DNA of 64,000 nt from Mytilus trossulus (Eukaryota): NCBI RefSeq assembly GCF_036588685.1, contig NC_086379.1, positions 40,238,001 to 40,302,000 of the forward strand. Direction: 5' to 3'. The translations under genes and the position numbers were made by a program. How positions within the stretch are numbered: position 1 is the stretch's first letter; every line of letters starts with the position of its first letter. This document shows positions 1 through 64,000 of the stretch, piece after piece. The notes beneath the pieces were generated by a model, which was given only the letters and a program-made list of their open reading frames with translations, was not told where the DNA came from and did not search any database.

Positions 1-67
1 AGAATATGGCCAGAGAAAATTAAAAGTGTCAACATATAAATAGTACACATTGAATATGTTTATTTCA

Positions 68-130
68 CAAGACAAGACAAGACAAGACAAGACAAGACAA
101 GTTGAAGACAAGACAAGACAAGACAACAAG
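68..130 (+). repeat. (GACAA)n pentanucleotide microsatellite
   Basis: About 10 GACAA units with one interruption, read directly. Confidence 0.9.
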
Positions 131-1111
131 ATATACATGTATATATACATGAATCTAAAACACACTTTCATGTCTGTTGTCTAGTTATTAAAAAAAACCA
201 TACATATATCTTACTGAAATTATTTATTTCAAAATTTAATAAAGTATTCAAATATGTTGAAATTAACAATCACAAAAGTTGCATTTCAGCAACCATTCAT
301 TAAAAATTAACAATGCAAAACTCTTTAATCAGTACAATCTTTTCTTTCTCTTAAGCTGTATTTCACCAAAAAAATACTCTTCTTTGTCATACCTTGCTTG
401 TAAGCTCTAGTTTGTTTATTTTACATTCATGAAATAACAACAAAGTGTATGTTTGAGTATGAAACAAACTGAAAATACTGAACATGACCATCAATGATTT
501 TTCCACTTGTGATTATGTTAATTAATGCAATAATCATACAATGTTTATCAAAACATACACAAGTACTTAACATGCTGTTAAATTCACCACATGAAGAAAT
601 GAGTGCTGGTCAACGTCCAAATCATTTTAGGAGAACAAGGTCTACACAAATCAAAAATTGTGAAAAATCTCTCAAATAAAATAAGTATACAAAAGTCAAG
701 TTAATCCAACTTCCTTATTTAAGGGTACTATGTATAGCTAATAATGAAGTTGCACTTCAGCAACAAACAGTTTTATAACAAAATTAAAACTGTATGATCT
801 AAAAAATCAGTTGCATTTCAGCTACTTACATGACTAATAAAAAAAAATTGAAATCTCAATAAAAATGTTCAATCTTAATATCTAATAAGTTGTGTATTTC
901 ACAAAAAAAGACTTAAATGTCAGAACAAAACCAATATCTTATTTCCATTCATCATAAGCCTTATCATGCCTAAGTTGTAGGTTCTTATGCTAGTTTCTTT
1001 TATTGTCAGGTGAAAAAAACCCAGGAAATACGGAACATGATATTGATACAAAGGCAATCAATGATAAAATCCTGCTGCTGAGTTTACCTGGTTTGATGTA
1101 AATCAATGCAA

Positions 1112-3000
1112 TTATACAATGTCCATTACCCATACAGAAGTATTTAAAATGTTGTTGAATTCGCTATGGAAAATAGTAAAATTTTCATAATTTCTTGGTA
1201 TTCTGAGAACACGACCACATGTATGGGCTATTGGTCGACGCCCAAAACCATCAAGAACTACAAATTCAACAGTGATTGTATCCTTCCCATCCAAAATTAA
1301 ATCTGAACCAGTGCAAAATCTAAGAAATTTTTTCAACAATACTTTATCAAGTTCTCTAACATACCGCTGAAGGTGGTTCATAACTTCACGTTCCAAATTA
1401 GACAAATTATCTGAAAAATGCAGCATTTTGGTAACTTTGCGATTGCTGGGTTCCATTTTACTGTATATTTCTGTCAAATTCTCATAAGAAAGAGACTGTC
1501 CGAGTTGAGTTAATATCTTGGCCCAAACATCAGTTATAAAGTTGCACTCCTGAACCATTTCCTTATGTGAGATTTCTAGCAAAATACGTTTAATGCTTTC
1601 TTTTGTGACTGCAGACCTGCAGCTATGATTCTCTAAAGCTTCTATAAGTTCATCATTATCCACTGACTCGTAATCTTTTAAAGCAGTTGAAAATAATGTT
1701 TTGTCTTCCTCAGTGATAAAACAAAGAAAATTTTCCATTAAATCTGACTTAAACTTTCCATACATTGCATTTTCCATAACAATTATGGAAAGTCCAATGG
1801 GCAAGTAATTGGCTATCTGCCATCCTTAAATATAATTCTGCCAATGGACAGCCACTGCTCCTCTTGAAAATCGTGTCTTATTGTAGGGACTTTCTGTGAA
1901 TTTCCAATGCAACAATTGTCCATAAACTCATTCCAAAATTCAGTAAGGCAATCTCTAAAAATTCCTTCCCCTACCCCTTCTTCCGCTTTTCCAGTTGGCA
2001 ATATCATACTGACATCAAAAAATGTAGCATACATTATTGTTGGATCTGAAAATATTTTCATCATTTCTATCATTGAATTTCCTCTATGAACCCTAATTTT
2101 CACAGAATGGAATGGATCAAGAAATAATTGTTCATTATTTATTAATCCAGGACCATCGGCGATTATTCCAAGACTATTAGTGATTATTCCAGGATCATTG
2201 GCGATATCAATATCAGCCAATACAGGTCCAAACTGAATTTCATCATCACTGCATATGTTCAAACTGGTATGCTCATTATAAGAATTATGAGAACTGTTAT
2301 TTTCATGATTTTCTAACATCAACAGCTGTGAAACACTTTCTTGGTCTTCATTTTCTTTGGTCATTGTTGTTGAATTCTTTTCTTGTTCAGTGTTATCCCT
2401 TTCTTTAGGTACAGTTAGTAAATAAAACCTTAACAGCCTCATTTTACTTCGGTCATAAATATTCTCTACAGACAAATCTAAATTAGCTGACTGGCGTTTA
2501 AAGTCCATGATGTCAACCACAAATTTTTCAATCTTACCCCTGGGTGATATTCCTTCTGGAAAGTAAAGTGTTAAAGCTGTTTCTTTTATGGTACTCACTA
2601 GAGTATCTTTATCAACAACAAGATGTCTCGTCCCCCCTCCAGTTGGCCCGCGAACTTGTTTCATCCTATCTCCTTCTTTCATCAGCCAACCAAGTTCTAT
2701 ACGCCTTTCACTTTTTGCTGCATGATCATTTCCAATATTCTTGGAAGTAGAAGGATTGTCATCACTATCACTTGAGCTTTCATCTATCGGTATATCTTTT
2801 TTTGTTTTAAACAAGTTTCTTTTTGATGATGGATGGAGTCTTTTTCTTATCTTATGTAATAGTGTCTTCTTTTTTTTGGACTTTGAACCTGTACCACCCT
2901 GGTTCTTACAAAAATCTTTCACAGCTATCCTGTCCCCATAGATAGGGATGTACTTTGCCAGTTCATCATCAGACAAAAATAATATCACTTGGCAATCAAG
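1112..3000 (-). CDS. HECT-domain E3 ubiquitin ligase (G2E3-like), main coding exon, with a 1-nt frameshift at about 1826
   Basis: ORFs 1813-2988 and 1112-1804 join if one base is added: ...GRIIFK|GWQIANYLPIGLS. HECT motifs are GEGIFRDCLTEFW, KFLRFCTGSD and the catalytic RRPIAHTCGRVLRIP. The splice acceptor atattttcag at 3001-3010 is in frame (LDCQVILFLSDDELAKY). It could be a young pseudogene or an assembly indel. Confidence 0.85.
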
Positions 3001-3079
3001 CTGAAAATATCAAAGAGACAAATGTTGATATAAGAGCTTGTATCATTTTGTTTGTACAACAGATGTATGTCAATATACA

Positions 3080-3667
3080 ACAGAGCCTGAAATTGCTCAC
3101 CTTGCAATTTACACTTTCTATTTACAACAATATTAACTAGAGGCTCTTTTTAGTCACGTTGACTTATTTGTAGATCTTACTTTGCTGAGCATTGTTGCTG
3201 CTTACAGTTTATCTCTATCTATACTATATAGTATTCAAGGTGATAACAAAAAAATGCAAAATTTCTTTAAAATTACCAATTGGGGGCATCAACCCAACAA
3301 CCAGTTGTCCAATTCATCTGAAAATTACTAAGTGGATATGTATTGACTTGACAAACGATTTAACCCCTTGACAGATTTGTTCTATTAAAGTGCTTTGGTT
3401 TTTGAGTTATAAGCTAAAAACTGCATTTTCCCCTGATGTTCTATTTTTAGCCATGGTGGCCATCTTGTCGGTCGGCCGGGTCACCTGACACATTTTTTAA
3501 CTAGTTACCCTAATGATGATTGTGGCCAAGTTTGATTTAAATTGTCCCAGTAGTTTCAGAGGAGAAGATTTTTGTAAGAGTTAAAGACGACGGACGACGA
3601 CAGACAACGACGGACGCAAAGTGATGGGAAAAGCTCACTTGGCCCTTTGGCCCAGGTGAGCTAAAAA
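3080..3667 (-). mobile_element. Non-autonomous Helentron-type (HINE-like) element in the HECT intron
   Basis: The minus strand starts TTTTTAGCTCACCTGG...GTGAGCT (subterminal hairpin) followed by a (CGT/GTC)n microsatellite. The far end has GGTGAGC..TTCAGGCTC and GAGCCTCTAGTT. This is the architecture known for bivalve HINE elements. Confidence 0.65.
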
Positions 3668-3926
3668 TATGGTTAAAAATAGATTTGAGGAGAACAGCTT
3701 GACATAAGTATAATTTTTTATGTGTGCAGATTTTAATAATATATGTTGCCTTTTTAAAAAAAAAGCTGTTTGAAAACATTTTATTTCTAATTTCAGTCTA
3801 GCCTTTGTTAGTACGACTTTGACCATGACATTTGATTGATGGATGGTGGTTTTAAAAACATGGCATTCAGATGCATATTCATAGTCTTTTTCTTATAAAT
3901 TGTAATATATTCAAATTCATGCTTAC

Positions 3927-3992
3927 CTTATCTTCTTCTATCTTGTCTACAGGAATGTTTCTTTCTTTTAAAAATTCTATCAGGGAGACCAT
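3927..3992 (-). CDS. First coding exon of the HECT gene (MVSLIEFLKERNIPVDKIEEDK)
   Basis: 66-nt ATG-initiated exon ending in AAG|gtaagc, phase 0. It splices in frame to the acceptor at 3000 and completes a SAM-like N-terminus. The repaired protein is about 651 aa. Confidence 0.75.
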
Positions 3993-4246
3993 TTTTCTTT
4001 GAAATTTCTATCAAAGATACAATCAATAATTAATTCTTATCAAAATACATTCATTTTGCAATAAAAATGTTTTTTTTTAAACTGTGAGGGCTACAATACT
4101 GTTTTGCTACTAATTTTTGATACACAATAGTTTCTGTCTATTGCATCAACTCCTGAACATGCTGGATAGCTTTAAATTTGACAATATGTATACAGAGATG
4201 TTTATTTACTAAATAATGTTAATTTTAGTTTATGACATGTGCAAAA

Positions 4247-4710
4247 TAAAATTGAGAATGAAAAAAGGAAATCTGTCAAAGAGACAGCAACCTGATGCGA
4301 ACAGAGAGCAGAAAACAGATGAAGGCCACCAACAGATCATCATCACAGCAAGGCAATGCTTTGGCTGGCCCCTAAACAAAAACATGTACACATTTAGGGA
4401 CGAAATCAAAAGATCAATGTAAGATTAAAAACTTAATTCAAATAGTTTGGGGGTGGGGGTTGAACTGCTGCACAAATTTGGTTATCCGACATTGATTTTT
4501 ACATATATCCATATGGGTCAATCAATTTTTCTCAAATTAAGTTAATAGGGGGGTAGGGGGGTCAGTGAAAAAACTATTTGAATTGAGTTTTTTATCCTTC
4601 ATTGAACTTTTGATGTCGTCCCTTAGTGATAAACGACATCATACTATAAACATCAACATATATATGAACTAAAATTAAAAATCATAAAAGACTAATTATT
4701 AATAAAGGCC
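4247..4710 (+). repeat. Dispersed SINE/Helentron-like repeat (family A, 'AAAATTGAGAATGGAAATGGGGAATGTGTCAAAGAGAC'), degenerate copy split by a MITE
   Basis: Similar by eye to copies at 26958-27087 (+), 37497-38089 (-) and 7290-8040. Confidence 0.6.
4397..4622. mobile_element. 226-bp PIF/Harbinger (Tourist-like) MITE
   Basis: 23-bp TIRs GGGACGAAATCAAAAGATCAATG / GGGACGACATCAAAAGTTCAATG, flanked by TTA on both sides (4394-4396, 4623-4625). Confidence 0.8.
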
Positions 4711-5353
4711 ACATTTAATGATTCAGTATCAATTTTATATTGTTTTACTTTTTTAACCAGATACAGTAAGTGGTGTCATATATGCTACTTATTTATATAC
4801 AATGTTTTGCTAAGTAAGCATCCCCATGCTTGGATGATGGTCAAATTGAGGGGTGAAGCCGGACCATGCATACATTTTCTGCTCAGTTTAGATCAAATTT
4901 TGGTGGCCAAGGTGTTTTTGAGATTATACCAATTTGTACAAAAATATGGAGAATAATTCAAATATTGGTCAAAGTCAGTCTGCCTCCTAGTTTATGGACA
5001 TACACATGATGTGACATAAATCACCTTCTTCGTTCGGTTGTACGATCTTTGCCTTTGGGATCAGATTAAATTGCGTTCCAAAGATGGGTGGGGAAAGGAA
5101 CGATTATCGTCACGGTGGTAACTTCAATATTTTTTTGTAAGATGTCCCCGGGTGAATGTGCCATTTCTCCATTTAAAATATATCCATCTTTCTATATATA
5201 TATAATACATTAAAATTGTGTATCCATATTATTTATATTGAAATAAACAGAGATTGATCTGTACTTATATATATATAATATATGTAATTTTATTAACCAA
5301 CTAAGAGTATGTTGGATGTGTACGGATTGAGTGTTTAGTCTTAGAGGCATGAT

Positions 5354-5745
5354 TTTTTATTAATTGTTAGTGGCTTTGAACTAGCTGTCAGATAACTGCG
5401 AATACTCTCAGATCTGTTCATAATGTCTTTTTGTGTCGGGATGTATAAATACCCGGCCACGTCCACTTGTATTTTGTGTCTATCTGATGAGTTCAGCCTT
5501 TTTAAACTGATTTTTATAGTTCGTTCTTATGTTGTACTGTTATACCACTGTCCCAGGTTAGGGGGCGGGTTGGGATCCCGCTAACATGGTTTAACCCCGC
5601 CACATTATTTATGTATGTGCCTGTCCCAAGTCAGGAGCCTGAACAACACAAACATTAACAATTATAGCCTGGTCACCTTACGGCCTTCAACAATGAGCAA
5701 AGCCCATACCTCATATAGTCAGCTATAAAAGGCCACGATAAGATA
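5354..5745. repeat. Rearranged copy of SINE-like family B
   Basis: 5354-5641 is the reverse complement of the family B part seen at about 56895-57180. 5642-5745 matches 55904-55996 in forward orientation. Confidence 0.7.
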
Positions 5746-5964
5746 GCCATTTCAAAAAAGAAAGTACCCCACCCTTTCCCATTTCCGAAAACCACTATAT
5801 AGAATACCTTTTATTGTTTTGAATAAAAAAAGAAGCTTACCTTACATACATAAACCAATTTGTAAACCTCTTTCAATTTAGTCTTCTTGAACACATGGTA
5901 ATGTCAGCTTGAGCTTTATTCTTCAAACGTGTGGAGCAACATGCAGTTATCTGTTCCTACTTAT

Positions 5965-6296
5965 TTTGTGCGCACATTATATTATGTCGTGCGCACAGTA
6001 TATTATGTTGTGCGCACAATATATTTAAATTGAGCGCACAATATATTATGTTGTGCGCACAATATATTTAAGTTGTGCGCACAGTATATTATGTTGTGCG
6101 CACAATATATTTAAGTTGTGCGCACAATATATTATTTTGTGCGCACAATATATTATTTTGTGCGCACAATATATTATTTTGTGCGCACAATATATTTAAG
6201 TTGTGCGCACAATATATTTAAGTTGTGCGCACAATATATTATGTTGTGCGCACAATATATATTTTTTTCTTTGCAGGTCCCTAGCGGGGCTCCGTA
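5965..6296 (-). mobile_element. Terminal inverted repeat of an IS3EU-like DNA transposon (orphan end; partner presumably upstream of the window)
   Basis: About 14 tandem 20-22-bp units with core TTGTGCGCACAA, ending ...GTCCCTAGCGGGGCTCCGTA, the same terminus as the elements at 6368-13335. TAY..RTA termini with 6-bp TSDs are the described IS3EU signature. Confidence 0.75.
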
Positions 6297-6367
6297 CAAA
6301 CGCAAAGATATCATCAAAATGCTGATAAAATAATAATAAAAAAAACAACAACAAAAAACCAAAAACC

Positions 6368-9300
6368 TACGGAGCCCCGCTAGGGATATACAAAGAAAAA
6401 AAAAAATATTGTGCGCACAAAATAATATATTGTGCGCACAACTTAAATATATTGTGCGCACAAAATAATATATTGTGCGCACAACTTAAATATATTGTGC
6501 GCACAACATAATATACTGTGGGCACAACTTAAATATAGTGTGCGCACAACTTAAATATAGTGTGCGCACAACTTGAATATAGTGTGCGCATAACTTACAC
6601 ATATTGTGCGCATAACTTAAATATACTGTGCGCACTCAAATAATATGGTGTGCTCCCAAAATTCGGAAAACAGTTTTCACTTGACCATGACCTCATTTTA
6701 CATGTAAAGTGTTCGTGGTTTAGACAAAATCTCAGATACCAAATTCAATAGTTCTTCTATATTTGGTTGTATTGAACGATTTTAATGGCTAAATGTTCAC
6801 TTCACAGGTGTCATCTGACTTTGGCATACTCCATTTTTAGGGTTAAGTGGTCCAGCAAAGTGAAATGTTTGTGTTTTGGTGTATTTCTCGGATACTATAA
6901 GTATTTAGTTAGATATATATTTGGGGTATAGAATGTTTGTATGGTGAAATTGTCTATCTTGCAATTATATTAACCTGACCTTGATTTTATAGTCATGGTT
7001 CATTGGTCCATGTTATTTGATTCTTGTTTGGTATTTTTTTCAGATACTATAAAGAATAAATTAACAATATTTTTTTATGGAATGATTGTTATGTATATAT
7101 ATTTGGCTAGTCGGTATCATCTGACCTTGACTTTGCTTTCATGGTTTATTTGTTACTGTTAAATATCTCAGAATTGGTCTGTTTTTCAGATACGATGATA
7201 AAGGTATAGTTAAACTTTATTTAATGTACAAAATAATTATAAGGCTCTCAAATCATATAAGTGGTGTTTCTCAGATACATTTGGTTCTTCAATACAGCAA
7301 GAAAAAATCCCGCACCCAAATGCGTGCTTCAGCTGGCCTATAAACAAACATATGGACTAGTTCAGTGATAATGGACGTCATACAACTTAACAGTTGTTTT
7401 TCGTTTCTCGTTTTTTATATAAATTAGACCGTTGGTTTTCCCGTTTGAAAGGTTTTACACTAGTAATTTTGGAGACCCTTTATAGCTTTCTGTTCGGTGT
7501 GAGCCTAAGCTATGTGTTGAAGACCGTACCGTGACCTATAATGGTTTACTTTTATAAATTGTGACTTATAGATGGAGAGTTGTCTCATTTTCACTCATAC
7601 CACCTCTTCCTTTTTTATCCAAAGTATATACAAGAAACTAAAATTAAAAATCCTACAAGACCAACAAAGGCCAGAAGCTCCTGACCTTGGGCAGGCACAA
7701 AAATGCGGCGGAGTTAAACATGTTTTGTGAGATCTCAACCCTCCTTTTATACCTCTAGCCAAATTGAATGCAGATTAAAAAAAAACCACAAACACAGCAA
7801 TACTGACAGTAAAGAAGCCCGTGTCCGTTGTCAGAATAGGTATCAAATGAAACTTAACAAAATGACAATGATACATTAAAAAACAAGGATTACTAGCAGT
7901 TACTGATATGCCAGCTCCACACCTCAATTAAACTGATTGAAAGATTATGTTTTAATCATATGAATATCAAGCACAATCCTTCCCGTTAGGTGTTTAGTAT
8001 CATACCATCATAAAAATATGTGAGAAGAATATAACCCGTATTTGTATGAGCTATGGTGTATATGTATATACTGTAGTTGTCTCTTTCGATTGATCGCGAT
8101 CAATCGGGCCTAAAGGTTTTGAATAAATGATACTCCAAAACGGACCATATTTGGAAAAATGAATCATAATTGTTTCGATTGTTTTCAAAATATTTCACTG
8201 AGGAATTTCTTTGACTATTCCTAAATGGTATCGTAACATTTCAATTTCATAATGAGTACGAACAACATACCGTAAAATTTTATAATGAAATCGATCAAAA
8301 ATAGATACTATAAGTGACCTCTTGTCCTCTTCTATTAATCAGAATGAAACTATAACTTGACCTGAAACATTTGTATACAAGGCTTTATTTAATTTAAATC
8401 ATAATAGGCATACTGCTCTATGTCGGGAGCTTGTTATTCAGTGATTGTCGTTTATTTGTATGGTTCATATCTGTTTATCGTTTTGTTATAGTCATTTTGA
8501 GCCGTATAGTTTGCTGTTTGGTGTGAGCCAACGCTCCGTGATAGGGACCGTAATATAACCAATGATTGTTAACTTAAAGTCTTTTAATAAATTATGACTT
8601 GGTTGGAGAGCTGTCTCATTGGCACTCATATTGATTCTTCTGCTTTGTATGTACCCAGTTTTATCTTTATTTGATCACAACTTCATGGTGAATTTCTTAG
8701 ACTGAACACACCGTCATATTTCAATAACGAACAGTACATCTTTGGTGAGAACCGTACTTAACCATGATCAAACATAGTCACCTTTGATAAAAAAAAAAAA
8801 AAAAAACCAAAAACAACAAAACAACGTGTACGTGTATTCAGTTTTCAGTGGATTTGACTTACTCTACGCTTTTACAATGATACCTTTTAAGAAACCACAT
8901 ACTTCATTGAAGTTGGTGACACTAAAACTTCATCATAAACTTTAACCAAAACATTTACAATAAACAGAGACGGACGGATGAACGGACGTAAAGACTTCTA
9001 CATATAACGACCATCTCTATCGTCAAACAGGGTAACAAAATCAAAGTCGTGAATTGAGTTACATGTCAGTCTTGAGACTCAGAGTCAATCAACATAAACA
9101 AAATATTGAGATTTTTAGACATAAAGTATAATGCATCAGTGCAAAACGTACTTTTCTTATATATGTTACAAGAAAACAGGTAAAACCATAGTATCAAAGT
9201 CTACATAAGTTCGATAGTTTCCTCGCTCTTTTGTCAAGTCTGTTTCAAACCGTTCCAATAAACTCTGATATACAGTGGAGGCTTCCAATGCATAGGTTGG

Positions 9301-9779
9301 TAAACCAAGTGTCAGACGAAATAAACGTAACTTCTTTAGTATTCCTGTCAGGAGTTGATACAAATGCAGTGATGAATATTTCCATGTATTCTAGCCCCAT
9401 TTCAAAAGAAACCTTATGCATTTCTTCATTCTGTCACTTTAAAAAGGAGACATTGAAGACCCATACCATGTGTAAGGTCAAAGGATTTCATGCGCACGAT
9501 ATATTTAATTTGTGAGCACAATATATTTATTTTGTGCGCACGATATATTTAAGTTGTGCGCACAATATATTTAAGTTGTGCGCACAATATATTTAAGTTG
9601 TGCGCACAATATATTTAAGTTGTGCGCACAATATATTTAAATTGTGCGCACAATATATTATTTTGTGCGCACACTATATTATTGTGTGCGCACACTATAT
9701 TATTTTGTGCGCACAATTTATTTTAGTTGTGCGCACAATATATTTTCTTTTCTTTGCATGTCCCTAGCAGGGCTCCGTA
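6368..9779 (+). mobile_element. Non-autonomous IS3EU-like DNA transposon, copy 1 (3412 bp)
   Basis: Starts TACGGAGCCCCGCTAGGG and ends CCCTAGCAGGGCTCCGTA. About 300-bp TTGTGCGCACAA arrays at both ends, nested host repeats inside, and a decayed transposase-like piece at about 9183-9433 (-). Confidence 0.85.
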
Positions 9780-9945
9780 ATTTTCTATGAAGTGTTTTAT
9801 TGATTTTTTTTGCATATTAAAAATGCTTTTTCTATGACGCGTTTTATTAATTTTAATGCACATTAAAAATGCATTTTTTGTGAAGCGATTTATTGATTTT
9901 TTTGTCTATTCGTTTAGTTGAATTTGTGTTGTCTGTTTTGGTTTT

Positions 9946-12900
9946 TACGGAGCCCTGCTAGGGACATGCAAAGAAAAGAAAATATATTGTGCGCACAACT
10001 AAAATAAATTGTGCGCACAAAATAATATAGTGTGCGCACACAATAATATAGTGTGCGCACAAAATAATATATTGTGCGCACAATTTAAATATATTGTGCG
10101 CACAACTTAAATATATTGTGCGCACAACTTAAATATATTGTGCGCACAACTTAAATATATCGTGCGCACAAAATAAATATATTGTGCTCACAAATTAAAT
10201 ATATCGTGCGCATGAAATCCTTTGACCTTACACATGGTATGGGTCTTCAATGTCTCCTTTTTAAAGTGACAGAATGAAGAAATGCATAAGGTTTCTTTTG
10301 AAATGGGGCTAGAATACATGGAAATATTCATCACTGCATTTGTATCAACTCCTGACAGGAATACTAAAGAAGTTACGTTTATTTCGTCTGACACTTGGTT
10401 TACCAACCTATGCATTGGAAGCCTCCACTGTATATCAGAGTTTATTGGAACGGTTTGAAACAGACTTGACAAAAGAGCGAGGAAACTATCGAACTTATGT
10501 AGACTTTGATACTATGGTTTTACCTGTTTTCTTGTAACATATATAAGAAAAGTACGTTTTGCACTGATGCATTATACTTTATGTCTAAAAATCTCAATAT
10601 TTTGTTTATGTTGATTGACTCTGAGTCTCAAGACTGACATGTAACTCAATTCACGACTTTGATTTTGTTACCCTGTTTGACGATAGAGATGGTCGTTATA
10701 TGTAGAAGTCTTTACGTCCGTTCATCCGTCCGTCTCTGTTTATTGTAAATGTTTTGGTTAAAGTTTATGATGAAGTTTTAGTGTCACCAACTTCAATGAA
10801 GTATGTGGTTTCTTAAAAGGTATCATTGTAAAAGCGTAGAGTAAGTCAAATCCACTGAAAACTGAATACACGTACACGTTGTTTTGTTGTTTTTGGTTTT
10901 TTTTTTATTTTTTTATCAAAGGTGACTATGTTTGATCATGGTTAAGTACGGTTCTCACCAAAGATGTACTGTTCGTTATTGAAATATGACGGTGTGTTCA
11001 GTCTAAGAAATTCACCATGAAGTTGTGATCAAATAAAGATAAAACTGGGTACATACAAAGCAGAAGAATCAATATGAGTGCCAATGAGACAGCTCTCCAA
11101 CCAAGTCATAATTTATTAAAAGACTTTAAGTTAACAATCATTGGTTATATTACGGTCCCTATCACGGAGCGTTGGCTCACACCAAACAGCAAACTATACG
11201 GCTCAAAATGACTATAACAAAACGATAAACAGATATGAACCATACAAATAAACGACAATCACTGAATAACAAGCTCCCGACATAGAGCAGTATGCCTATT
11301 ATGATTTAAATTAAATAAAGCCTTGTATACAAATGTTTCAGGTCAAGTTATAGTTTCATTCTGATTAATAGAAGAGGACAAGAGGTCACTTATAGTATCT
11401 ATTTTTGATCGATTTCATTATAAAATTTTACGGTATGTTGTTCGTACTCATTATGAAATTGAAATGTTACGATACCATTTAGGAATAGTCAAAGAAATTC
11501 CTCAGTGAAATATTTTGAAAACAATCGAAACAATTATGATTCATTTTTCCAAATATGGTCCGTTTTGGAGTATCATTTATTCAAAACCTTTAGGCCCGAT
11601 TGATCGCGATCAATCGAAAGAGACAACTACAGTATATACATATACACCATAGCTCATACAAATACGGGTTATATTCTTCTCACATATTTTTATGATGGTA
11701 TGATACTAAACACCTAACGGGAAGGATTGTGCTTGATATTCATATGATTAAAACATAATCTTTCAATCAGTTTAATTGAGGTGTGGAGCTGGCATATCAG
11801 TAACTGCTAGTAATCCTTGTTTTTTAATGTATCATTGTCATTTTGTTAAGTTTCATTTGATACCTATTCTGACAACGGACACGGGCTTCTTTACTGTCAG
11901 TATTGCTGTGTTTGTGGTTTTTTTTTAATCTGCATTCAATTTGGCTAGAGGTATAAAAGGAGGGTTGAGATCTCACAAAACATGTTTAACTCCGCCGCAT
12001 TTTTGTGCCTGCCCAAGGTCAGGAGCTTCTGGCCTTTGTTGGTCTTGTAGGATTTTTAATTTTAGTTTCTTGTATATACTTTGGATAAAAAAGGAAGAGG
12101 TGGTATGAGTGAAAATGAGACAACTCTCCATCTATAAGTCACAATTTATAAAAGTAAACCATTATAGGTCACGGTACGGTCTTCAACACATAGCTTAGGC
12201 TCACACCGAACAGAAAGCTATAAAGGGTCTCCAAAATTACTAGTGTAAAACCTTTCAAACGGGAAAACCAACGGTCTAATTTATATAAAAAACGAGAAAC
12301 GAAAAACAACTGTTAAGTTGTATGACGTCCATTATCACTGAACTAGTCCATATGTTTGTTTATAGGCCAGCTGAAGCACGCATTTGGGTGCGGGATTTTT
12401 TCTTGCTGTATTGAAGAACCAAATGTATCTGAGAAACACCACTTATATGATTTGAGAGCCTTATAATTATTTTGTACATTAAATAAAGTTTAACTATACC
12501 TTTATCATCGTATCTGAAAAACAGACCAATTCTGAGATATTTAACAGTAACAAATAAACCATGAAAGCAAAGTCAAGGTCAGATGATACCGACTAGCCAA
12601 ATATATATACATAACAATCATTCCATAAAAAAATATTGTTAATTTATTCTTTATAGTATCTGAAAAAAATACCAAACAAGAATCAAATAACATGGACCAA
12701 TGAACCATGACTATAAAATCAAGGTCAGGTTAATATAATTGCAAGATAGACAATTTCACCATACAAACATTCTATACCCCAAATATATATCTAACTAAAT
12801 ACTTATAGTATCCGAGAAATACACCAAAACACAAACATTTCACTTTGCTGGACCACTTAACCCTAAAAATGGAGTATGCCAAAGTCAGATGACACCTGTG

Positions 12901-13335
12901 AAGTGAACATTTAGCCATTAAAATCGTTCAATACAACCAAATATAGAAGAACTATTGAATTTGGTATCTGAGATTTTGTCTAAACCACGAACACTTTACA
13001 TGTAAAATGAGGTCATGGTCAAGTGAAAACTGTTTTCCGAATTTTGGGAGCACACCATATTATTTGAGTGCGCACAGTATATTTAAGTTATGCGCACAAT
13101 ATGTGTAAGTTATGCGCACACTATATTCAAGTTGTGCGCACACTATATTTAAGTTGTGCGCACACTATATTTAAGTTGTGCCCACAATATATTATGTTGT
13201 GCGCACAATATATTTAAGTTGTGCGCACAATATATTATTTTGTGCGCACAATATATTTAAGTTGTGCGCACAATATATTATTTTGTGCGCACAATATATT
13301 TTTTTTTCTTTGTATGTCCCTAGCGGGGCTCCGTA
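9946..13335 (-). mobile_element. Non-autonomous IS3EU-like DNA transposon, copy 2 (3390 bp), inverted relative to copy 1
   Basis: Near-exact reverse complement of 6368-9779. Mirrored ORFs are identical (9231-9515 vs 10188-10472). It differs by one 22-bp array unit and a few substitutions. Confidence 0.85.
10270..10520 (+). pseudogene. Decayed N-terminus of an IS3EU-type transposase (mirror copy at about 9183-9433, minus strand)
   Basis: Fragments across frames (SFEMGLEYMEI, HHCICI, GILKKLRLFR, ISEFI, SEETIELM*TL) follow the order I recall for the HTH region of these transposases (YFxxGxxYxEI...HxIxIS.RTLKRILxxLxLFRR...V.xFI...ETVR.L..LDP). It lies just inside the TIR array. Recognition is by eye. 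Confidence 0.45.
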
Positions 13336-13651
13336 GAAAATATTTAGGTTATTAACACAAAAATTAATAACACGCATTATAGAAAATTCAATATATTATG
13401 GGCAAAAAAATAATACAACACCTTAAATTGCACTTTTAATGTAACGTATGTGCTACAGATTGCCACGGAGTAAGTCTTCTTTCGATTTTGCCACAGTGTA
13501 CTATTAGTATCATTTTTATCTCGAATCGTGGTCACATACACATTGAATGTATAACTCAGATATATTTTGAAAGTCCCATCACATGATGATGTCTGTGAAA
13601 CACAAAACGATGACTCTATCTTTACTGGTTCAATAACGTTATTGTAAGCAG

Positions 13652-14035
13652 ATAAAAGAGGGACGAAAGATACCAGAGGGAGAGTCAAACTCAAAGATCG
13701 AAATCAAACTGACAACACCATAGCTAGAAATAAAAAGACAAACAGACAAATAATAATACAGAAGACACAACATAAAAAACTAATAAAAAGACTAAGCAAC
13801 ATGAACCCAACAAAAAACTGGAGGTGATCTCAGGTGCTCAGGACGGGTAAGCAGATCCTGCTCCACATGTGGCACCCGTCGTGTTGCGTATGTTATTACT
13901 AATCCGGTAAATAGTATAATTTGGTAGGTCACATTCGTGAAAAGGAAGGGTATTAAAGTTACGACATAAGGAACATATCCGATATCATCTGTGAAACGGT
14001 TATTCCATAACGGTCAACAAACTCGTGATGGCGTG
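13652..14035 (+). repeat. Dispersed repeat family C ('AAGAGGGACGAAAGATACCAGAGGGACAGTC')
   Basis: Reverse-complement fragments at 32205-32277, 40358-40533 and 47020-47215. Confidence 0.7.
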
Positions 14036-14399
14036 ATAACATGTATCAAGAAATTTTTTATATGATGCCCAAGTCAATTAAAAGCAGTCCACATGTTGGA
14101 TAAAATTAACGGTACCAATTGTCTTGCACCAGATGCGCATTTCGACAATACATGTCTCTTCAGTGATGCTCGTGGCCAAAATATTTGAAACCCAAAGCTT
14201 AGATAAAAGATGAAGAGCTATAATCCAAAAGGTCCAAAAAGTATAACCAAATCCGTGAATTGACTCTAAGTTAATTTTTATCATTTGTTCAAGGCGACTG
14301 CTTGGTTGATGTTACACCACATCCCTTGTTGTTAACAAAAAAGTGCTTGTATTGAACATTCCTGATTAGACTTTAAAATTATGCATCCAACACAACCAA

Positions 14400-14716
14400 A
14401 TAATTTAATTTTGGATGTAACGCGTCTCCTGATTGGCTGACGTTATTTTGTTATGAGCCCATAGACATAATTTAGTCATGTGACCGTTATTACGTCATCA
14501 ACGTTTTTTCATGGTTTTCAACGGTTTAAAATGGAATTTAGAATTAAATTATAAGAAATGACTAATATTTTTTTCTGTCTATTCGAGATAACATAAATAA
14601 ATGTGGTGCACACTGTTAAATAACCCGCTACGCGCGTTATTCAGTGTGTACCTCATTTTTTATGTTATTTCTTCATAGACAGAAAAAATATTACTGTTAC
14701 AGTCATTCCTTAAATA
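14400..14716. mobile_element. Short non-autonomous DNA-transposon-like repeat (tentatively Crypton-type)
   Basis: Contains CTGATTGGCTGAC...AATAACCCGCTACGCGCGTTATT (internal hairpin)...CATTCCTTAAATA. A similar layout is at about 35905-36265. The superfamily call is tentative. Confidence 0.4.
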
Positions 14717-16986
14717 GACGCTCTCGTCAAGGTTATTACTCAATGACGTTGATGGGAGAGAAAGAGAGAGGTTGTTGGGCCCATTGGTTATTTTTGCACC
14801 TTAAGCAACTGAGATTACCCAAAGAAATGTCCTAGCAAAAAGCACAGTTCTTAACAGTGTAAGGTTGACAAGTACTCATACGGCTCCGAGTTAAAAAAAA
14901 CAACCATAAAGTTAATAGTTTGGACACAAGGCTAAACAAGAACTCGAACCTTTACATCAATAATATATTGTAAACAAAGTAGATTTATATTGATTAATAT
15001 GAAGTTTGTTCGGTTTTATAGTGCAATTGCCCTTCAATTAACCATTAATTATAAAACATTTAGATTTTTTATTACAATAACCTTTTGTTTTATTGACAAT
15101 CTTAATATAAATAAGTCGCCATGTTCCTGAAAAAAGAAACAACATTTTTAATAAAAAGAAGGAAACGGATGTTGTTTTACTTCATTATGGTATGGCGTTA
15201 TTGCAAATTAATGGGTAGAACAGTAATAAATATAAAACGATTTATGATCATAGGAAAATAAACAAATCTGCCCATAGTTTTACTACATGTATGTTCTACT
15301 GTATAAACAAATAATTACAAAAAAAACTTTCAAAACAGCAAATAATTTAAAATAAATGAGAGAAAAAAATGAAGGCATTATGGCGTTGTCATTATTTTCG
15401 ACTTTTGAATGTTCATTTGGTATCTCTCTACTCTCACTTTTAACTGTAACTAAAGACTCAGCAAAGATAACGTTAATCATTTACAATAATTTGTATGAAA
15501 TGAAAATTCAGAGGTTAGAAATGTATTCACCCGGTGAATAAATGTTCTCGGTGCAAGTCGGCTCTTTAACCAGACAATACGTACATTAATATTAAGGTTG
15601 ACATGTCATACATAAAAATGCTTTCTGTATTGGTCAAATGTCGACAATAAAAAATCCATCAAATAGAATGTAAACGTCAATCAATCATACTAGGAGAATC
15701 AAAGAATCACACAACTACGAGTTTTTTTTTAATTGTAGGCAAAACAAAATGGACAAAATTGAGTCAGTTGGTCTAACAACCATTTTTAAAATAATAAATA
15801 TTGTAAGTGTTTACAGATATTATGAATTACCGCTATTTTATGCATTTTTCCTTTGATCTTTTTTGTGATAATTTTTCATATCATGCTACTCATTTGAGAT
15901 GGAAAATTATCGCTAGAAACTAAGGAGGCACGTGGAGTTGCAACGATATTGATTTTCTCGCTTGAACCGATATTCTAGGGGGGGAGGAGGATTTGTTTTT
16001 GATCGGTTATTTATTTTTGTAAACTGAGAGGACATATTATTAATTTTCTGCACTATTGAGGCAAGATTTTTCATTTTCATTAAAGCAAGGGACTGATTAT
16101 TCATTTTCACAACTATATTTAATAGTATATAGACTAGTGTTAGTTATGATATTTTTTAAATATTTGTTAATTATTATGAATAATACATGTATAGTCAAGT
16201 CATTATGTACCATTGAATCAGAAAGATAATTTTCCCCTGCAGAAATTTTAAGATTCAAGATTTCATTCATAACCTCAGACACATACTTGTGTACAAGAGG
16301 ATATTAATATAATATATTTTAAGATAATACATAGCGAAACAGGACAAACGAAACACAAATACATAGTAATAAGTATATTATAAAAGACAATTGGTATAAT
16401 TAGATTAAGTATTTTATAATTTTCTTCACGAAATGAATCATTTATATTCCCAAGCAATATACATATTGCATACATACATAATAGTATTAAAGTCAATTTA
16501 GTTTGGTTTTACCTGGCTTCTTTCAAAAGTATTGTCAAACATTTTTTTGCCGCGCTAAGCGAGGCAAAATTATTTTTGAAGGGTTTTGAAGGCCCAAGAA
16601 GCTATAGACCTGCTGAGTTATAATTAATTTTCAATACATTGCAAGTCAGGTTATTTATTTTCAAACTACCACAGAACAAACCATTTATTTTTGTGATTAT
16701 CAAGGCTGAGTTATTATTTTCAAAATCATCCTGCCCCCCCCCCCTCCTTCCCCCCGAATATTAAATGGTCGTTCCCTAAACTCAATCTCGTTGAGATGAT
16801 CAACGATAATCTATAAATATATAAAGTATTGTCCTTTGATAACTACTCTTGGATGTAGTTTTGTGTAAAAAAAATGGTTTCACCACGCAACGTGTGTCTG
16901 TAGTTTGCCAGTAATACTTAGTATCGTCAGAAGTTATCATAATATGTTCTTCGTTATTCGAAGAAGGGATGTTAATATGATGTTAA

Positions 16987-17582
16987 GGTGGTATGGGTGT
17001 CTTCCTCCATCTTGGATTGTAAAAACAGAGAACCAGAGGTCACGATTTTCTATCAAGTTTGCAAAATTTGATGCAGGCATGCAGATAATTAATATGAATT
17101 TTCATTTAAAAGAATCAATCTATAAAAATTTAACCTAAAATTTTTAATATTTTTGCAAATTATGATTATTTTTGGTTGTTCTAAACAAAATATTAAAATT
17201 GGCATTTTAAGGGGAGATAACTCTAAAACAGTGCAATTTCTGAAGGATTTTACATGGAATTTTCCTATTTTGTATTTTATCTGGAAAAAACGTACGGTGA
17301 CCTGTTCTTTTCTTTTGATATTCTCATAGCATTGTCTGAAAGCTAACTTTTTCTTAAGAATTTAACAATTCTATCATTTTGTTTAGGTTATAATCACAAA
17401 ATTGTGTTTTTTCCTGTATAATCCATACAAAATGTGTTATTTTTTCATGTCCTGTAGCTTGAGAAAATGCACGGTGACCTATCATTTTTATTATATTTTT
17501 CAACATATATCAATTATAGATACTACGGTTTGGCAAAGTATGAACAAATTCTATCATTTTCATTTTAGACTCCCATACCACC
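16987..17582. mobile_element. 596-bp Kolobok-like MITE
   Basis: 16-bp TIRs GGTGGTATGGG(T/A)GTCT and TTAA on both flanks (16983-16986, 17583-17586). Confidence 0.85.
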
Positions 17583-19575
17583 TTAATGGCAGATTATCAC
17601 AATGGTTTTTCAAATTTCCCTGAATTGTTCTTCTATTAGCTGACAGTTTCATGTAGGGGTACCTTTGCTGTAGTGAAAATCCGTCTTCAAAAATATTCAA
17701 AGCTCAAATAATTCACCGCTATAGTCTTACTGTAATCTTGTCCAACATCAGCGACAAAAATCATAGAAAATGGTCTTTTATTTATTTGGTATAAAAATAC
17801 TTTTCTGATTTATAACTTGTACATGTATTTTTCAATTAGTACTAATAATACTCAGTTCAATGATTTCATCAATGAGTATTTGTTGACTGTATTAGTTGTC
17901 ACGACTGAATTCACATTCTAAATCCGAGTGGATATTGGACTATAAACAGTAATTTACTTTTCCGCATCACTTATATTAATATTAATACAAAATACTTAGG
18001 AGGAATTAAAACTAATGAAAATAGGTATAAATGAGTATTTTTAGCAGCGGGAATTAAGTCCGGAAACCCTGGATTAACTGGTCACTAAACTTTCCGTTTT
18101 TAATGAAAACATTTTACTAGTAGTGGGAGTAGATTTATTCGGTCGGTTGGATGTCACGTGTTTACTTATTGCATGACCTTTAAAGTAAACCGTCATCCTT
18201 GTAATCTGACTTTCATACATCGAAAAAAAACCAAACGAAGCTTCTTTCATGAATGTGACTTCGACTGTACACTACACATCGTATGTGTTCCAGTGATATA
18301 TAGAAGGGTTAGTTTTTCGATTAACAACATGGATCATGATGATATAGAGCATCAAGAATATGACAAGGTATTGGGGAAAAATCTGCAATTAGTCGTGATG
18401 CTTCCCATAAAAAGACATAAATGTACTAACCGCAAACCAAACGTCAAGGTGAAAACACGGAACAACGTCCTCCGATGAGATCACGAAACAGAAATAAAAT
18501 TCAAGAAACTGGAAGTTAAAACGCCTACAGCCCTAGCGTTTTCGAAAATATGCACAAAATGCTACATATCTAAATGTAGATTGTTTTATAGACGAACAGA
18601 GGTGTATTAAGATTTTCAACCTGCATGCTGGAAAGTCTTAAAGGCATAGCCATTTTCAACTTCTTCCAGAGATTCGTGTTTAAAAATCGAATCTGGTCAT
18701 GACAATTGTCCACGATCGACACAGGCAAAAATCGAAAAAAAGAAAGTCACCAAAGGATAATCAAAAACCAGAAGGCAGGATTTGCTAAAATTTCTCATAT
18801 GCACATAAGGTATTTGCATTAGCTCGGAGAAGTACAATGTAATAGAATTTTATGCAAATGTCCTACAAGTGAGAGGTTTAACTAGCTAGCTAACAGGTTA
18901 CATGCAGTATTTTCTAGGTGTGTAAAGACCCGAAAAAAATTATGAATACGATTGAAGTTTCTAATTCGTGTGATTTGTTTGAGCTTTTGAATTTGCCTTT
19001 GATAAAAGACATTCCGTTTTGTTTTTTTCTTGGAGCTTGGTATTTTTGGTGCTTTAAATTTACAAGGTTCAACCTACTTTTTTTCCGAATAAGATGAATT
19101 TACTGAGTCAAACAACATATCACAGTTGTTTAGCCGTTCGTTTTGTTGGTTTATAAGGTGTGACTTTGTCAGTTTTTTTCAACTTTTTTTATTTATCTTT
19201 GTGTTTGGTTGTTTGTTATAATTTTTTACACCAAAACTATTAACCCCTGAGTAGACTCAAAAATACACCAAGAATAGCAATACAAGTGAAAGTCTGTAAC
19301 GAGATAGGCACAGAAGACGGCACATGCAACATGGTCGGAAAAGACTTATCAAAGGCGCTATCAAACTTATCAAACACAAAGAGAAGATATAGAAACCGAA
19401 AACAGTATTCTAGATTACGAGGACATCAATGGTTGGGCGATTTTTATGACAATTCTAATGATCCTCATTAGGGAGAGCTATACTTCGTCAGCTGTTAACA
19501 TATTCTAGTTTGATCTGATTTAATAGGAAAAAAAGGGATACAAGATCAGTACATACACTTACAAAATGTATTTAT

Positions 19576-20160
19576 CAGGGCCAAGCGTAATAGTTCTGGT
19601 GGAATAACCACCCCCTTTGAACGACATACTGTATGTTTTGTTCCAAACATTCATTCCCGCCGATTTGTATTCTTCTAAATACAACGTACATATGTTGCAC
19701 GACGAAAGTACTACTGTCATACGACAGACAATCAATGTTGTGCAAGCATCGTACGAAATTGAGAAATCGTGAGACAATCTTGCGACTGTATCAGGATTCA
19801 GGAGTGTCTTGTCATAAATTGTCATAAAAATCGCCCAACCATTGATGTCCTCGTAATCTAGAATACTGGTTTCGGTTGCTATATCTTCTCTTTGAGTTGC
19901 GACAGTCATACGATTTTTTTTTTATTTAAATGGTTTATTTTGGTACCCACGATAATTTGTTTGCGCACGACAGTCCCACGAGTGTGTAAGACACTCTCAC
20001 GACAGCCACAAGAAAGTGAAACGAAAAAATATCTAAGAGCAAAAAAGATGCATGTTCATTTTTCGTCCAACGACACACGACAGCGCCACGATGCACAAAA
20101 AATCGTGCGACTGTCATACGACAAAATTTCATGTCGTGGAGCTGCATAGATGTGTCGTGG
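19576..20160 (-). mobile_element. Diverged inverted partial copy of the adjacent Harbinger element
   Basis: 19576-20100 aligns by eye with the reverse complement of about 20203-20660 and shares the CGACAGTC/GTCGTACGAC subterminal motifs. Confidence 0.7.
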
Positions 20161-20181
20161 ATTCTTTGTTACCAGGGTTTT

Positions 20182-21240
20182 AGCCCAGGTCATACACTGG
20201 CATTTTGAGCATCGTGGCGCTGTCGTGTGTCGCGGGACGAAAATTGTACATGCACCTTTTTTTGCTCTACGATATTTTGCCGTGTCACTGTCTGGTGGCT
20301 GTCGTGATAGTGTCTTACCCCAGTCGTGCGATAAACACATTGTCGCTTACTAAAATAAACCATTTTAAACCATAAAATCGTATGACTGTTGCTCGACTGT
20401 CGTACGACAATCCTACGACTGTCGCAAGACACTCGTGATACAGTCGCACAATTGTCTCACAAATACCAACTTTCGTACGATGCTCGCACGACATTGATTG
20501 TCTGACGTAAGACAGTGGTACGTTCGTTGTGCAACATATTTTTGTTTTACATGTTTTTTTTAGAAGAAAACTCGGCGGGAATTAAAATGCTTGGAAAAAC
20601 ATACCGTCTGCCGTTTAAAGAGGATGGCCATTTCACCATAACGATTACGCTTGGCCCTGCTGTATATGCGCCTTTCCTGACTCCAACAAGAGCAAAATAT
20701 GGTCGTTTTAGTGTTGATTTTAGCCCGTGAACAGTATAGGAACCAGCGAAACGCCCGAAGTTGGTGGGTTAGACCATGAATCAATCTGCACCTGATGTTT
20801 AGGCAGTATGGTATACACTGATGTAAGAGTTGGAGCGGGATTCTGCAGATTATTTCGTTGGATTCATACGGATGGAGCCTGGCATGTTTCAAGAACTGTT
20901 GCTGAGAGTCGTCTCTCACATCACTAACCCAATAGATCTGGCCTTCTTTATATCACTAGTAGTACGGAGTCAAACGCGCGAGTGACCAACGACTGCGACT
21001 CCCGCGACTGTAGGGCGACTGTCGTACGACAGTGTCACGACAGTGACTCAATAGCAGGACGCGCATCCCTTGACATGAAAACCTAAGAGCATACCATCGT
21101 GGAATAATCGTGGAATAATCGTGTTGTAGCTGATATGAACACTCGAAATATGTTTTTGACATTTTGCACGACAGTGTCACGACAATTATTTAATAGATCT
21201 TCCACGACAAAAAGTCGTACGATCTGTTGTGACCTGGGCT
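20182..21240 (+). mobile_element. Internally deleted PIF/Harbinger DNA transposon
   Basis: Ends AGCCCAGGTCA...TGACCTGGGCT followed by TAA (left flank reads TTT, so the TSD is imperfect). CpG-rich subterminal repeats and a transposase remnant lie inside. Confidence 0.75.
20624..20925 (+). pseudogene. Harbinger (HARBI1-like) transposase N-terminal remnant
   Basis: Translates with stops and one frameshift as MAISP*RLRL...RNARSWWVRP*INLHLMFRQY/TLM*ELERDSADYFVGFIRMEPGMFQELLLRVVSHIT, which matches the WVRPW...ELxxE...FxRM.PxxFxELLxxV N-terminus of Harbinger transposases. Confidence 0.75.
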
Positions 21241-23608
21241 TAAGGGACACCATACATGTAGTACCCAGTACCCTACGTAAATTATTATGAAGTCTGACAA
21301 TCACTTCCTGAAGGTGCACGTACAAACAATCGTTATTGAAATAAGCAGGTATGATATTTTCCATCGACAATCGGATGTCTATTAAATCATTAACAAAATG
21401 GTAATGTTAGTACGTAGTAACGCTTGCAAATTGGCTGTTGTTGTTTTATTACTGCGTCTTGTGGCTATTGGTAAAAACTCTAGTTGGTAATTGATAGCTT
21501 GAAGCTTCAAATAAACTTAAATGTGTCTTGTTTTGTTTTGCCTATAAGTTTACAGTGTTTTAATTTTTACATTTTTTTCTTTTCTGTTTATATCATTAGT
21601 GTAAGGAATATTGTTTTAAGTACAGAAAACGATGATTTTATACAAGCATGTTGAGGACTTTATCTGCTTATACATGTTTTAGTTACTGCGATCACTTTGT
21701 GATACGACATTGTTTTTTTATTATTTAAGTTTGTTTGTACTTGTTTCGTCAATATCGTTATTTGTTGTTTATTGAAAGTGTTTTATTTAATGAATCGTCA
21801 AAAACATAAAATTCTGTTTACTGTTAATGTCAACATTTGTCATTTCGGGGTATTTTATGTCCGATTTTGTAATACCGGTATGGACTTTGCTCATTGTTTA
21901 AGGCCTTAAGATGGCCTTTGGTTGTTAATTTCTGTGTAATTTGGTCTCTTATGCAGAGTTGTCTTATTGGCAATAACACCACACCTTCTTTTTTATTTAT
22001 TATATGGTTTCAGTGCGACCAATAAAATCTTCAGTCTGAGGTTGATATTATCATGACAGTTTAGCTAAAGGGATTTTTAGACCTTACTAGTTTAAACACA
22101 AATACATGAAAATGAATAAGAAATTTAAGAACAAAATATATCATTACATGTAACACATGGCATCCTTAACCAAACCAATTTCTACAGTAACTGCAAAAAA
22201 TGGTACCAATTACCAACGGAATCGACAAAATGGAAGTAAAATAAATTATCAATATGATTTATGATGTCTTTGCATACAACAATTGTTTCTGTAGCTGCCT
22301 CCGTCAGGTATGCTCGTTTCTTAATTCAAAAAACATAAAACTATTGACAGTATTGTTTTTACAAAAAAGGATGTGAACAGATCAGCCAACCCGTCTAACG
22401 TCTTTTTTGGCCTCGGGATATTCGGAACATATTTTCAGATCAATATTCATCATATTTTTGTGATTTGGAAATTAACCAATAAATAGTATCATTTGAATAT
22501 TAAAACAAACAAAACTATATGGTAGTTTCAAGACAGTTATAATGGTTGATTCATTCCTTTTTTCATAATAAGGGAAGGTGGTTTAAGAATTTTGGCAAAT
22601 TGAATAAAAGTCCTCATTTCTTTTTAAATAAATACCCTTTTATGTAGAACTTTCAGAAGTGTTGTCCTTACGGTGTCATAAACTAAATTCATCTTGAAAG
22701 GCAATTTTACATATGGGTTTAAAACAAAATAGATATGCGTCATAAAAAGTAAAATTACTACAATACCGAATTCCCTTATCAAATGGCAAAATCAAACGAA
22801 TGGAATACAACTGTCACATGCCTGACTTGTGTTTCAACTTGGGGAGGGTTTGGCTCTTGCAAACATGTTTAAACTTGCAACAATCTGTATGTGCCTGTAA
22901 TTCAGAAGTTGTCGCTTGTTGCTGTACTAGTATATCATACATGTAGTTGATTTATAATTTTGTTGATTATTTTGTGCATAAAGAATGTTAGTTTCCGCTT
23001 TTGAATTGCTCCACAATTGTCATTGAGGTTAGTCGGAGGCTTTCAAGTATGGTTTTTGCTCATTGTCGAAGGCCTTACAGTGACTATTGAGTGGTAAATT
23101 CTATAGATACGCCATTTGGTATGTGATAGAGAGTTGTCTCAGAAGAAATCTTACCATTTCTTATTTGCATATGTATGGTGTGTTGAAAACGTATATGAGT
23201 GTTAACATTCATTATGTTCTCTCCAGAGTAAAGTTTGCAAATCATCAAATATATTCATTCAGAGAACAAAAACTAAGACGTTCTATACAGAACAGACAAC
23301 AATTTTCAGTGTGTTTCATTCTTAGATTGATCACATGAAGGTACAAAGGCTAACGTTTCATGCATATTCAAACCGAGATGGAGAGAGAACAGGTACTACA
23401 AAGTTGGTTGACAATGATAAATTTGACGATTACCACATAAAAAGGAAAGGAATATTTGGTTAGGCAGATATATGGCTTTGCAACATGTCTTTTGTGGCCT
23501 TTTTTAAATTGCAGCAACAGTCTTTTAACGTGCTGAAAGTGTTGTACTCTTCCTATACGATATATTGAATGTAACGTTCATTAGTTGACTGGATCTACGG
23601 TACCGACT

Positions 23609-24676
23609 TAGTGGCAGAAAAACCTGAAATACTGATGATATCTGACCGTTCAAAGTCTTGACAACATCTATGGTGTGTACTTTAAAGATTAATTGACATT
23701 TTTTTTTTAAATTTCGAATTCTAATAGAAAAAAGTGGACTTATCATACATGACATTGTGTACCTTCAACTTTTGAATATAAATATCATATTTGAATATCA
23801 CTTATGTGCCTCGTTGTCAAGGATATACAATGAAAAATGGATATTATGCAAATAATCCAAATATAAAAAAAAAATGTGTAGGTACATGTAAGTTATCTCA
23901 TTGTCAGAATAGGCAACACAAAAATGGATAATTTTTTTTTTAAATATAGTAAAATATCCTATAATAAGCCAAATCCGATGTGAAGCCAGTAAAACACAAA
24001 ATAGACAATTTGGAGACAATTATTTATTTGTTCCATAATTTACAATGGCTAATTGAAAAAAAATATCAATCAATATTTATTTCCAGAAATATGCAACAAC
24101 GTCATTGGTCATTATACATATGGTACGTTAGACGACTAGTGCTTAACAAAGGAAGCTATTCATTAACAGTACTATATACCGTATATCGACATATACCACC
24201 CAAACGACATTCAGTATACTACACGTATAATTTAAATCATTACCGTTGTATTGTACGGTACAATGATAGACTACCGAACTCGACTTTGTCCCATGTGAAA
24301 ATGATACCTTATACAGTAATATAGCGTACAATTTATACAATTTATGTATAGGATGTTTATTGGTACCCAAATAGTGACAGAAAAATCTGAAAAAATGATG
24401 ATATCTGACATTTCAAAGTCTTGAAACATCTATGGTGTGTACTTTAAAGATAAGTTGACATTTGTTGTTAATTTCTAATTCTAATAGAAAAAAAGTGGAC
24501 TTAACATACATGTGTACCTTCAACTTTTGAATATAAATATTATATTTGAATATCACTTAATATGTGCCTCGTTGTTAAGGATATAACGATGAACAATGGG
24601 TTTTATGCAAACAATCCAAATTTGAAACATAAAAAAAAAATGTGTAGCTAAGTTATCTCATTGTAAGATTAGGCAT
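23609..24676 (+). repeat. Direct duplication of about 305 bp (23609-23915 and 24372-24676) just 3' of the GPCR stop
   Basis: Shared blocks such as CATCTATGGTGTGTACTTTAAAGAT, GTGTACCTTCAACTTTTGAATATAAATAT and AAGTTATCTCATTGT. Confidence 0.85.
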
Positions 24677-24773
24677 AAAAAGATAAAAACTCAAATATAT
24701 TCTTGATAGCAAATAAGGTTCTATTTCAATTAAGGTTTATATCAAAGAAGTTACAAGATGGTCTCATTACCAC

Positions 24774-25530
24774 CTAATCGTATATATTAGTTTGTTTCTT
24801 TGAGCCTGACTTCCGGTGTTTGTGCGGTCTTAGTACCACCTGACCATTTGTATAGTCAACAGAAAAGTAACGTGTGCTGGAAAATCTCTTCGTTTGTTTG
24901 TTTATTTCAAGTGCTGCATTGTCATCATAAAATCTATATCTACAACATTTCACCATCATTTTAATCCGAATCCGAATTTTTCTGCTGAATAAGCAATATA
25001 TAATTGGATTTATTCCACTATTAGAAAGTCCAAGCCATTGAGCAATTGGTACAATGTAATTGTTAAGTAAACGGACGAAGTCGAGGTTATCATATTCATC
25101 CATTTGGAAATATATTAAGAATTTAATGATATAAAGCGGTAGCCAGGAAAACAGAAACAGTACAACAACAACAGTTAACATCTTCACTGCCTTGACCTTC
25201 GACTTGTGAATTACTCCATTGGACTTGTAAACGCCAGGGGCGTTCCTGTTCCAAACACGAAATCCGATCAATGAATAGCAAATGATTATCAGAACTAATG
25301 GCACAGCATAACAGCAAATACAAATTCCAACAAAATATATTTTTTCTAGAAACTTATTTTCCCAATTTTCACCACATACATACAGTAAGCTACCACTTTG
25401 TACATATCGTTGATAAAACAAAGCCATTGGTATCGAGATGATTAGGGAAAATATCCATATAGCAAACATGATACATTTGGATGTTTTCCACTTCATTTTA
25501 TAGTTGAATGTATAGCAAATGGCTAGGTAC
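24774..25530 (-). CDS. SIFaR: Neuropeptide GPCR (SIFamide/NPFF receptor-like), exon 3: TM4-TM7 and C-tail
   Basis: Acceptor tttcag|G TAC CTA GCC completes DRY. Contains CCYAVPLVLIIICY, KVKAVKML, FSWLPLY and PIAQWLGLSNSGINPIIY. The AQWLG TM7 motif is typical of the SIFaR/NPFFR clade. The symbol is a family-level call. Confidence 0.92.
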
Positions 25531-27961
25531 CTGAAATGAAAAAAAATAAAAATAGATATATTAAAATTTAACCAGTTGAAAAACGAATCACCATATTTGT
25601 ACCTCGATCTATTTTATATTTCAAATATACATATACGTTTCGTTTTGATATGAAAATGGAGTATGTCAATTATGTTGATCCCTAAAACCCTCATTTTATC
25701 ATTTGTATTTCTATGCGAAACATACTGTTAGCATCGAAGTACCAAATTATGTGTGTGTACTCCGTGTTTGTATATTTGGCGGTCCCACCATGTCAGTCAT
25801 CTTATCGTGTAACGGTAATTGATTCAGCGCCTTTTGAGCTATTACGTTGCTTTTTCGATGTGAGCCAAGACTCCGTGTTGAAGACTATACATTGACCTAC
25901 AATGTGTGTGTGTGTGTTTGTGTGTGTGTGGTTTTTTTTTTTTTTTTTTATAAATTGTGACTTGTATGGATAGTTGTCTCATTGGCACTCATACCACATC
26001 TTCTACTATCTAATTCTTACTGATCTTTTTAATTCTTAATTTTTGTTTAAATGTTTTAAACAGCCTTTCTTGTCGCGTGATCTAAAAGTTTGAACTTGAC
26101 TGTGTCCAATTCGGGAATAAGAGCGAACTAGGAAGACCCAATGATATCTAAGTAAATGTTAAATATGATACTGAATTCAATATGCATGTTATAGTTGTCG
26201 CCGTTTGTGTAGCAATCATACATTTATTTTTTCTGTGTTTTGCTATTATGAAATGTTGTCAACCGTCTTTCATTTCAAAACCAAATACTGGTTTTTTAGC
26301 TCTTTAGATGGGTTGTTGTCTCTTTGACGCATTCCCTATTTCTAATATCAAAATGAATGTTATATACATGTTCTTTTGTTTACTTGTCGCTGATAGATAG
26401 TTGTTATTTAGTTACAAATCATTTGAGAAGAGACAGTTTAGTATAGTTATACATATAAATATATAAATTAATCAATCCCCTCATAATAATAACAGTTTAA
26501 TATAATGGGGGAGTTATAATGATTGCAAAACAACTGTTCTTAAGAAGTTAATAATACCGTCATATTGTAATTATATTATTGTCGTTTTATGTAGTTCTAT
26601 CTTTCACTTAGTATTGATGGCATATGCCTTAACTTTTGAGTTATACATTTGATGATATAATTTATTTCTATGTCAAATATCAACATGCTCTAAATGTTCT
26701 ATTTGATCCATTAAATGAAGCTCGCTATGTGTTTTACATGATTTCATATATCATTAACACTTCTATTTCGATTTGATTAATTTCAGATAATTATAATTAT
26801 GATATGCAATTTGGCTGCATGCTACTGTATTCATCACTGTGAACGTCAGCAAGACTGGACAGAGTGACCCTAATGGAGGACATAAAACCAAATAGCAATA
26901 AAAGAAATCATATTGTTTATTTAGGGACACATGTTTAAATCCGCCTCATTCTATATGTAAAATTGAGAATGGAAATGGGGAATGTGTCAAAGAGACAACA
27001 ACCCGACCAAACAAAAAAACAACAGCAGAAGATCACCAACAGGTCTTCAATGTAGCGAGAAATTCCCGCACCCGGGGGCGTCCTACAGGCGTGTCTGTAC
27101 CAAGCCATGATACTGTAATTGAGTGGTGGTTGTGTGTTGCTGTTGATTATATTTGTTCATTGTTATATGTTTATTGATATTGTATTCTTCTGTTGCACAA
27201 CTGCCCAATGATAAGATGGGGGTTGCTCTCACTTACATGTTTAACCCCTCAACATTGAATTATGTATCTGCCTTTGCCAAATCGGCAGTCTGTTATTCAG
27301 TGGTTGCCGTTGTTACTTTGTTACATTTTTGTTTTTAGTTCACCTGTTTCAATTGAACATATTAAATTAAGTCTTTTGTTTGATCTCGTTTGAATTGTTT
27401 TAAATTTGTCATTTTTGGTCCTTTTTTTTTTATAGCTGACTATGCGGTATGGGCTTTACTCATTGTTGAAGGTCGTAAGATGATTAAAAGTTGATAAATT
27501 CGTTGTAATTTCATAATCATACCACACTCATTTTTCATTTTGCACTATAAATTCTCCGACACAATTTACATGATTGAATGATTAATTGTGGGTGTTAAAC
27601 ACAACTTTGAGCACTATTGCTTTTTTCTCAGTGGTCATGTGTTATTGGTAGAGGAAGCCATAATGATAAAAGAAAACCATCGACATTTAGGCTAGTGATG
27701 CAGCAGGTAAAACAAAAGACATGTGGCATTTACTTGGTAAATGTAAATTTAATAGTTAAATTAAGCGTTAAAGTAGTATGTTAAAGTAGACAAACTTTCA
27801 GGCTTAATGTATTTTGTTGGATTTATGAACGATTTACTATAATTGGTTTTTGGTTTGAATTACCAATGGCATAACAAAACGATAGTATACTAGGTTCTGT
27901 CGAAGTACAATGCTCATTAGGTATATTGTTTTGTATAACCAATCGATATAGAATATTTTAC

Positions 27962-28061
27962 CTGTCTACAGCTATTGCTGCCAGAGTGTTCACAGATGCA
28001 CAGACAGAAACAGCTTGAAGGTACGGAGTAACCTTACACATGACAGCTCCATATCTCCATT
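27962..28061 (-). CDS. SIFaR: Neuropeptide GPCR exon 2: ECL1-TM3 (EWRYGAVMCKVTPYLQAVSVCASVNTLAAIAVDR)
   Basis: 100-nt exon missed by the ORF track, with tttttatag| acceptor and AG|gtaaaa donor. Its phases (1 in, 2 out) fit exons 1 and 3 exactly, giving a total CDS of 1209 nt = 402 aa. Confidence 0.92.
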
Positions 28062-30709
28062 CTATAAAAAAAGAAATGCATAGTGTCAATAATCACGTGA
28101 CTCAATAAAAGTAAAGACACATGTCAATGTTTTATATGGTTTGGTAGAGAATAAAAACAGAATCGGATACACAGGAAGACACAGCTTGAAGAACTATTCT
28201 TTATTCGCTGTCATACAAGATTTTGAATAAGTTTATTCAGTTAAAGAACAATTATAGTGTTAGTTATTTTTGATAGTTGAAGGTAGGGTTGTGATTAAAG
28301 GAAAGACATTAGAAAATTACACTGATAACGTGAGGTGAAGAGAGAGTTTTAAAAATGGTATTACAAAAAAAATATTCAGGGTTTCACTTATGCATCGTTT
28401 GTTCTCTGCCGTGTTAATATTTGGGTGCACATTGATAACTGCAATTGAAACACAGTTAAAAAGCAAAGAACATCCACAAAACAACCAGATATATGCACCC
28501 TTTCTACATATTTAGTAAGAAAACAAAACATTAGAATTACAAAATGTATTCTTTAGTTTCTGTTTTTTTTAGTTTCAATCACTTATTCCGGAAAACGGAA
28601 ATTGGTAGGATGCGTTTATATTATACGTGTACATGTTCGTTACAGCGTTTGAAACGGAAGTAGCTATTCCAACTCCATTAACATTAGGAACTGTTGTGAA
28701 AATCTTCCACGATTCATACATGTACATACAAAATGATGGACGCAATTAGATGTAATTGCTCTTTATAAATGGCAACAACAATTGACAAAATGCTAAAATA
28801 TGAATGTTTATGTCCATTTTAAATGCATTTAAATTGCAGGTAATGCATCATTACAGATTGTACAATTAGAATTGCGCAGGTACCTCAAATAAAATGACTC
28901 ACGTTTTGCATATTTTAAATTCTAATGTTAGCAGTTAATTGCAGGCCGTTCCTACTGTTAGAAATTATGTGCTTTAGAATTAAATTTTGTTACATGCTAC
29001 CAATGACAAACCTATCATGCAGGGACACATAAACAATGATTTAATGTTCTAAGATAATTGCAGGAACAAGAATTTCATTAATTAACACTCGTAAATTACG
29101 TTAAAGTGTGCCCTAGTATGGCATAGTAGAGGTAAAGTGTACTTCTAGTTAGGAGCATTTCTCTTCTCAATAAAGTTAATTCAAAATCACATTTTTTTTA
29201 AAAATAAACGTATAAGGCAATACGTCTAAATTCGCATAATCCGTATAAGGAGAAATCAACATTTGAAAAAATCAAGATAACTTTTATGTTTTAACAACAG
29301 AATATTTACAAAGTACAAAAGAAAACAATTTATTAAACCACCATATCTATTTTTAATTTGATCTGATATCATATCTCAAACTAGTAAATATCAACTTGTA
29401 ACATTCCCATTGGAAGTTACATTAGTGGCCAGCGCAAGTTAATCAAGTACGTAACAGCTGTTTGTGACATCTTTGTTTGTTGATATGTTAAACGTCATTA
29501 TTTTCCCAGTAAATATTAAGCTTTGACTGAGAATCTGGACATAAGGTTATTCGAAAACATCTACATGAATGTATCGAAGTGTTAAATATTCTTAATAACT
29601 GTATTTGACAGAACACTTGGCAAAAACGTTTTATTCAAAGAAAACGATACGTTTCAAACTACATGCGACTTTTTCGTTACAATCCATTTTGCATTGCCAC
29701 ATGCATAGGATTTCAAATTTTCTGATACGAGTTACACAGTTAAGAGTGAGGATCACCTGCATCCCCGGCAGTACCCTTTTTGATACTGATGATAGGCGAT
29801 TACATATCATGGTGTTTACTTCGCTCGCAATTGGTAATTACATAACGTTGAATGAGGATGCAATGGTTCCTAAGACAAATTGAACATAGTTATCCATAGT
29901 CTTCTCTGTCATAGATAATTCATTAAGGTCAGTTAAGTCATGGTGGCATCTAAAAATCGTACAAAAAAAAATACTTCCAATTTTACAATTAAGAACCCTT
30001 TGTTCAACATCTACCTCGTAACAAGTGACGTTTGATGCTCATTACGGCGGACAGACATGAGTTGCACTAGTCCACTGGGTATAAGAACAATTAATCACTC
30101 TATCATAAAAAAAATTGTGACACTGAAGAAAAAGAATTGCCTTTCGATTTTACCTGAAACTAATTAATTATGACAACAACAGTGCATTTGAAGTTTTATT
30201 TCGTGTGCAAAATGACTGTTTACCAGTTTTGTATTTTTCTATCATATTAAATGAATGAAACGGGTTATTGCAATATACAAATGTATATCGGTGTCACTGA
30301 TAAATACAGTACTTGCATTTTTCTGTCTCGGATAGAATTACAGACATGAGCTTTACTAAACCTTTTAGTATTTGTTCACTACGAATTTAAAATACTCATT
30401 GACCATATTTAGCTTGACACCTTTTTTTTTACTCGAGCGTCACTGACTAGTCTCTTAGTAGTCTTACGAACAAAATTCTAAGCCTACTTGGTATATATCT
30501 TGATAAGTATTTGAAAAACTATTTGACGATTTGGTATGGACCGAAATGAAATCGTGTGGGAGCCATTTTATTCAAGTTGTAAAGTGTGCGATAAAACGAT
30601 TTATAAGTATCACGACCCCTGCCATACAATTTATATTAGTTGCTTTGTTTAATATCAATTTTATATATTTTGATAGCTGATATAAAACGGTTATAAACCC
30701 TCCAATATA

Positions 30710-31563
30710 TACTGACCGACTATAGAAACGCAACACTAGATTATTTTTGTGTTATTTTTGAATAAATGTGTCCCCGGCAAAAGCGATGACTGCATGTTAC
30801 AAACGCAAAAATAATTGTCAGAAAGGTCAACAAATTCTGTCTGACATGTTTTAGGTCCTGTTTTACATCTTCTGGGTTTGCATTTGTTCAACCCATACAT
30901 TGGTTTTGGCAATTATGCGGTTTGAACCTGAGGGCTTTTAAGGTTTTCTTTCGCTCGATTCTTTGGCAAATCAGTTGATGGGAAACATTTATGGCATGAA
31001 TCTGTACTCAATGGAACTCGGCAATTTGATTACAGTTGACATTACGGCCGTAAAAATGACGTTGCGTAATCAAATTATGTTGATGTTTTATTGTCTCTAA
31101 ACGTTTATCTGTTCATTGATGGCCAGCAACAAATCTTGTCTACTTGTATCGTTGTCGGAAGGACAGTAAGACGAGTTTCTGAAGTCGTACAGTATGATTT
31201 CAGCACGTTTATGTTTTAATGTTTGCAGTATTCTTAAGGGGTAGTTCAGTTTTTTGTTTCTCAGTCTTGGCAAAATGGAGATGCAACATTTTTAGACTGG
31301 TTTAAATGAGGCAAAGGATTGAAAGAACTGTTGCACAAAGCAAAACAACTAAAACAATCTTTCATGGGTCCAAAATTTCGCTTTAAGAAATTCGTGCGAC
31401 TTCAAAAATTCGGCATGTTCAATAACTACAGGTAAGTCAGATTTTGATTTTTTGTACGGAGAAAGAAGAATGATAAGCATGCAAAGTAGTTGTAAAAAAT
31501 CAAACAAGATTTGGTTAAAAAAAATCAACAAAATGAGTGTTGCGTTTCTAAAGCCGTTCAGTA
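30710..31563 (+). mobile_element. Decayed Tc1/mariner-like element (854 bp)
   Basis: 28-bp TIRs TACTGA(C/A)CG(A/G)CT(A/T)TAGAAACGCAACACT flanked by TA on each side. Faint transposase-like residues inside (LWHESVLNGT, VGRTVRR). Confidence 0.65.
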
Positions 31564-34500
31564 TAGTTGGTGCGATTACTTAGTCATCATCGTCAATTTC
31601 ATCAAAAGAAACAGACATTGATCTTTTCTGAGGATCTTTTACAAGGTGCGTTTATCATTTATTATAATTATCTTTAAGTTAATGATTTAATTAGAGCCTG
31701 ATGGTTTTACACTAGGTGTTTTGTTTCCTTTAATCAGTCGGGTGAAGACATACGCTGTATTCGTAAGATAGGTCAGAACGGATATTGCTTTGCCGTGAGT
31801 TTGAAAAATTAGATTACTGCAAATATCAAATTTAATTGCACATGTATATCAATTTATGTGATAGTAAAATATTTATCGACATTATTGCGCAATAATTCTA
31901 AATGTAGTCCGTTATCAAAATACATCGTTTGAACAAATGTCTGATTAGTTTTCCTTAGTCTGAAGGTGCTCCTAAAAATATGATGGGTAAATCTATTCTT
32001 TAAACAGATTAATGTAAATCGAACCGATTTTAAGCGTTCTACAAACTTCTCTAGATTAATATTTACCGAAACGCTCAATAGCATCAGTATACAGAGCTTT
32101 GTAAGAATAAATGCATGTATGGTTTGCACATAAAAGAGATAACCAAGAGAACATGGTCAACCTGATTGTAGTTATTTTGTCAGATATTTAATGTAGTCAT
32201 TAAAGCCATGGCTTTGTCAGTTTATTTCTAATCTATAAATTTGACTGTCCCTCTGGTATCTTTCGTCCCTCTTTTTTGACTCTTTGTTAATCTTGAAAAT
32301 ACGACAAATATTGCAAAACCCCATAGTAGTGCAAACAAAAGACCGTTTGTTCATGTTTAATATTCAAAATTATGACAACTGATTTAGCAGCTATACCTTT
32401 AGTTACATACATATGTAAATAAGTCATCATAGATGCCAGGATTGAAATTGTATATTTGTGCCAGACTTGCGTTTCGTCTACAAAAGACTCATCAATGACG
32501 CTCTAATATTTAAATGGGTTAGATGTGTATGTAGTTATGACGATTTTAATTCATTTTCTGCACGTTTTTATTTGATAGCTTAAAAAACTGAATAAAATTG
32601 ATGTCTTGTTTGTAAGGTAGTTTTAGTTGTGACAAGAGCAAATGTTAGAGTATAGTACAGGAAGAAGACCGATTAGTTTTTGTTTTGAAGCGTAAGAAAT
32701 GAGGGAAAATTATAATATTAATAGATGAAAGTTAAAATACAAAGTATAATATCATCAATTATGCAATCACGCCGACTTCTGGTAAAACTACCAGCTACAA
32801 TTTATAAATACATTTACTAAACTACATGTACCGTAACGATATGTTGTAATCAATGTGATACGAGATCAAAATGAAATATATTTTGATCCCTCTTTTGAAT
32901 GTTAAAAGTTCTGTTACAGTAATTACTTAGCTGAGTCAATTTCATAAAAATCTATTCATATGTCATATGTCTTTCTTCTGTTTCAACAAGAAGATTTGAA
33001 ACCTCACATGCGTGTTTACAATGATTATATAATTAATGTCTTTGTTCCGAAGGCACGTGTTGAAGATGAAATGAGAAATTTTCTTTGATAAAAAAATATA
33101 TTCTAAAAGAATACATAATTCTTTGTAAACATATAAATACCTTGTCATTTTAATCAAAACAAATTTTACAGCCATGTTGGAGTTTTGTTATAAGCACATA
33201 TTTTCTAATCTTTTCTTATCAGGACAGTTCCGCTCCGCATATATCATTTGAACTTTTGATAGCAAACATTTAATTCACGAATATGATGGGTGGTTGAACT
33301 TTCAAAAATACATATTATGGTCTTAAAATAATGCATACACTGTAGGATTTCTTTTCAAAATTTTATTTTATGTATTTCAAAATGAATTATGTACAGCATA
33401 GATTTGGTGATTTGACCTTAAATTTCACGAACGATTGTCATACGGCATAAGTATTTTCTTTAATTATTACATCTCGTCTGTCTTTGAATCTCAACTTATA
33501 ACAAAGATACGAGCCGAAAGATATCAAGGGAACATTTAAACTGTCGAAAACAAACTGACAATGACTGAAAAATAGAAAAAAAGACTAATTCAGAAGGTCA
33601 TATTTGGAGAAAAGAGGACGGAAACTATTTTTATAAAAGAATGTTAAAAGAATAAATTTCGTGTAAACTCCATTTATTGAGAATTGGTAAAAATAATTCA
33701 ACATTTCCTGCTCAATGAAAAGAATTGCAAAACAAATGGAATACAGTTTCTTTTTTCTGCACTGTTCTGAAACCTTTAATGTTAGCGATTACAAAATGTG
33801 TCTAAATATTTTAACGACACCCATGTTTCCAAGCTTTGACAACGTAACGAGTACCTAGTAATAAAAGTATCCAAGTCAAGTGCTCTCGATATGTTGAATT
33901 CATATTTGCTTACGAAGTTGATTAATTCGTGAATGATATATAACAACTAGGGATTATACATAAAATACTCTTTTCAAAGAAGTTAACTGCTTTATGTTTG
34001 ATTTATAATAGCGAAGTACATTTGAGTACATTAAATACGGTTAGGGGAAAATGGTATTTTCCAACGCAATGTTATCGTCATCAAAAGGATATTTGAAAAA
34101 GAAATAAAACCTGATTGATCTTTACAGCAAGTAATTAACAGAACATATCAAATTTGATACAATATTATTATATTTAAACAGTGTTTCTGATAAATATCAG
34201 TTCAGATATAAAACTTTAAAATGAAATGTAAAATCCCGAAAGTCCTCTATGTTTTCATGATTTTATTGGATTTTACTCGAAGTTGCTGTTAATACATACC
34301 GAATAGCATTTAATAAACTCCAGTATTAAAGGCAATACAAATAATTTTTGAAATTAATCAAATAATAGTCAATTTGAAGGCAAAACCTTGATTGTCCGCG
34401 GAGACATACAATTCTTTTATAGAATACCTCCGGCGGTGGCATGAGTTCCCAGCTAGTGCTTATCCTTGTAAACTAAAGTCTTTTTAGTTAAATTGTGCAA

Positions 34501-37496
34501 ATGCATAATCAATAACTGTTTATGTATAATATATAAATCACTCAATTCAAGATAGATTTGACGGTTACTTAGATTTACTGACAAAACACTTATATAAGAA
34601 GTCAAAAATACATTTGTCTATTTATCGTATACAGAAAGACAGTTATAGGGCCATTGGGCAAGTTCTCCTGTTTTTTTTCCCACAGAAATTCAAAATTTAA
34701 AAGTTTTCACACAATACTGGAATTCGAATAGTAAAATGCTGGTGTCATATACATTTCCATGTTATTAAGCTAGAATTTTCCGTTGATACAAAGTTGCAAA
34801 TTGTTCATGTTGTGTTAAATTTTTAATGTCTCTAAACAAAACAAATCTTGTGTGACGCACAGTTTATAAATCTCTTATGCTGTTTTTGTGAACTGTTTCA
34901 AATTATTTTTTTGTATTCGATGTTACTCTGTTGTGAACATGTTGATCGTATTATATTATTAATTTACGTATTTCTCTGTCTTGAGTGTTTTTGAATTTAT
35001 TTTGAACTTTGTCCTTGTCATTTTAGCGTTTTATCTAACATTGTCATAAAGCGCGATGTTTGTCTATCCACAAAACTAGGTTCAACCCACCATTTTTTTA
35101 AATGCCTTGTATCAAGTCAGGAATATGGCAGTTGTTCCCTAATAGTTCGTTTCTATGTATGTTGAATTGTCGTTTTTTGTTGTTGCACTTCATAGTCTTT
35201 GTTGTTTACTAGTTGTTTTCCTCTTATAGTTGATGTGTTCCACTCTGTTTTAGTTTGTTACACAGATTTGTTTAATCTCAATCAATTTATGACCTTTGAA
35301 CAGCGGTATACTACTTTACCTTTTTTTAAATGAAAGACCATTCAAGTTTTACTTCTGTCAAAAACTGTGTGCTTATATATCATTAGGGACATTTCAACTA
35401 ACATCATTTGGAGATTTTCCTCAAAGATCTTCAAAATATTTGCATAGAAAACGGAGCAATTTGTCATGTTTTCTCAATATATTTAAATAACAATTACCAA
35501 AGATAACATGTAATTAGTAAAATAAACAAATATTCGGTTGTAATTTAGTTTCTTCCAACAAGAAGGTAAATAGAGATTCTTTACACTGTTTTCGCTGTAT
35601 ATATTTTCTCTATTCACCTATTCACATTAATCAAGCAGCATACTCCAAATGTTTCGCCTCAGTTTGCTATATGTTTGACACGTGATATAATTTGTATAAA
35701 CACATCTGAAAGCTATGCTTTTGCAATGAAAAATATCTACTATAATTTCAAAATTGAGACGATTCCAGGAAACCTGAACAAACCAAATGGTAAAATAAAT
35801 TTGTATCTTATAAACTCATTTGTTTACGTCGGATACATATGTGTTGCACTGATAAATATATTGTCATCTTGCAAAAAGCTGCTGTTATTGATAATTCATC
35901 TGTTTGTATATAATTACATTAGATGTATGTTTCATTATAATACGTAATTCTGTTTGGCTACACTGCAATCTCGTGTTATTACTTAGTCAATTGCATTACA
36001 CTATAAACATTATCATTCATGATGGCACGAGGTCCCACAATAAAGTGCACAGGTAAATTAAATAAAAAGTTGATAAAAATCGTGTTCCCATAATCCTAGC
36101 TATTATATGTACATGTGTAACTACATGTATTGAATGCGTCTTTTTGTAACTTCACAGGGTTGTAAAAGCGTTGACCGTGCGCACATTTGTAGAACAAAAT
36201 GTACTTCGGTTAACACTTTTACACGCCAATAAAGTTACAAAAAGAAGCATTCAGTTCTTAAATAAACTTCAATGTTTTGTGATTTTTACAATTTCATAGA
36301 TGAATAAGATCGTAGATATAGCTTAAGAAACTGATGATTAGTTTAACATAATGATAAAAAAAGTCTATTATGAAAAAAGTTGTTTTCAAAACTGCATTTG
36401 ACTTTTACTATTTGTAAAATTAATCAATTTAATAGCAACAAAGAGAAAACACATAATTAACATATATGAAAGGATATGCATGGGATCGATGTTTTCTCAA
36501 TGTAACAAAACAAAGCAATGTGTAGGTAGAAACTTTCACCTCTTTAATAGCTGTACCGACTATATGAAAGCCTTTAAAAATAAAAGAAACATAATTGTAA
36601 ATGTCCTACTGATGTCCGAAAAGATCCCATGCACCTGACCTTTGAGCAACGTACATGTGACAAATATTGATATATGTATATTGAAGTCCCCGATGATACA
36701 TATCCTTGCACAAAGCCCTTGAAAATCTAAGCAAGTAACAGAATAGAAAATATGAGCAAGGGACAGAACGTAAATATTCTACCGAATTTCGAAAAGAATT
36801 ATTAATGTACCTAACTTTTGAGCAACTTACATGTGACAAAAATTGTCTATAGAAATCCTAAACGGTATATCCCCATGCGCAAGGATTGTATTGCAATCCT
36901 TGCAAGAAATATGTTACACTTATACCAACTTTTAGGGTCAATTTTGGTTTCTACGATTTTATACATTCCTGGCTTTCAAAGTAAAACTATATATTTACAA
37001 CCACAGATGAAAAATAATTCTATTAATATAGTAGGCCGATGACGAGATTTTTTCCGACGTAGACGTTTTAGTTTCGGTTTGTGCCCTTTGAACTTAAGGA
37101 CGCTTAACTATGGCAACAGAATCCGCATGCCCGAAAATCCTTTCTGTGATTGGACAAAATGCTGTCATGGTGGGTGATTGGGTTGTGTTTGAAAAAACGT
37201 CTCAAAAATGATATCGTGATGGAAAGCAAGTGAAAAACTGTAAATATTTGAACTAGATGTTACAAAGGTTTATATTTGTGATAGTTTTAAACATATACTC
37301 AAATTTAAATACGTCGGATATCTTTTTTAAAGATAGTTCTTGTTTTTACTGTGCTGGACTAACCACGGGGGCCTTGCACAGTCTGATTAAAGTATATGAA
37401 ATAGTAAAAGATAATGTGCCATGCAAAAATATGCAATTGTATTTAAAATAAGAACTATGACTTATCCCAAGCTATACGTATATTAAAGAAAGTAAG

Positions 37497-38089
37497 GCAT
37501 GACACGGGTTATGCACTTCTCATGTTTGTGATAATGGTATGATACCTAACGGGAAGGATTGTGCCTGATATTCATATGATGAAAACATAACATTTCAATC
37601 AGTTTAATTGAAATCTAGAGCTGGCATGTCAATTCACTGCTAGTAGTCTGTTGTTATTTATGTATTATTCTCATTTTTTTTGTTTCCATCTTCTGATATC
37701 AGACTCGGACTTCTCTTGATCTGATTTTTAATGTGTGTATTGTTATGCGTTTACTTTTCTACATTAGCTAGAGGTATAGGGGGAGGGTTGAGATCTCATA
37801 CAAATGTTTAACCCCACCGCATTTTTGCGTCTGTCCCAGGTCAGGAGCCTCTGACCTTTGTTAGTCTTGTTTTATTTTAAATTTAGTTTCTTGTGTACAA
37901 TTTGGAAATTAGTATGGCGTTCATTATAACTGAACAAGTATATATTTGTTTACGGGCAAGGTGAAGGACGCCTCCGGGTGCGGAAATTTCTCGCTACATT
38001 GAAGACCTGTTGGTGACCTTCTGCTGTTGGTTCTTTCTGTGGTCGGGTTGTTGTCTCTTTGACACATTTCCCATTCCATTCTCAATTTT
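37497..38089 (-). repeat. Near-complete copy of dispersed repeat family A
   Basis: Matches 7290-8040 / 11663-12415 and 26958-27087. Contains the core GTTTAACCCCRCCGCATT...TGTCCCARGTCAGGAGCCT. Confidence 0.8.
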
Positions 38090-38529
38090 GTTATCGTTTA
38101 TTGTCCCATGACCTTAAATTTAACTTCATCATTCAAATGGTCATGCAGTGGTTTACAACTGTTTCATCAGTAAGTGTTTATGAATTGAGCATACTACAAG
38201 GCACATTGACAGACTGGCATAAAGTAATTGAATTCAATCATCTCTTTAACGTTTTGGACTAAAATCTATCCTATGAGTAGGAAGTATTGAACTCCATGAT
38301 ATTCCTTTGTCTGGTACAATATTTTGATATACATTCAATGCATGGGGAACGTTGTTTACTTTTATGTATAAGTATGGCAAGGCTCCGTTTTGAAGTAAAT
38401 TTTTTCTACCTATAATTGTTCGTTATACATTGTGACTTGGATTGAAAATTGTTTGGTTGACATTCCTGCCATATCTTCTTGTTTATATTTGTCATATCTT
38501 ATATGTTTTAATTATGGTCAGAGTGCTCT

Positions 38530-38673
38530 CATTATGCTCTTCAACTTCGTACTTTATTTGGCCTTTTTAACTTTTTTGGATTCGAGCGTCACTAATGAGT
38601 CTTTTGTAGACGAAACGCGCATCTGGCGTATACTAAATTTAGTCCTGGTATCTGGTATCGATGAGTTTATTTA
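38530..38673 (+). repeat. Dispersed repeat family D ('TTCGAGCGTCACTGATGAGTCTTTTGTAGACGAAACGCGC')
   Basis: Further copies at about 42960-43212, 32420-32503 (reverse) and 30420-30500. Confidence 0.7.
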
Positions 38674-40160
38674 GATGTTTACAAAATCACTTTTGTTAAG
38701 AACCTTATTGAAGATAGTAAAAATGGGTGGTCCCACATTGCTTTTATAAACGTAAATATCTAAATAATTGAAGTACAACAAAAAAGACATAAATACATTT
38801 TAAAGCGAATAACTGTCCCATAATAAGTTGGTACAAATTTCAACCCATTGTTTTTGTAAATAGAAAGGCTTGTAAATAATTTTACAGCAATGTTAAGTTT
38901 AATTTAATTTGACAATCAAAGACTACTGTTTGTTTTACGTGCATTGTTTGCTTTCATTGGACCAATCAACGATCAGAACATGTTCTAATGCACTTTATAA
39001 ATTAGAAGATTGCTCTTAAATTGATGTGAGGACATCACAAGCCATTGTCTCATTAAATCTAAAAAGTAACAAGAGCAATTTTGAAATATAAAGTCTTCTT
39101 TCATGTGTTTTATGTGGAATTTAATAACTTGTAAAAATAACAGTAAAATAAATCGACAAACAACAACAGAACGGACGGAAGACATGACAAGTCGCTTACA
39201 TCCATCATGGAACTACAAAGCTCATAACTTCCGTTTTCAAGGTTAATATGATGTTTTTCACAACAAGACAAATGATGGCATCATATCTATGAGCGATCCG
39301 ATTTTTTAGAAAGAAAAAATGATGAACATGCACACTTACGGAAACTGTTTATAGGATTTTACAGCTTAATATTATCATTGTTCTAAAAAGAAACATGCTG
39401 ATAGCATTAAGAAGCATTTAAAATGCTTTATGATGTAATATACGGAAACACCGGTTCATTACACCATATAAATGGTTGTTATGTTGCCTGATTGTAAAAT
39501 CCTAACAGGAAATCTCTTTTAATTTACTGACATAAAATATTTGTTTTTCCCACTTTATTCGCATATTTGTAACTGCTGTTAATCAATAAGTTAGCAGGAT
39601 ATTCTTTTCAGTGACTTACTATTCAGACTTGGACTGAGAACAAACATACATTCAATCTTTTAATTTCCTACTGTGAAAATCTTTTTGACACGAAAACGAC
39701 AAGATAATACGCTCTTACAATGTTAGTTTTCCCCGATGGACTAAGTTAGTGTCGATGGATTTCATTATATGGCTGTGTTTATCTTGGACTTAATACGAAT
39801 GGTAATTGATAGATTCTGTTTTTTTATCGACAGGTTTTTGATCAATACACACGGTACTATAACCTGATAAACAAACCAATACAAAATATAAATAGCAAGG
39901 TCTAATCGTTCTGACGTTTTACAATCTTTGAATTAGGAAATATTAAAAAACGATCCAAAAGCTGATAGAAAAACAAATAATCATAAAAAAAACATAAAAC
40001 AGCCATATATGCTCCAGATAAATGGACACACGTAGTGTGACGTGTTTCCGATTGTTTTGTCTCATCAACCACCATCTTGATCAATTATAGTTAAACAATA
40101 ATATCTCAGCAAAACGACCTTACCTTATGATAAATAAGACATAAGAATTATTATTATTAA

Positions 40161-40616
40161 GGGTGTACCCAACGCCTTCACTAACACTAAGTTGGCTCGT
40201 TTACTAGTAATTTTCCTAAATTCATAAAATTTTGACAAAAATTTTCTTTGATCCTTTGAAAAAATATAAAAATTTCAAAACACTTGAAACCACAGACTTT
40301 ATCGTTTGGACATACAACAGTTTGACTAGCAACAATTTTGATATTTGAGACGCTTACCCTTCTGGAGCACCTGTGATCACAACAAGGTTTTGGTGGGGTT
40401 CCTGTTGCTTTATATTTAGTTTTCTATATTGTGTCATGTGAACTTATATTTGTCTGTTTGTCCTTTTTTAGCCTTGGCGTTGTCAGTTTATTTTCGATCT
40501 ATGACTGTCCCTCTGGTATCTCTCACCCTCTTTTAATATTCCCTTAACGAACATTCTTAATTCAAACGTTTAGCGGATGTTCACAGAGTTATCTCCTTGA
40601 AGTGCTATATATCACC
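40161..40616 (-). mobile_element. Older Kolobok-like MITE (same family as 59889-60161) with nested family C insertion at about 40358-40533
   Basis: TTAA on both flanks. The two halves match the reverse complement of 59889-60161 once the insert is removed. Confidence 0.75.
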
Positions 40617-43600
40617 TTAAGTAATTATTCACACTAATTTAGTGGTGTGTTTTAAATATAAACTAACACTTATAAAATATATGAGCGACTTTATAGAATA
40701 TATTTTTTGTTGTTGCATGCTCAAATTCAGAGTTGGAACTACATTGTCATATCTATGAAATGACATTCATATTCGGAGATACTAGCGATATATAAAAACC
40801 GATGTTTAATGCCATATATAAATGAAAATATGTAGTTTGAATCTTATCAAAATAATCGACAATGTATGACATTAAAACTTTTGATATAATAACAAAAAAA
40901 ATACCTCCGCTGCAAACTTTAAACGGAGAGACCATAAGCAAATGGCAATATCAAAAGCTCAAACGAATCAAACGAACAGTTGACAACTGTCATATTTCTT
41001 AATTGGTACAAACATTTTTTTATGTAGAAATAGGGTTTTAACCCGGTTTTGCAGCTATCTCAACCTCTCACTTGTGTAACAGCCGCATAAAATTACATTA
41101 TATTGACAACGATGTAATTTTGTGATAGGCAATTGATTCGTTTGTCACTATGAACAGCATGCAATCAAAAGTAAATTAATGTCTCATTGGCACTTACACC
41201 ACATCTTCCTATATCTATATAATAGATTTATTACCGAAACGAACGTCCATTGATTCAATATAAGAGTTTTAGAAAATGGATTTTAAGAGTTTTAAAAGAT
41301 TCAAACCCTCCAAACTCACGGGTAAGTTTTCAGCCTCGTAATACTAATAATCAAGATAACCCAATGATGAATAAAGAGTTTGTTTGGTTTGTTAACTGAT
41401 ATTTTAGATAATTCTTGTTTTATTTTTATTTCATTGTGCAGGTTTAAAACTTTGAAAAGTTGCGTTCACCTGCATGTTTAAAAGTTCGCACGTAGGCACT
41501 AAGATTGGTATAAAATTAGCACTAAAAATGTCCAACTGTCATAAACAGCTTTGAAACGCATTTGTGTGTACTTTTGATTAATACGAGCGTCATAGCTACT
41601 GTAAAAATAAATTTAACATTAAAATTACAACCATGATACAATTAAAGTTATTGTAGTATTCTTTGAAAACCAATTCAACTATTACTCGTATTAACATCAA
41701 TGTCTTCTACACACATTTTATGCTGATGAAAATTCAATGATGTTTTACAATGTTGATTTTTATCAAATATTTTTACGTTTAATTTGAAATTTAATTGAAT
41801 TTTATATATTGTACTAGCGTCGTAAAAATGTGATCAATTGTTTTCATTCTAATTAGTAGATATTTTAACAATTTTATCTCTTAAAGTTTTCACTTGCAGC
41901 GTCTTTCGTAAAGAATTAATACATACAGAAATTAAAATGAAAAAATTATAATAATAATAAAAAAAACTTCACGCACGTTCAAAGTAAGTTAGTTATCTTA
42001 CCACGAGACTAAACGCATTAACAATAATGCATGCACCTTAAAACTGCATTGGGTTAATTCAATTGAAAGCAAATACTTTTTGTTGAATTGGCATCATACT
42101 ATGTCAAATGAAAGTAATCAAATGCTTCTAAAAATAAGTTGTCTCTATCAAGGAACAAATTATGCAATGTACAGAATTTTTTACTTGCACCCCAAAATCG
42201 AACTCGGTTAATTCAATATAAAGAGACTATTTTTTTGTTAAATTGACACCATAGTACTTTGTTCATTAAACTAATTTAATACTTCTTCAATAAATGTCTC
42301 TAAGGAACAAACTGTGCACGTTCTTTGAAGTCTGAAAAAAACCAAAAGAACCAGACATAGCGAACGAGTTGGAAATAATCAGGATAAAAAACAAGTACTG
42401 AAGACAACTTATTCCTCCCTAGATAACTTATAGTGATTATTGTCGTCCGCCCACTACTTCATTTACTTATGCCTCATCATTTCTTTCACTTTCCATTTAG
42501 TGTTTTTTGTCTATTTCGTTTGATAACCGATGCACGAGAATGTTTAACGCTATTTTGCAGGTTCGATGGACATTATAAAAATTTGTTTGAAGTTAACAAC
42601 GATGCGAACCAAAACTAAGTGATAAAAATTGTCAATATCGTTATAGCTAGGTGCGATGAGAATATTTAAAGATCAATTAGTAAAGTGAATAAAAAAGTAT
42701 CTCAACTTCTTATGTAATAAATTGACCGAAGAATAAAACGATATTTGTTTGATCGATGTGTATATTTCCTAATTATACATGATAAGTCTTACACATTGCA
42801 TCTTTCATGTATAAAAAAATTAACTGAAAATATGTTAGCACTAAGTATTTTCAATATGTTATATATAATAGTGGTAAAGTGTAAATAGTGCAGGTCCCAA
42901 AAGGTCCACCCACATTATTTCATTATGTTGGTGTTGGTCCTTAAGCTCTTCAATTGTCAACTATAAATTAACTGTTTACAAAACATTGACTTTTATTGAA
43001 TACTAAGGCTTATCTTTCTAAGGAATAGATAACATAAATTGTATTTGGCAACACTTTAAGAAATTTTGCTTCCTTAATGTTCTTCAATTTTGTACTTTAT
43101 TTAGCTTTTATAATTATTTTTATTCGAGCGTCACTGGTTGGTCTGTTTTAGACGAAACGCGCGTCTGGCGCAAGTACGAAATTTCAATCCTGGTATCTAT
43201 GGTGAATTTATTTCGGACGCATGACATTTATATAACGTGTTGTTTTCATTTTTACATCACTGGGTCGATACCTCTGCTGGTTGACTATCAGTCTATAAGG
43301 GTATCGTCAGGTAAGGAGTTACGTGTAGTTCCTCTGTACTGACATGATTTATAACAATTTTTCCTAAAATTGTCTGTTTATACATTTTGAAAAAAATATA
43401 TAAAGAAACTTATGTTTCAACTTCCTGAGTCATTGTTGGCCTGAAATAGATTGGCTGTTTCGTTAGGTCATTTCTATTCATAAAGCTTTTTCAATTGTTT
43501 CCGTACTTATACATCCTTGTCTTTTTAAATATAAAGGACAGACTGGCGCTTCGTACGCGTGAAATATATAACGTGTTGTTTGCATTTACTATTATATTAA

Positions 43601-44359
43601 ACAAAATCTTCAAATAGCGTGATACATCTATTATATAATTAATATTTTTTGTTTGATAAATATTATAATAGGGCCCAATACAGCTATATCCAATGTATAG
43701 TAATTTCTGATATAGTCAACATAGTTATTTATTATATGTGAAGTGTTACATTAACGAAATATATTTCCCTTGACAAGAAGCAATCATTGAAGAGAGATCA
43801 CAATACATAAGATACTTGTAATAATAAGTTCAATGTTTCCATTAATTATACGCAACCTAACACATTTTCATTAACTCCTTTTATTTATTGCGTGTTTTAG
43901 CATGTATTATTTCAAAATAAGTGAAGGACATGAAAGATGAAGCTCTAATGAATCGTGTTTTCTCAGCGATCTGTTAAATTTGTGAAGCTATTACGACCCT
44001 CAAAGACACTTTAAGTAAAAATTTGCAAATGGAATGTGACTTTATAAATGATGAAATATCTTCAAAAGAAAAGAAAAAAGAAAGATAATTTGAGAGGTTG
44101 GTTAGTTTATTATGAATAAAGTTGTAATCAAAGCAAGTTAATTTAATGTTTTAGTGTCAATCATTACAAATACTTTGATGAAACGATTTTTTTTTAGAAT
44201 CGCCACCATTTTGCTGAACTGATTGCGAATATCTCTTTTTGCTGACTATGCTTAATTTATATAGTTAATACATATGAAACCTTTTATGTGGTTGATAAAT
44301 TTATAAATGCTTTTTGTGCATCTTTGGTATATATTGGTCTGTTTTTGTTCTTATTGAGA

Positions 44360-44662
44360 TTATGACACAGTGATGCCTGCTGTATCCATATTTCGACAAT
44401 TTACCTGTTATGTCTGTTTTGGTCACGAATACACTGTAGTTGTAAATATGATAGAGTTCGATATGACTGTGCTACAAGTGAGAGGTTTAGCGCTATAAGA
44501 CCAGGTTCAATCCACCATTTTCTACATTTGAAAATGCCTGTCAGGAATATGACAGTTGTCCTTTCGTTTGATGTGTTTTAGCATTTGATTTTGCCATTTG
44601 ATTAGGGACTTTCCGTTTTGAATTTTTCTCGAAGTTCAGTATTTTTGTGATTTAACTTTTTT
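44360..44662 (+). repeat. Dispersed repeat family E ('CCACCATTTTCTACATTTGAAAATGCCTGT...CAGGAATATGACAGTTGT')
   Basis: Related copies at about 35000-35320, 52110-52320 and 18830-19060, and reversed at 40920-41115, 50500-50735 and 53118-53400. Confidence 0.7.
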
Positions 44663-46450
44663 CATATAGTACATATATACATGTTTCAATGCTTATATAT
44701 CGCTCTCTTTTTTGTGTCCTCGGATACACGTTCATATCACATGTTTTTGTTTTAACTTTATCCTCTTAAAGTACCTGATAGCACTCAGGCATTGTATCTT
44801 CTTTACCCTTATGTTTTATGAGTTTTCTGTTTTGACAATCGTGATGTTATCACACCGTATAAAGATGATCTTTCAAGTACTCTGTAGAAGAGCGTATTTT
44901 CTTTGGAAAACATTACCCAAAGTCAAAGTACATCTATAAATTGCTTTTTTTATAATTAAATTATTGAATCTTGAAGCTGTTTACGATGAACGATAATAAT
45001 TCCAACAAGAACAAAGTGTTTGCTCAGTCATTATTAACTATATACATTTTTTAATGAATTTATGTTAACGTATGCGAGTTTCTAAATGTATTATTGCAAA
45101 ATAAGCTTCAAGCATGAAAGATAGCATCAGACTGATTTACTTTTACTACTGATCTGTGAAAAATGACAAAAACATTTAATGTAGGGAGATTCTAGAAATC
45201 ATGGAGGAGTTCAAAAATGAAATATTGCAATTGTATAAATGATAATAAAACAAATTTCAAAGATAATTGATCTGATGTTCTATAATAAATTGTTATCAAT
45301 ATAGCGAATTCATATCACATGTTTTGTATTTATTTAAGACATCGACACTTACATTCCTAATCTTACTTAATGAAAGCATATATATAATGCATAGAATGTG
45401 TAACCTTTTGTCGTAATTCACTATAAAATGATTTAAACAAAGCAATATACTACGATGACACTTAAAACTATACCAGAAAAGATTTATTTAGTGATCACAG
45501 AGACTTAACTGTCAAGACATCGTGTCTTACCCTTCAAAGCTGAAATTGATGACACATATCAAAGGTTGCTGCTCACCATTGCAAATTGAAACAAAAAAGT
45601 AAGATCAAAATCTGCTGTGCATGATTGCCAAGAGCAATTTGGAACATAAATCCTATATACCGATGACCCCGAAATATAAAAAGTAATGAAAGCTTGAAAT
45701 GTTTTTTTTTCAAAGCATAGCCATGTAACGTATTTTCACTTTTTGTGGTATAAGTTGACCATGACTGCAATAGTTATTATATTGCAATAGCTTATATATT
45801 GCAATAGTTTTCATTCTTAAACACAAATAATAATAATCGAATGCCATGTGTTCAATGTGTAATTTAGTCAATGTTAAGCTATTAGATATCACTGGATATT
45901 TCGAATACCACCAAAACTTAGTCTGTTACTGCCTCAGACAAATATCACCAAAGACGGGTTTGACTGGTTTTTTTTGTTTTTTTTTTTATTTTCCGTTTGC
46001 TTTTATCTATGAAAAAAATACTTGCTTTTGATTTCCAAACTTTTTGCAATGAGCGTACCTAGTAATGTTTATCCTTCTCCACAAATAAGTGCGAGGAAAA
46101 CATTTTTTCATTTTATCTCCTTTCATTATTGGAAAGTGCTGAATATATACGAAATATAAACATGAACTTTCTTCAAACTCGGTTGACATATCTCTTAATG
46201 TTTTTATGATCATTAACAGATTCAGATGAATAGTTGTATGGCTTGCCGTTTTTATAATGTTTCATATGTCCATCAGAGTTATCTGCACTCGCTGAGCAGT
46301 AATCAGTATTTTAATACTGACATGATTTATATCAAAACTGTCTGAAGCTGTCTGTTTATAAGGTAAGAAACGATTCGTATACATCCTTTACTTTTAAATA
46401 CTCAGCTTTGAGCAGAGCGTTTATGTTGAAGGTTAATCCTGAAAAGCGCT

Positions 46451-46925
46451 GCTGTAAAAATTTGGTTTAGAATCATATTCAAAACAGTGTGGTTCTGGTC
46501 ATTGAATGACGACCTAAATTATCCCATTGACTTGGACAGATTAGGTGAACGTTTGTCTGCAACGACCATTGCTCACTTCTTACTTATTATAGAATTTAAA
46601 CTGTGGGGTCACCAAAGGTTCTTAACGCCTTTAATAATAAAATAATTCGAAAAATTATTCAGGAATACCTTTATGTTTTGATTCATATTATTGATATAAA
46701 TCAACACATCGTATTATTACGGATTCGTTTTTCAAATTGCTTTATTTAGGTGTTGAGAACCTTTGGTGACCCCACCGTTTCAGTGTCTTTAACAAGTACA
46801 TAGTGAGCAGTGATTGTTACCGACACACGTTCACCTAATCTGTCCCAGTCAATGGGATAATTTAGGTATTCAATCAATGGCCAGGACCACACTGTTTTGA
46901 ATATGATTCTATAGTTTTTTACAGC
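46451..46925. mobile_element. Fold-back MITE with about 200-bp imperfect inverted arms
   Basis: TAGAATCATATTCAAAACAGTGTGG...GGGGTCACCAAAGGTTCT (46468-46622) is mirrored by AGAACCTTTGGTGACCCC...CCACACTGTTTTGAATATGATTCTA (46756-46911). Confidence 0.8.
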
Positions 46926-49900
46926 ATTGAGTTGATACTGGTGGAATTTCAAACCCCGAAGATACATGTACAATCAGCTCAGTGGCAGAACCAATGTTTT
47001 CAAGAATGTGACCTCTCGAATAAGACTTTTTTGTTATATCATGACCACCACAACAGGTGCCATATGTAGAGCAGGATCTGATCACCCTTTCTGGTGGAAT
47101 CGTTTGCTTAGTATTAAGTTTCCTTTGTTGTGTATGGGCACTTTGATTTGTCTGATTGTCTTTTTCTGGTTTTTTTTGGTATGGCTGTCCCTCTGGTATC
47201 TTTCGTCCCTCTTTTGCAACATTTGAAAAGTAAACGGAAAATACATAAATATGAAATTCGTCTTAAAGTAAATTAGCTCAACTCTGTATATGTTATAAAT
47301 GATCCATGCAATATGTTTATCATAAAAAACGAGGGTTTGTTTAGTCTAGACTTAATATAGAAATTCCTGGTAAATACGATTTAGTGTGCATTTTTGGAGA
47401 TATTTTACCAAATCCAATCACCCAGTCATACCAAGATAAATTTAATTAAGTTTGTAATAAAAACATTAAATTATTTACGCTATAGTGTAATTGACTTAAA
47501 TGCCAAACACAGATTGAAGTTACGGAAAGTACAATAAGCTCATTTCTCATCCTCAAGTACCAGGAAAAGATTAACGTGTCAACAAACCATATCTGTTACT
47601 TTGTTTTTCTGGGTAATATGACGATGGTAAACATTGGATTTTTATGATCTATAAACTCTACACTTGCAAAATGCCACTTAATTAACGTTCTTATACAATG
47701 CCATTCTTTAATCCTTTTATCTTTTCTATTCGATTGCATTATCTTGCATGTCCCAACAGGTTAGTAAAACATCAAACTCTCATTCACCGCTGGCTATCAG
47801 TGTATAATGGAAAGAGCAAAGTCTCACATTTTATGATGTTTTTTTATGATACATCCATTTCATTTTAACAAAAAGGTTAATGGTTTAATTCTTTAAAACT
47901 GTTGACATCTTACTATGATGCGTAACACTGTTTAGATTTATCACAACAAACCAGAAACATTTCCAAACAGTGTATTATTTAACATGCATTTAAGAAGATC
48001 TGGAATGGTGCATAGATTGTATTGAAGAATACAGGTCTGTATGTTGAAAAGGGGGAAACTACTCGGTTACACCAAATGCGAACATTATCATCCATTATCA
48101 GGAACTATACATCTTAGATAGTGCAATGCGAGAAAGACAGCTGTCATATGAACGTATTTACACTTTTGGTATTTAGCTGTATCTTGCCTCCGAATGACCT
48201 TAGATCGACTCCGAATCACCTTTTGACGTAAGGCAACAATCACGTTTAAATTGTGACTTCAAATATCTTAAATTATGATATCAAAGTTTACGGGAACCTG
48301 TGTGATTTTACGTAATGGCGGTCAAATTTGCATACAAGTGTAAATACGTCTATTTTCAAAGAATGTGTATTTACATTGGTGTTAGCATATCAGGCAATGT
48401 TTACCCTTGTAAATAGTTTCTAAGAAATAAATATAGATGACAGATTAAAAAAAATAAACGCGATTTTAAAAATGCCTTCTGGTAACAATTTTTTGTTATG
48501 TCAAATGTATATAGCTTTTGATTATATAAGTGGTAGTAACTTATCATTATATCCACTTTGAAATAATAACTCTATAAAAATAAACGGGTTTTTTTTTAAA
48601 GAAAAACCGCTTAGAGAATGTCGAATGTTGTATTGGAATTTTGTTGATACTTAAAGAGTTTCAGTGTATGAATTGACTAAAACATATAATAATACATGTC
48701 CACAATGACATAATCACCAGTTTGTAATGGTTTCAAATCAATCACTCAAAAGATACACTTTACGTAACAAGTCAAACCTACACAATTATGTAGTTACTCT
48801 TAAACAAATACTACAGCTTGAGGTAAATGATGCGGAATTATTTTTTATCAACAAAAAAAAAACCCAAACAAACCCAACACTACAATATACTACTGATATC
48901 TCTTGTTACAGTTTAAATTACATTATTGCAAATTGTTCAGTAGGCTATTTATCTAATTAAATGAAACGCGCAGAAGATTGGATACCGGAAGCGGCTGGAA
49001 TCATGTAGCGGATGGAATTGCTAATTTATAATCTGCTGTCATTCTCCTTTTAATCTTCCAGACTTACTAAGTATAAACATTAATTAGCTACCACTTGAAG
49101 GGTTTCTTGAGATACATTAGTAGACAAAAGCTAATAGTGTCATGACGTAATTGTAAACATTCAAAGCAGATCAAGAATGCTCAAACTTGATTATTTTTTC
49201 TTGCCGTCAAACGTCATTGTATCTTGTATGTCAGTGCTTTCAAGTCATTGCAATTCTTAACGTTACTCTTTTAACAAGCAGCAGATTTGTTTTTATAACC
49301 TACTTCATATATAACTTATATTTAAAGGTGGATTGCAATTGTAATTCCAGTTGTTTATCAATACTGATCATATAATATTCATCCATTTTCATTTTACGCA
49401 CTTTTAAAATATGAATTTGACTAGAACGATAATGTATTCGAGGTATCTTACTTATTTATAAAAGGTTTGTGTTTGTAAGTTCGACTTAACCAGATGTGCA
49501 TTTATGAAATGAAATGAAGACAATTGGGGGAAAATAGTTTTTAGACGTCTCAAAACTATGTTAATTTGATAGTATAGATGAATACCTAGTACATATTCAT
49601 CAATTTATTGTAGAAACCGTCATCATGATGTCAGTATGACGTCATACACATGTCAAATTTATTAATTTGACCCATGATTACCATTTAGTTAATAAATCTA
49701 AATATTATTATATTCATATACAAAACAGGATGAAATTTAAATGCTTAGAGGTTCGTTGGCTATGTATCCCATACCCTACAGTCGTCCATAAAAGGCAAAA
49801 AAATGATAAATTTCCCCAATGCAAATGGATACATTTGAATGATCGAAGGATGTAACTCGATAGTCTGAATATAAACAAAAAAAATTGAATGTTGCTACTG

Positions 49901-52900
49901 TGTTTTTCGAACTCCACATCAATATTAAGAGGTCAACAACAGCATATGAATGAAAATAATCTTATGTTCAACAATTTTCAGAAATTAAAATGAGGTGAGC
50001 TAGAAGTGTTTCAATACAAAAGTTATCATGGAATGTGTAACCTTCAATCAAGAGTTTTATAGACAACCTCAAACCTTCGCTTTGAATTACTTGAAACTTC
50101 TGCCCAAAGCTATGGTGGATACATCTAATCTTCAGTTACATAGTTTCGTTCAGATATTCTTTCTGTCCTTAAACGGCATCCATCACATATTATACTATTC
50201 CTTCCGCTGTTAGTTTCAAGACAATTTGTTGTCATGATGAACCAAAATGAAAATTTAAAATTTTTTTTAAACATTAACCAGCGTAAACTACTTTTTATAG
50301 TTTATGATTGTGGAGCACTATTCAACCAGGTAAGTTTGCGCTAACATTTGTGATCGAGAATTCAGGCACACGGATTAATTATGTGTTGCAATCGGCTATA
50401 ATGTCAGCCCTTACATATCCCCTAGTAGTTCCAATATGTTCGCTGAAATGTCCTGAAGTCATCAATAATTAGTTGGCCAACACCAAGTTTTAGCGTCATA
50501 TAAAGTAAAATCACAAAAATACTGAACTTAAAGGAAAATCTAATCGTAAAGTCCATAATCACATGGCAATTTCAAATAACAAAACACATAAATACGAATG
50601 GACAAGAACTGTCATATTCCTGACTAGGTACGGGCATTTTCAAATGTACTAAATGGTGGATTATACCTGGTTTTATAGCGCTAACCTTCTCACTTTGATG
50701 AAAGTCTCATCAAATTCCGTTATATTCACAATTATCACATGAACTTAGATCTGAAGACAATTAATGTAATAGTCGTATGACCTGTTACTTCGCCTATTAT
50801 TTAGTATTTCTTGACTTTCTTTTCGGGGTTAACTTTGATGATATGTGTATACATAACAAGATATGATATCCCCGCGAACCCGTTTTGCTAGATTTGATGC
50901 TCATGCTATTCTTGTTTTGTTTTCTCCTTTTTTTACTTTCAAACATCTATAAACTAATTTTTCATCTTTTGTTAGTCTGAACATATGGGTCACAATGGAA
51001 AATTTGTTTTGTTATTTAAAATATTTTTTGAACAACTTGACATTTTCATCAGTGTGACCTCACAAAACAACTAGGTCTTTCCTATTGTTTTCTCTATCCC
51101 GTAGACAGCATGCACTGTGATGGGAATACTAATGAGGTGCTTCTCCTGAGAGCTTTAACGTAACTATTTATGGCATGATTTGTATAGCTTTCATAACTGA
51201 ATATGTCAATTGACCTAAAACATCCATCTTATTGGCAGTTGTATCTTCTTATCAATTTATAGCGTAAAACGAAAAGCGCCCTACAGGTAATTCAGTAATT
51301 TATCATTCCAACAACGTTTGATTATTACCAGATATCAGGAGTGCCAATGTAATTACTTCATTGCACGGTTTGTATGCCTTGAGATGACATCTTTCATAAT
51401 ATGAAAGCAGCGATAGTTTAGTCTTAAAAAATTGGAATGATGATTAATATCGAATACATACTGACTCTTGACATTTAATCAAATCAATGACCTAAATAAA
51501 AACTAACAAAAAATAATACTAATAGTAACATCGCATACTTGTAACGATCTCACTCGTTAACATGCTAGACAACAAAAGAAACGCTACAAAGAAATGCGTC
51601 TTTCATATAGAATGACATTTGAAACACGGTATCATTCTAAAAATATACCAATTAATCTTAGGGACCTTCTTTTTTAATTTCCCACGAAGTTCAGTGCTTT
51701 TGGATTTTACGTTTTTTCTCATATTTCAAAGAGTAGTGTTTTCAAATCAAACACGTTATCATTTACCGACCTTTAAAATGTCAAAAGTTGATGTCTGATT
51801 TGAATTTTATTTACCATCATAGATACATGTCTTTGAACACTCAATTCTTAAAAAAAAAAAAAAATGACCCGTGATTGAATTATTTTCCCACCTTAAACTG
51901 TTATCCTATAGTGCTCAATCATGTGTTATAATGCCAAGTAAATAAATGATCTTCGTTATGTACGTTTGTAATTTAGTTTTCCCTGTTCATTATATATTGT
52001 GATAAATGGATGTCCAACGCTGTGTGTCATTTCTCGTTCTCGCTAGTACATTATCCGAATCTTTGTTTGTGTTACTCAGTTATAATTTGTTCAGTTCAAA
52101 TATTTATTTTGTTTTGTTCACACATCATTGTCAATATAAAAGAATTTTATGCGACTTTCATACAAGGTTTAATGACCATTTTCTACATCTAAAATGCCTG
52201 TACCATGTCAGGAATATATATGACAGTTGTTATCAAATCAATGTGTTTGAGATTTTTGATTAAGGACTTTCCGTTTTGATTCTCCGTTAGAGTACGGTAT
52301 GATTGTTATTTTATTTTTTTCGGTATGCCAATGGGTATCTATTGTACACCTCTACTAGTTGATAAACGGTTTTACGAAATACTACCAAAACAAGGTACTC
52401 TACTTCATATATTGATCTTTGTAATTTTCTTGATATAGATGGACGACAAGAAACTATAATCTTTAACAAACATAGTTATTTTACGAAACATGTTGACTAC
52501 AAAAGATGGAGAAAAAAAAGTTTACAAACATGAACCTGGATATAAATAAACGTTCTTTTCTAATCAGACATAAAAGAACAATTTTGCAAATTTTACATTT
52601 TTGTTTAAAATGATCAAGTTTACCTGTGTAGTTCATTATGTTTTGGAATATTTTGAATGTTATAACACATAATTCCTATATGTTAAAGATATCAAATATG
52701 TTATGTCAGTAAGAAAAACACATTCTTGTCGTGTAAATTGACTTTTGTCTGGAAGTTTATATCGTTTAATGAAGGTCATAAATAATGTAGCAAGGAATCA
52801 TTTGTCTTTAGAATTAATGGAAAAGATCAACATGCATATAAGGGCCTACAACCGTTCGACATTACAAAACATGTTTTATGTGATATTAGCAATAAAGAAA

Positions 52901-54168
52901 ATAGAAAATTACTTGAAATTATTGAATATAGAATAATATAAAATAAAGACAAAAGCAAACATCAACAGATATATAAACTATAATCAATTATTGATGAGAA
53001 ACTAATATTATTCCAGGAACCTTTAAATATCTTTTTATTTTTGTTTAATTTTTCTTTTGTGATCGATGGTATACAGATGAATACTTTGAAATGTCAAGCG
53101 AAATGCTTAGTGATCGTAGTAAAAAGTAAAATCACAAACGTATTGAACTCCAAGGAAAATTCAAAACGGAAAGTCACTAATCAAAATCAAATGATAAAAC
53201 ACATCAAACGAATGGACAACTGTCATATTCCTGACTTGGTACTGGTATGTTTAAATGTAGAAAATGGTGGATTGAAACTGGTTATAAAGCGCTAAACCTG
53301 TCTTTTGTATGACAGTCGCATCAAATTCCATTATATATACTACGATGCGCGAACAAAACAGACATAATAGGTAAAATTGTCAAAGTATGGGTACAGCAGC
53401 CATCAATATGTCTATTAACGATTATAAAGGAAAACAAACATTTCCAGAAGAAGTCATATAAATTAAAAATACGATATTAAAAAGCCATCTCTTTTTAAAT
53501 CTTTACAATCATGTTGCTTCCTGAATTAGAATAAAAGCAAACTCAACATGATGTGCAAAACAAGTTAACTTGTTAAACTTTAACTTAGGGTACCGGTCTT
53601 TTTTAATTTCTTGTTGATGTTATGAATTAAGCCAATTATTCCAGATTAAAACTGCATTGCACACGAGGGCATAATACAAATTACTCTATCTAAATTGAGA
53701 ATTCCATATTTCCATAACACAATTATCTTAGACGCTTATGTAATATTTATTTTCTTCTGACACTTTTATACTCTCAAACTAAAAATGCATGTTATGTATT
53801 TTAAATCTTTTCAGCAGAATTGCACATCTGTAGATGAGATAAACCAGTTCCTTGTCGAAATGATTGCACTCTAAGATAAAGTAATGAAAACTGTGTATCT
53901 CAATTAGGCTTTGAAATATTACAATCTTTTTCTGTCCGAATTTCGTCACGTAATTCTGACTGAGTTTACGATAACTTCTATTTATTATATACTAAATACA
54001 TGTAAATTGTATTGTGTTATACAACAAATGCAATCGTGCTATATCAGCAATTATATCGACATCAGTCATTGTTGAAAAGCATTTTTTTTTTATCCCACCC
54101 TTAACCCATATGACGTCACTTTATAGATATCCTTTATGGCTGTAAAGACAAAGGTTTCATTAAACCCC

Positions 54169-54194
54169 ATATATATATATATATATATATATAT
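54169..54194. repeat. (TA)n microsatellite
   Basis: About 13 AT units. Confidence 0.9.
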
Positions 54195-55850
54195 CTTTAT
54201 ATATCGTGTAAAACAAAACTATACTTGAGTTATATAATAGAGTGTATATGATTATTTTTTTCAATAACACACATCGTATCAACCCTTGGCCAATACTCGG
54301 GCTTAAATTGATGTCACGGGTTGATACATGTACGGATGTGATTGTAAAAAAAGCCATTTGATATTCGTTATTTTATCTTCACGACTTCATCATAACAACT
54401 CAATGACACCAAATACCAAAGAGACTCGAAAATAAAGATTAATCATTTGGTATACGCCTCAATATTCAAGCATAGGGCCTAAAGGTATTACTTGTCTCTA
54501 GATGAAACCTTAAGTTTTTTTCTCGCCGATGTGCATTTCTCTTTGTTGCTATAATCGCCATGTGGTTCTTTGATGATAAGATTAAGGTTTTAAATTACTC
54601 CTGTTTGGTCGATGAAAGGGACAATTAACCAAGCTTGCAAAAAGTGTTATCTTTCATCACTATACTCATATTTTGAGTGCTTCTGTGAGCTTAAAGAACT
54701 TTCGCACTCAAAAACCATTATAAAACAATTGGAAACATAACAAATAAACGCAGACTAAATCAACATAAGATTTTGCATAGGGGGACCCAGGGGCTGGAGT
54801 AATTTGGTTGATTATATAGGTAAGCACTGAAGCATGACCGGAGTCTCCTTCCGCCTTATGTCAATCATTCCCCCTCCTTTCCAAAAAGTTCTCATACGCC
54901 ACTAATGTGTACCTTTACAACATCAAATGATGTAACTACATAAAGTACATGTATTATATTGAGCATGTCCACTATATGAAATAAGAAATCAATTCATTAA
55001 AGCAAAAAAATGAAACGACTTATTACATGTAACACAAGGCTCCTTTTCATTCCTAAATGTGAACCCTGTAGACAAAATGTTACATTTGTAATTGTTCATT
55101 TAGAGATGGTATTTAAACATTGCATGTCATGCAAGGGAAAAAACATATCCAATTAAATGAGAAAAGAGTTAACGGCATAAAAACTTGTAACAGACAGACA
55201 GAAACAACGACAATGCCCATAAACTCTCTGTTGATAGTGTAAGGATAATTAGATTTGGTATTATATTCAAAGTCAACGTGTAACAATATAACCGGAAGTG
55301 CCTTTTGCCCCATATTCTAACTTAAATGAAATTTGAGTTAATTAACTGAAATGTCTTTCATACCATGCTGGGAGCGTTTTATTTCTTTATCTTTGACATG
55401 TTGAAAGCTTTGGTAACATTATGTCAACATTCATAATTATCCTAAATGTAACATTATTTTGTTAAAGAAGCTGTCGAGATAGCATGGTGAAGATTGTAGA
55501 TTGAACCTGACAAAAACTATAAGAAAAGAAGGACAGTTGCATTGTGTCGTGTACAAAATGTATAAAGGCATTTATGGACATGAGTTAGCTGTAAAATAAA
55601 TACACATGTATTGCATGCATTTTTTATAGTTTTTTTATTTTGGTTTATGTTGTTATTCTCGTAAAATGGTTTTGGTGTTGTGCATATTAAAATTATATGT
55701 ATCTTTCGAGTGTTTTTCATGTTTATTTTGAAACACATGTCACTGTTCTAACTGGTTTCAGATAATTTACATGGTTGGATCATATGTTTTCGTACGTCAT
55801 ATGAATTCGTACTTCGAATGCCTTTTTAAATAGAAATTATGATATCACAA

Positions 55851-56363
55851 TATAAAAAAGAAGATGTGATATGATGAGACAACTATCCACAAAAGTCCAA
55901 AATGACACAAACCTTAACAACTATAGGTCACCGTACATTCTTCAACAATGAGCAAAGCCCATACCGCATAGTCAGCTATAAAAGGCCCCGATAAGACAAT
56001 GTAAAACAATTCAAACGAGAAAACTGACGGCCTTCTTTATGTAAAAAAATTAACGAAAAACAAATATGTAACACATAAACAAACGACAACCACTGAATTA
56101 CAGGCTCCTGACTTGGGACAGGCACATACATAAATAATGTGGCGGGGTAAAACATGTTAGCGGGTTCCCAACCCTCCCCCTAACCTGGGACAGTATTATA
56201 ACAGTACAACATACATGTAAGAACGAACTATAAAAATCAGTTGAAAAAGGCTTAACTCATCAGATAGACAAAAAATACAAGTGGACGTGGCCGGGTACTT
56301 ATACATCCCGACACAAAAAGACACAATGAACAGATCTGAGAGTACTCGCAGTTATCTGACAGC
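55851..56363 (+). repeat. SINE-like family B element seeding the downstream tandem array
   Basis: Begins TATAAAAAAGAAGATGTG...GAGACAACTATCCA and carries the core CAGGCTCCTGACTTGGGACAGGCACATAC...GGCGGGG. Confidence 0.7.
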
Positions 56364-58525
56364 GAGGATACACACACTTTATCGAACCTTAAAGGAAAAA
56401 TGTAAACCAACTAAACCTCAAGGAATGTCTATATGTCGGCGATATGTCTCTCTGATCGGAAGTTATTGAACGGAATTAGAATAGTTACAAGTAGTGCCCT
56501 TGCCTGTAATACCGTTCTGTAGATAGCATTACGATTTCCGGCTTCGATATATCTTAGTCTTGTGTCGTCTCATTGTTTCACTAGTACGTGTGAAGCATTT
56601 AAATACATACAAAGTCAATAAGGACAAAACACATTTATTGTTTATTTGATACTAGTAGTTAACTTCCCAGTTAAGCTTTGTTACAAAATGGCTCAAACAT
56701 ATATTAATTGTTTTATTGTTGGTGTTTAACACCACTTTCATCACACTACAATACAATATATCATTGCGACCAGTTTAAATTGGAAGGGAAGTTGGAGAGA
56801 ACAACCGACTTTCACTCCTGCAATATGAGAGGAAACATAAAAGGTATTACTGTCAGTAAAAACAAACATAAACAAACGACAACCACTGAATTACAGGCTC
56901 CTGACTTGGGACAGTCACATACATAAATAATGTGGCGGGGTTAAACACGTTAGCGGGATCCCAACCCTCCCCTAACCTGGGACAGTATTATAACAGTACA
57001 ACATAAGAACGAACTATAAAAATCAGTTGAAAAGGGCTTAACTCATCAGATAGACAAAAATACAAGTGAACATGGACGGGTACTTATACATCTTGACACA
57101 AAAAGACACAATGAACAGATCTGAGAGTACTTGCAGTTATCTGACAGCTAGTTCAAAGCCACTAACAACTAATAAAAAAATAGTTAAAAAAAAACCAATG
57201 CATTCTTAATAGCACGAACACCTATAAGACGAGGATACACACACTTTATCGAACCTTAAAGGAAAAATATAAACCAACTAAACCTCAAGGAATGTCTATA
57301 TGTCGGCGATATGTCTCTCTGATCGGAAGTTATTGAACGGAATTAGAATAGTTACAAGTAGTGCCCTTGTCTGTAATACCGTTCTGTAGATAGCATTACG
57401 ATTTCCGGCTTCGATATATCTTAGTCTTGTGTCGTCTCATTGTTTCACTAGTACGTGTGAAGCATTTAAATACATACAAAGTCAATAAAGACAAAACACA
57501 TTTATTGTTTATTTGATACTAGTAGTTAACTTCCCAGTTAAACTTTGTTACAAAATGGCTCAAACATATATTAATTGTTTTATTGTTGGTGTTTAACACC
57601 ACTTTCATCACACTACAATACAATATATCATTGCGACCAGTTTAAATTGGAAGGGAAGTTGGAGAGAACAACCGACTTTCACTCCTACAATATGAGAGGA
57701 AACATAAAAGGTATTACTGTCAGTAAAAACAAACATAAACAAACGACAACCACTGAATTACAGGCTCCTGACTTGGGACAGTCACATACATAAATAATGT
57801 GGCGGGGTTAAACACGTTAGCGGGATCCCAACCCTCCCCTAACCTGGGACAGTATTATAACAGTACAACATAAGAACGAACTATAAAAATCAGTTGAAAA
57901 AGGCTTAACTCATCAGATAGACAAAAATACAAGTGAACATGGACGGGTACTTATACATCTTGACACAAAAAGACACAATGAACAGATCTGAGAGTACTTG
58001 CAGTTATCTGACAGCTAGTTCAAAGCCACTAACAACTAATAAAAAAATAGTTAAAAAAAACCCCAATGCATTCTTAATAGCACGAACACCTATAAGACGA
58101 GGATACACACACTTTATCGAACCTTAAAGGAAAAATGTAAACCAACTAAACCTCAAGGAATGTCCTTGCCTGTAATACCGTTCTGTAGATAGCATTACGA
58201 TTTCCGGCTTCGATATATCTTAGTCTTGTGTCGTATCATTGTTCCACCAGTACGTGTTAAGCATTTAAATACATACAAAGTTAATAAAGACAAAACACAT
58301 TTATTGTTTATTTGATACTAGTAGTTAACTTCCGAGTTAAACCTTGTTACAAAATTGCTCAAGAATTATATATTATGGTTTGGTTGTTGGTATTAAACGC
58401 CACTTTCATCACACTATAAGATATCATTGCGACCAGTTTACATTGGAAGGGGAAGCCGGAGAGAACAACCGCCTTTCACTCGTGCAATATAATAGGAAAC
58501 ATAAAAGGTATTACTGTCAGTAAAA
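56072..58525 (+). repeat. Tandem array with 867-bp period (about 2.8 copies)
   Basis: Duplicate ORFs at 56708 and 57575 are offset by 867. The marker GAGGATACACACACTTTATCGAACC occurs at about 56364, 57231 and 58099. Confidence 0.92.
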
Positions 58526-59888
58526 AGCTGATGCTAAAAGTTCCGCTCTGAAATATAATGAAACACAAATTTTCAGATACTCGTTGAATGACAAATATTA
58601 ACTTTCATTGACTGCCTCATTTTAGTCAACTTTCTGTAAACAATTTAAAGGGCTTGTCCACAAAACTGTACAAGGACTCGCATAAGAAAAGGATCAAACT
58701 GCGATATGCGATAAAATAGACGAAATAATTCCCATACTACCAAAATGTACAATGCACATATTCATTATACAGGTATGCCCTATATAAAACCAGAAAGTTT
58801 TTACCAATTTGTTGAATAAAAAAAAAAATCATACTTTAAGATATTTCATTGGAAGAAGGATTCATAAAACATATATTTTTGTACAACGTAATAAACAATT
58901 ACTTTCTACCACTATAATATTTGACGAGTTTATTTTAATTGCATATTCTAGCCAATTATAACTTTATTTAAAGACCACCTTATTTTATGTTTCATATTTG
59001 ATAAGTTGTGAGCCTTTACAAAAGACATTAAATATAACACTCAAAAGGTCAATATACATTTCCTTTCCATATTTGATCCTCTTTTCAATTATTCTCCAAT
59101 GTTAAACCAAATTACAGGATGGCATTTAAAATGTAAATCCACTCTAAGTGCAGACTAGCTTCCAGAATAAGATAATATTTTAACTTTAAAATTATATAAT
59201 ATAATTACAACCTCGTCTTGTCATTTAATGTCTGGCACATGACTGTTCTACGCTTACTTAACTAGAACTAAGGTCTTGTTTACAGCAGTCGCTCCATAAA
59301 ACTCTATCGAATTAGAATTTTAGCTTAAAGGAATTCAGTAACTGTAGTATTATACAAATAAATTCCAAGCATACACGTTTGTACATTTCGTTGCCGAGTC
59401 TTTGAATCTCTCTCACATTACAAATCCATCAAAGCCGATCAGTTATCAATATCTCTTAGAAACAGTAATCATATGGAAAATAACTGTTAGCGATATCATA
59501 CGTCTTATAAAATATTTTGATGAAAGTAAAAGACCCAATTGAAACATGGAGTATTTGTTCTAAAAGGTACGTTTTAAACTCCATGTTCCAAGTGTAACCC
59601 ATTTCAGAGGATAGTTAGTAAGTTTTCTATGAAAATTAATGTTAATATGTCTTTATTGTCGGATATTTTCCTGACACTTTTAGTTTTGACTTCATACTTT
59701 TTGAATAAATATTGGTAATGGTTTTTTTTAACCGTAAGCTATATAGCATTTGGAGCGATTTGATTATTACTTTCAGGCGGTTACATATATTAATTAAGAC
59801 ATATTGTTCAATTTATTGGTGCATATGAACACATTGCTAGTTGTACATAGTACTACAACTTTGATACTGTTGATGGAAACGAAATTAA

Positions 59889-60161
59889 GGTGGTACCTAA
59901 CACTACAGGGAGATAACTCTATAAAATCAGCTAAACGTTTTAATTACGTTGTGTTGTTAATGGAATATTAAGCTTCTCAGTGATCAAAATTAGTGTTTGT
60001 CAAACTGCTATATAACCAGTGTAATTTTTCGGATAAAACGGTTGGTTCAAATTTTTTGAAATTTTTATATTTTTGTCAAAGGGTCAAAGTATGTATTTTG
60101 TAAAAATTTTATGAAAATTAAACGAGCCAAATAAATTTTAGTCAAGGTGTTGGGTACCACC
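59889..60161 (+). mobile_element. 273-bp Kolobok-like MITE
   Basis: TIRs GGTGGTACC(T/C)AACAC with TTAA at 59885-59888 and 60162-60165. Confidence 0.85.
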
Positions 60162-61005
60162 TTAAGTCTACATCAGACTAAAAATACCATGCTCTCTTGT
60201 TGTCAGTAACATGATGCATTTGTTTGTTTCATGCAAACTTGTGTAAAGAAATATTTCAACAATAAAGATATGAATACTGTGATTGGTAAACGTCAGTGGA
60301 ACAACTTCCCAACATTGAAAAACTTGAATCCAAATATCTAGAGATCAATATGCAGTCTGCGAGGTACAAGTAAAAATAAATCATAATTCGAGTGTAGAAC
60401 AAGTGACCAAACTTAAAATAGACTATTAAAGATCTAATTTAAACACACATGCCTCAAAAAGAGAACACATTTTATTCTGACTACGGATAACCCCAACACA
60501 AATCTTGATTTGAGAAGTGCACACGAACATGTTGTGAGGTCGCTGTAAATTATAGATAAATTGCATTTCCTCTTTTATTTACGAACATTCATATAAATTT
60601 ACACAAGGTTACCAAGAGAGTGCGTTCTGAATTAAATTCTGTAACAAAACAATTCGCAGACGACAAAACATTGTATCAAGTTATTTGATACCGTATCAAA
60701 GGATGCTTGCCCTAACGTTAAACACGCTCAAATGCGATAAATTCTTAACCCGCTGCTAAGAAATTATGCTGACATACCAACCAAACTATGTAGGCGACTG
60801 TTCATTTCACCAATATTTCACGATGTTGTTCGTTCCCGAAAGAGTTTTGAATTTAAAAGAAGAAAAAATAGAATTTGAGTCTCGTTTCAAACTTTAAAGA
60901 CTATTAGAATTGATGTTACTCCAAAATACCATATTCAATAGATAATAAAACATTATAATAATCTTAGTAATCGTTTTTCACGGAATCATCTAATTTAGAA
61001 AAAAA

Positions 61006-61215
61006 TAAAAGATCTCAACGTGTTGCTTTCAAACAATCATGTCGTAAAAGATGGAATCATACTCTGAAAGAAAAACCATATATTTTAGACCTGCAAGTTG
61101 TCAATTTCAAAAAAAAATTAAAAGATCTCAACGTGTTGTTTTCAAACAATCATGTCGTAGAAGATGGAATCATACTCCGTAAGAAAAACCATATATTTGT
61201 CACTTGCAAGTTGTC
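61006..61215 (+). repeat. Two-copy tandem repeat, period about 112 bp
   Basis: TAAAAGATCTCAACGTGTTG..TCAAACAATCATGTCGTA..AGATGGAATCATACTC...TGCAAGTTGTC occurs twice. Confidence 0.85.
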
Positions 61216-61531
61216 GACTTCGTTTTAACAACATGTAACAATGTAACAACATATATATATATAATAGAAATACCATGACCATAGTCAGACAGATATTTTA
61301 AATATGAAACGTTGGAGTTAAAGTTTACAATGAGCAACCTAAAACGTGTACACTCGATAAGAAGAAGCACTCGGTGTATCACCACTGAGGGAAGTAGAAA
61401 TGACAACAAACAAGGGGGAATTATGTAAAAGTCTTAAAAACTCAATACCACATTCAATGAAAAAAAAACACTAGTGTAACTGACACAGTCATTTCACAAA
61501 CAAAATGAGTAGGAAAAATCTGTGTACTTAC

Positions 61532-61883
61532 CAATAAATATATGTGTCAGCAGTGTGATTGGAACACAAAATATCGCTACAAGTATATCAGCTATAGCCA
61601 AGTTGACGATGAAGAAATTTGTCACTGTATGCATCCATTTGTATTTCAGTACTACAACAATTACAACTAAGTTACCGAAAAGTGCGAATAAGAAAGCAGT
61701 GCTGTAAGCTATGATGTAGATCGCAAGTACACCAGGAGGATGTTTGAATTCGGATCCGTAGCTAGAATTTTGAGTGTCGTTTATGCCTAGTTCACTATTG
61801 TCCTGTGCGTATGAATTCTCAATATTCACCATGCTTATTTCAAATTCATTATTCTTTCCACTTGCATTGTAAAAAATTGACAT
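61532..61883 (-). CDS. SIFaR: Neuropeptide GPCR exon 1: N-terminus, TM1-TM2
   Basis: MSIFYNASG... with N-glycosylation sequons (NAS, NDT, NSS), FGNLVV and MHTVTNFFIVNLAIADILVAIFCVP. Donor G|gtaagt at 61531, phase 1. Confidence 0.92.
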
Positions 61884-63304
61884 TTTTTTTCTGCAAAGTT
61901 CTCTTAACTGAGTGTCAAGAACAAATACTATCAATAAAAATCCAATAATAATTATATTTTCTTCAGGTGTAAAATTTCTTTCAAACTACTATAATTGTTC
62001 AAACGTCCTACATTGCAGCGAAAATCTATAGTGAAACAGAAATCTATAGTGAAACAGCGAAGTAAATTTTACAAAAAAACTACAGAAACTATCAATTTCA
62101 TATACTTTTTTCTTCTTACGATTTCTTGATGCTGTTTCGTGTTAGATTAATATTTTGAAAGTTCGTTTGTTCGCGTCGTCTAGATTCATCGATCAATTCT
62201 TCTGATTGGATTGTCCCGAACAGCCAGCCCATTCATCCATCCCACAATAATTATTTTATTTATACCTATACCACACATATTTCAATAATTACAGTGTTGT
62301 TTCCTTTTCATATCTTACTTTATTGATATAATTATGTTTTTTCTTGTATAACAAATCACAACATTTGCCAAATTGTAAATAAATCTTATACTTAATGAGC
62401 ATGCATTTTAAATAGTGTTAATATTTTACCAATAAACTTAAAGAATCAGGACGGAAAAGTTTAATAGTTTAATATTTCAAAATTTAAACATCTAATTAAG
62501 TGTTTTCACCTAATTAAAGATGAAATTACTGGTACAAATCAATAGAAGGATACACGTGGTATACATGAGACAGCAAAATATATTTTTATTTCAATTTTAA
62601 GAAAACTAGAATTATATTGATGTTTTAATACACCACAGATTTCCGCTCTCTTAGCTAAAATGTTTTATGATTCTGCATAATTGCAATCATTTGTAAAAAA
62701 TACTAAATTTAGATCGTGTATTTTTTTAACCACAGCTATTTACGAAACTATAATTTTGCTTACGCATTTTCCCTGTTGAGTATTGCATCATCATTATTGT
62801 GGCCAGGTAATTAAAGGCCGTTTTGGGTAAGTGCTTGGTGACACAACACTTTTAATTGAAAACAACCTAAAGCATCCATTGCGATAATTTGTATGACAGG
62901 CGCCATATCAGTGGTAATGTATTAACCTAAAATGAAAAGAATAGTAAACAATAAATAAGCTTTTTGAACCCAAAACATCATGGGATAAATAGCATGTTGT
63001 ACAAAATGTAGCTACATGTTTAAGATACATGTAATTGTGGAATGTGGTCGAGGAATGACGCCATATATGGACACGATTGTTTGCGTGTGTACGTGTACGT
63101 GTTATTGCATCTACAGGTGTGTAAAAATCGAGGTTTAAACGTTGATACCAAAAAAATATTATCAAAAATACGCACAATTCAGTGTAAACAAGATCCTGCA
63201 TCGAAATAAGATATTATGTTAGATTTTTTTTTTAAACTTTCGCATTGATTTAAATATTATGCTTCAAGTTCATGTTTGAAGTTTAAAGTGTTCTTCCTCT
63301 GGTT

Positions 63305-63720
63305 TAAAAGTTCCACCGGAACAAAGTGTCTAGTTGAAAAGTTCCAACGGAACAAAGTGTCTAGTTGAAAAGTTCCAACGGAACATATCAACTAGTTAGA
63401 AAGTTTCTTTTTGCCAAATTAGTCAAAACCGGAACTAACAAACTAGCCCAAAAGTTCCAACGGAACTTATCAACCAGTCACAAAGCTCCATTTAGAGAAT
63501 TGATGCAAAGGAAAAGCGCAACATATTATATTTGAACCTTTCAAAGTGAACCAAGATACTGATTACAAAAGTCAAAAGAAACTTTAAGTTATCAACTAGT
63601 CACATAGTTCCTCTTTGTCAAATTAGTCAAAACTAGAACTAACAAACTTGCCAAAAATTCCTACGGAACTTATCAATCAGTCACAAAGTTCCATTTCGAC
63701 AAAGTAAACTAATGGACTAA
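63305..63720 (+). repeat. Degenerate minisatellite (31-bp AAAAGTTCCAACGGAACAAAGTGTCTAGTTG units plus about 200-bp higher-order duplication)
   Basis: Three adjacent 31-bp units at 63306-63400. 63388-63492 recurs at about 63591-63694. Confidence 0.7.
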
Positions 63721-64000
63721 GTTCTAATTTATTTTTATTCATTAATCTGAAATTGATATTTTAAAAAGTACCCACATGAGGACGGGGTATTCTTCCTCTC
63801 TCTTGAGGGTACTATGAATACTTAATTTGCATGATAATGCAACTTATTCAGTTTTATGTGAGCAGCTATGAAATACATCTTATTCAGTTTTATGTGAGCT
63901 AGGAAATACAACTTTAAATTTTGCTAACTAGTTGTTCTGTTCAGCAAGAACTATTCAACCAGCTACATTGTTCTGGGACTTTCAACTAGCTACTTTTTCC

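What the first reader, a model, noticed from the sequence alone, without database searches (positions are those of the whole stretch)
1112..6296. HECT E3 ubiquitin ligase apparently carried as cargo inside an IS3EU-like DNA transposon
Seen: the HECT gene is transcribed away from, and lies on the inner side of, an unpaired transposon end at 6296. A candidate non-coding first exon (about 5950-5841, ending AAG|gtaagc) begins right at the inner edge of the terminal array. In the sister elements the transposase remnant reads inward from the other end. Established: IS3EU elements have TAY..RTA ends and 6-bp TSDs and are described as two-gene elements. Inference: the full element is TIR - transposase > ... 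< SAM-like/HECT ligase - TIR, meaning a transposon with its own ubiquitin ligase, possibly an anti-silencing or transposase-turnover factor. This would also explain lineage-specific expansions of compact G2E3-like genes.
Basis: partly seen in the sequence, partly recalled or inferred. Interest (0 to 1): 0.85.

Follow-up and report, generated by a model that had tools for sequence, protein, structure and literature searches.

The report
Mussel transposon carrying a HECT ligase
The HECT ubiquitin-ligase gene in this mussel window sits inside a complete 11.8-kb cut-and-paste DNA transposon of the IS3EU type, and related mussel, fish and other animal elements carry the same transposase-plus-ligase pair, although this particular copy of the ligase gene is broken.

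Summary
The partner end (TACGGAGCCCC...) lies 5,527 bp upstream of the window and is preceded by CAAACG, the same 6 bp that follow the end at 6296. That defines an 11,824-bp element with TA..TA termini, a 6-bp target-site duplication, a plus-strand rva_4 (DDE) transposase and a convergent minus-strand HECT gene.

Three other complete copies in this Mytilus trossulus genome are collinear, each with its own 6-bp duplication. A second family (ligase about 40% identical) has the same layout, with a ligase beside 17 of 18 transposase copies. All ten metagenome contigs with enough flank, one fish-like, also pair ligase and transposase, and the two gene trees agree.

The protein has a SAM-like domain, a ubiquitin-like domain and a full HECT fold with an invariant catalytic cysteine.

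Corrections:
- The window's ligase gene is a pseudogene, with a 1-nt deletion near 1828 and a 72-nt in-frame deletion.
- RNA reads give no support for the proposed non-coding exon.
- The protein is not G2E3-like in architecture.

I found no paper pairing IS3EU with HECT. The scan found the same pairing twice before on other DNA of this genome. What the ligase does remains inference.

The parts
1..1111 (.). Interior of the element downstream of the HECT stop codon; non-coding. The element continues to its left end 5,527 bp before window base 1 (L010:4473-10000). That part holds the left TIR and array and the transposase gene (L010:4834-5709 plus a second exon near L010:6411-6719, plus strand).
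   Evidence: Window 1-1100 recurs at 90-97% identity at five other places in the genome. The whole 11.8 kb is collinear with the other copies. Left end and TSD. Transposase: rva_4 E = 2.8e-27.
1112..3000 (-). HECT gene, large coding exon (stop codon 1112-1114). It is broken by a 1-nt deletion near 1828, which makes the frame stop at 1813-1815, and it lacks 72 nt in frame near 2207. The catalytic AHTC motif lies 34 residues before the C-terminus, in the downstream frame.
   Evidence: ORFs 1813-2988 and 1112-1804 are in different frames. The indels are copy-specific against four other copies. Pfam HECT. Alignment with P0001 and P0002. Translation from 3000.
3001..3926 (-). Intron between the two coding exons (GTAAGC donor, TTTTCAG acceptor), holding a nested high-copy repeat at about 3124-3654.
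   Evidence: Splice sites were read from the sequence. The two-exon model matches NCBI's model of the family-2 gene, P0001. RNA depth of 400-1,400 only on 3124-3654 shows an unrelated high-copy repeat.
3927..3992 (-). HECT gene, first coding exon (22 codons, start of the SAM-like domain).
   Evidence: Translation gives MVSLIEFLKERNIPVDKIEEDK. It is homologous to the first exon of P0001 and P0002.
5841..5950 (-). Only a donor-like AAG|GTAAGC motif is present; the exon is not supported.
   Evidence: Sequence. RNA depth is 0-0.8 and no joint was reported.
5961..6260 (.). Right sub-terminal array, 14 copies of a 21-22 bp unit with the palindromic core TTGTGCGCACAA. These are probably transposase binding sites (inference).
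   Evidence: TRF output. The same kind of array stands at the left end and in all copies. Family 2 has 22-bp units with the same GTGCGCAC core.
6261..6296 (.). Terminal sequence of the right inverted repeat, ending ...CCCTAGCGGGGCTCCGTA.
   Evidence: It is the reverse complement of the left terminus TACGGAGCCCCGCTAGGGA. There are 139 genomic matches to the 19-mer against 0 for the control.
6297..6302 (.). Target-site duplication CAAACG, right copy.
   Evidence: The same hexamer directly precedes the left end at L010:4467-4472.
6368..9779 (.). Sister element E2, a 3,412-bp non-autonomous derivative of the same family. It is inverted relative to the large element and keeps a stop-containing remnant of the transposase start near 9317-9418 (minus strand).
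   Evidence: Ends and arrays. Similarity of E2 2950-3412 to E1 498-1.
9946..13335 (.). Sister element E3, a 3,390-bp inverted twin of E2 (100% complementary over 3,271 nt).
   Evidence: I1. The flanks are aaaacc/attttc for E2 and ggtttt/gaaaat for E3, which are two 6-bp duplications swapped by an inversion.

Best explanation
Window 1-6296 is the right-hand 6.3 kb of one 11,824-bp IS3EU/GingerRoot-type cut-and-paste DNA transposon of Mytilus trossulus. The element has TACGG..CCGTA termini, sub-terminal arrays of 21-22 bp repeats and a 6-bp target-site duplication.

It has two convergent genes. One is a DDE (rva_4) transposase that reads inward from the left end. The other is a two-exon gene for a protein of about 650 residues that reads inward from the right end. 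That protein has a SAM-like domain, a ubiquitin-like domain, a disordered linker and a complete HECT domain.

The ligase gene is an integral, vertically co-inherited second gene of this transposon lineage. It is not a host gene caught between two insertions, and it is not a one-off passenger.

The window's copy belongs to an older family whose ligase genes have each decayed. A younger family in the same genome keeps intact copies.

What the ligase does is inferred only. My likeliest reading is that it ubiquitylates a partner the element depends on, either a host repressor (counter-silencing) or the transposase/transpososome itself (turnover or disassembly). Fungal IS3EU elements carry an alpha-kinase in the same position and orientation.
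For: - Partner end with the identical CAAACG flank, 11.8 kb away.
- Three other complete copies, collinear at 91-97% identity, carry their own duplications: CATGGA, TTTTTC and ATTTAC. Two further partial copies exist.
- Transposase: rva_4 E = 2.8e-27 with the D, D, E motifs HLDSYDK, RGDLGTEN and NQRIESWW.
- Family 2: a 17,094-bp element with duplication GTATAG and the same layout. A ligase gene lies near 17 of 18 transposase copies, convergent in all; in 15 pairs the gap is 5.63-5.69 kb, in one 6.4 kb and in one about 27 kb.
- Between the two families only the ends, the transposase (56% and 46% identity) and the ligase (30-39%) are conserved.
- The majority consensus of five family-1 copies has an uninterrupted 654-codon frame, so each break arose after insertion.
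- Substitutions shared by copies are 6 non-synonymous to 7 synonymous, against 79 to 25 for singletons and a neutral expectation of about 4 to 1.
- Cys639 is invariant, and His637 and Thr638 are conserved in at least 90% of 53 diverse homologues.
- The AlphaFold model (pLDDT 82) matches whole HECT domains: HUWE1 E = 1e-12, also UBR5, NEDD4 and E6AP. The middle domain has a ubiquitin-like fold.
- All 10 metagenome contigs with at least 2.3 kb downstream of a ligase homologue carry a convergent rva_4 transposase. Several have TACGGAGCCC-type ends and sub-terminal arrays. One is fish-like, 77% identical to a Merluccius polli protein.
- Ligase and transposase trees share three cherries and show no supported conflict.
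- Literature: IS3EU has TA..TA (fungal TAYGG..CCRTA) termini and 6-bp duplications, and fungal elements have a transposase and an alpha-kinase in opposite orientation (PMC10045372, PMC12730594).
Against: - The window's ligase gene is frameshifted, and all five family-1 copies examined are broken. Three family-1 transposase first exons are still open. The ligase may therefore be dispensable, supplied in trans, or the family may be dead.
- Three raw RNA runs give exon depth of 3 or less and no splice joints.
- Another IS3EU-like transposase lineage in this genome has no ligase within 10 kb, so the pairing is a clade feature and not a superfamily feature.
- No direct comparison with Repbase IS3EU proteins was possible.
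- Ligase activity, substrates and any effect on transposition are untested.
- Tree congruence could partly reflect host relationships.
Confidence: 0.9

Rival explanations
1. The ligase gene is a passenger. A host HECT gene was captured once by a transposon (transduplication) and is carried along without any role for the element.
For: - All family-1 ligase copies are broken while some transposase exons remain open.
- Expression is negligible in three RNA runs.
- IS3EU and GingerRoot elements are known to pick up foreign genes: TET/JBP in fungi and gene fragments in Selaginella.
Against: - The pair is kept in the same convergent layout in two mussel families with about 40% ligase identity, in a fish-like contig and in several other metagenome lineages.
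- The gene trees agree.
- The catalytic Cys is invariant in 53 homologues.
- Shared substitutions are biased toward synonymous changes.
- Family 2 and the metagenome elements have intact ORFs of 658-674 codons.
Confidence: 0.07
2. The HECT gene is an ordinary host gene. The end at 6296 is a solo remnant of an unrelated insertion next to it, and the other copies are segmental duplications.
For: Only one end lies in the window, and nested repeats fill the 2 kb between the gene and that end.
Against: - The matching left end with the identical 6-bp flank was found.
- Copies on other chromosomes end at exactly the same terminal bases and have different 6-bp duplications.
- Similarity between copies stops at the termini.
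Confidence: 0.02
3. The ligase is a domesticated or host-beneficial gene that merely remains linked to transposon ends, for example an immune or developmental E3 family spread by transposition.
For: Large multi-copy families of similar proteins of 620-750 residues are annotated as ordinary genes in fishes, a frog, beetles and bivalves.
Against: Wherever flanks could be read, the gene sits beside a transposase inside terminal repeats. Copies decay like transposon copies.
Confidence: 0.05

Closest known systems
[quoted passage not shown] 2019, PMC6839031; Kojima 2023, PMC10045372)
   Same: - Integrase-like DDE transposase without an HHCC finger.
- TA..TA termini, here TACGG..CCGTA as in the fungal TAYGG..CCRTA.
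- 6-bp target-site duplication and long terminal repeats.
- Wide occurrence in aquatic animals, including oysters and fishes.
   Different: No searchable paper mentions a HECT gene in these elements. [quoted passage not shown] The sub-terminal arrays of 21-22 bp palindrome-cored repeats are not described in the papers read.
Fungal IS3EU elements with an alpha-kinase gene, some also with TET/JBP dioxygenase (Kojima 2025, PMC12730594)
   Same: A two-gene plan with the second, protein-modifying enzyme gene in the opposite orientation to the transposase. Same termini and duplication length.
   Different: The accessory enzyme is a kinase (plus a DNA demethylase in some elements), not a ubiquitin ligase, and the hosts are fungi. 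Any functional equivalence is inference.
Cellular HECT E3 ligases (HUWE1, UBR5, NEDD4, E6AP)
   Same: A predicted bilobal HECT fold over about 380 aligned columns, and a catalytic Cys about 34 residues from the C-terminus in an HTC motif.
   Different: - Only 11-15% sequence identity.
- Pfam sees only the C-lobe, and there is no PDB sequence match.
- The N-terminal part is SAM-like plus ubiquitin-like. It has none of the C2/WW domains of NEDD4 or the large scaffolds of HUWE1 and UBR5.
- The gene is carried by a mobile element.
   Same: It is a compact protein with a C-terminal HECT domain, and database names of some relatives use 'G2E3-like'.
   Different: No PHD/RING-type fingers were detected. 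The architecture is SAM-like, then ubiquitin-like, then HECT. No direct alignment with G2E3 was made.
Transposon- and virus-encoded counter-silencing or ubiquitin-system factors (VANC of Arabidopsis VANDAL elements, herpesvirus ICP0, bacterial HECT-like effectors). Recalled from my own knowledge, not tested here.
   Same: A mobile element carries its own enzyme or factor that acts on host regulation.
   Different: The protein families and hosts are different, and no target is known here.

Membership tests
IS3EU/GingerRoot DNA transposon | DDE transposase with an integrase-like core and no N-terminal HHCC zinc finger | tested here: met
   - Pfam rva_4 hits: E = 2.8e-27 (family 1), 1.2e-27 (family 2) and 4.2e-33 (L027).
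- The D, D, E motifs are visible in the sequence, and those columns are invariant or nearly invariant in alignment A4.
- No His/Cys finger is present in the N-terminal 130 residues.
IS3EU/GingerRoot DNA transposon | TA..TA termini (TAYGG..CCRTA in fungal IS3EU) | tested here: met
   TACGGAG...CTCCGTA in family 1 and TACGGAAG...CTTCCGTA in family 2.
IS3EU/GingerRoot DNA transposon | 6-bp target-site duplication | tested here: met
   CAAACG, CATGGA, TTTTTC and ATTTAC and GTATAG. E2 and E3 carry AAAACC and GAAAAT, swapped by an inversion.
IS3EU/GingerRoot DNA transposon | Transposase groups with Repbase IS3EU and GingerRoot transposases in a tree | not testable with these tools
Indirect support only: close homologues occur in oysters, Oryzias and other fishes, the taxa named for GingerRoot relatives.
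HECT ubiquitin ligase | Bilobal HECT fold | tested here: met
   AlphaFold model of the family-2 protein, pLDDT 97-98 over residues 345-670. Foldseek: HUWE1 HECT E = 9.8e-13, 381 columns, TM 0.59 on the target.
HECT ubiquitin ligase | Catalytic cysteine about 32-36 residues from the C-terminus | tested here: met
   AHTC lies 34 residues before the C-terminus in the window copy. Cys639 is invariant in 53 homologues. In the window the motif lies downstream of the frameshift, so it cannot be made from the start codon.
HECT ubiquitin ligase | Forms a ubiquitin thioester and ligates ubiquitin | not testable with these tools
   This needs an in vitro assay with a Cys mutant.
G2E3-like ligase | N-terminal PHD/RING-type zinc fingers before the HECT domain | tested here: not met
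   There are no such Pfam hits. The model shows a five-helix SAM-like domain and a ubiquitin-like domain instead.
Autonomous (functional) transposon copy | Both genes open in this copy | tested here: not met
   The ligase exon is frameshifted near 1828. The aligned transposase exons are open.

The most novel reading that the evidence does not exclude
A clade of IS3EU transposons spread through molluscs, teleost fishes and other animals depends on a self-encoded SAM-ubiquitin-like-HECT ligase for its life cycle. The ligase would destroy a host repressor, or it would mark the transposase complex for removal, possibly with the p97 segregase. This would be the first DNA-transposon lineage with its own ubiquitin ligase. 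It would also explain many 'uncharacterized HECT protein' gene families in animal genomes.
Probability: 0.45. Interest if true: 0.85.

Novelty: new variant of a known kind. Interest (0 to 1): 0.68.

Why it matters
- Transposons are known to carry transposases and, now and then, counter-silencing factors. A conserved ubiquitin ligase as a standing second gene would add the ubiquitin system to the means a DNA transposon brings with it.
- It would give a testable handle on how IS3EU elements, whose biology is largely unexplored, deal with their hosts.
- It would re-label large families of multi-copy HECT genes in fish, beetle and bivalve annotations as transposon genes.
- The parallel with the alpha-kinase of fungal IS3EU suggests a general need of this superfamily for a protein-modifying partner.

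Tried and rejected
- **Complex prediction:** Complex prediction of the transposase (residues 17-295) with the ligase N-terminal half (1-235) gave no answer, score 0.00. This is not evidence either way.
- **RNA reads:** three raw RNA runs and one contig run were laid on window 1000-6300. Exon depth was 3 or less, and no joint was reported for 5841 to exon 1 or for 3927 to 3000. High depth fell only on nested repeats. One contig of run X1 stops matching exactly at 3000, the exon-2 acceptor, with 109 further letters. X1's nature (RNA or DNA) is a guess, and it also covers the intron and the arrays, so I draw nothing from it.
- **Collection scans:** The search for related loci on genome contigs failed with the wide alignment and found nothing with P0134.
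- **Sequence search of the PDB:** no hit.
- **A third candidate lineage** (C10:5695xxxx) has a transposase fragment 4 kb from a HECT ORF in convergent orientation, but no recognisable ends. Its 190-nt inverted repeat looks like an unrelated interspersed repeat, so I dropped it.
- **p97 binding:** a UBX reading of the middle domain rests on one Pfam hit at threshold in L027 and weak fold matches. It is a lead only.
- The pieces were searched apart, and the intact family-2 protein P0001 stood in for the whole protein. The five-copy consensus was used only inside a script to test for an open frame.

Full report
**What is in the window**

The sequence is AT-rich eukaryotic DNA. It lies at C7:40238001-40302000 of a 1.3-Gb assembly. 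Protein matches identify the assembly as Mytilus trossulus.

At 5961-6260 there is an array of 14 units of 21-22 bp with the core TTGTGCGCACAA. It is followed by a terminal sequence ending ...GGGGCTCCGTA at 6296.

On the minus strand, inside this end, lies a two-exon gene:
- Exon 1 is 3927-3992 (22 codons).
- The intron runs from 3926 to 3001, with a GTAAGC donor and a TTTTCAG acceptor.
- Exon 2 runs from 3000 to the stop codon at 1112-1114.
- The C-terminal part matches Pfam HECT (E = 4.6e-7).

I fetched the 40 kb upstream. At L010:4473, 5,527 bp before window base 1, stands TACGGAGCCCCGCTAGGGA, preceded by CAAACG. Those are the same six bases that follow the end at 6296. The element is therefore 11,824 bp long, with TA..TA termini and a 6-bp target-site duplication.

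Just inside the left end, on the plus strand, is an open frame of 291 codons. It carries the motifs HLDSYDK, RGDLGTEN and NQRIESWW and matches Pfam rva_4, an integrase core (E = 2.8e-27). A second exon follows.

**Other copies**

- The first 1,100 bases of the window already recur elsewhere at 90-97% identity.
- Three further complete copies are collinear with the whole 11.8 kb. Each has its own duplication: CATGGA, TTTTTC and ATTTAC. Two more copies are partial.
- The terminal 19-mer occurs 139 times in the genome, against 0 for the control. Most pairs of ends lie 1.7-7 kb apart, so short non-autonomous derivatives dominate and only five or six copies are two-gene elements of 12-13 kb.

**State of the window's ligase gene**

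The two long ORFs of exon 2 are in different frames. Aligned with four other copies, the window copy lacks one base near 1828 and 72 bases (in frame) near 2207. Every other copy has different frame-breaking indels of its own.

A majority consensus, built only inside a script, has an uninterrupted frame of 654 codons. The founder was therefore intact and the breaks came after insertion.

| Substitutions | Non-synonymous | Synonymous |
|---|---|---|
| Singletons (one copy only) | 79 | 25 |
| Shared by two or more copies | 6 | 7 |
| Neutral expectation (ratio) | about 4 | 1 |

These counts fit neutral decay of inserted copies and purifying selection on the lineage that produced them, though the shared class is small.

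**A second family**

- A search with the ligase piece found 17 or so loci at about 40% identity, at least ten of them with open frames of 658 codons and near-identical to each other.
- One copy read in full (C10) is a 17,094-bp element with the duplication GTATAG. Its ends are TACGGAAGCCCTGGAGTGCCATGC. It has 22-bp arrays with the same GTGCGCAC core, a plus-strand transposase and a minus-strand ligase.
- Of 18 copies of this transposase exon, 17 have the ligase nearby in convergent orientation. In 15 pairs the gap is 5.63-5.69 kb, in one 6.4 kb and in one about 27 kb.
- Its terminal 24-mer occurs 156 times, against 0 for the control.
- Between the two families only the ends, the transposase (56% and 46% identity in its two exons) and the ligase (30-39%) are recognisably conserved.
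- One locus of a more distant IS3EU-like transposase lineage has no ligase within 10 kb. The pairing therefore marks a clade, not the whole superfamily.

**Beyond this genome**

- The ligase family is large: 2,404 cluster representatives at E of 0.001 or better.
- Named members come from fishes, a frog, beetles and bivalves, often in several loci per genome.
- The transposase has 50-72% identical relatives in the same groups.
Fifteen contigs encode ligase relatives. All ten with at least 2.3 kb of downstream sequence carry a convergent rva_4 transposase.
- L027 begins with TACGGAGCCCAGTAAGTGCCATGG and has 12-bp arrays at both ends. L028 ends with the reverse complement of that terminus. L025 is a compact element of about 6.7 kb with a 674-codon ligase ORF and 22-bp arrays. 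Its ligase is 77% identical to a Merluccius polli protein, so the contig is teleost-like.
- Trees of the ligase C-terminal half and of the transposase core for nine elements share the cherries (L025, L037), (L027, L028) and (L031, L033), with no supported conflict.

**The protein**

With a 53-sequence alignment, AlphaFold gives a confident model (mean pLDDT 82):

| Residues (family-2 protein) | Domain | Support |
|---|---|---|
| 7-68 | Five-helix SAM-like domain | |
| 121-230 | Beta-grasp domain; matches Atg8, SUMO, ubiquitin-like and UBX folds at E of about 4e-4 | |
| 232-340 | Disordered linker | |
| 345-670 | HECT domain; matches whole HECT domains of HUWE1, UBR5, NEDD4 and E6AP, best E = 1e-12 | |

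Cys639 is invariant, and the neighbouring His and Thr are nearly so. No PHD or RING fingers are present, so 'G2E3-like' does not describe the architecture.

**Expression**

Three raw RNA runs of the same species label give a depth of 3 or less on the exons. The depth is below 1 on the proposed non-coding exon 5841-5950. No supporting joints were reported. This neither shows nor excludes expression of the intact family, which I could not test because only one reads call was available.

**Literature**

- IS3EU elements have TA..TA termini and 6-bp duplications and group with GingerRoot (PMC10045372).
- Fungal IS3EU end in TAYGG..CCRTA and carry a transposase and an alpha-kinase in opposite orientation, some also with TET/JBP (PMC12730594).
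- No paper in the library holds both 'IS3EU' and 'HECT', and the GingerRoot paper mentions neither HECT nor ubiquitin. Repbase itself could not be consulted.

**Earlier notes of this scan**

Two follow-ups on other pieces of this genome reached the same reading for elements of 25 kb and 16.3 kb. Two first-reader notes on this window describe the palindrome with swapped duplications and the cluster of three insertions. I found the swapped duplications independently, before reading those notes.

**Mechanism**

Shown: the structure of the element, its transposition signature, the conserved linkage of the two genes, and the conserved catalytic motif and fold.

Inferred: that the ligase is active and serves the element. 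Two readings seem about equally plausible.
- It may remove a host repressor, as the TET/JBP genes of fungal transposons are thought to counter methylation.
- It may act on the transposase complex, for turnover or disassembly. A ubiquitin-like or UBX-like domain next to the HECT domain, and one Pfam UBX hit at threshold, make help from p97 a lead, no more.

The decay of all family-1 ligase genes while some family-1 transposase exons stay open is a caution against calling the ligase essential.

Noticed in passing
window 6362-13341: E2 (6368-9779) and E3 (9946-13335) are inverted twins, 100% complementary over 3,271 nt. Their 6-bp flanks pair crosswise: aaaacc with ggtttt, and attttc with gaaaat. 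That is the pattern expected if recombination between two inverted copies flipped the 166-bp spacer. A mis-oriented spacer in the assembly would look the same.
   Followed up: partly
window 5961-13335; also C8:49622323-49638032 and C14:15879627-15911946: Elements of these families cluster. Three lie within 7.4 kb here, a 3-kb element abuts a 12.6-kb one on C8, and two full family-2 elements sit head to head 130 bp apart on C14. This suggests local hopping.
   Followed up: partly
window 3124-3654, 4363-4716, 5248-5778: Three nested high-copy repeats inside the element have RNA depths of 50-1,400 and many loose ends and back-joints in all runs. They are unrelated abundant repeats of the mussel genome, not part of the ligase transcript.
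   Followed up: no
window 9780-9903: The spacer between E2 and E3 is itself a 46-bp tandem repeat (2.7 copies). A related motif (tagaaaat...) recurs just right of E3 at 13336-13390.
   Followed up: no
window 24774-25496 (minus): A 240-codon ORF matches rhodopsin-family 7TM receptors (Pfam 7tm_1, E = 1.5e-25). It is probably an exon of a host GPCR gene.
   Followed up: no
L027:1177-2502: The N-terminal exon of a metagenome ligase homologue hits Pfam UBX just at the curated cut-off (21.4 bits, cut-off 21). An Atlas cluster of related proteins also carries UBX in 38% of its members. This hints that the middle domain is UBX-like.
   Followed up: partly
protein P0134: A 631-residue member of the ligase family is deposited as a protein of a 'Candidatus Thiodiazotropha' MAG, a symbiont of clams, on a 10.8-kb contig. 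This is most likely host DNA binned into the bacterial genome.
   Followed up: partly

What the first reader, a model, noticed from the sequence alone, without database searches (positions are those of the whole stretch)
6362..13341. 7-kb palindrome whose target-site duplications are reciprocally swapped: the 166-bp spacer has been flipped
Seen: the flanks read AAAACC [copy 1] ATTTTC ...spacer... GGTTTT [copy 2] GAAAAT. Neither copy has a matching TSD as assembled. Reverse-complementing the spacer (9780-9945) gives AAAACC[1]AAAACC and GAAAAT[2]GAAAAT. The flipped spacer also restores strand composition (A/C-rich like 6300-6367) and continues the degenerate AATAA.AC.C...ATAGAAAA repeat found after 13335. 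Inference: two real insertions about 160 bp apart in opposite orientation, followed by crossover between the arms (a flip-flop inversion) or alternative-end transposition. An assembler crossing arms is the alternative explanation.
Basis: partly seen in the sequence, partly recalled or inferred. Interest (0 to 1): 0.8.

Follow-up and report, generated by a model that had tools for sequence, protein, structure and literature searches.

The report
Twin mussel transposons flanking inverted DNA
Two almost identical copies of a mobile DNA element lie head-to-head in a mussel chromosome with the short stretch between them turned around, a known kind of transposon-made inversion seen here in a little-studied element family.

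Summary
Window 6368-9779 and 9946-13335 are inverted copies of a 3.4-kb non-coding IS3EU-type DNA transposon. They differ by 4 substitutions and one 22-nt repeat unit, while every other genomic copy compared is below 96% identical full-length.

The flanking 6-mers are exchanged reciprocally, and 6 nt is this family's target duplication length.

A contig from another mollusc run carries the empty allele. In it the reverse complement of the 166-nt spacer runs straight into the right flank with one copy of the duplicated 6-mer. So the spacer as assembled is inverted relative to the ancestral state.

The pattern recurs. On contig C8, two sister copies (99.88% identical) bracket about 98 kb with the same reciprocal exchange. 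Contig C17 holds both empty sites with the inner flanks in the opposite orientation. A cluster on C11 shows two like ends integrated into an element's own body.

I favour a one-step aberrant transposition, using hybrid ends from sister chromatids or a replicative route (0.5). Rivals are a local hop followed by arm-to-arm recombination (0.3) and an assembler's orientation choice (0.1). No raw long reads were available, so orientation in the animal and ongoing flipping remain untested.

This is a known kind of event in a new family. The scan noted this stretch before (s1-827499).

The parts
1..6296 (+). Right part of an 11,824-nt autonomous-type element of the same family. It starts 5,527 nt before the window. 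Its right-end subterminal array is at about 5950-6296.
   Evidence: The left terminal repeat is at L033 position 3473 with flank CAAACG, and the right end at 6296 is followed by CAAACG. A 291-aa ORF hits Pfam PF24764 integrase core at 2.8e-27, and an ORF at window 1112-1801 hits HECT at 4.5e-07.
6297..6367 (.). 71 nt of ancestral DNA between the upstream element and copy 1. It starts with that element's CAAACG duplicate and ends with site X.
6362..6367 (+). Site X target duplication, AAAACC, next to the A end of copy 1.
6368..9779 (+). Copy 1, a 3412-nt non-autonomous IS3EU-type element in A-end to B-end orientation. It has TA..TA termini, a 19-nt terminal inverted repeat, and 21/22-nt subterminal arrays at both ends.
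   Evidence: No ORF inside it exceeds 94 aa.
9780..9945 (-). 166-nt spacer, inverted relative to the ancestral allele. It holds 2.7 units of a 46-nt repeat that continues on the plus strand after 13335.
   Evidence: Run X2 record 17. Single copy in the assembly.
9780..9785 (-). Reverse complement of site Y duplication (ATTTTC), next to the B end of copy 1.
9940..9945 (-). Reverse complement of site X duplication (GGTTTT), next to the B end of copy 2.
9946..13335 (-). Copy 2, 3390 nt, sister of copy 1 in inverted orientation (B end at 9946, A end at 13335).
13336..13341 (+). Site Y target duplication, GAAAAT, next to the A end of copy 2.
   Evidence: The empty allele has it once.
13336..13640 (+). 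Unique right flank, which begins with the continuation of the 46-nt repeat.

Best explanation
Shown:
- The 7-kb palindrome is made of two sister copies of a 3.4-kb non-autonomous IS3EU-type DNA transposon, in inverted orientation.
- It sits 71 nt from an 11.8-kb transposase-bearing relative.
- The 166 nt between the copies is inverted relative to the ancestral, element-free allele.
- Each of the two 6-nt target duplications is split between the copies in reverse complement. Each duplication is attached to one A end and one B end.

Inferred: one element first inserted normally at one of the two sites. In a single aberrant transposition, one A end and one B end then integrated together into a target about 160 nt away on the same DNA. 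The two ends came either from the two sister-chromatid copies (hybrid-element insertion, also called sister-chromatid transposition) or from an element that was nicked but not excised and then copied (intramolecular replicative transposition 'in trans').

Either route gives, in one step, a second inverted copy, inversion of the intervening DNA, and exactly this reciprocal distribution of old and new duplications. Arm-to-arm recombination may have flipped the spacer again afterwards, and this cannot be seen in the sequence.
For: 1. The arms differ by 4 substitutions and one 22-nt unit. The nearest other full-length copies compared are 95.7-95.9% identical, and no other locus reaches 99% over 400 nt or more.
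2. The exchange is reciprocal, and each duplication is attached to one A and one B end.
3. The empty allele, with the spacer in the opposite orientation and a single GAAAAT, is seen in run X2 record 17.
4. The pattern recurs. On C8, L004 and L003 are inverted and 99.88% identical (4 mismatches, 2 gaps), with flanks GTTTCA|..|GTTTCT and TGAAAC|..|AGAAAC.
5. Contig C17 holds both empty C8 sites. About 1.4 kb of each inner flank is on the opposite strand and each outer flank is collinear, all at 97-98%. None of the 95 exact terminal repeats lies on C17.
6. Among the 30 loci compared, the only pairs at 99% or more are these two and one segmental duplication that includes its flanks. No sister pair has matched duplications.
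7. On C11, a 6-mer inside the element (copy 1 positions 2323-2328) is duplicated in reverse complement with a B end at both junctions and the element's own right part inverted. Ends from two copies were therefore used together. Recombination on a nested insertion would instead put an A end at the second junction.
8. Delprat et al. state that hybrid-element insertion gives the same product as ectopic recombination, except that the copies are identical rather than chimeric (PMC2775673, passages). He et al. describe the same signature for IS26 and Tn4401 (PMC4471558, passages).
Against: - The product of a local hop with donor retention followed by recombination between the arms is identical base for base. 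Nothing in the window separates the two routes.
- That two-step route was seen directly in rice: a Ds element hopped 1.1 kb away in inverted orientation with matched duplications, and 33 of 300 regenerants then inverted the segment between (PMC3239180, passages).
- With a 166-nt spacer and 3.4-kb arms, recombination could flip often enough that today's orientation carries no memory of the origin.
- Two pairs is a small sample. The locus set was chosen by similarity to copy 1, with 40 of 19,300 first-look candidates scored.
- The family mostly makes ordinary insertions: 16 elements have matched duplications.
- At least four further elements have unmatched flanks without a known partner. For one of them (L005) two partner patterns found nothing.
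- Spacer orientation in the animal was not checked with reads.
Confidence: 0.5

Rival explanations
1. Two-step origin. The element hopped about 160 nt away in inverted orientation while the donor copy was kept or restored, giving two copies with ordinary matched duplications. Homologous recombination between the 3.4-kb arms then inverted the spacer, and may still flip it back and forth.
For: It gives the identical final sequence. There is an experimental precedent in rice Ac/Ds: a linked inverted pair with matched 8-nt duplications, then inversion of the 1.1-kb segment between them in 33 of 300 plants (PMC3239180, passages). The family makes ordinary insertions with 6-nt duplications. Three family members lie within about 230 nt of ancestral DNA, which fits local hopping.
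Against: It needs one more event in each of two independent pairs, including a roughly 98-kb inversion on C8. No sister pair in the unrecombined state, direct or inverted, linked or unlinked, was found among the loci compared. The C11 junctions show that this family does pair ends from different copies.
Confidence: 0.3
2. Assembly choice. Both copies are real, but the true spacer orientation is the matched one. The assembler threaded the spacer the wrong way because its two sides are identical inverted repeats.
For: All four junctions are the same in both orientations, so only reads longer than an arm (over 3.6 kb) can decide. No such reads were available. The same ambiguity applies in principle to the C8 pair.
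Against: The assembly kept the arms apart at 4 substitutions and a 22-nt indel. The window has no N. The placed sequences are 60-113 Mb long, which suggests reads much longer than 3.4 kb; the sequencing technology is not known to me. Two wrong choices out of two pairs would be needed.
Confidence: 0.1
3. Origin without transposase: a fold-back or template-switch inverted duplication of one element, or a staggered-break inversion.
For: Long palindromes can arise by fold-back repair (general knowledge, recalled).
Against: Both breakpoints carry exactly 6-nt duplications at the exact element termini, which is the family's integration signature. The spacer is present once, not duplicated. A staggered-break model with the element as one duplicated block predicts an extra copy of the GAAAAT 6-mer left of copy 2, and it is absent.
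Confidence: 0.03

Closest known systems
Hybrid-element insertion of Drosophila P elements and sister-chromatid transposition of maize/rice Ac/Ds (alternative transposition)
   Same: One 5' and one 3' end taken from two copies at the same site on sister chromatids integrate nearby. The product is an inversion flanked by two identical inverted copies with exchanged target duplications (PMC2775673 passages, including the legend of its Figure S1; PMC3429523 and PMC3239180 passages).
   Different: Those are P and hAT superfamily cut-and-paste elements with 8-nt duplications, and the events were followed in crosses. Here the family is IS3EU, the duplication is 6 nt, the event is inferred from one assembly, and the transposition chemistry is unknown.
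Intramolecular replicative transposition 'in trans' of bacterial IS26, Tn4401 and IS1-type elements
   Same: The original and a new inverted copy bracket the inverted segment. The target duplication appears in inverted orientation, one copy per element, and the original duplication is likewise split (PMC4471558 passages).
   Different: That is bacterial and plasmid-borne, with a demonstrated replicative mechanism. No replicative DDE transposition has been shown for an animal DNA transposon to my knowledge (recalled, not searched exhaustively).
Galileo-mediated inversions 2j, 2q7 and 2z3 of Drosophila buzzatii
   Same: [quoted passage not shown]
   Different: The Galileo copies are chimeric and distinct, which led the authors to ectopic recombination. 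Here the copies are sisters at 99.88% identity, so chimerism cannot be seen. The inverted segment in the window is only 166 nt.
Rice OsRLG5-161 inverted Ds pair
   Same: Two identical inverted copies about 1 kb apart derived from one element, and the segment between them inverts at high frequency (PMC3239180 passages).
   Different: There the matched-duplication intermediate was observed first. Here it has not been seen.
IS3EU/GingerRoot superfamily
   Same: TA..TA termini, 6-nt duplications, and an IS3/integrase-like DDE transposase in the autonomous relative (PMC10045372 passages).
   Different: I found no paper linking IS3EU to inversions. The search for 'IS3EU' plus 'inversion' gave 10 papers, 9 listed, and by title and abstract start all are genome reports (listing only).

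Membership tests
IS3EU/GingerRoot DNA transposons | TA..TA termini | tested here: met
   All ends start TACGG and end CCGTA. The criterion is from PMC10045372 (passages).
IS3EU/GingerRoot DNA transposons | Target site duplications usually 6 nt | tested here: met
   15 elements bounded by exact terminal repeats plus L025 have identical 6-mers on both sides.
IS3EU/GingerRoot DNA transposons | Autonomous members encode an IS3/integrase-type DDE transposase | tested here: met
   The adjacent 11.8-kb element with the same terminal repeat has a 291-aa ORF that hits PF24764 (integrase core) at 2.8e-27. No phylogenetic placement was done. The 3.4-kb copies themselves are non-coding.
One-step transposon-made inversion (hybrid-element insertion or replicative 'trans' pathway) | Two copies in inverted orientation bracketing the inverted segment | tested here: met
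   The ancestral orientation comes from run X2 record 17.
One-step transposon-made inversion (hybrid-element insertion or replicative 'trans' pathway) | Old and new target duplications each split between the copies in reverse complement | tested here: met
   AAAACC/GGTTTT and ATTTTC/GAAAAT, each attached to one A end and one B end.
One-step transposon-made inversion (hybrid-element insertion or replicative 'trans' pathway) | The two copies are identical at birth, not chimeric | tested here: inconclusive
   4 substitutions and one repeat-unit indel. This is compatible with sister copies, but a hop followed by recombination gives the same result.
One-step transposon-made inversion (hybrid-element insertion or replicative 'trans' pathway) | Parental allele carries a single copy at one of the two sites, and no allele has two matched insertions | not testable with these tools
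   Only the fully empty allele was seen. Also, no haplotig of this locus exists in the assembly.
Ectopic recombination between inverted transposon copies (Galileo type) | Exchanged target duplications and single-copy targets in the non-inverted allele | tested here: met
Ectopic recombination between inverted transposon copies (Galileo type) | Chimeric copies derived from two distinguishable parental insertions | tested here: inconclusive
   The arms are nearly identical, so chimerism is undetectable.
Flip-flop (ongoing) inversion | Both spacer orientations present in one individual or population | not testable with these tools
   Junction sequences are identical in both orientations. Only Logan contigs were served.

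The most novel reading that the evidence does not exclude
IS3EU elements, whose transposase is akin to bacterial IS3/IS481 enzymes and retroviral integrases, may not fully excise in animals. Instead they may transpose by a nick-join-copy (replicative) route. The window palindrome and the roughly 98-kb C8 inversion would then be 'duplicative inversions' of the kind known from IS26 and Tn3 in bacteria. That would be natural evidence for intramolecular replicative DDE transposition in an animal genome, and a route by which one element makes inversion polymorphisms without any pre-existing second copy.
Probability: 0.15. Interest if true: 0.75.

Novelty: new member of a known kind. Interest (0 to 1): 0.45.

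Why it matters
Inversions flanked by inverted transposon copies with exchanged target duplications are textbook for P, hAT and bacterial IS elements. They have not, as far as my searches show, been described for the IS3EU superfamily, whose transposition chemistry in eukaryotes is uncharacterised.

Here the same family shows the signature twice in one mussel genome, at 166 nt and at about 98 kb. Element-free alleles are available for both, and the family also shows a like-ends self-insertion.

This gives a concrete, testable handle on how IS3EU moves. It also identifies a transposon-made structural polymorphism, the C8 against C17 inversion, in a bivalve known for extreme structural variation.

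For the scan, it shows that the 'swapped duplication' reading was sound and that the palindrome is not a curiosity of one locus.

Tried and rejected
Coding capacity. ORF lists at 80 aa and 45 aa found nothing above 94 aa inside the copies, so I ran no protein search on them.

Composite transposon using the two outer ends. Rejected because the outer 6-mers (AAAACC, GAAAAT) differ.

Fold-back or staggered-break origin. Rejected on the duplication pattern (see rivals).

A second haplotype of this locus in the assembly. The spacer and the right flank are each single copy, so there is none.

Raw long reads. None were served: all 23 runs listed are Logan contigs and none holds more than 0.36 of the sampled words. 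The one read-laying run could therefore test the empty allele but not orientation in the source animal. Its output lists only a small sample of more than 305,000 pieces, so the absence of other informative contigs means nothing.

Partner search for the unmatched element L005. Two 16-nt patterns gave 0 hits each.

Wider catalogue of terminal repeats with up to 2 mismatches. There were 144 hits, but only 100 rows were listed and just 5 of those were new, so I did not pursue it. The catalogue used therefore covers the 95 exact hits only.

Edge effect of arm-to-arm gene conversion as the reason differences cluster at the outer ends. Rejected because in the C8 pair the same A-end clustering is at the inner ends.

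Gene conversion from the neighbouring element's end as the source of copy 1's three derived changes. Not supported at the one position I checked by eye.

Papers. I read passages only, using find mode, of PMC10045372, PMC4471558, PMC3429523, PMC2775673 and PMC3239180. All other titles are from search listings. Figure S1 of PMC2775673 (the models) is a supplement, and I saw only its legend.

Recalled, from no call:
- The copy-out-paste-in mechanism of bacterial IS3 elements and their end-targeted insertion.
- The P-element literature on hybrid-element insertion.
- The instability of long palindromes.
Full report
**What is there**

The window is G000:C7:40238001-40302000 of a 1.30-Gb, 541-contig assembly. 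The sequencing runs that share the stretch are molluscs. Earlier notes of this scan call the species a mussel, Mytilus trossulus. I did not test the species name.

The repeat finder gives inverted arms 6367-9637 and 10066-13336, and the tandem subterminal arrays produce a second register. Scanning for the 19-nt terminal repeat fixes the parts:
- Copy 1 is 6368-9779.
- The spacer is 9780-9945.
- Copy 2 is 9946-13335.

A global alignment of copy 1 with the reverse complement of copy 2 shows 4 substitutions (window 6387, 6405, 6516, 8796) and one 22-nt indel, which is one unit of the inner subterminal array (also the alignment). The copies have no ORF above 94 aa. The window has no N.

**The family**

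The ends are TA..TA, followed by arrays of 21/22-nt units at both ends.

The apparent solo end at about 5950-6296 is the right end of an 11,824-nt element. Its left terminal repeat lies 5,527 nt before the window, and CAAACG sits on both sides. That element has a 291-aa ORF matching Pfam PF24764, integrase core, at 2.8e-27. It also has a HECT-like ORF at 4.5e-07.

The genome holds only 95 exact terminal repeats (48 forward, 47 reverse; the control pattern gave 0). I fetched the flanks of all of them and tabulated them.
- 15 elements of 2.9-18.9 kb have identical 6-mers on both sides. L025 adds a sixteenth.
- Across 21 duplications, position 3 is A or T in 21 of 21 and position 4 in 19 of 21.

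TA..TA termini and 6-nt duplications are what Kojima gives for IS3EU/GingerRoot (PMC10045372, passages).

**The exchange, and the ancestral state**

The flanks read AAAACC|copy 1|ATTTTC and GGTTTT|copy 2|GAAAAT. Each 6-mer pair is attached to one A end and one B end, as a normal duplication would be.

Two lines show that the spacer is inverted relative to its origin.

First, the reverse complement of the spacer aligns to the right flank, so the 46-nt repeat continues there. The local score is 53 against 18 for the assembled strand, and 0 of 1000 shuffles reach 53. Base composition agrees.

Second, there is a direct empty allele in run X2, labelled a different organism from the best holder X1. 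Record 17, a 536-nt contig of depth 4.86, lies on the minus strand at 9780-9946 with letters 30-199 and on the plus strand at 13342-13678 with letters 200-536.
- That is the element-free allele at site Y, with a single GAAAAT.
- The piece stops at 9946 instead of running on into the element end, so site X is empty too.
- The evidence is one contig at low depth, with 1 other letter and 3 gaps in the spacer part, and 6 other letters and 2 gaps in the flank part.

X1 has a 322-nt contig at 13355-13676 with no differences, but it says nothing about the junction.

**Caveat on 6-mers**

Among 2209 same-side pairs of sites, 11 have reverse-complement 6-mers. Six of these are between chromosomes: GTTTTA/TAAAAC four times through duplicated sites, and ATTTTC/GAAAAT twice, both involving copy 2 of the window.

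A single coincidence is therefore not rare in this A/T-rich target set. The five same-chromosome cases are the two of the window pair, the two of the C8 pair, and one on C11.

**The arms are sisters**

The nearest other full-length copies compared (L003, L004) are 95.7-95.9% identical to copy 1. In an all-against-all BLAST of the 30 loci, only three pairs reach 99% over 400 nt or more:
- the window pair;
- L003/L004;
- L020/L021.

L020/L021 is an inverted segmental duplication that includes the flanks. Its duplication TATAGT is matched once a 12-nt terminal repeat is allowed for.

So 'two insertions' cannot mean two independent arrivals.

**The pattern recurs**

On C8, L004 (27670911-27674321, B end first) and L003 (27772017-27775448, A end first) are inverted and 99.88% identical, with 4 mismatches and 2 gap events. 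Their flanks are GTTTCA|..|GTTTCT and TGAAAC|..|AGAAAC, the same reciprocal exchange.

Contig C17 carries the region without elements.
- At about 4090058 it reads the left flank of L004, one GTTTCA, and then the reverse complement of the left flank of L003.
- At about 4129445 it reads the reverse complement of the right flank of L004, one AGAAAC, and then the right flank of L003.

BLAST extends this picture:
- The outer flanks are collinear: 1471 nt at 97.6% and 1501 nt at 98.1%.
- The inner flanks are on the opposite strand: 1384 nt at 97.3% and 1395 nt at 97.2%.

Four of four paralogous copies of the repeat that hosts site Y are also contiguous across it. None of the 95 exact terminal repeats is on C17.

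Whether C17 is the other haplotype or a paralogue is not resolved. The segment is about 98 kb on C8 and about 39 kb on C17, and I could not fetch it whole.

**Ends of different copies are used together**

On C11, an element runs from position 1 to 2328 and is followed by a B-end terminal repeat. The sequence then runs 3412 back to 2323 and is followed by a second B-end terminal repeat that opens a full inverted copy. The 6-mer at copy 1 positions 2323-2328 flanks both junctions in reverse complement.

Two B ends therefore integrated into the element's own body. This is what inward-facing ends of a pair like the window's would do. Recombination on a nested insertion would place an A end at the second junction.

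**Mechanism**

Written out, one aberrant event turns L-X-[A>B]-X-s-Y-R into L-X-[A>B]-rc(Y)-rc(s)-rc(X)-[B>A]-Y-R. In this event the B end of one sister copy and the A end of the other integrate into Y in the inverting sense. This is my derivation, and it agrees with two published descriptions:
- Case A of Figure S1 of Delprat et al., of which I saw only the legend.
- The 'trans' pathway for IS26 and Tn4401 (PMC4471558, passages).

A local inverted hop followed by recombination between the arms gives the same sequence. That route was observed in rice. A Ds element moved 1.1 kb away in inverted orientation with matched duplications, and 33 of 300 regenerants then inverted the segment between (PMC3239180, passages; PMC3429523, passages).

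I favour the one-step route at 0.5 for these reasons:
- The only two sister pairs found are both linked, both inverted and both exchanged.
- One of them spans about 98 kb, where recombination should be rare.
- No matched sister pair exists in the set.
- The family demonstrably pairs ends from different copies.

I hold the two-step route at 0.3. The sample is two pairs, the locus set is biased (40 of 19,300 candidates scored), and a 166-nt spacer between 3.4-kb arms may flip so easily that orientation has no memory.

An assembler's arbitrary choice stays at 0.1. All four junctions are identical in both orientations and I had no reads longer than an arm.

**Unexplained**

Both sister pairs show the same pattern of differences.
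- In each pair, most substitutions lie in the first 150 nt of the A end. The element positions are 20, 38 and 149 in the window pair, and 75 and 90 plus a 1-nt gap at 28 in the C8 pair.
- Each pair also differs by one unit of the B-end array.

In the window pair all three A-end changes are derived in copy 1. The A ends are outer in the window and inner on C8, so an edge effect of arm-to-arm conversion does not explain the pattern.

**Comparison and novelty**

This is the known class of transposon-made inversions with exchanged duplications, as in P, Ac/Ds, Galileo and IS26. It is seen here in IS3EU, for which my searches found no such report (listings only). The verdict is a new member of a known kind.

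The boldest reading not excluded is that IS3EU transposes replicatively in animals.

Earlier notes s1-826728 and s1-829898 gave the IS3EU lead. I checked the element boundaries, the duplication and the domains myself. Note s1-827499 is the same stretch read again.

Noticed in passing
L004 and L003 (G000:C8:27670911-27674321 and 27772017-27775448); L126 and L132 (G000:C17 about 4090058 and 4129445): A second sister pair of the same element (99.88% identical) brackets about 98 kb with reciprocally exchanged 6-nt duplications. Contig C17 carries both empty sites with the inner flanks on the opposite strand. This is a transposon-flanked inversion that differs between two copies of the region in one assembly.
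   Followed up: yes
L008 and L123 (G000:C11:30440394-30449272): A rearranged cluster. One element's right part (positions 2323-3412) is inverted in place, with a B-end terminal repeat at both junctions and an internal 6-mer duplicated in reverse complement. A full inverted copy follows, and its A end sits inside a third, truncated copy (positions about 300-2354).
   Followed up: partly
L085 (G000:C8:49625416), inside the ATTTAC-flanked unit 49622323-49638032: Abutted ends. A right end with a 7-8-nt terminal repeat, then one base, then the left end of a 12.6-kb element. The two elements together share one 6-nt duplication, as if a tandem dimer moved as a unit.
   Followed up: partly
L020 and L021 (G000:C2:76678626-76680577 and 76697521-76699475): An inverted segmental duplication (99.64% over 3.6 kb, flanks included) about 17 kb apart, carrying a deleted copy of the element. 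Its B end is followed by a 12-nt repeat of its own terminus before the matching TATAGT.
   Followed up: partly
L089 (G000:C10:40273376); L037 (C1:89202577); L094 (C11:25282410): Small terminal oddities. A truncated 17-nt terminal repeat sits directly before a full one. Two right ends are followed by a 5-nt repeat of their own last letters.
   Followed up: no
G000:C22:890840-892596, 1258497-1260251, 1634886-1636640: Three copies of a 1.7-kb member with identical, unmatched flanks (AACAGC and GATTTT). This is probably a segmental triplication.
   Followed up: no
window 6368-6520 and 9491-9745; L003 and L004: In both sister pairs the few differences cluster in the first 150 nt of the A end, and each pair differs by one 21/22-nt unit of the B-end array. 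The cause is unknown.
   Followed up: partly
window 11070-12405 and 13575-14400: Contig depth in four mollusc runs rises by two to three orders of magnitude here, and many contigs skip 11091-12136 or 12078-12320. The 3.4-kb element therefore carries nested high-copy repeats, and the right flank beyond 13575 is itself a very abundant repeat.
   Followed up: no
window 1112-2988 (minus strand): Two adjacent ORFs (230 and 391 aa) inside the upstream 11.8-kb element. The first has a weak HECT-domain match (4.5e-07).
   Followed up: partly
window 56363-58328: Three copies of a 300-nt repeat at spacings of 867 and 799 nt, at 99% and 68% identity to the first copy.
   Followed up: no
21 target duplications of the family (genome-wide): The central positions of the 6-nt target are A or T in 21 of 21 (position 3) and 19 of 21 (position 4). 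Several independent sites share ATTTTC/GAAAAT-like targets, which suggests a target preference.
   Followed up: partly
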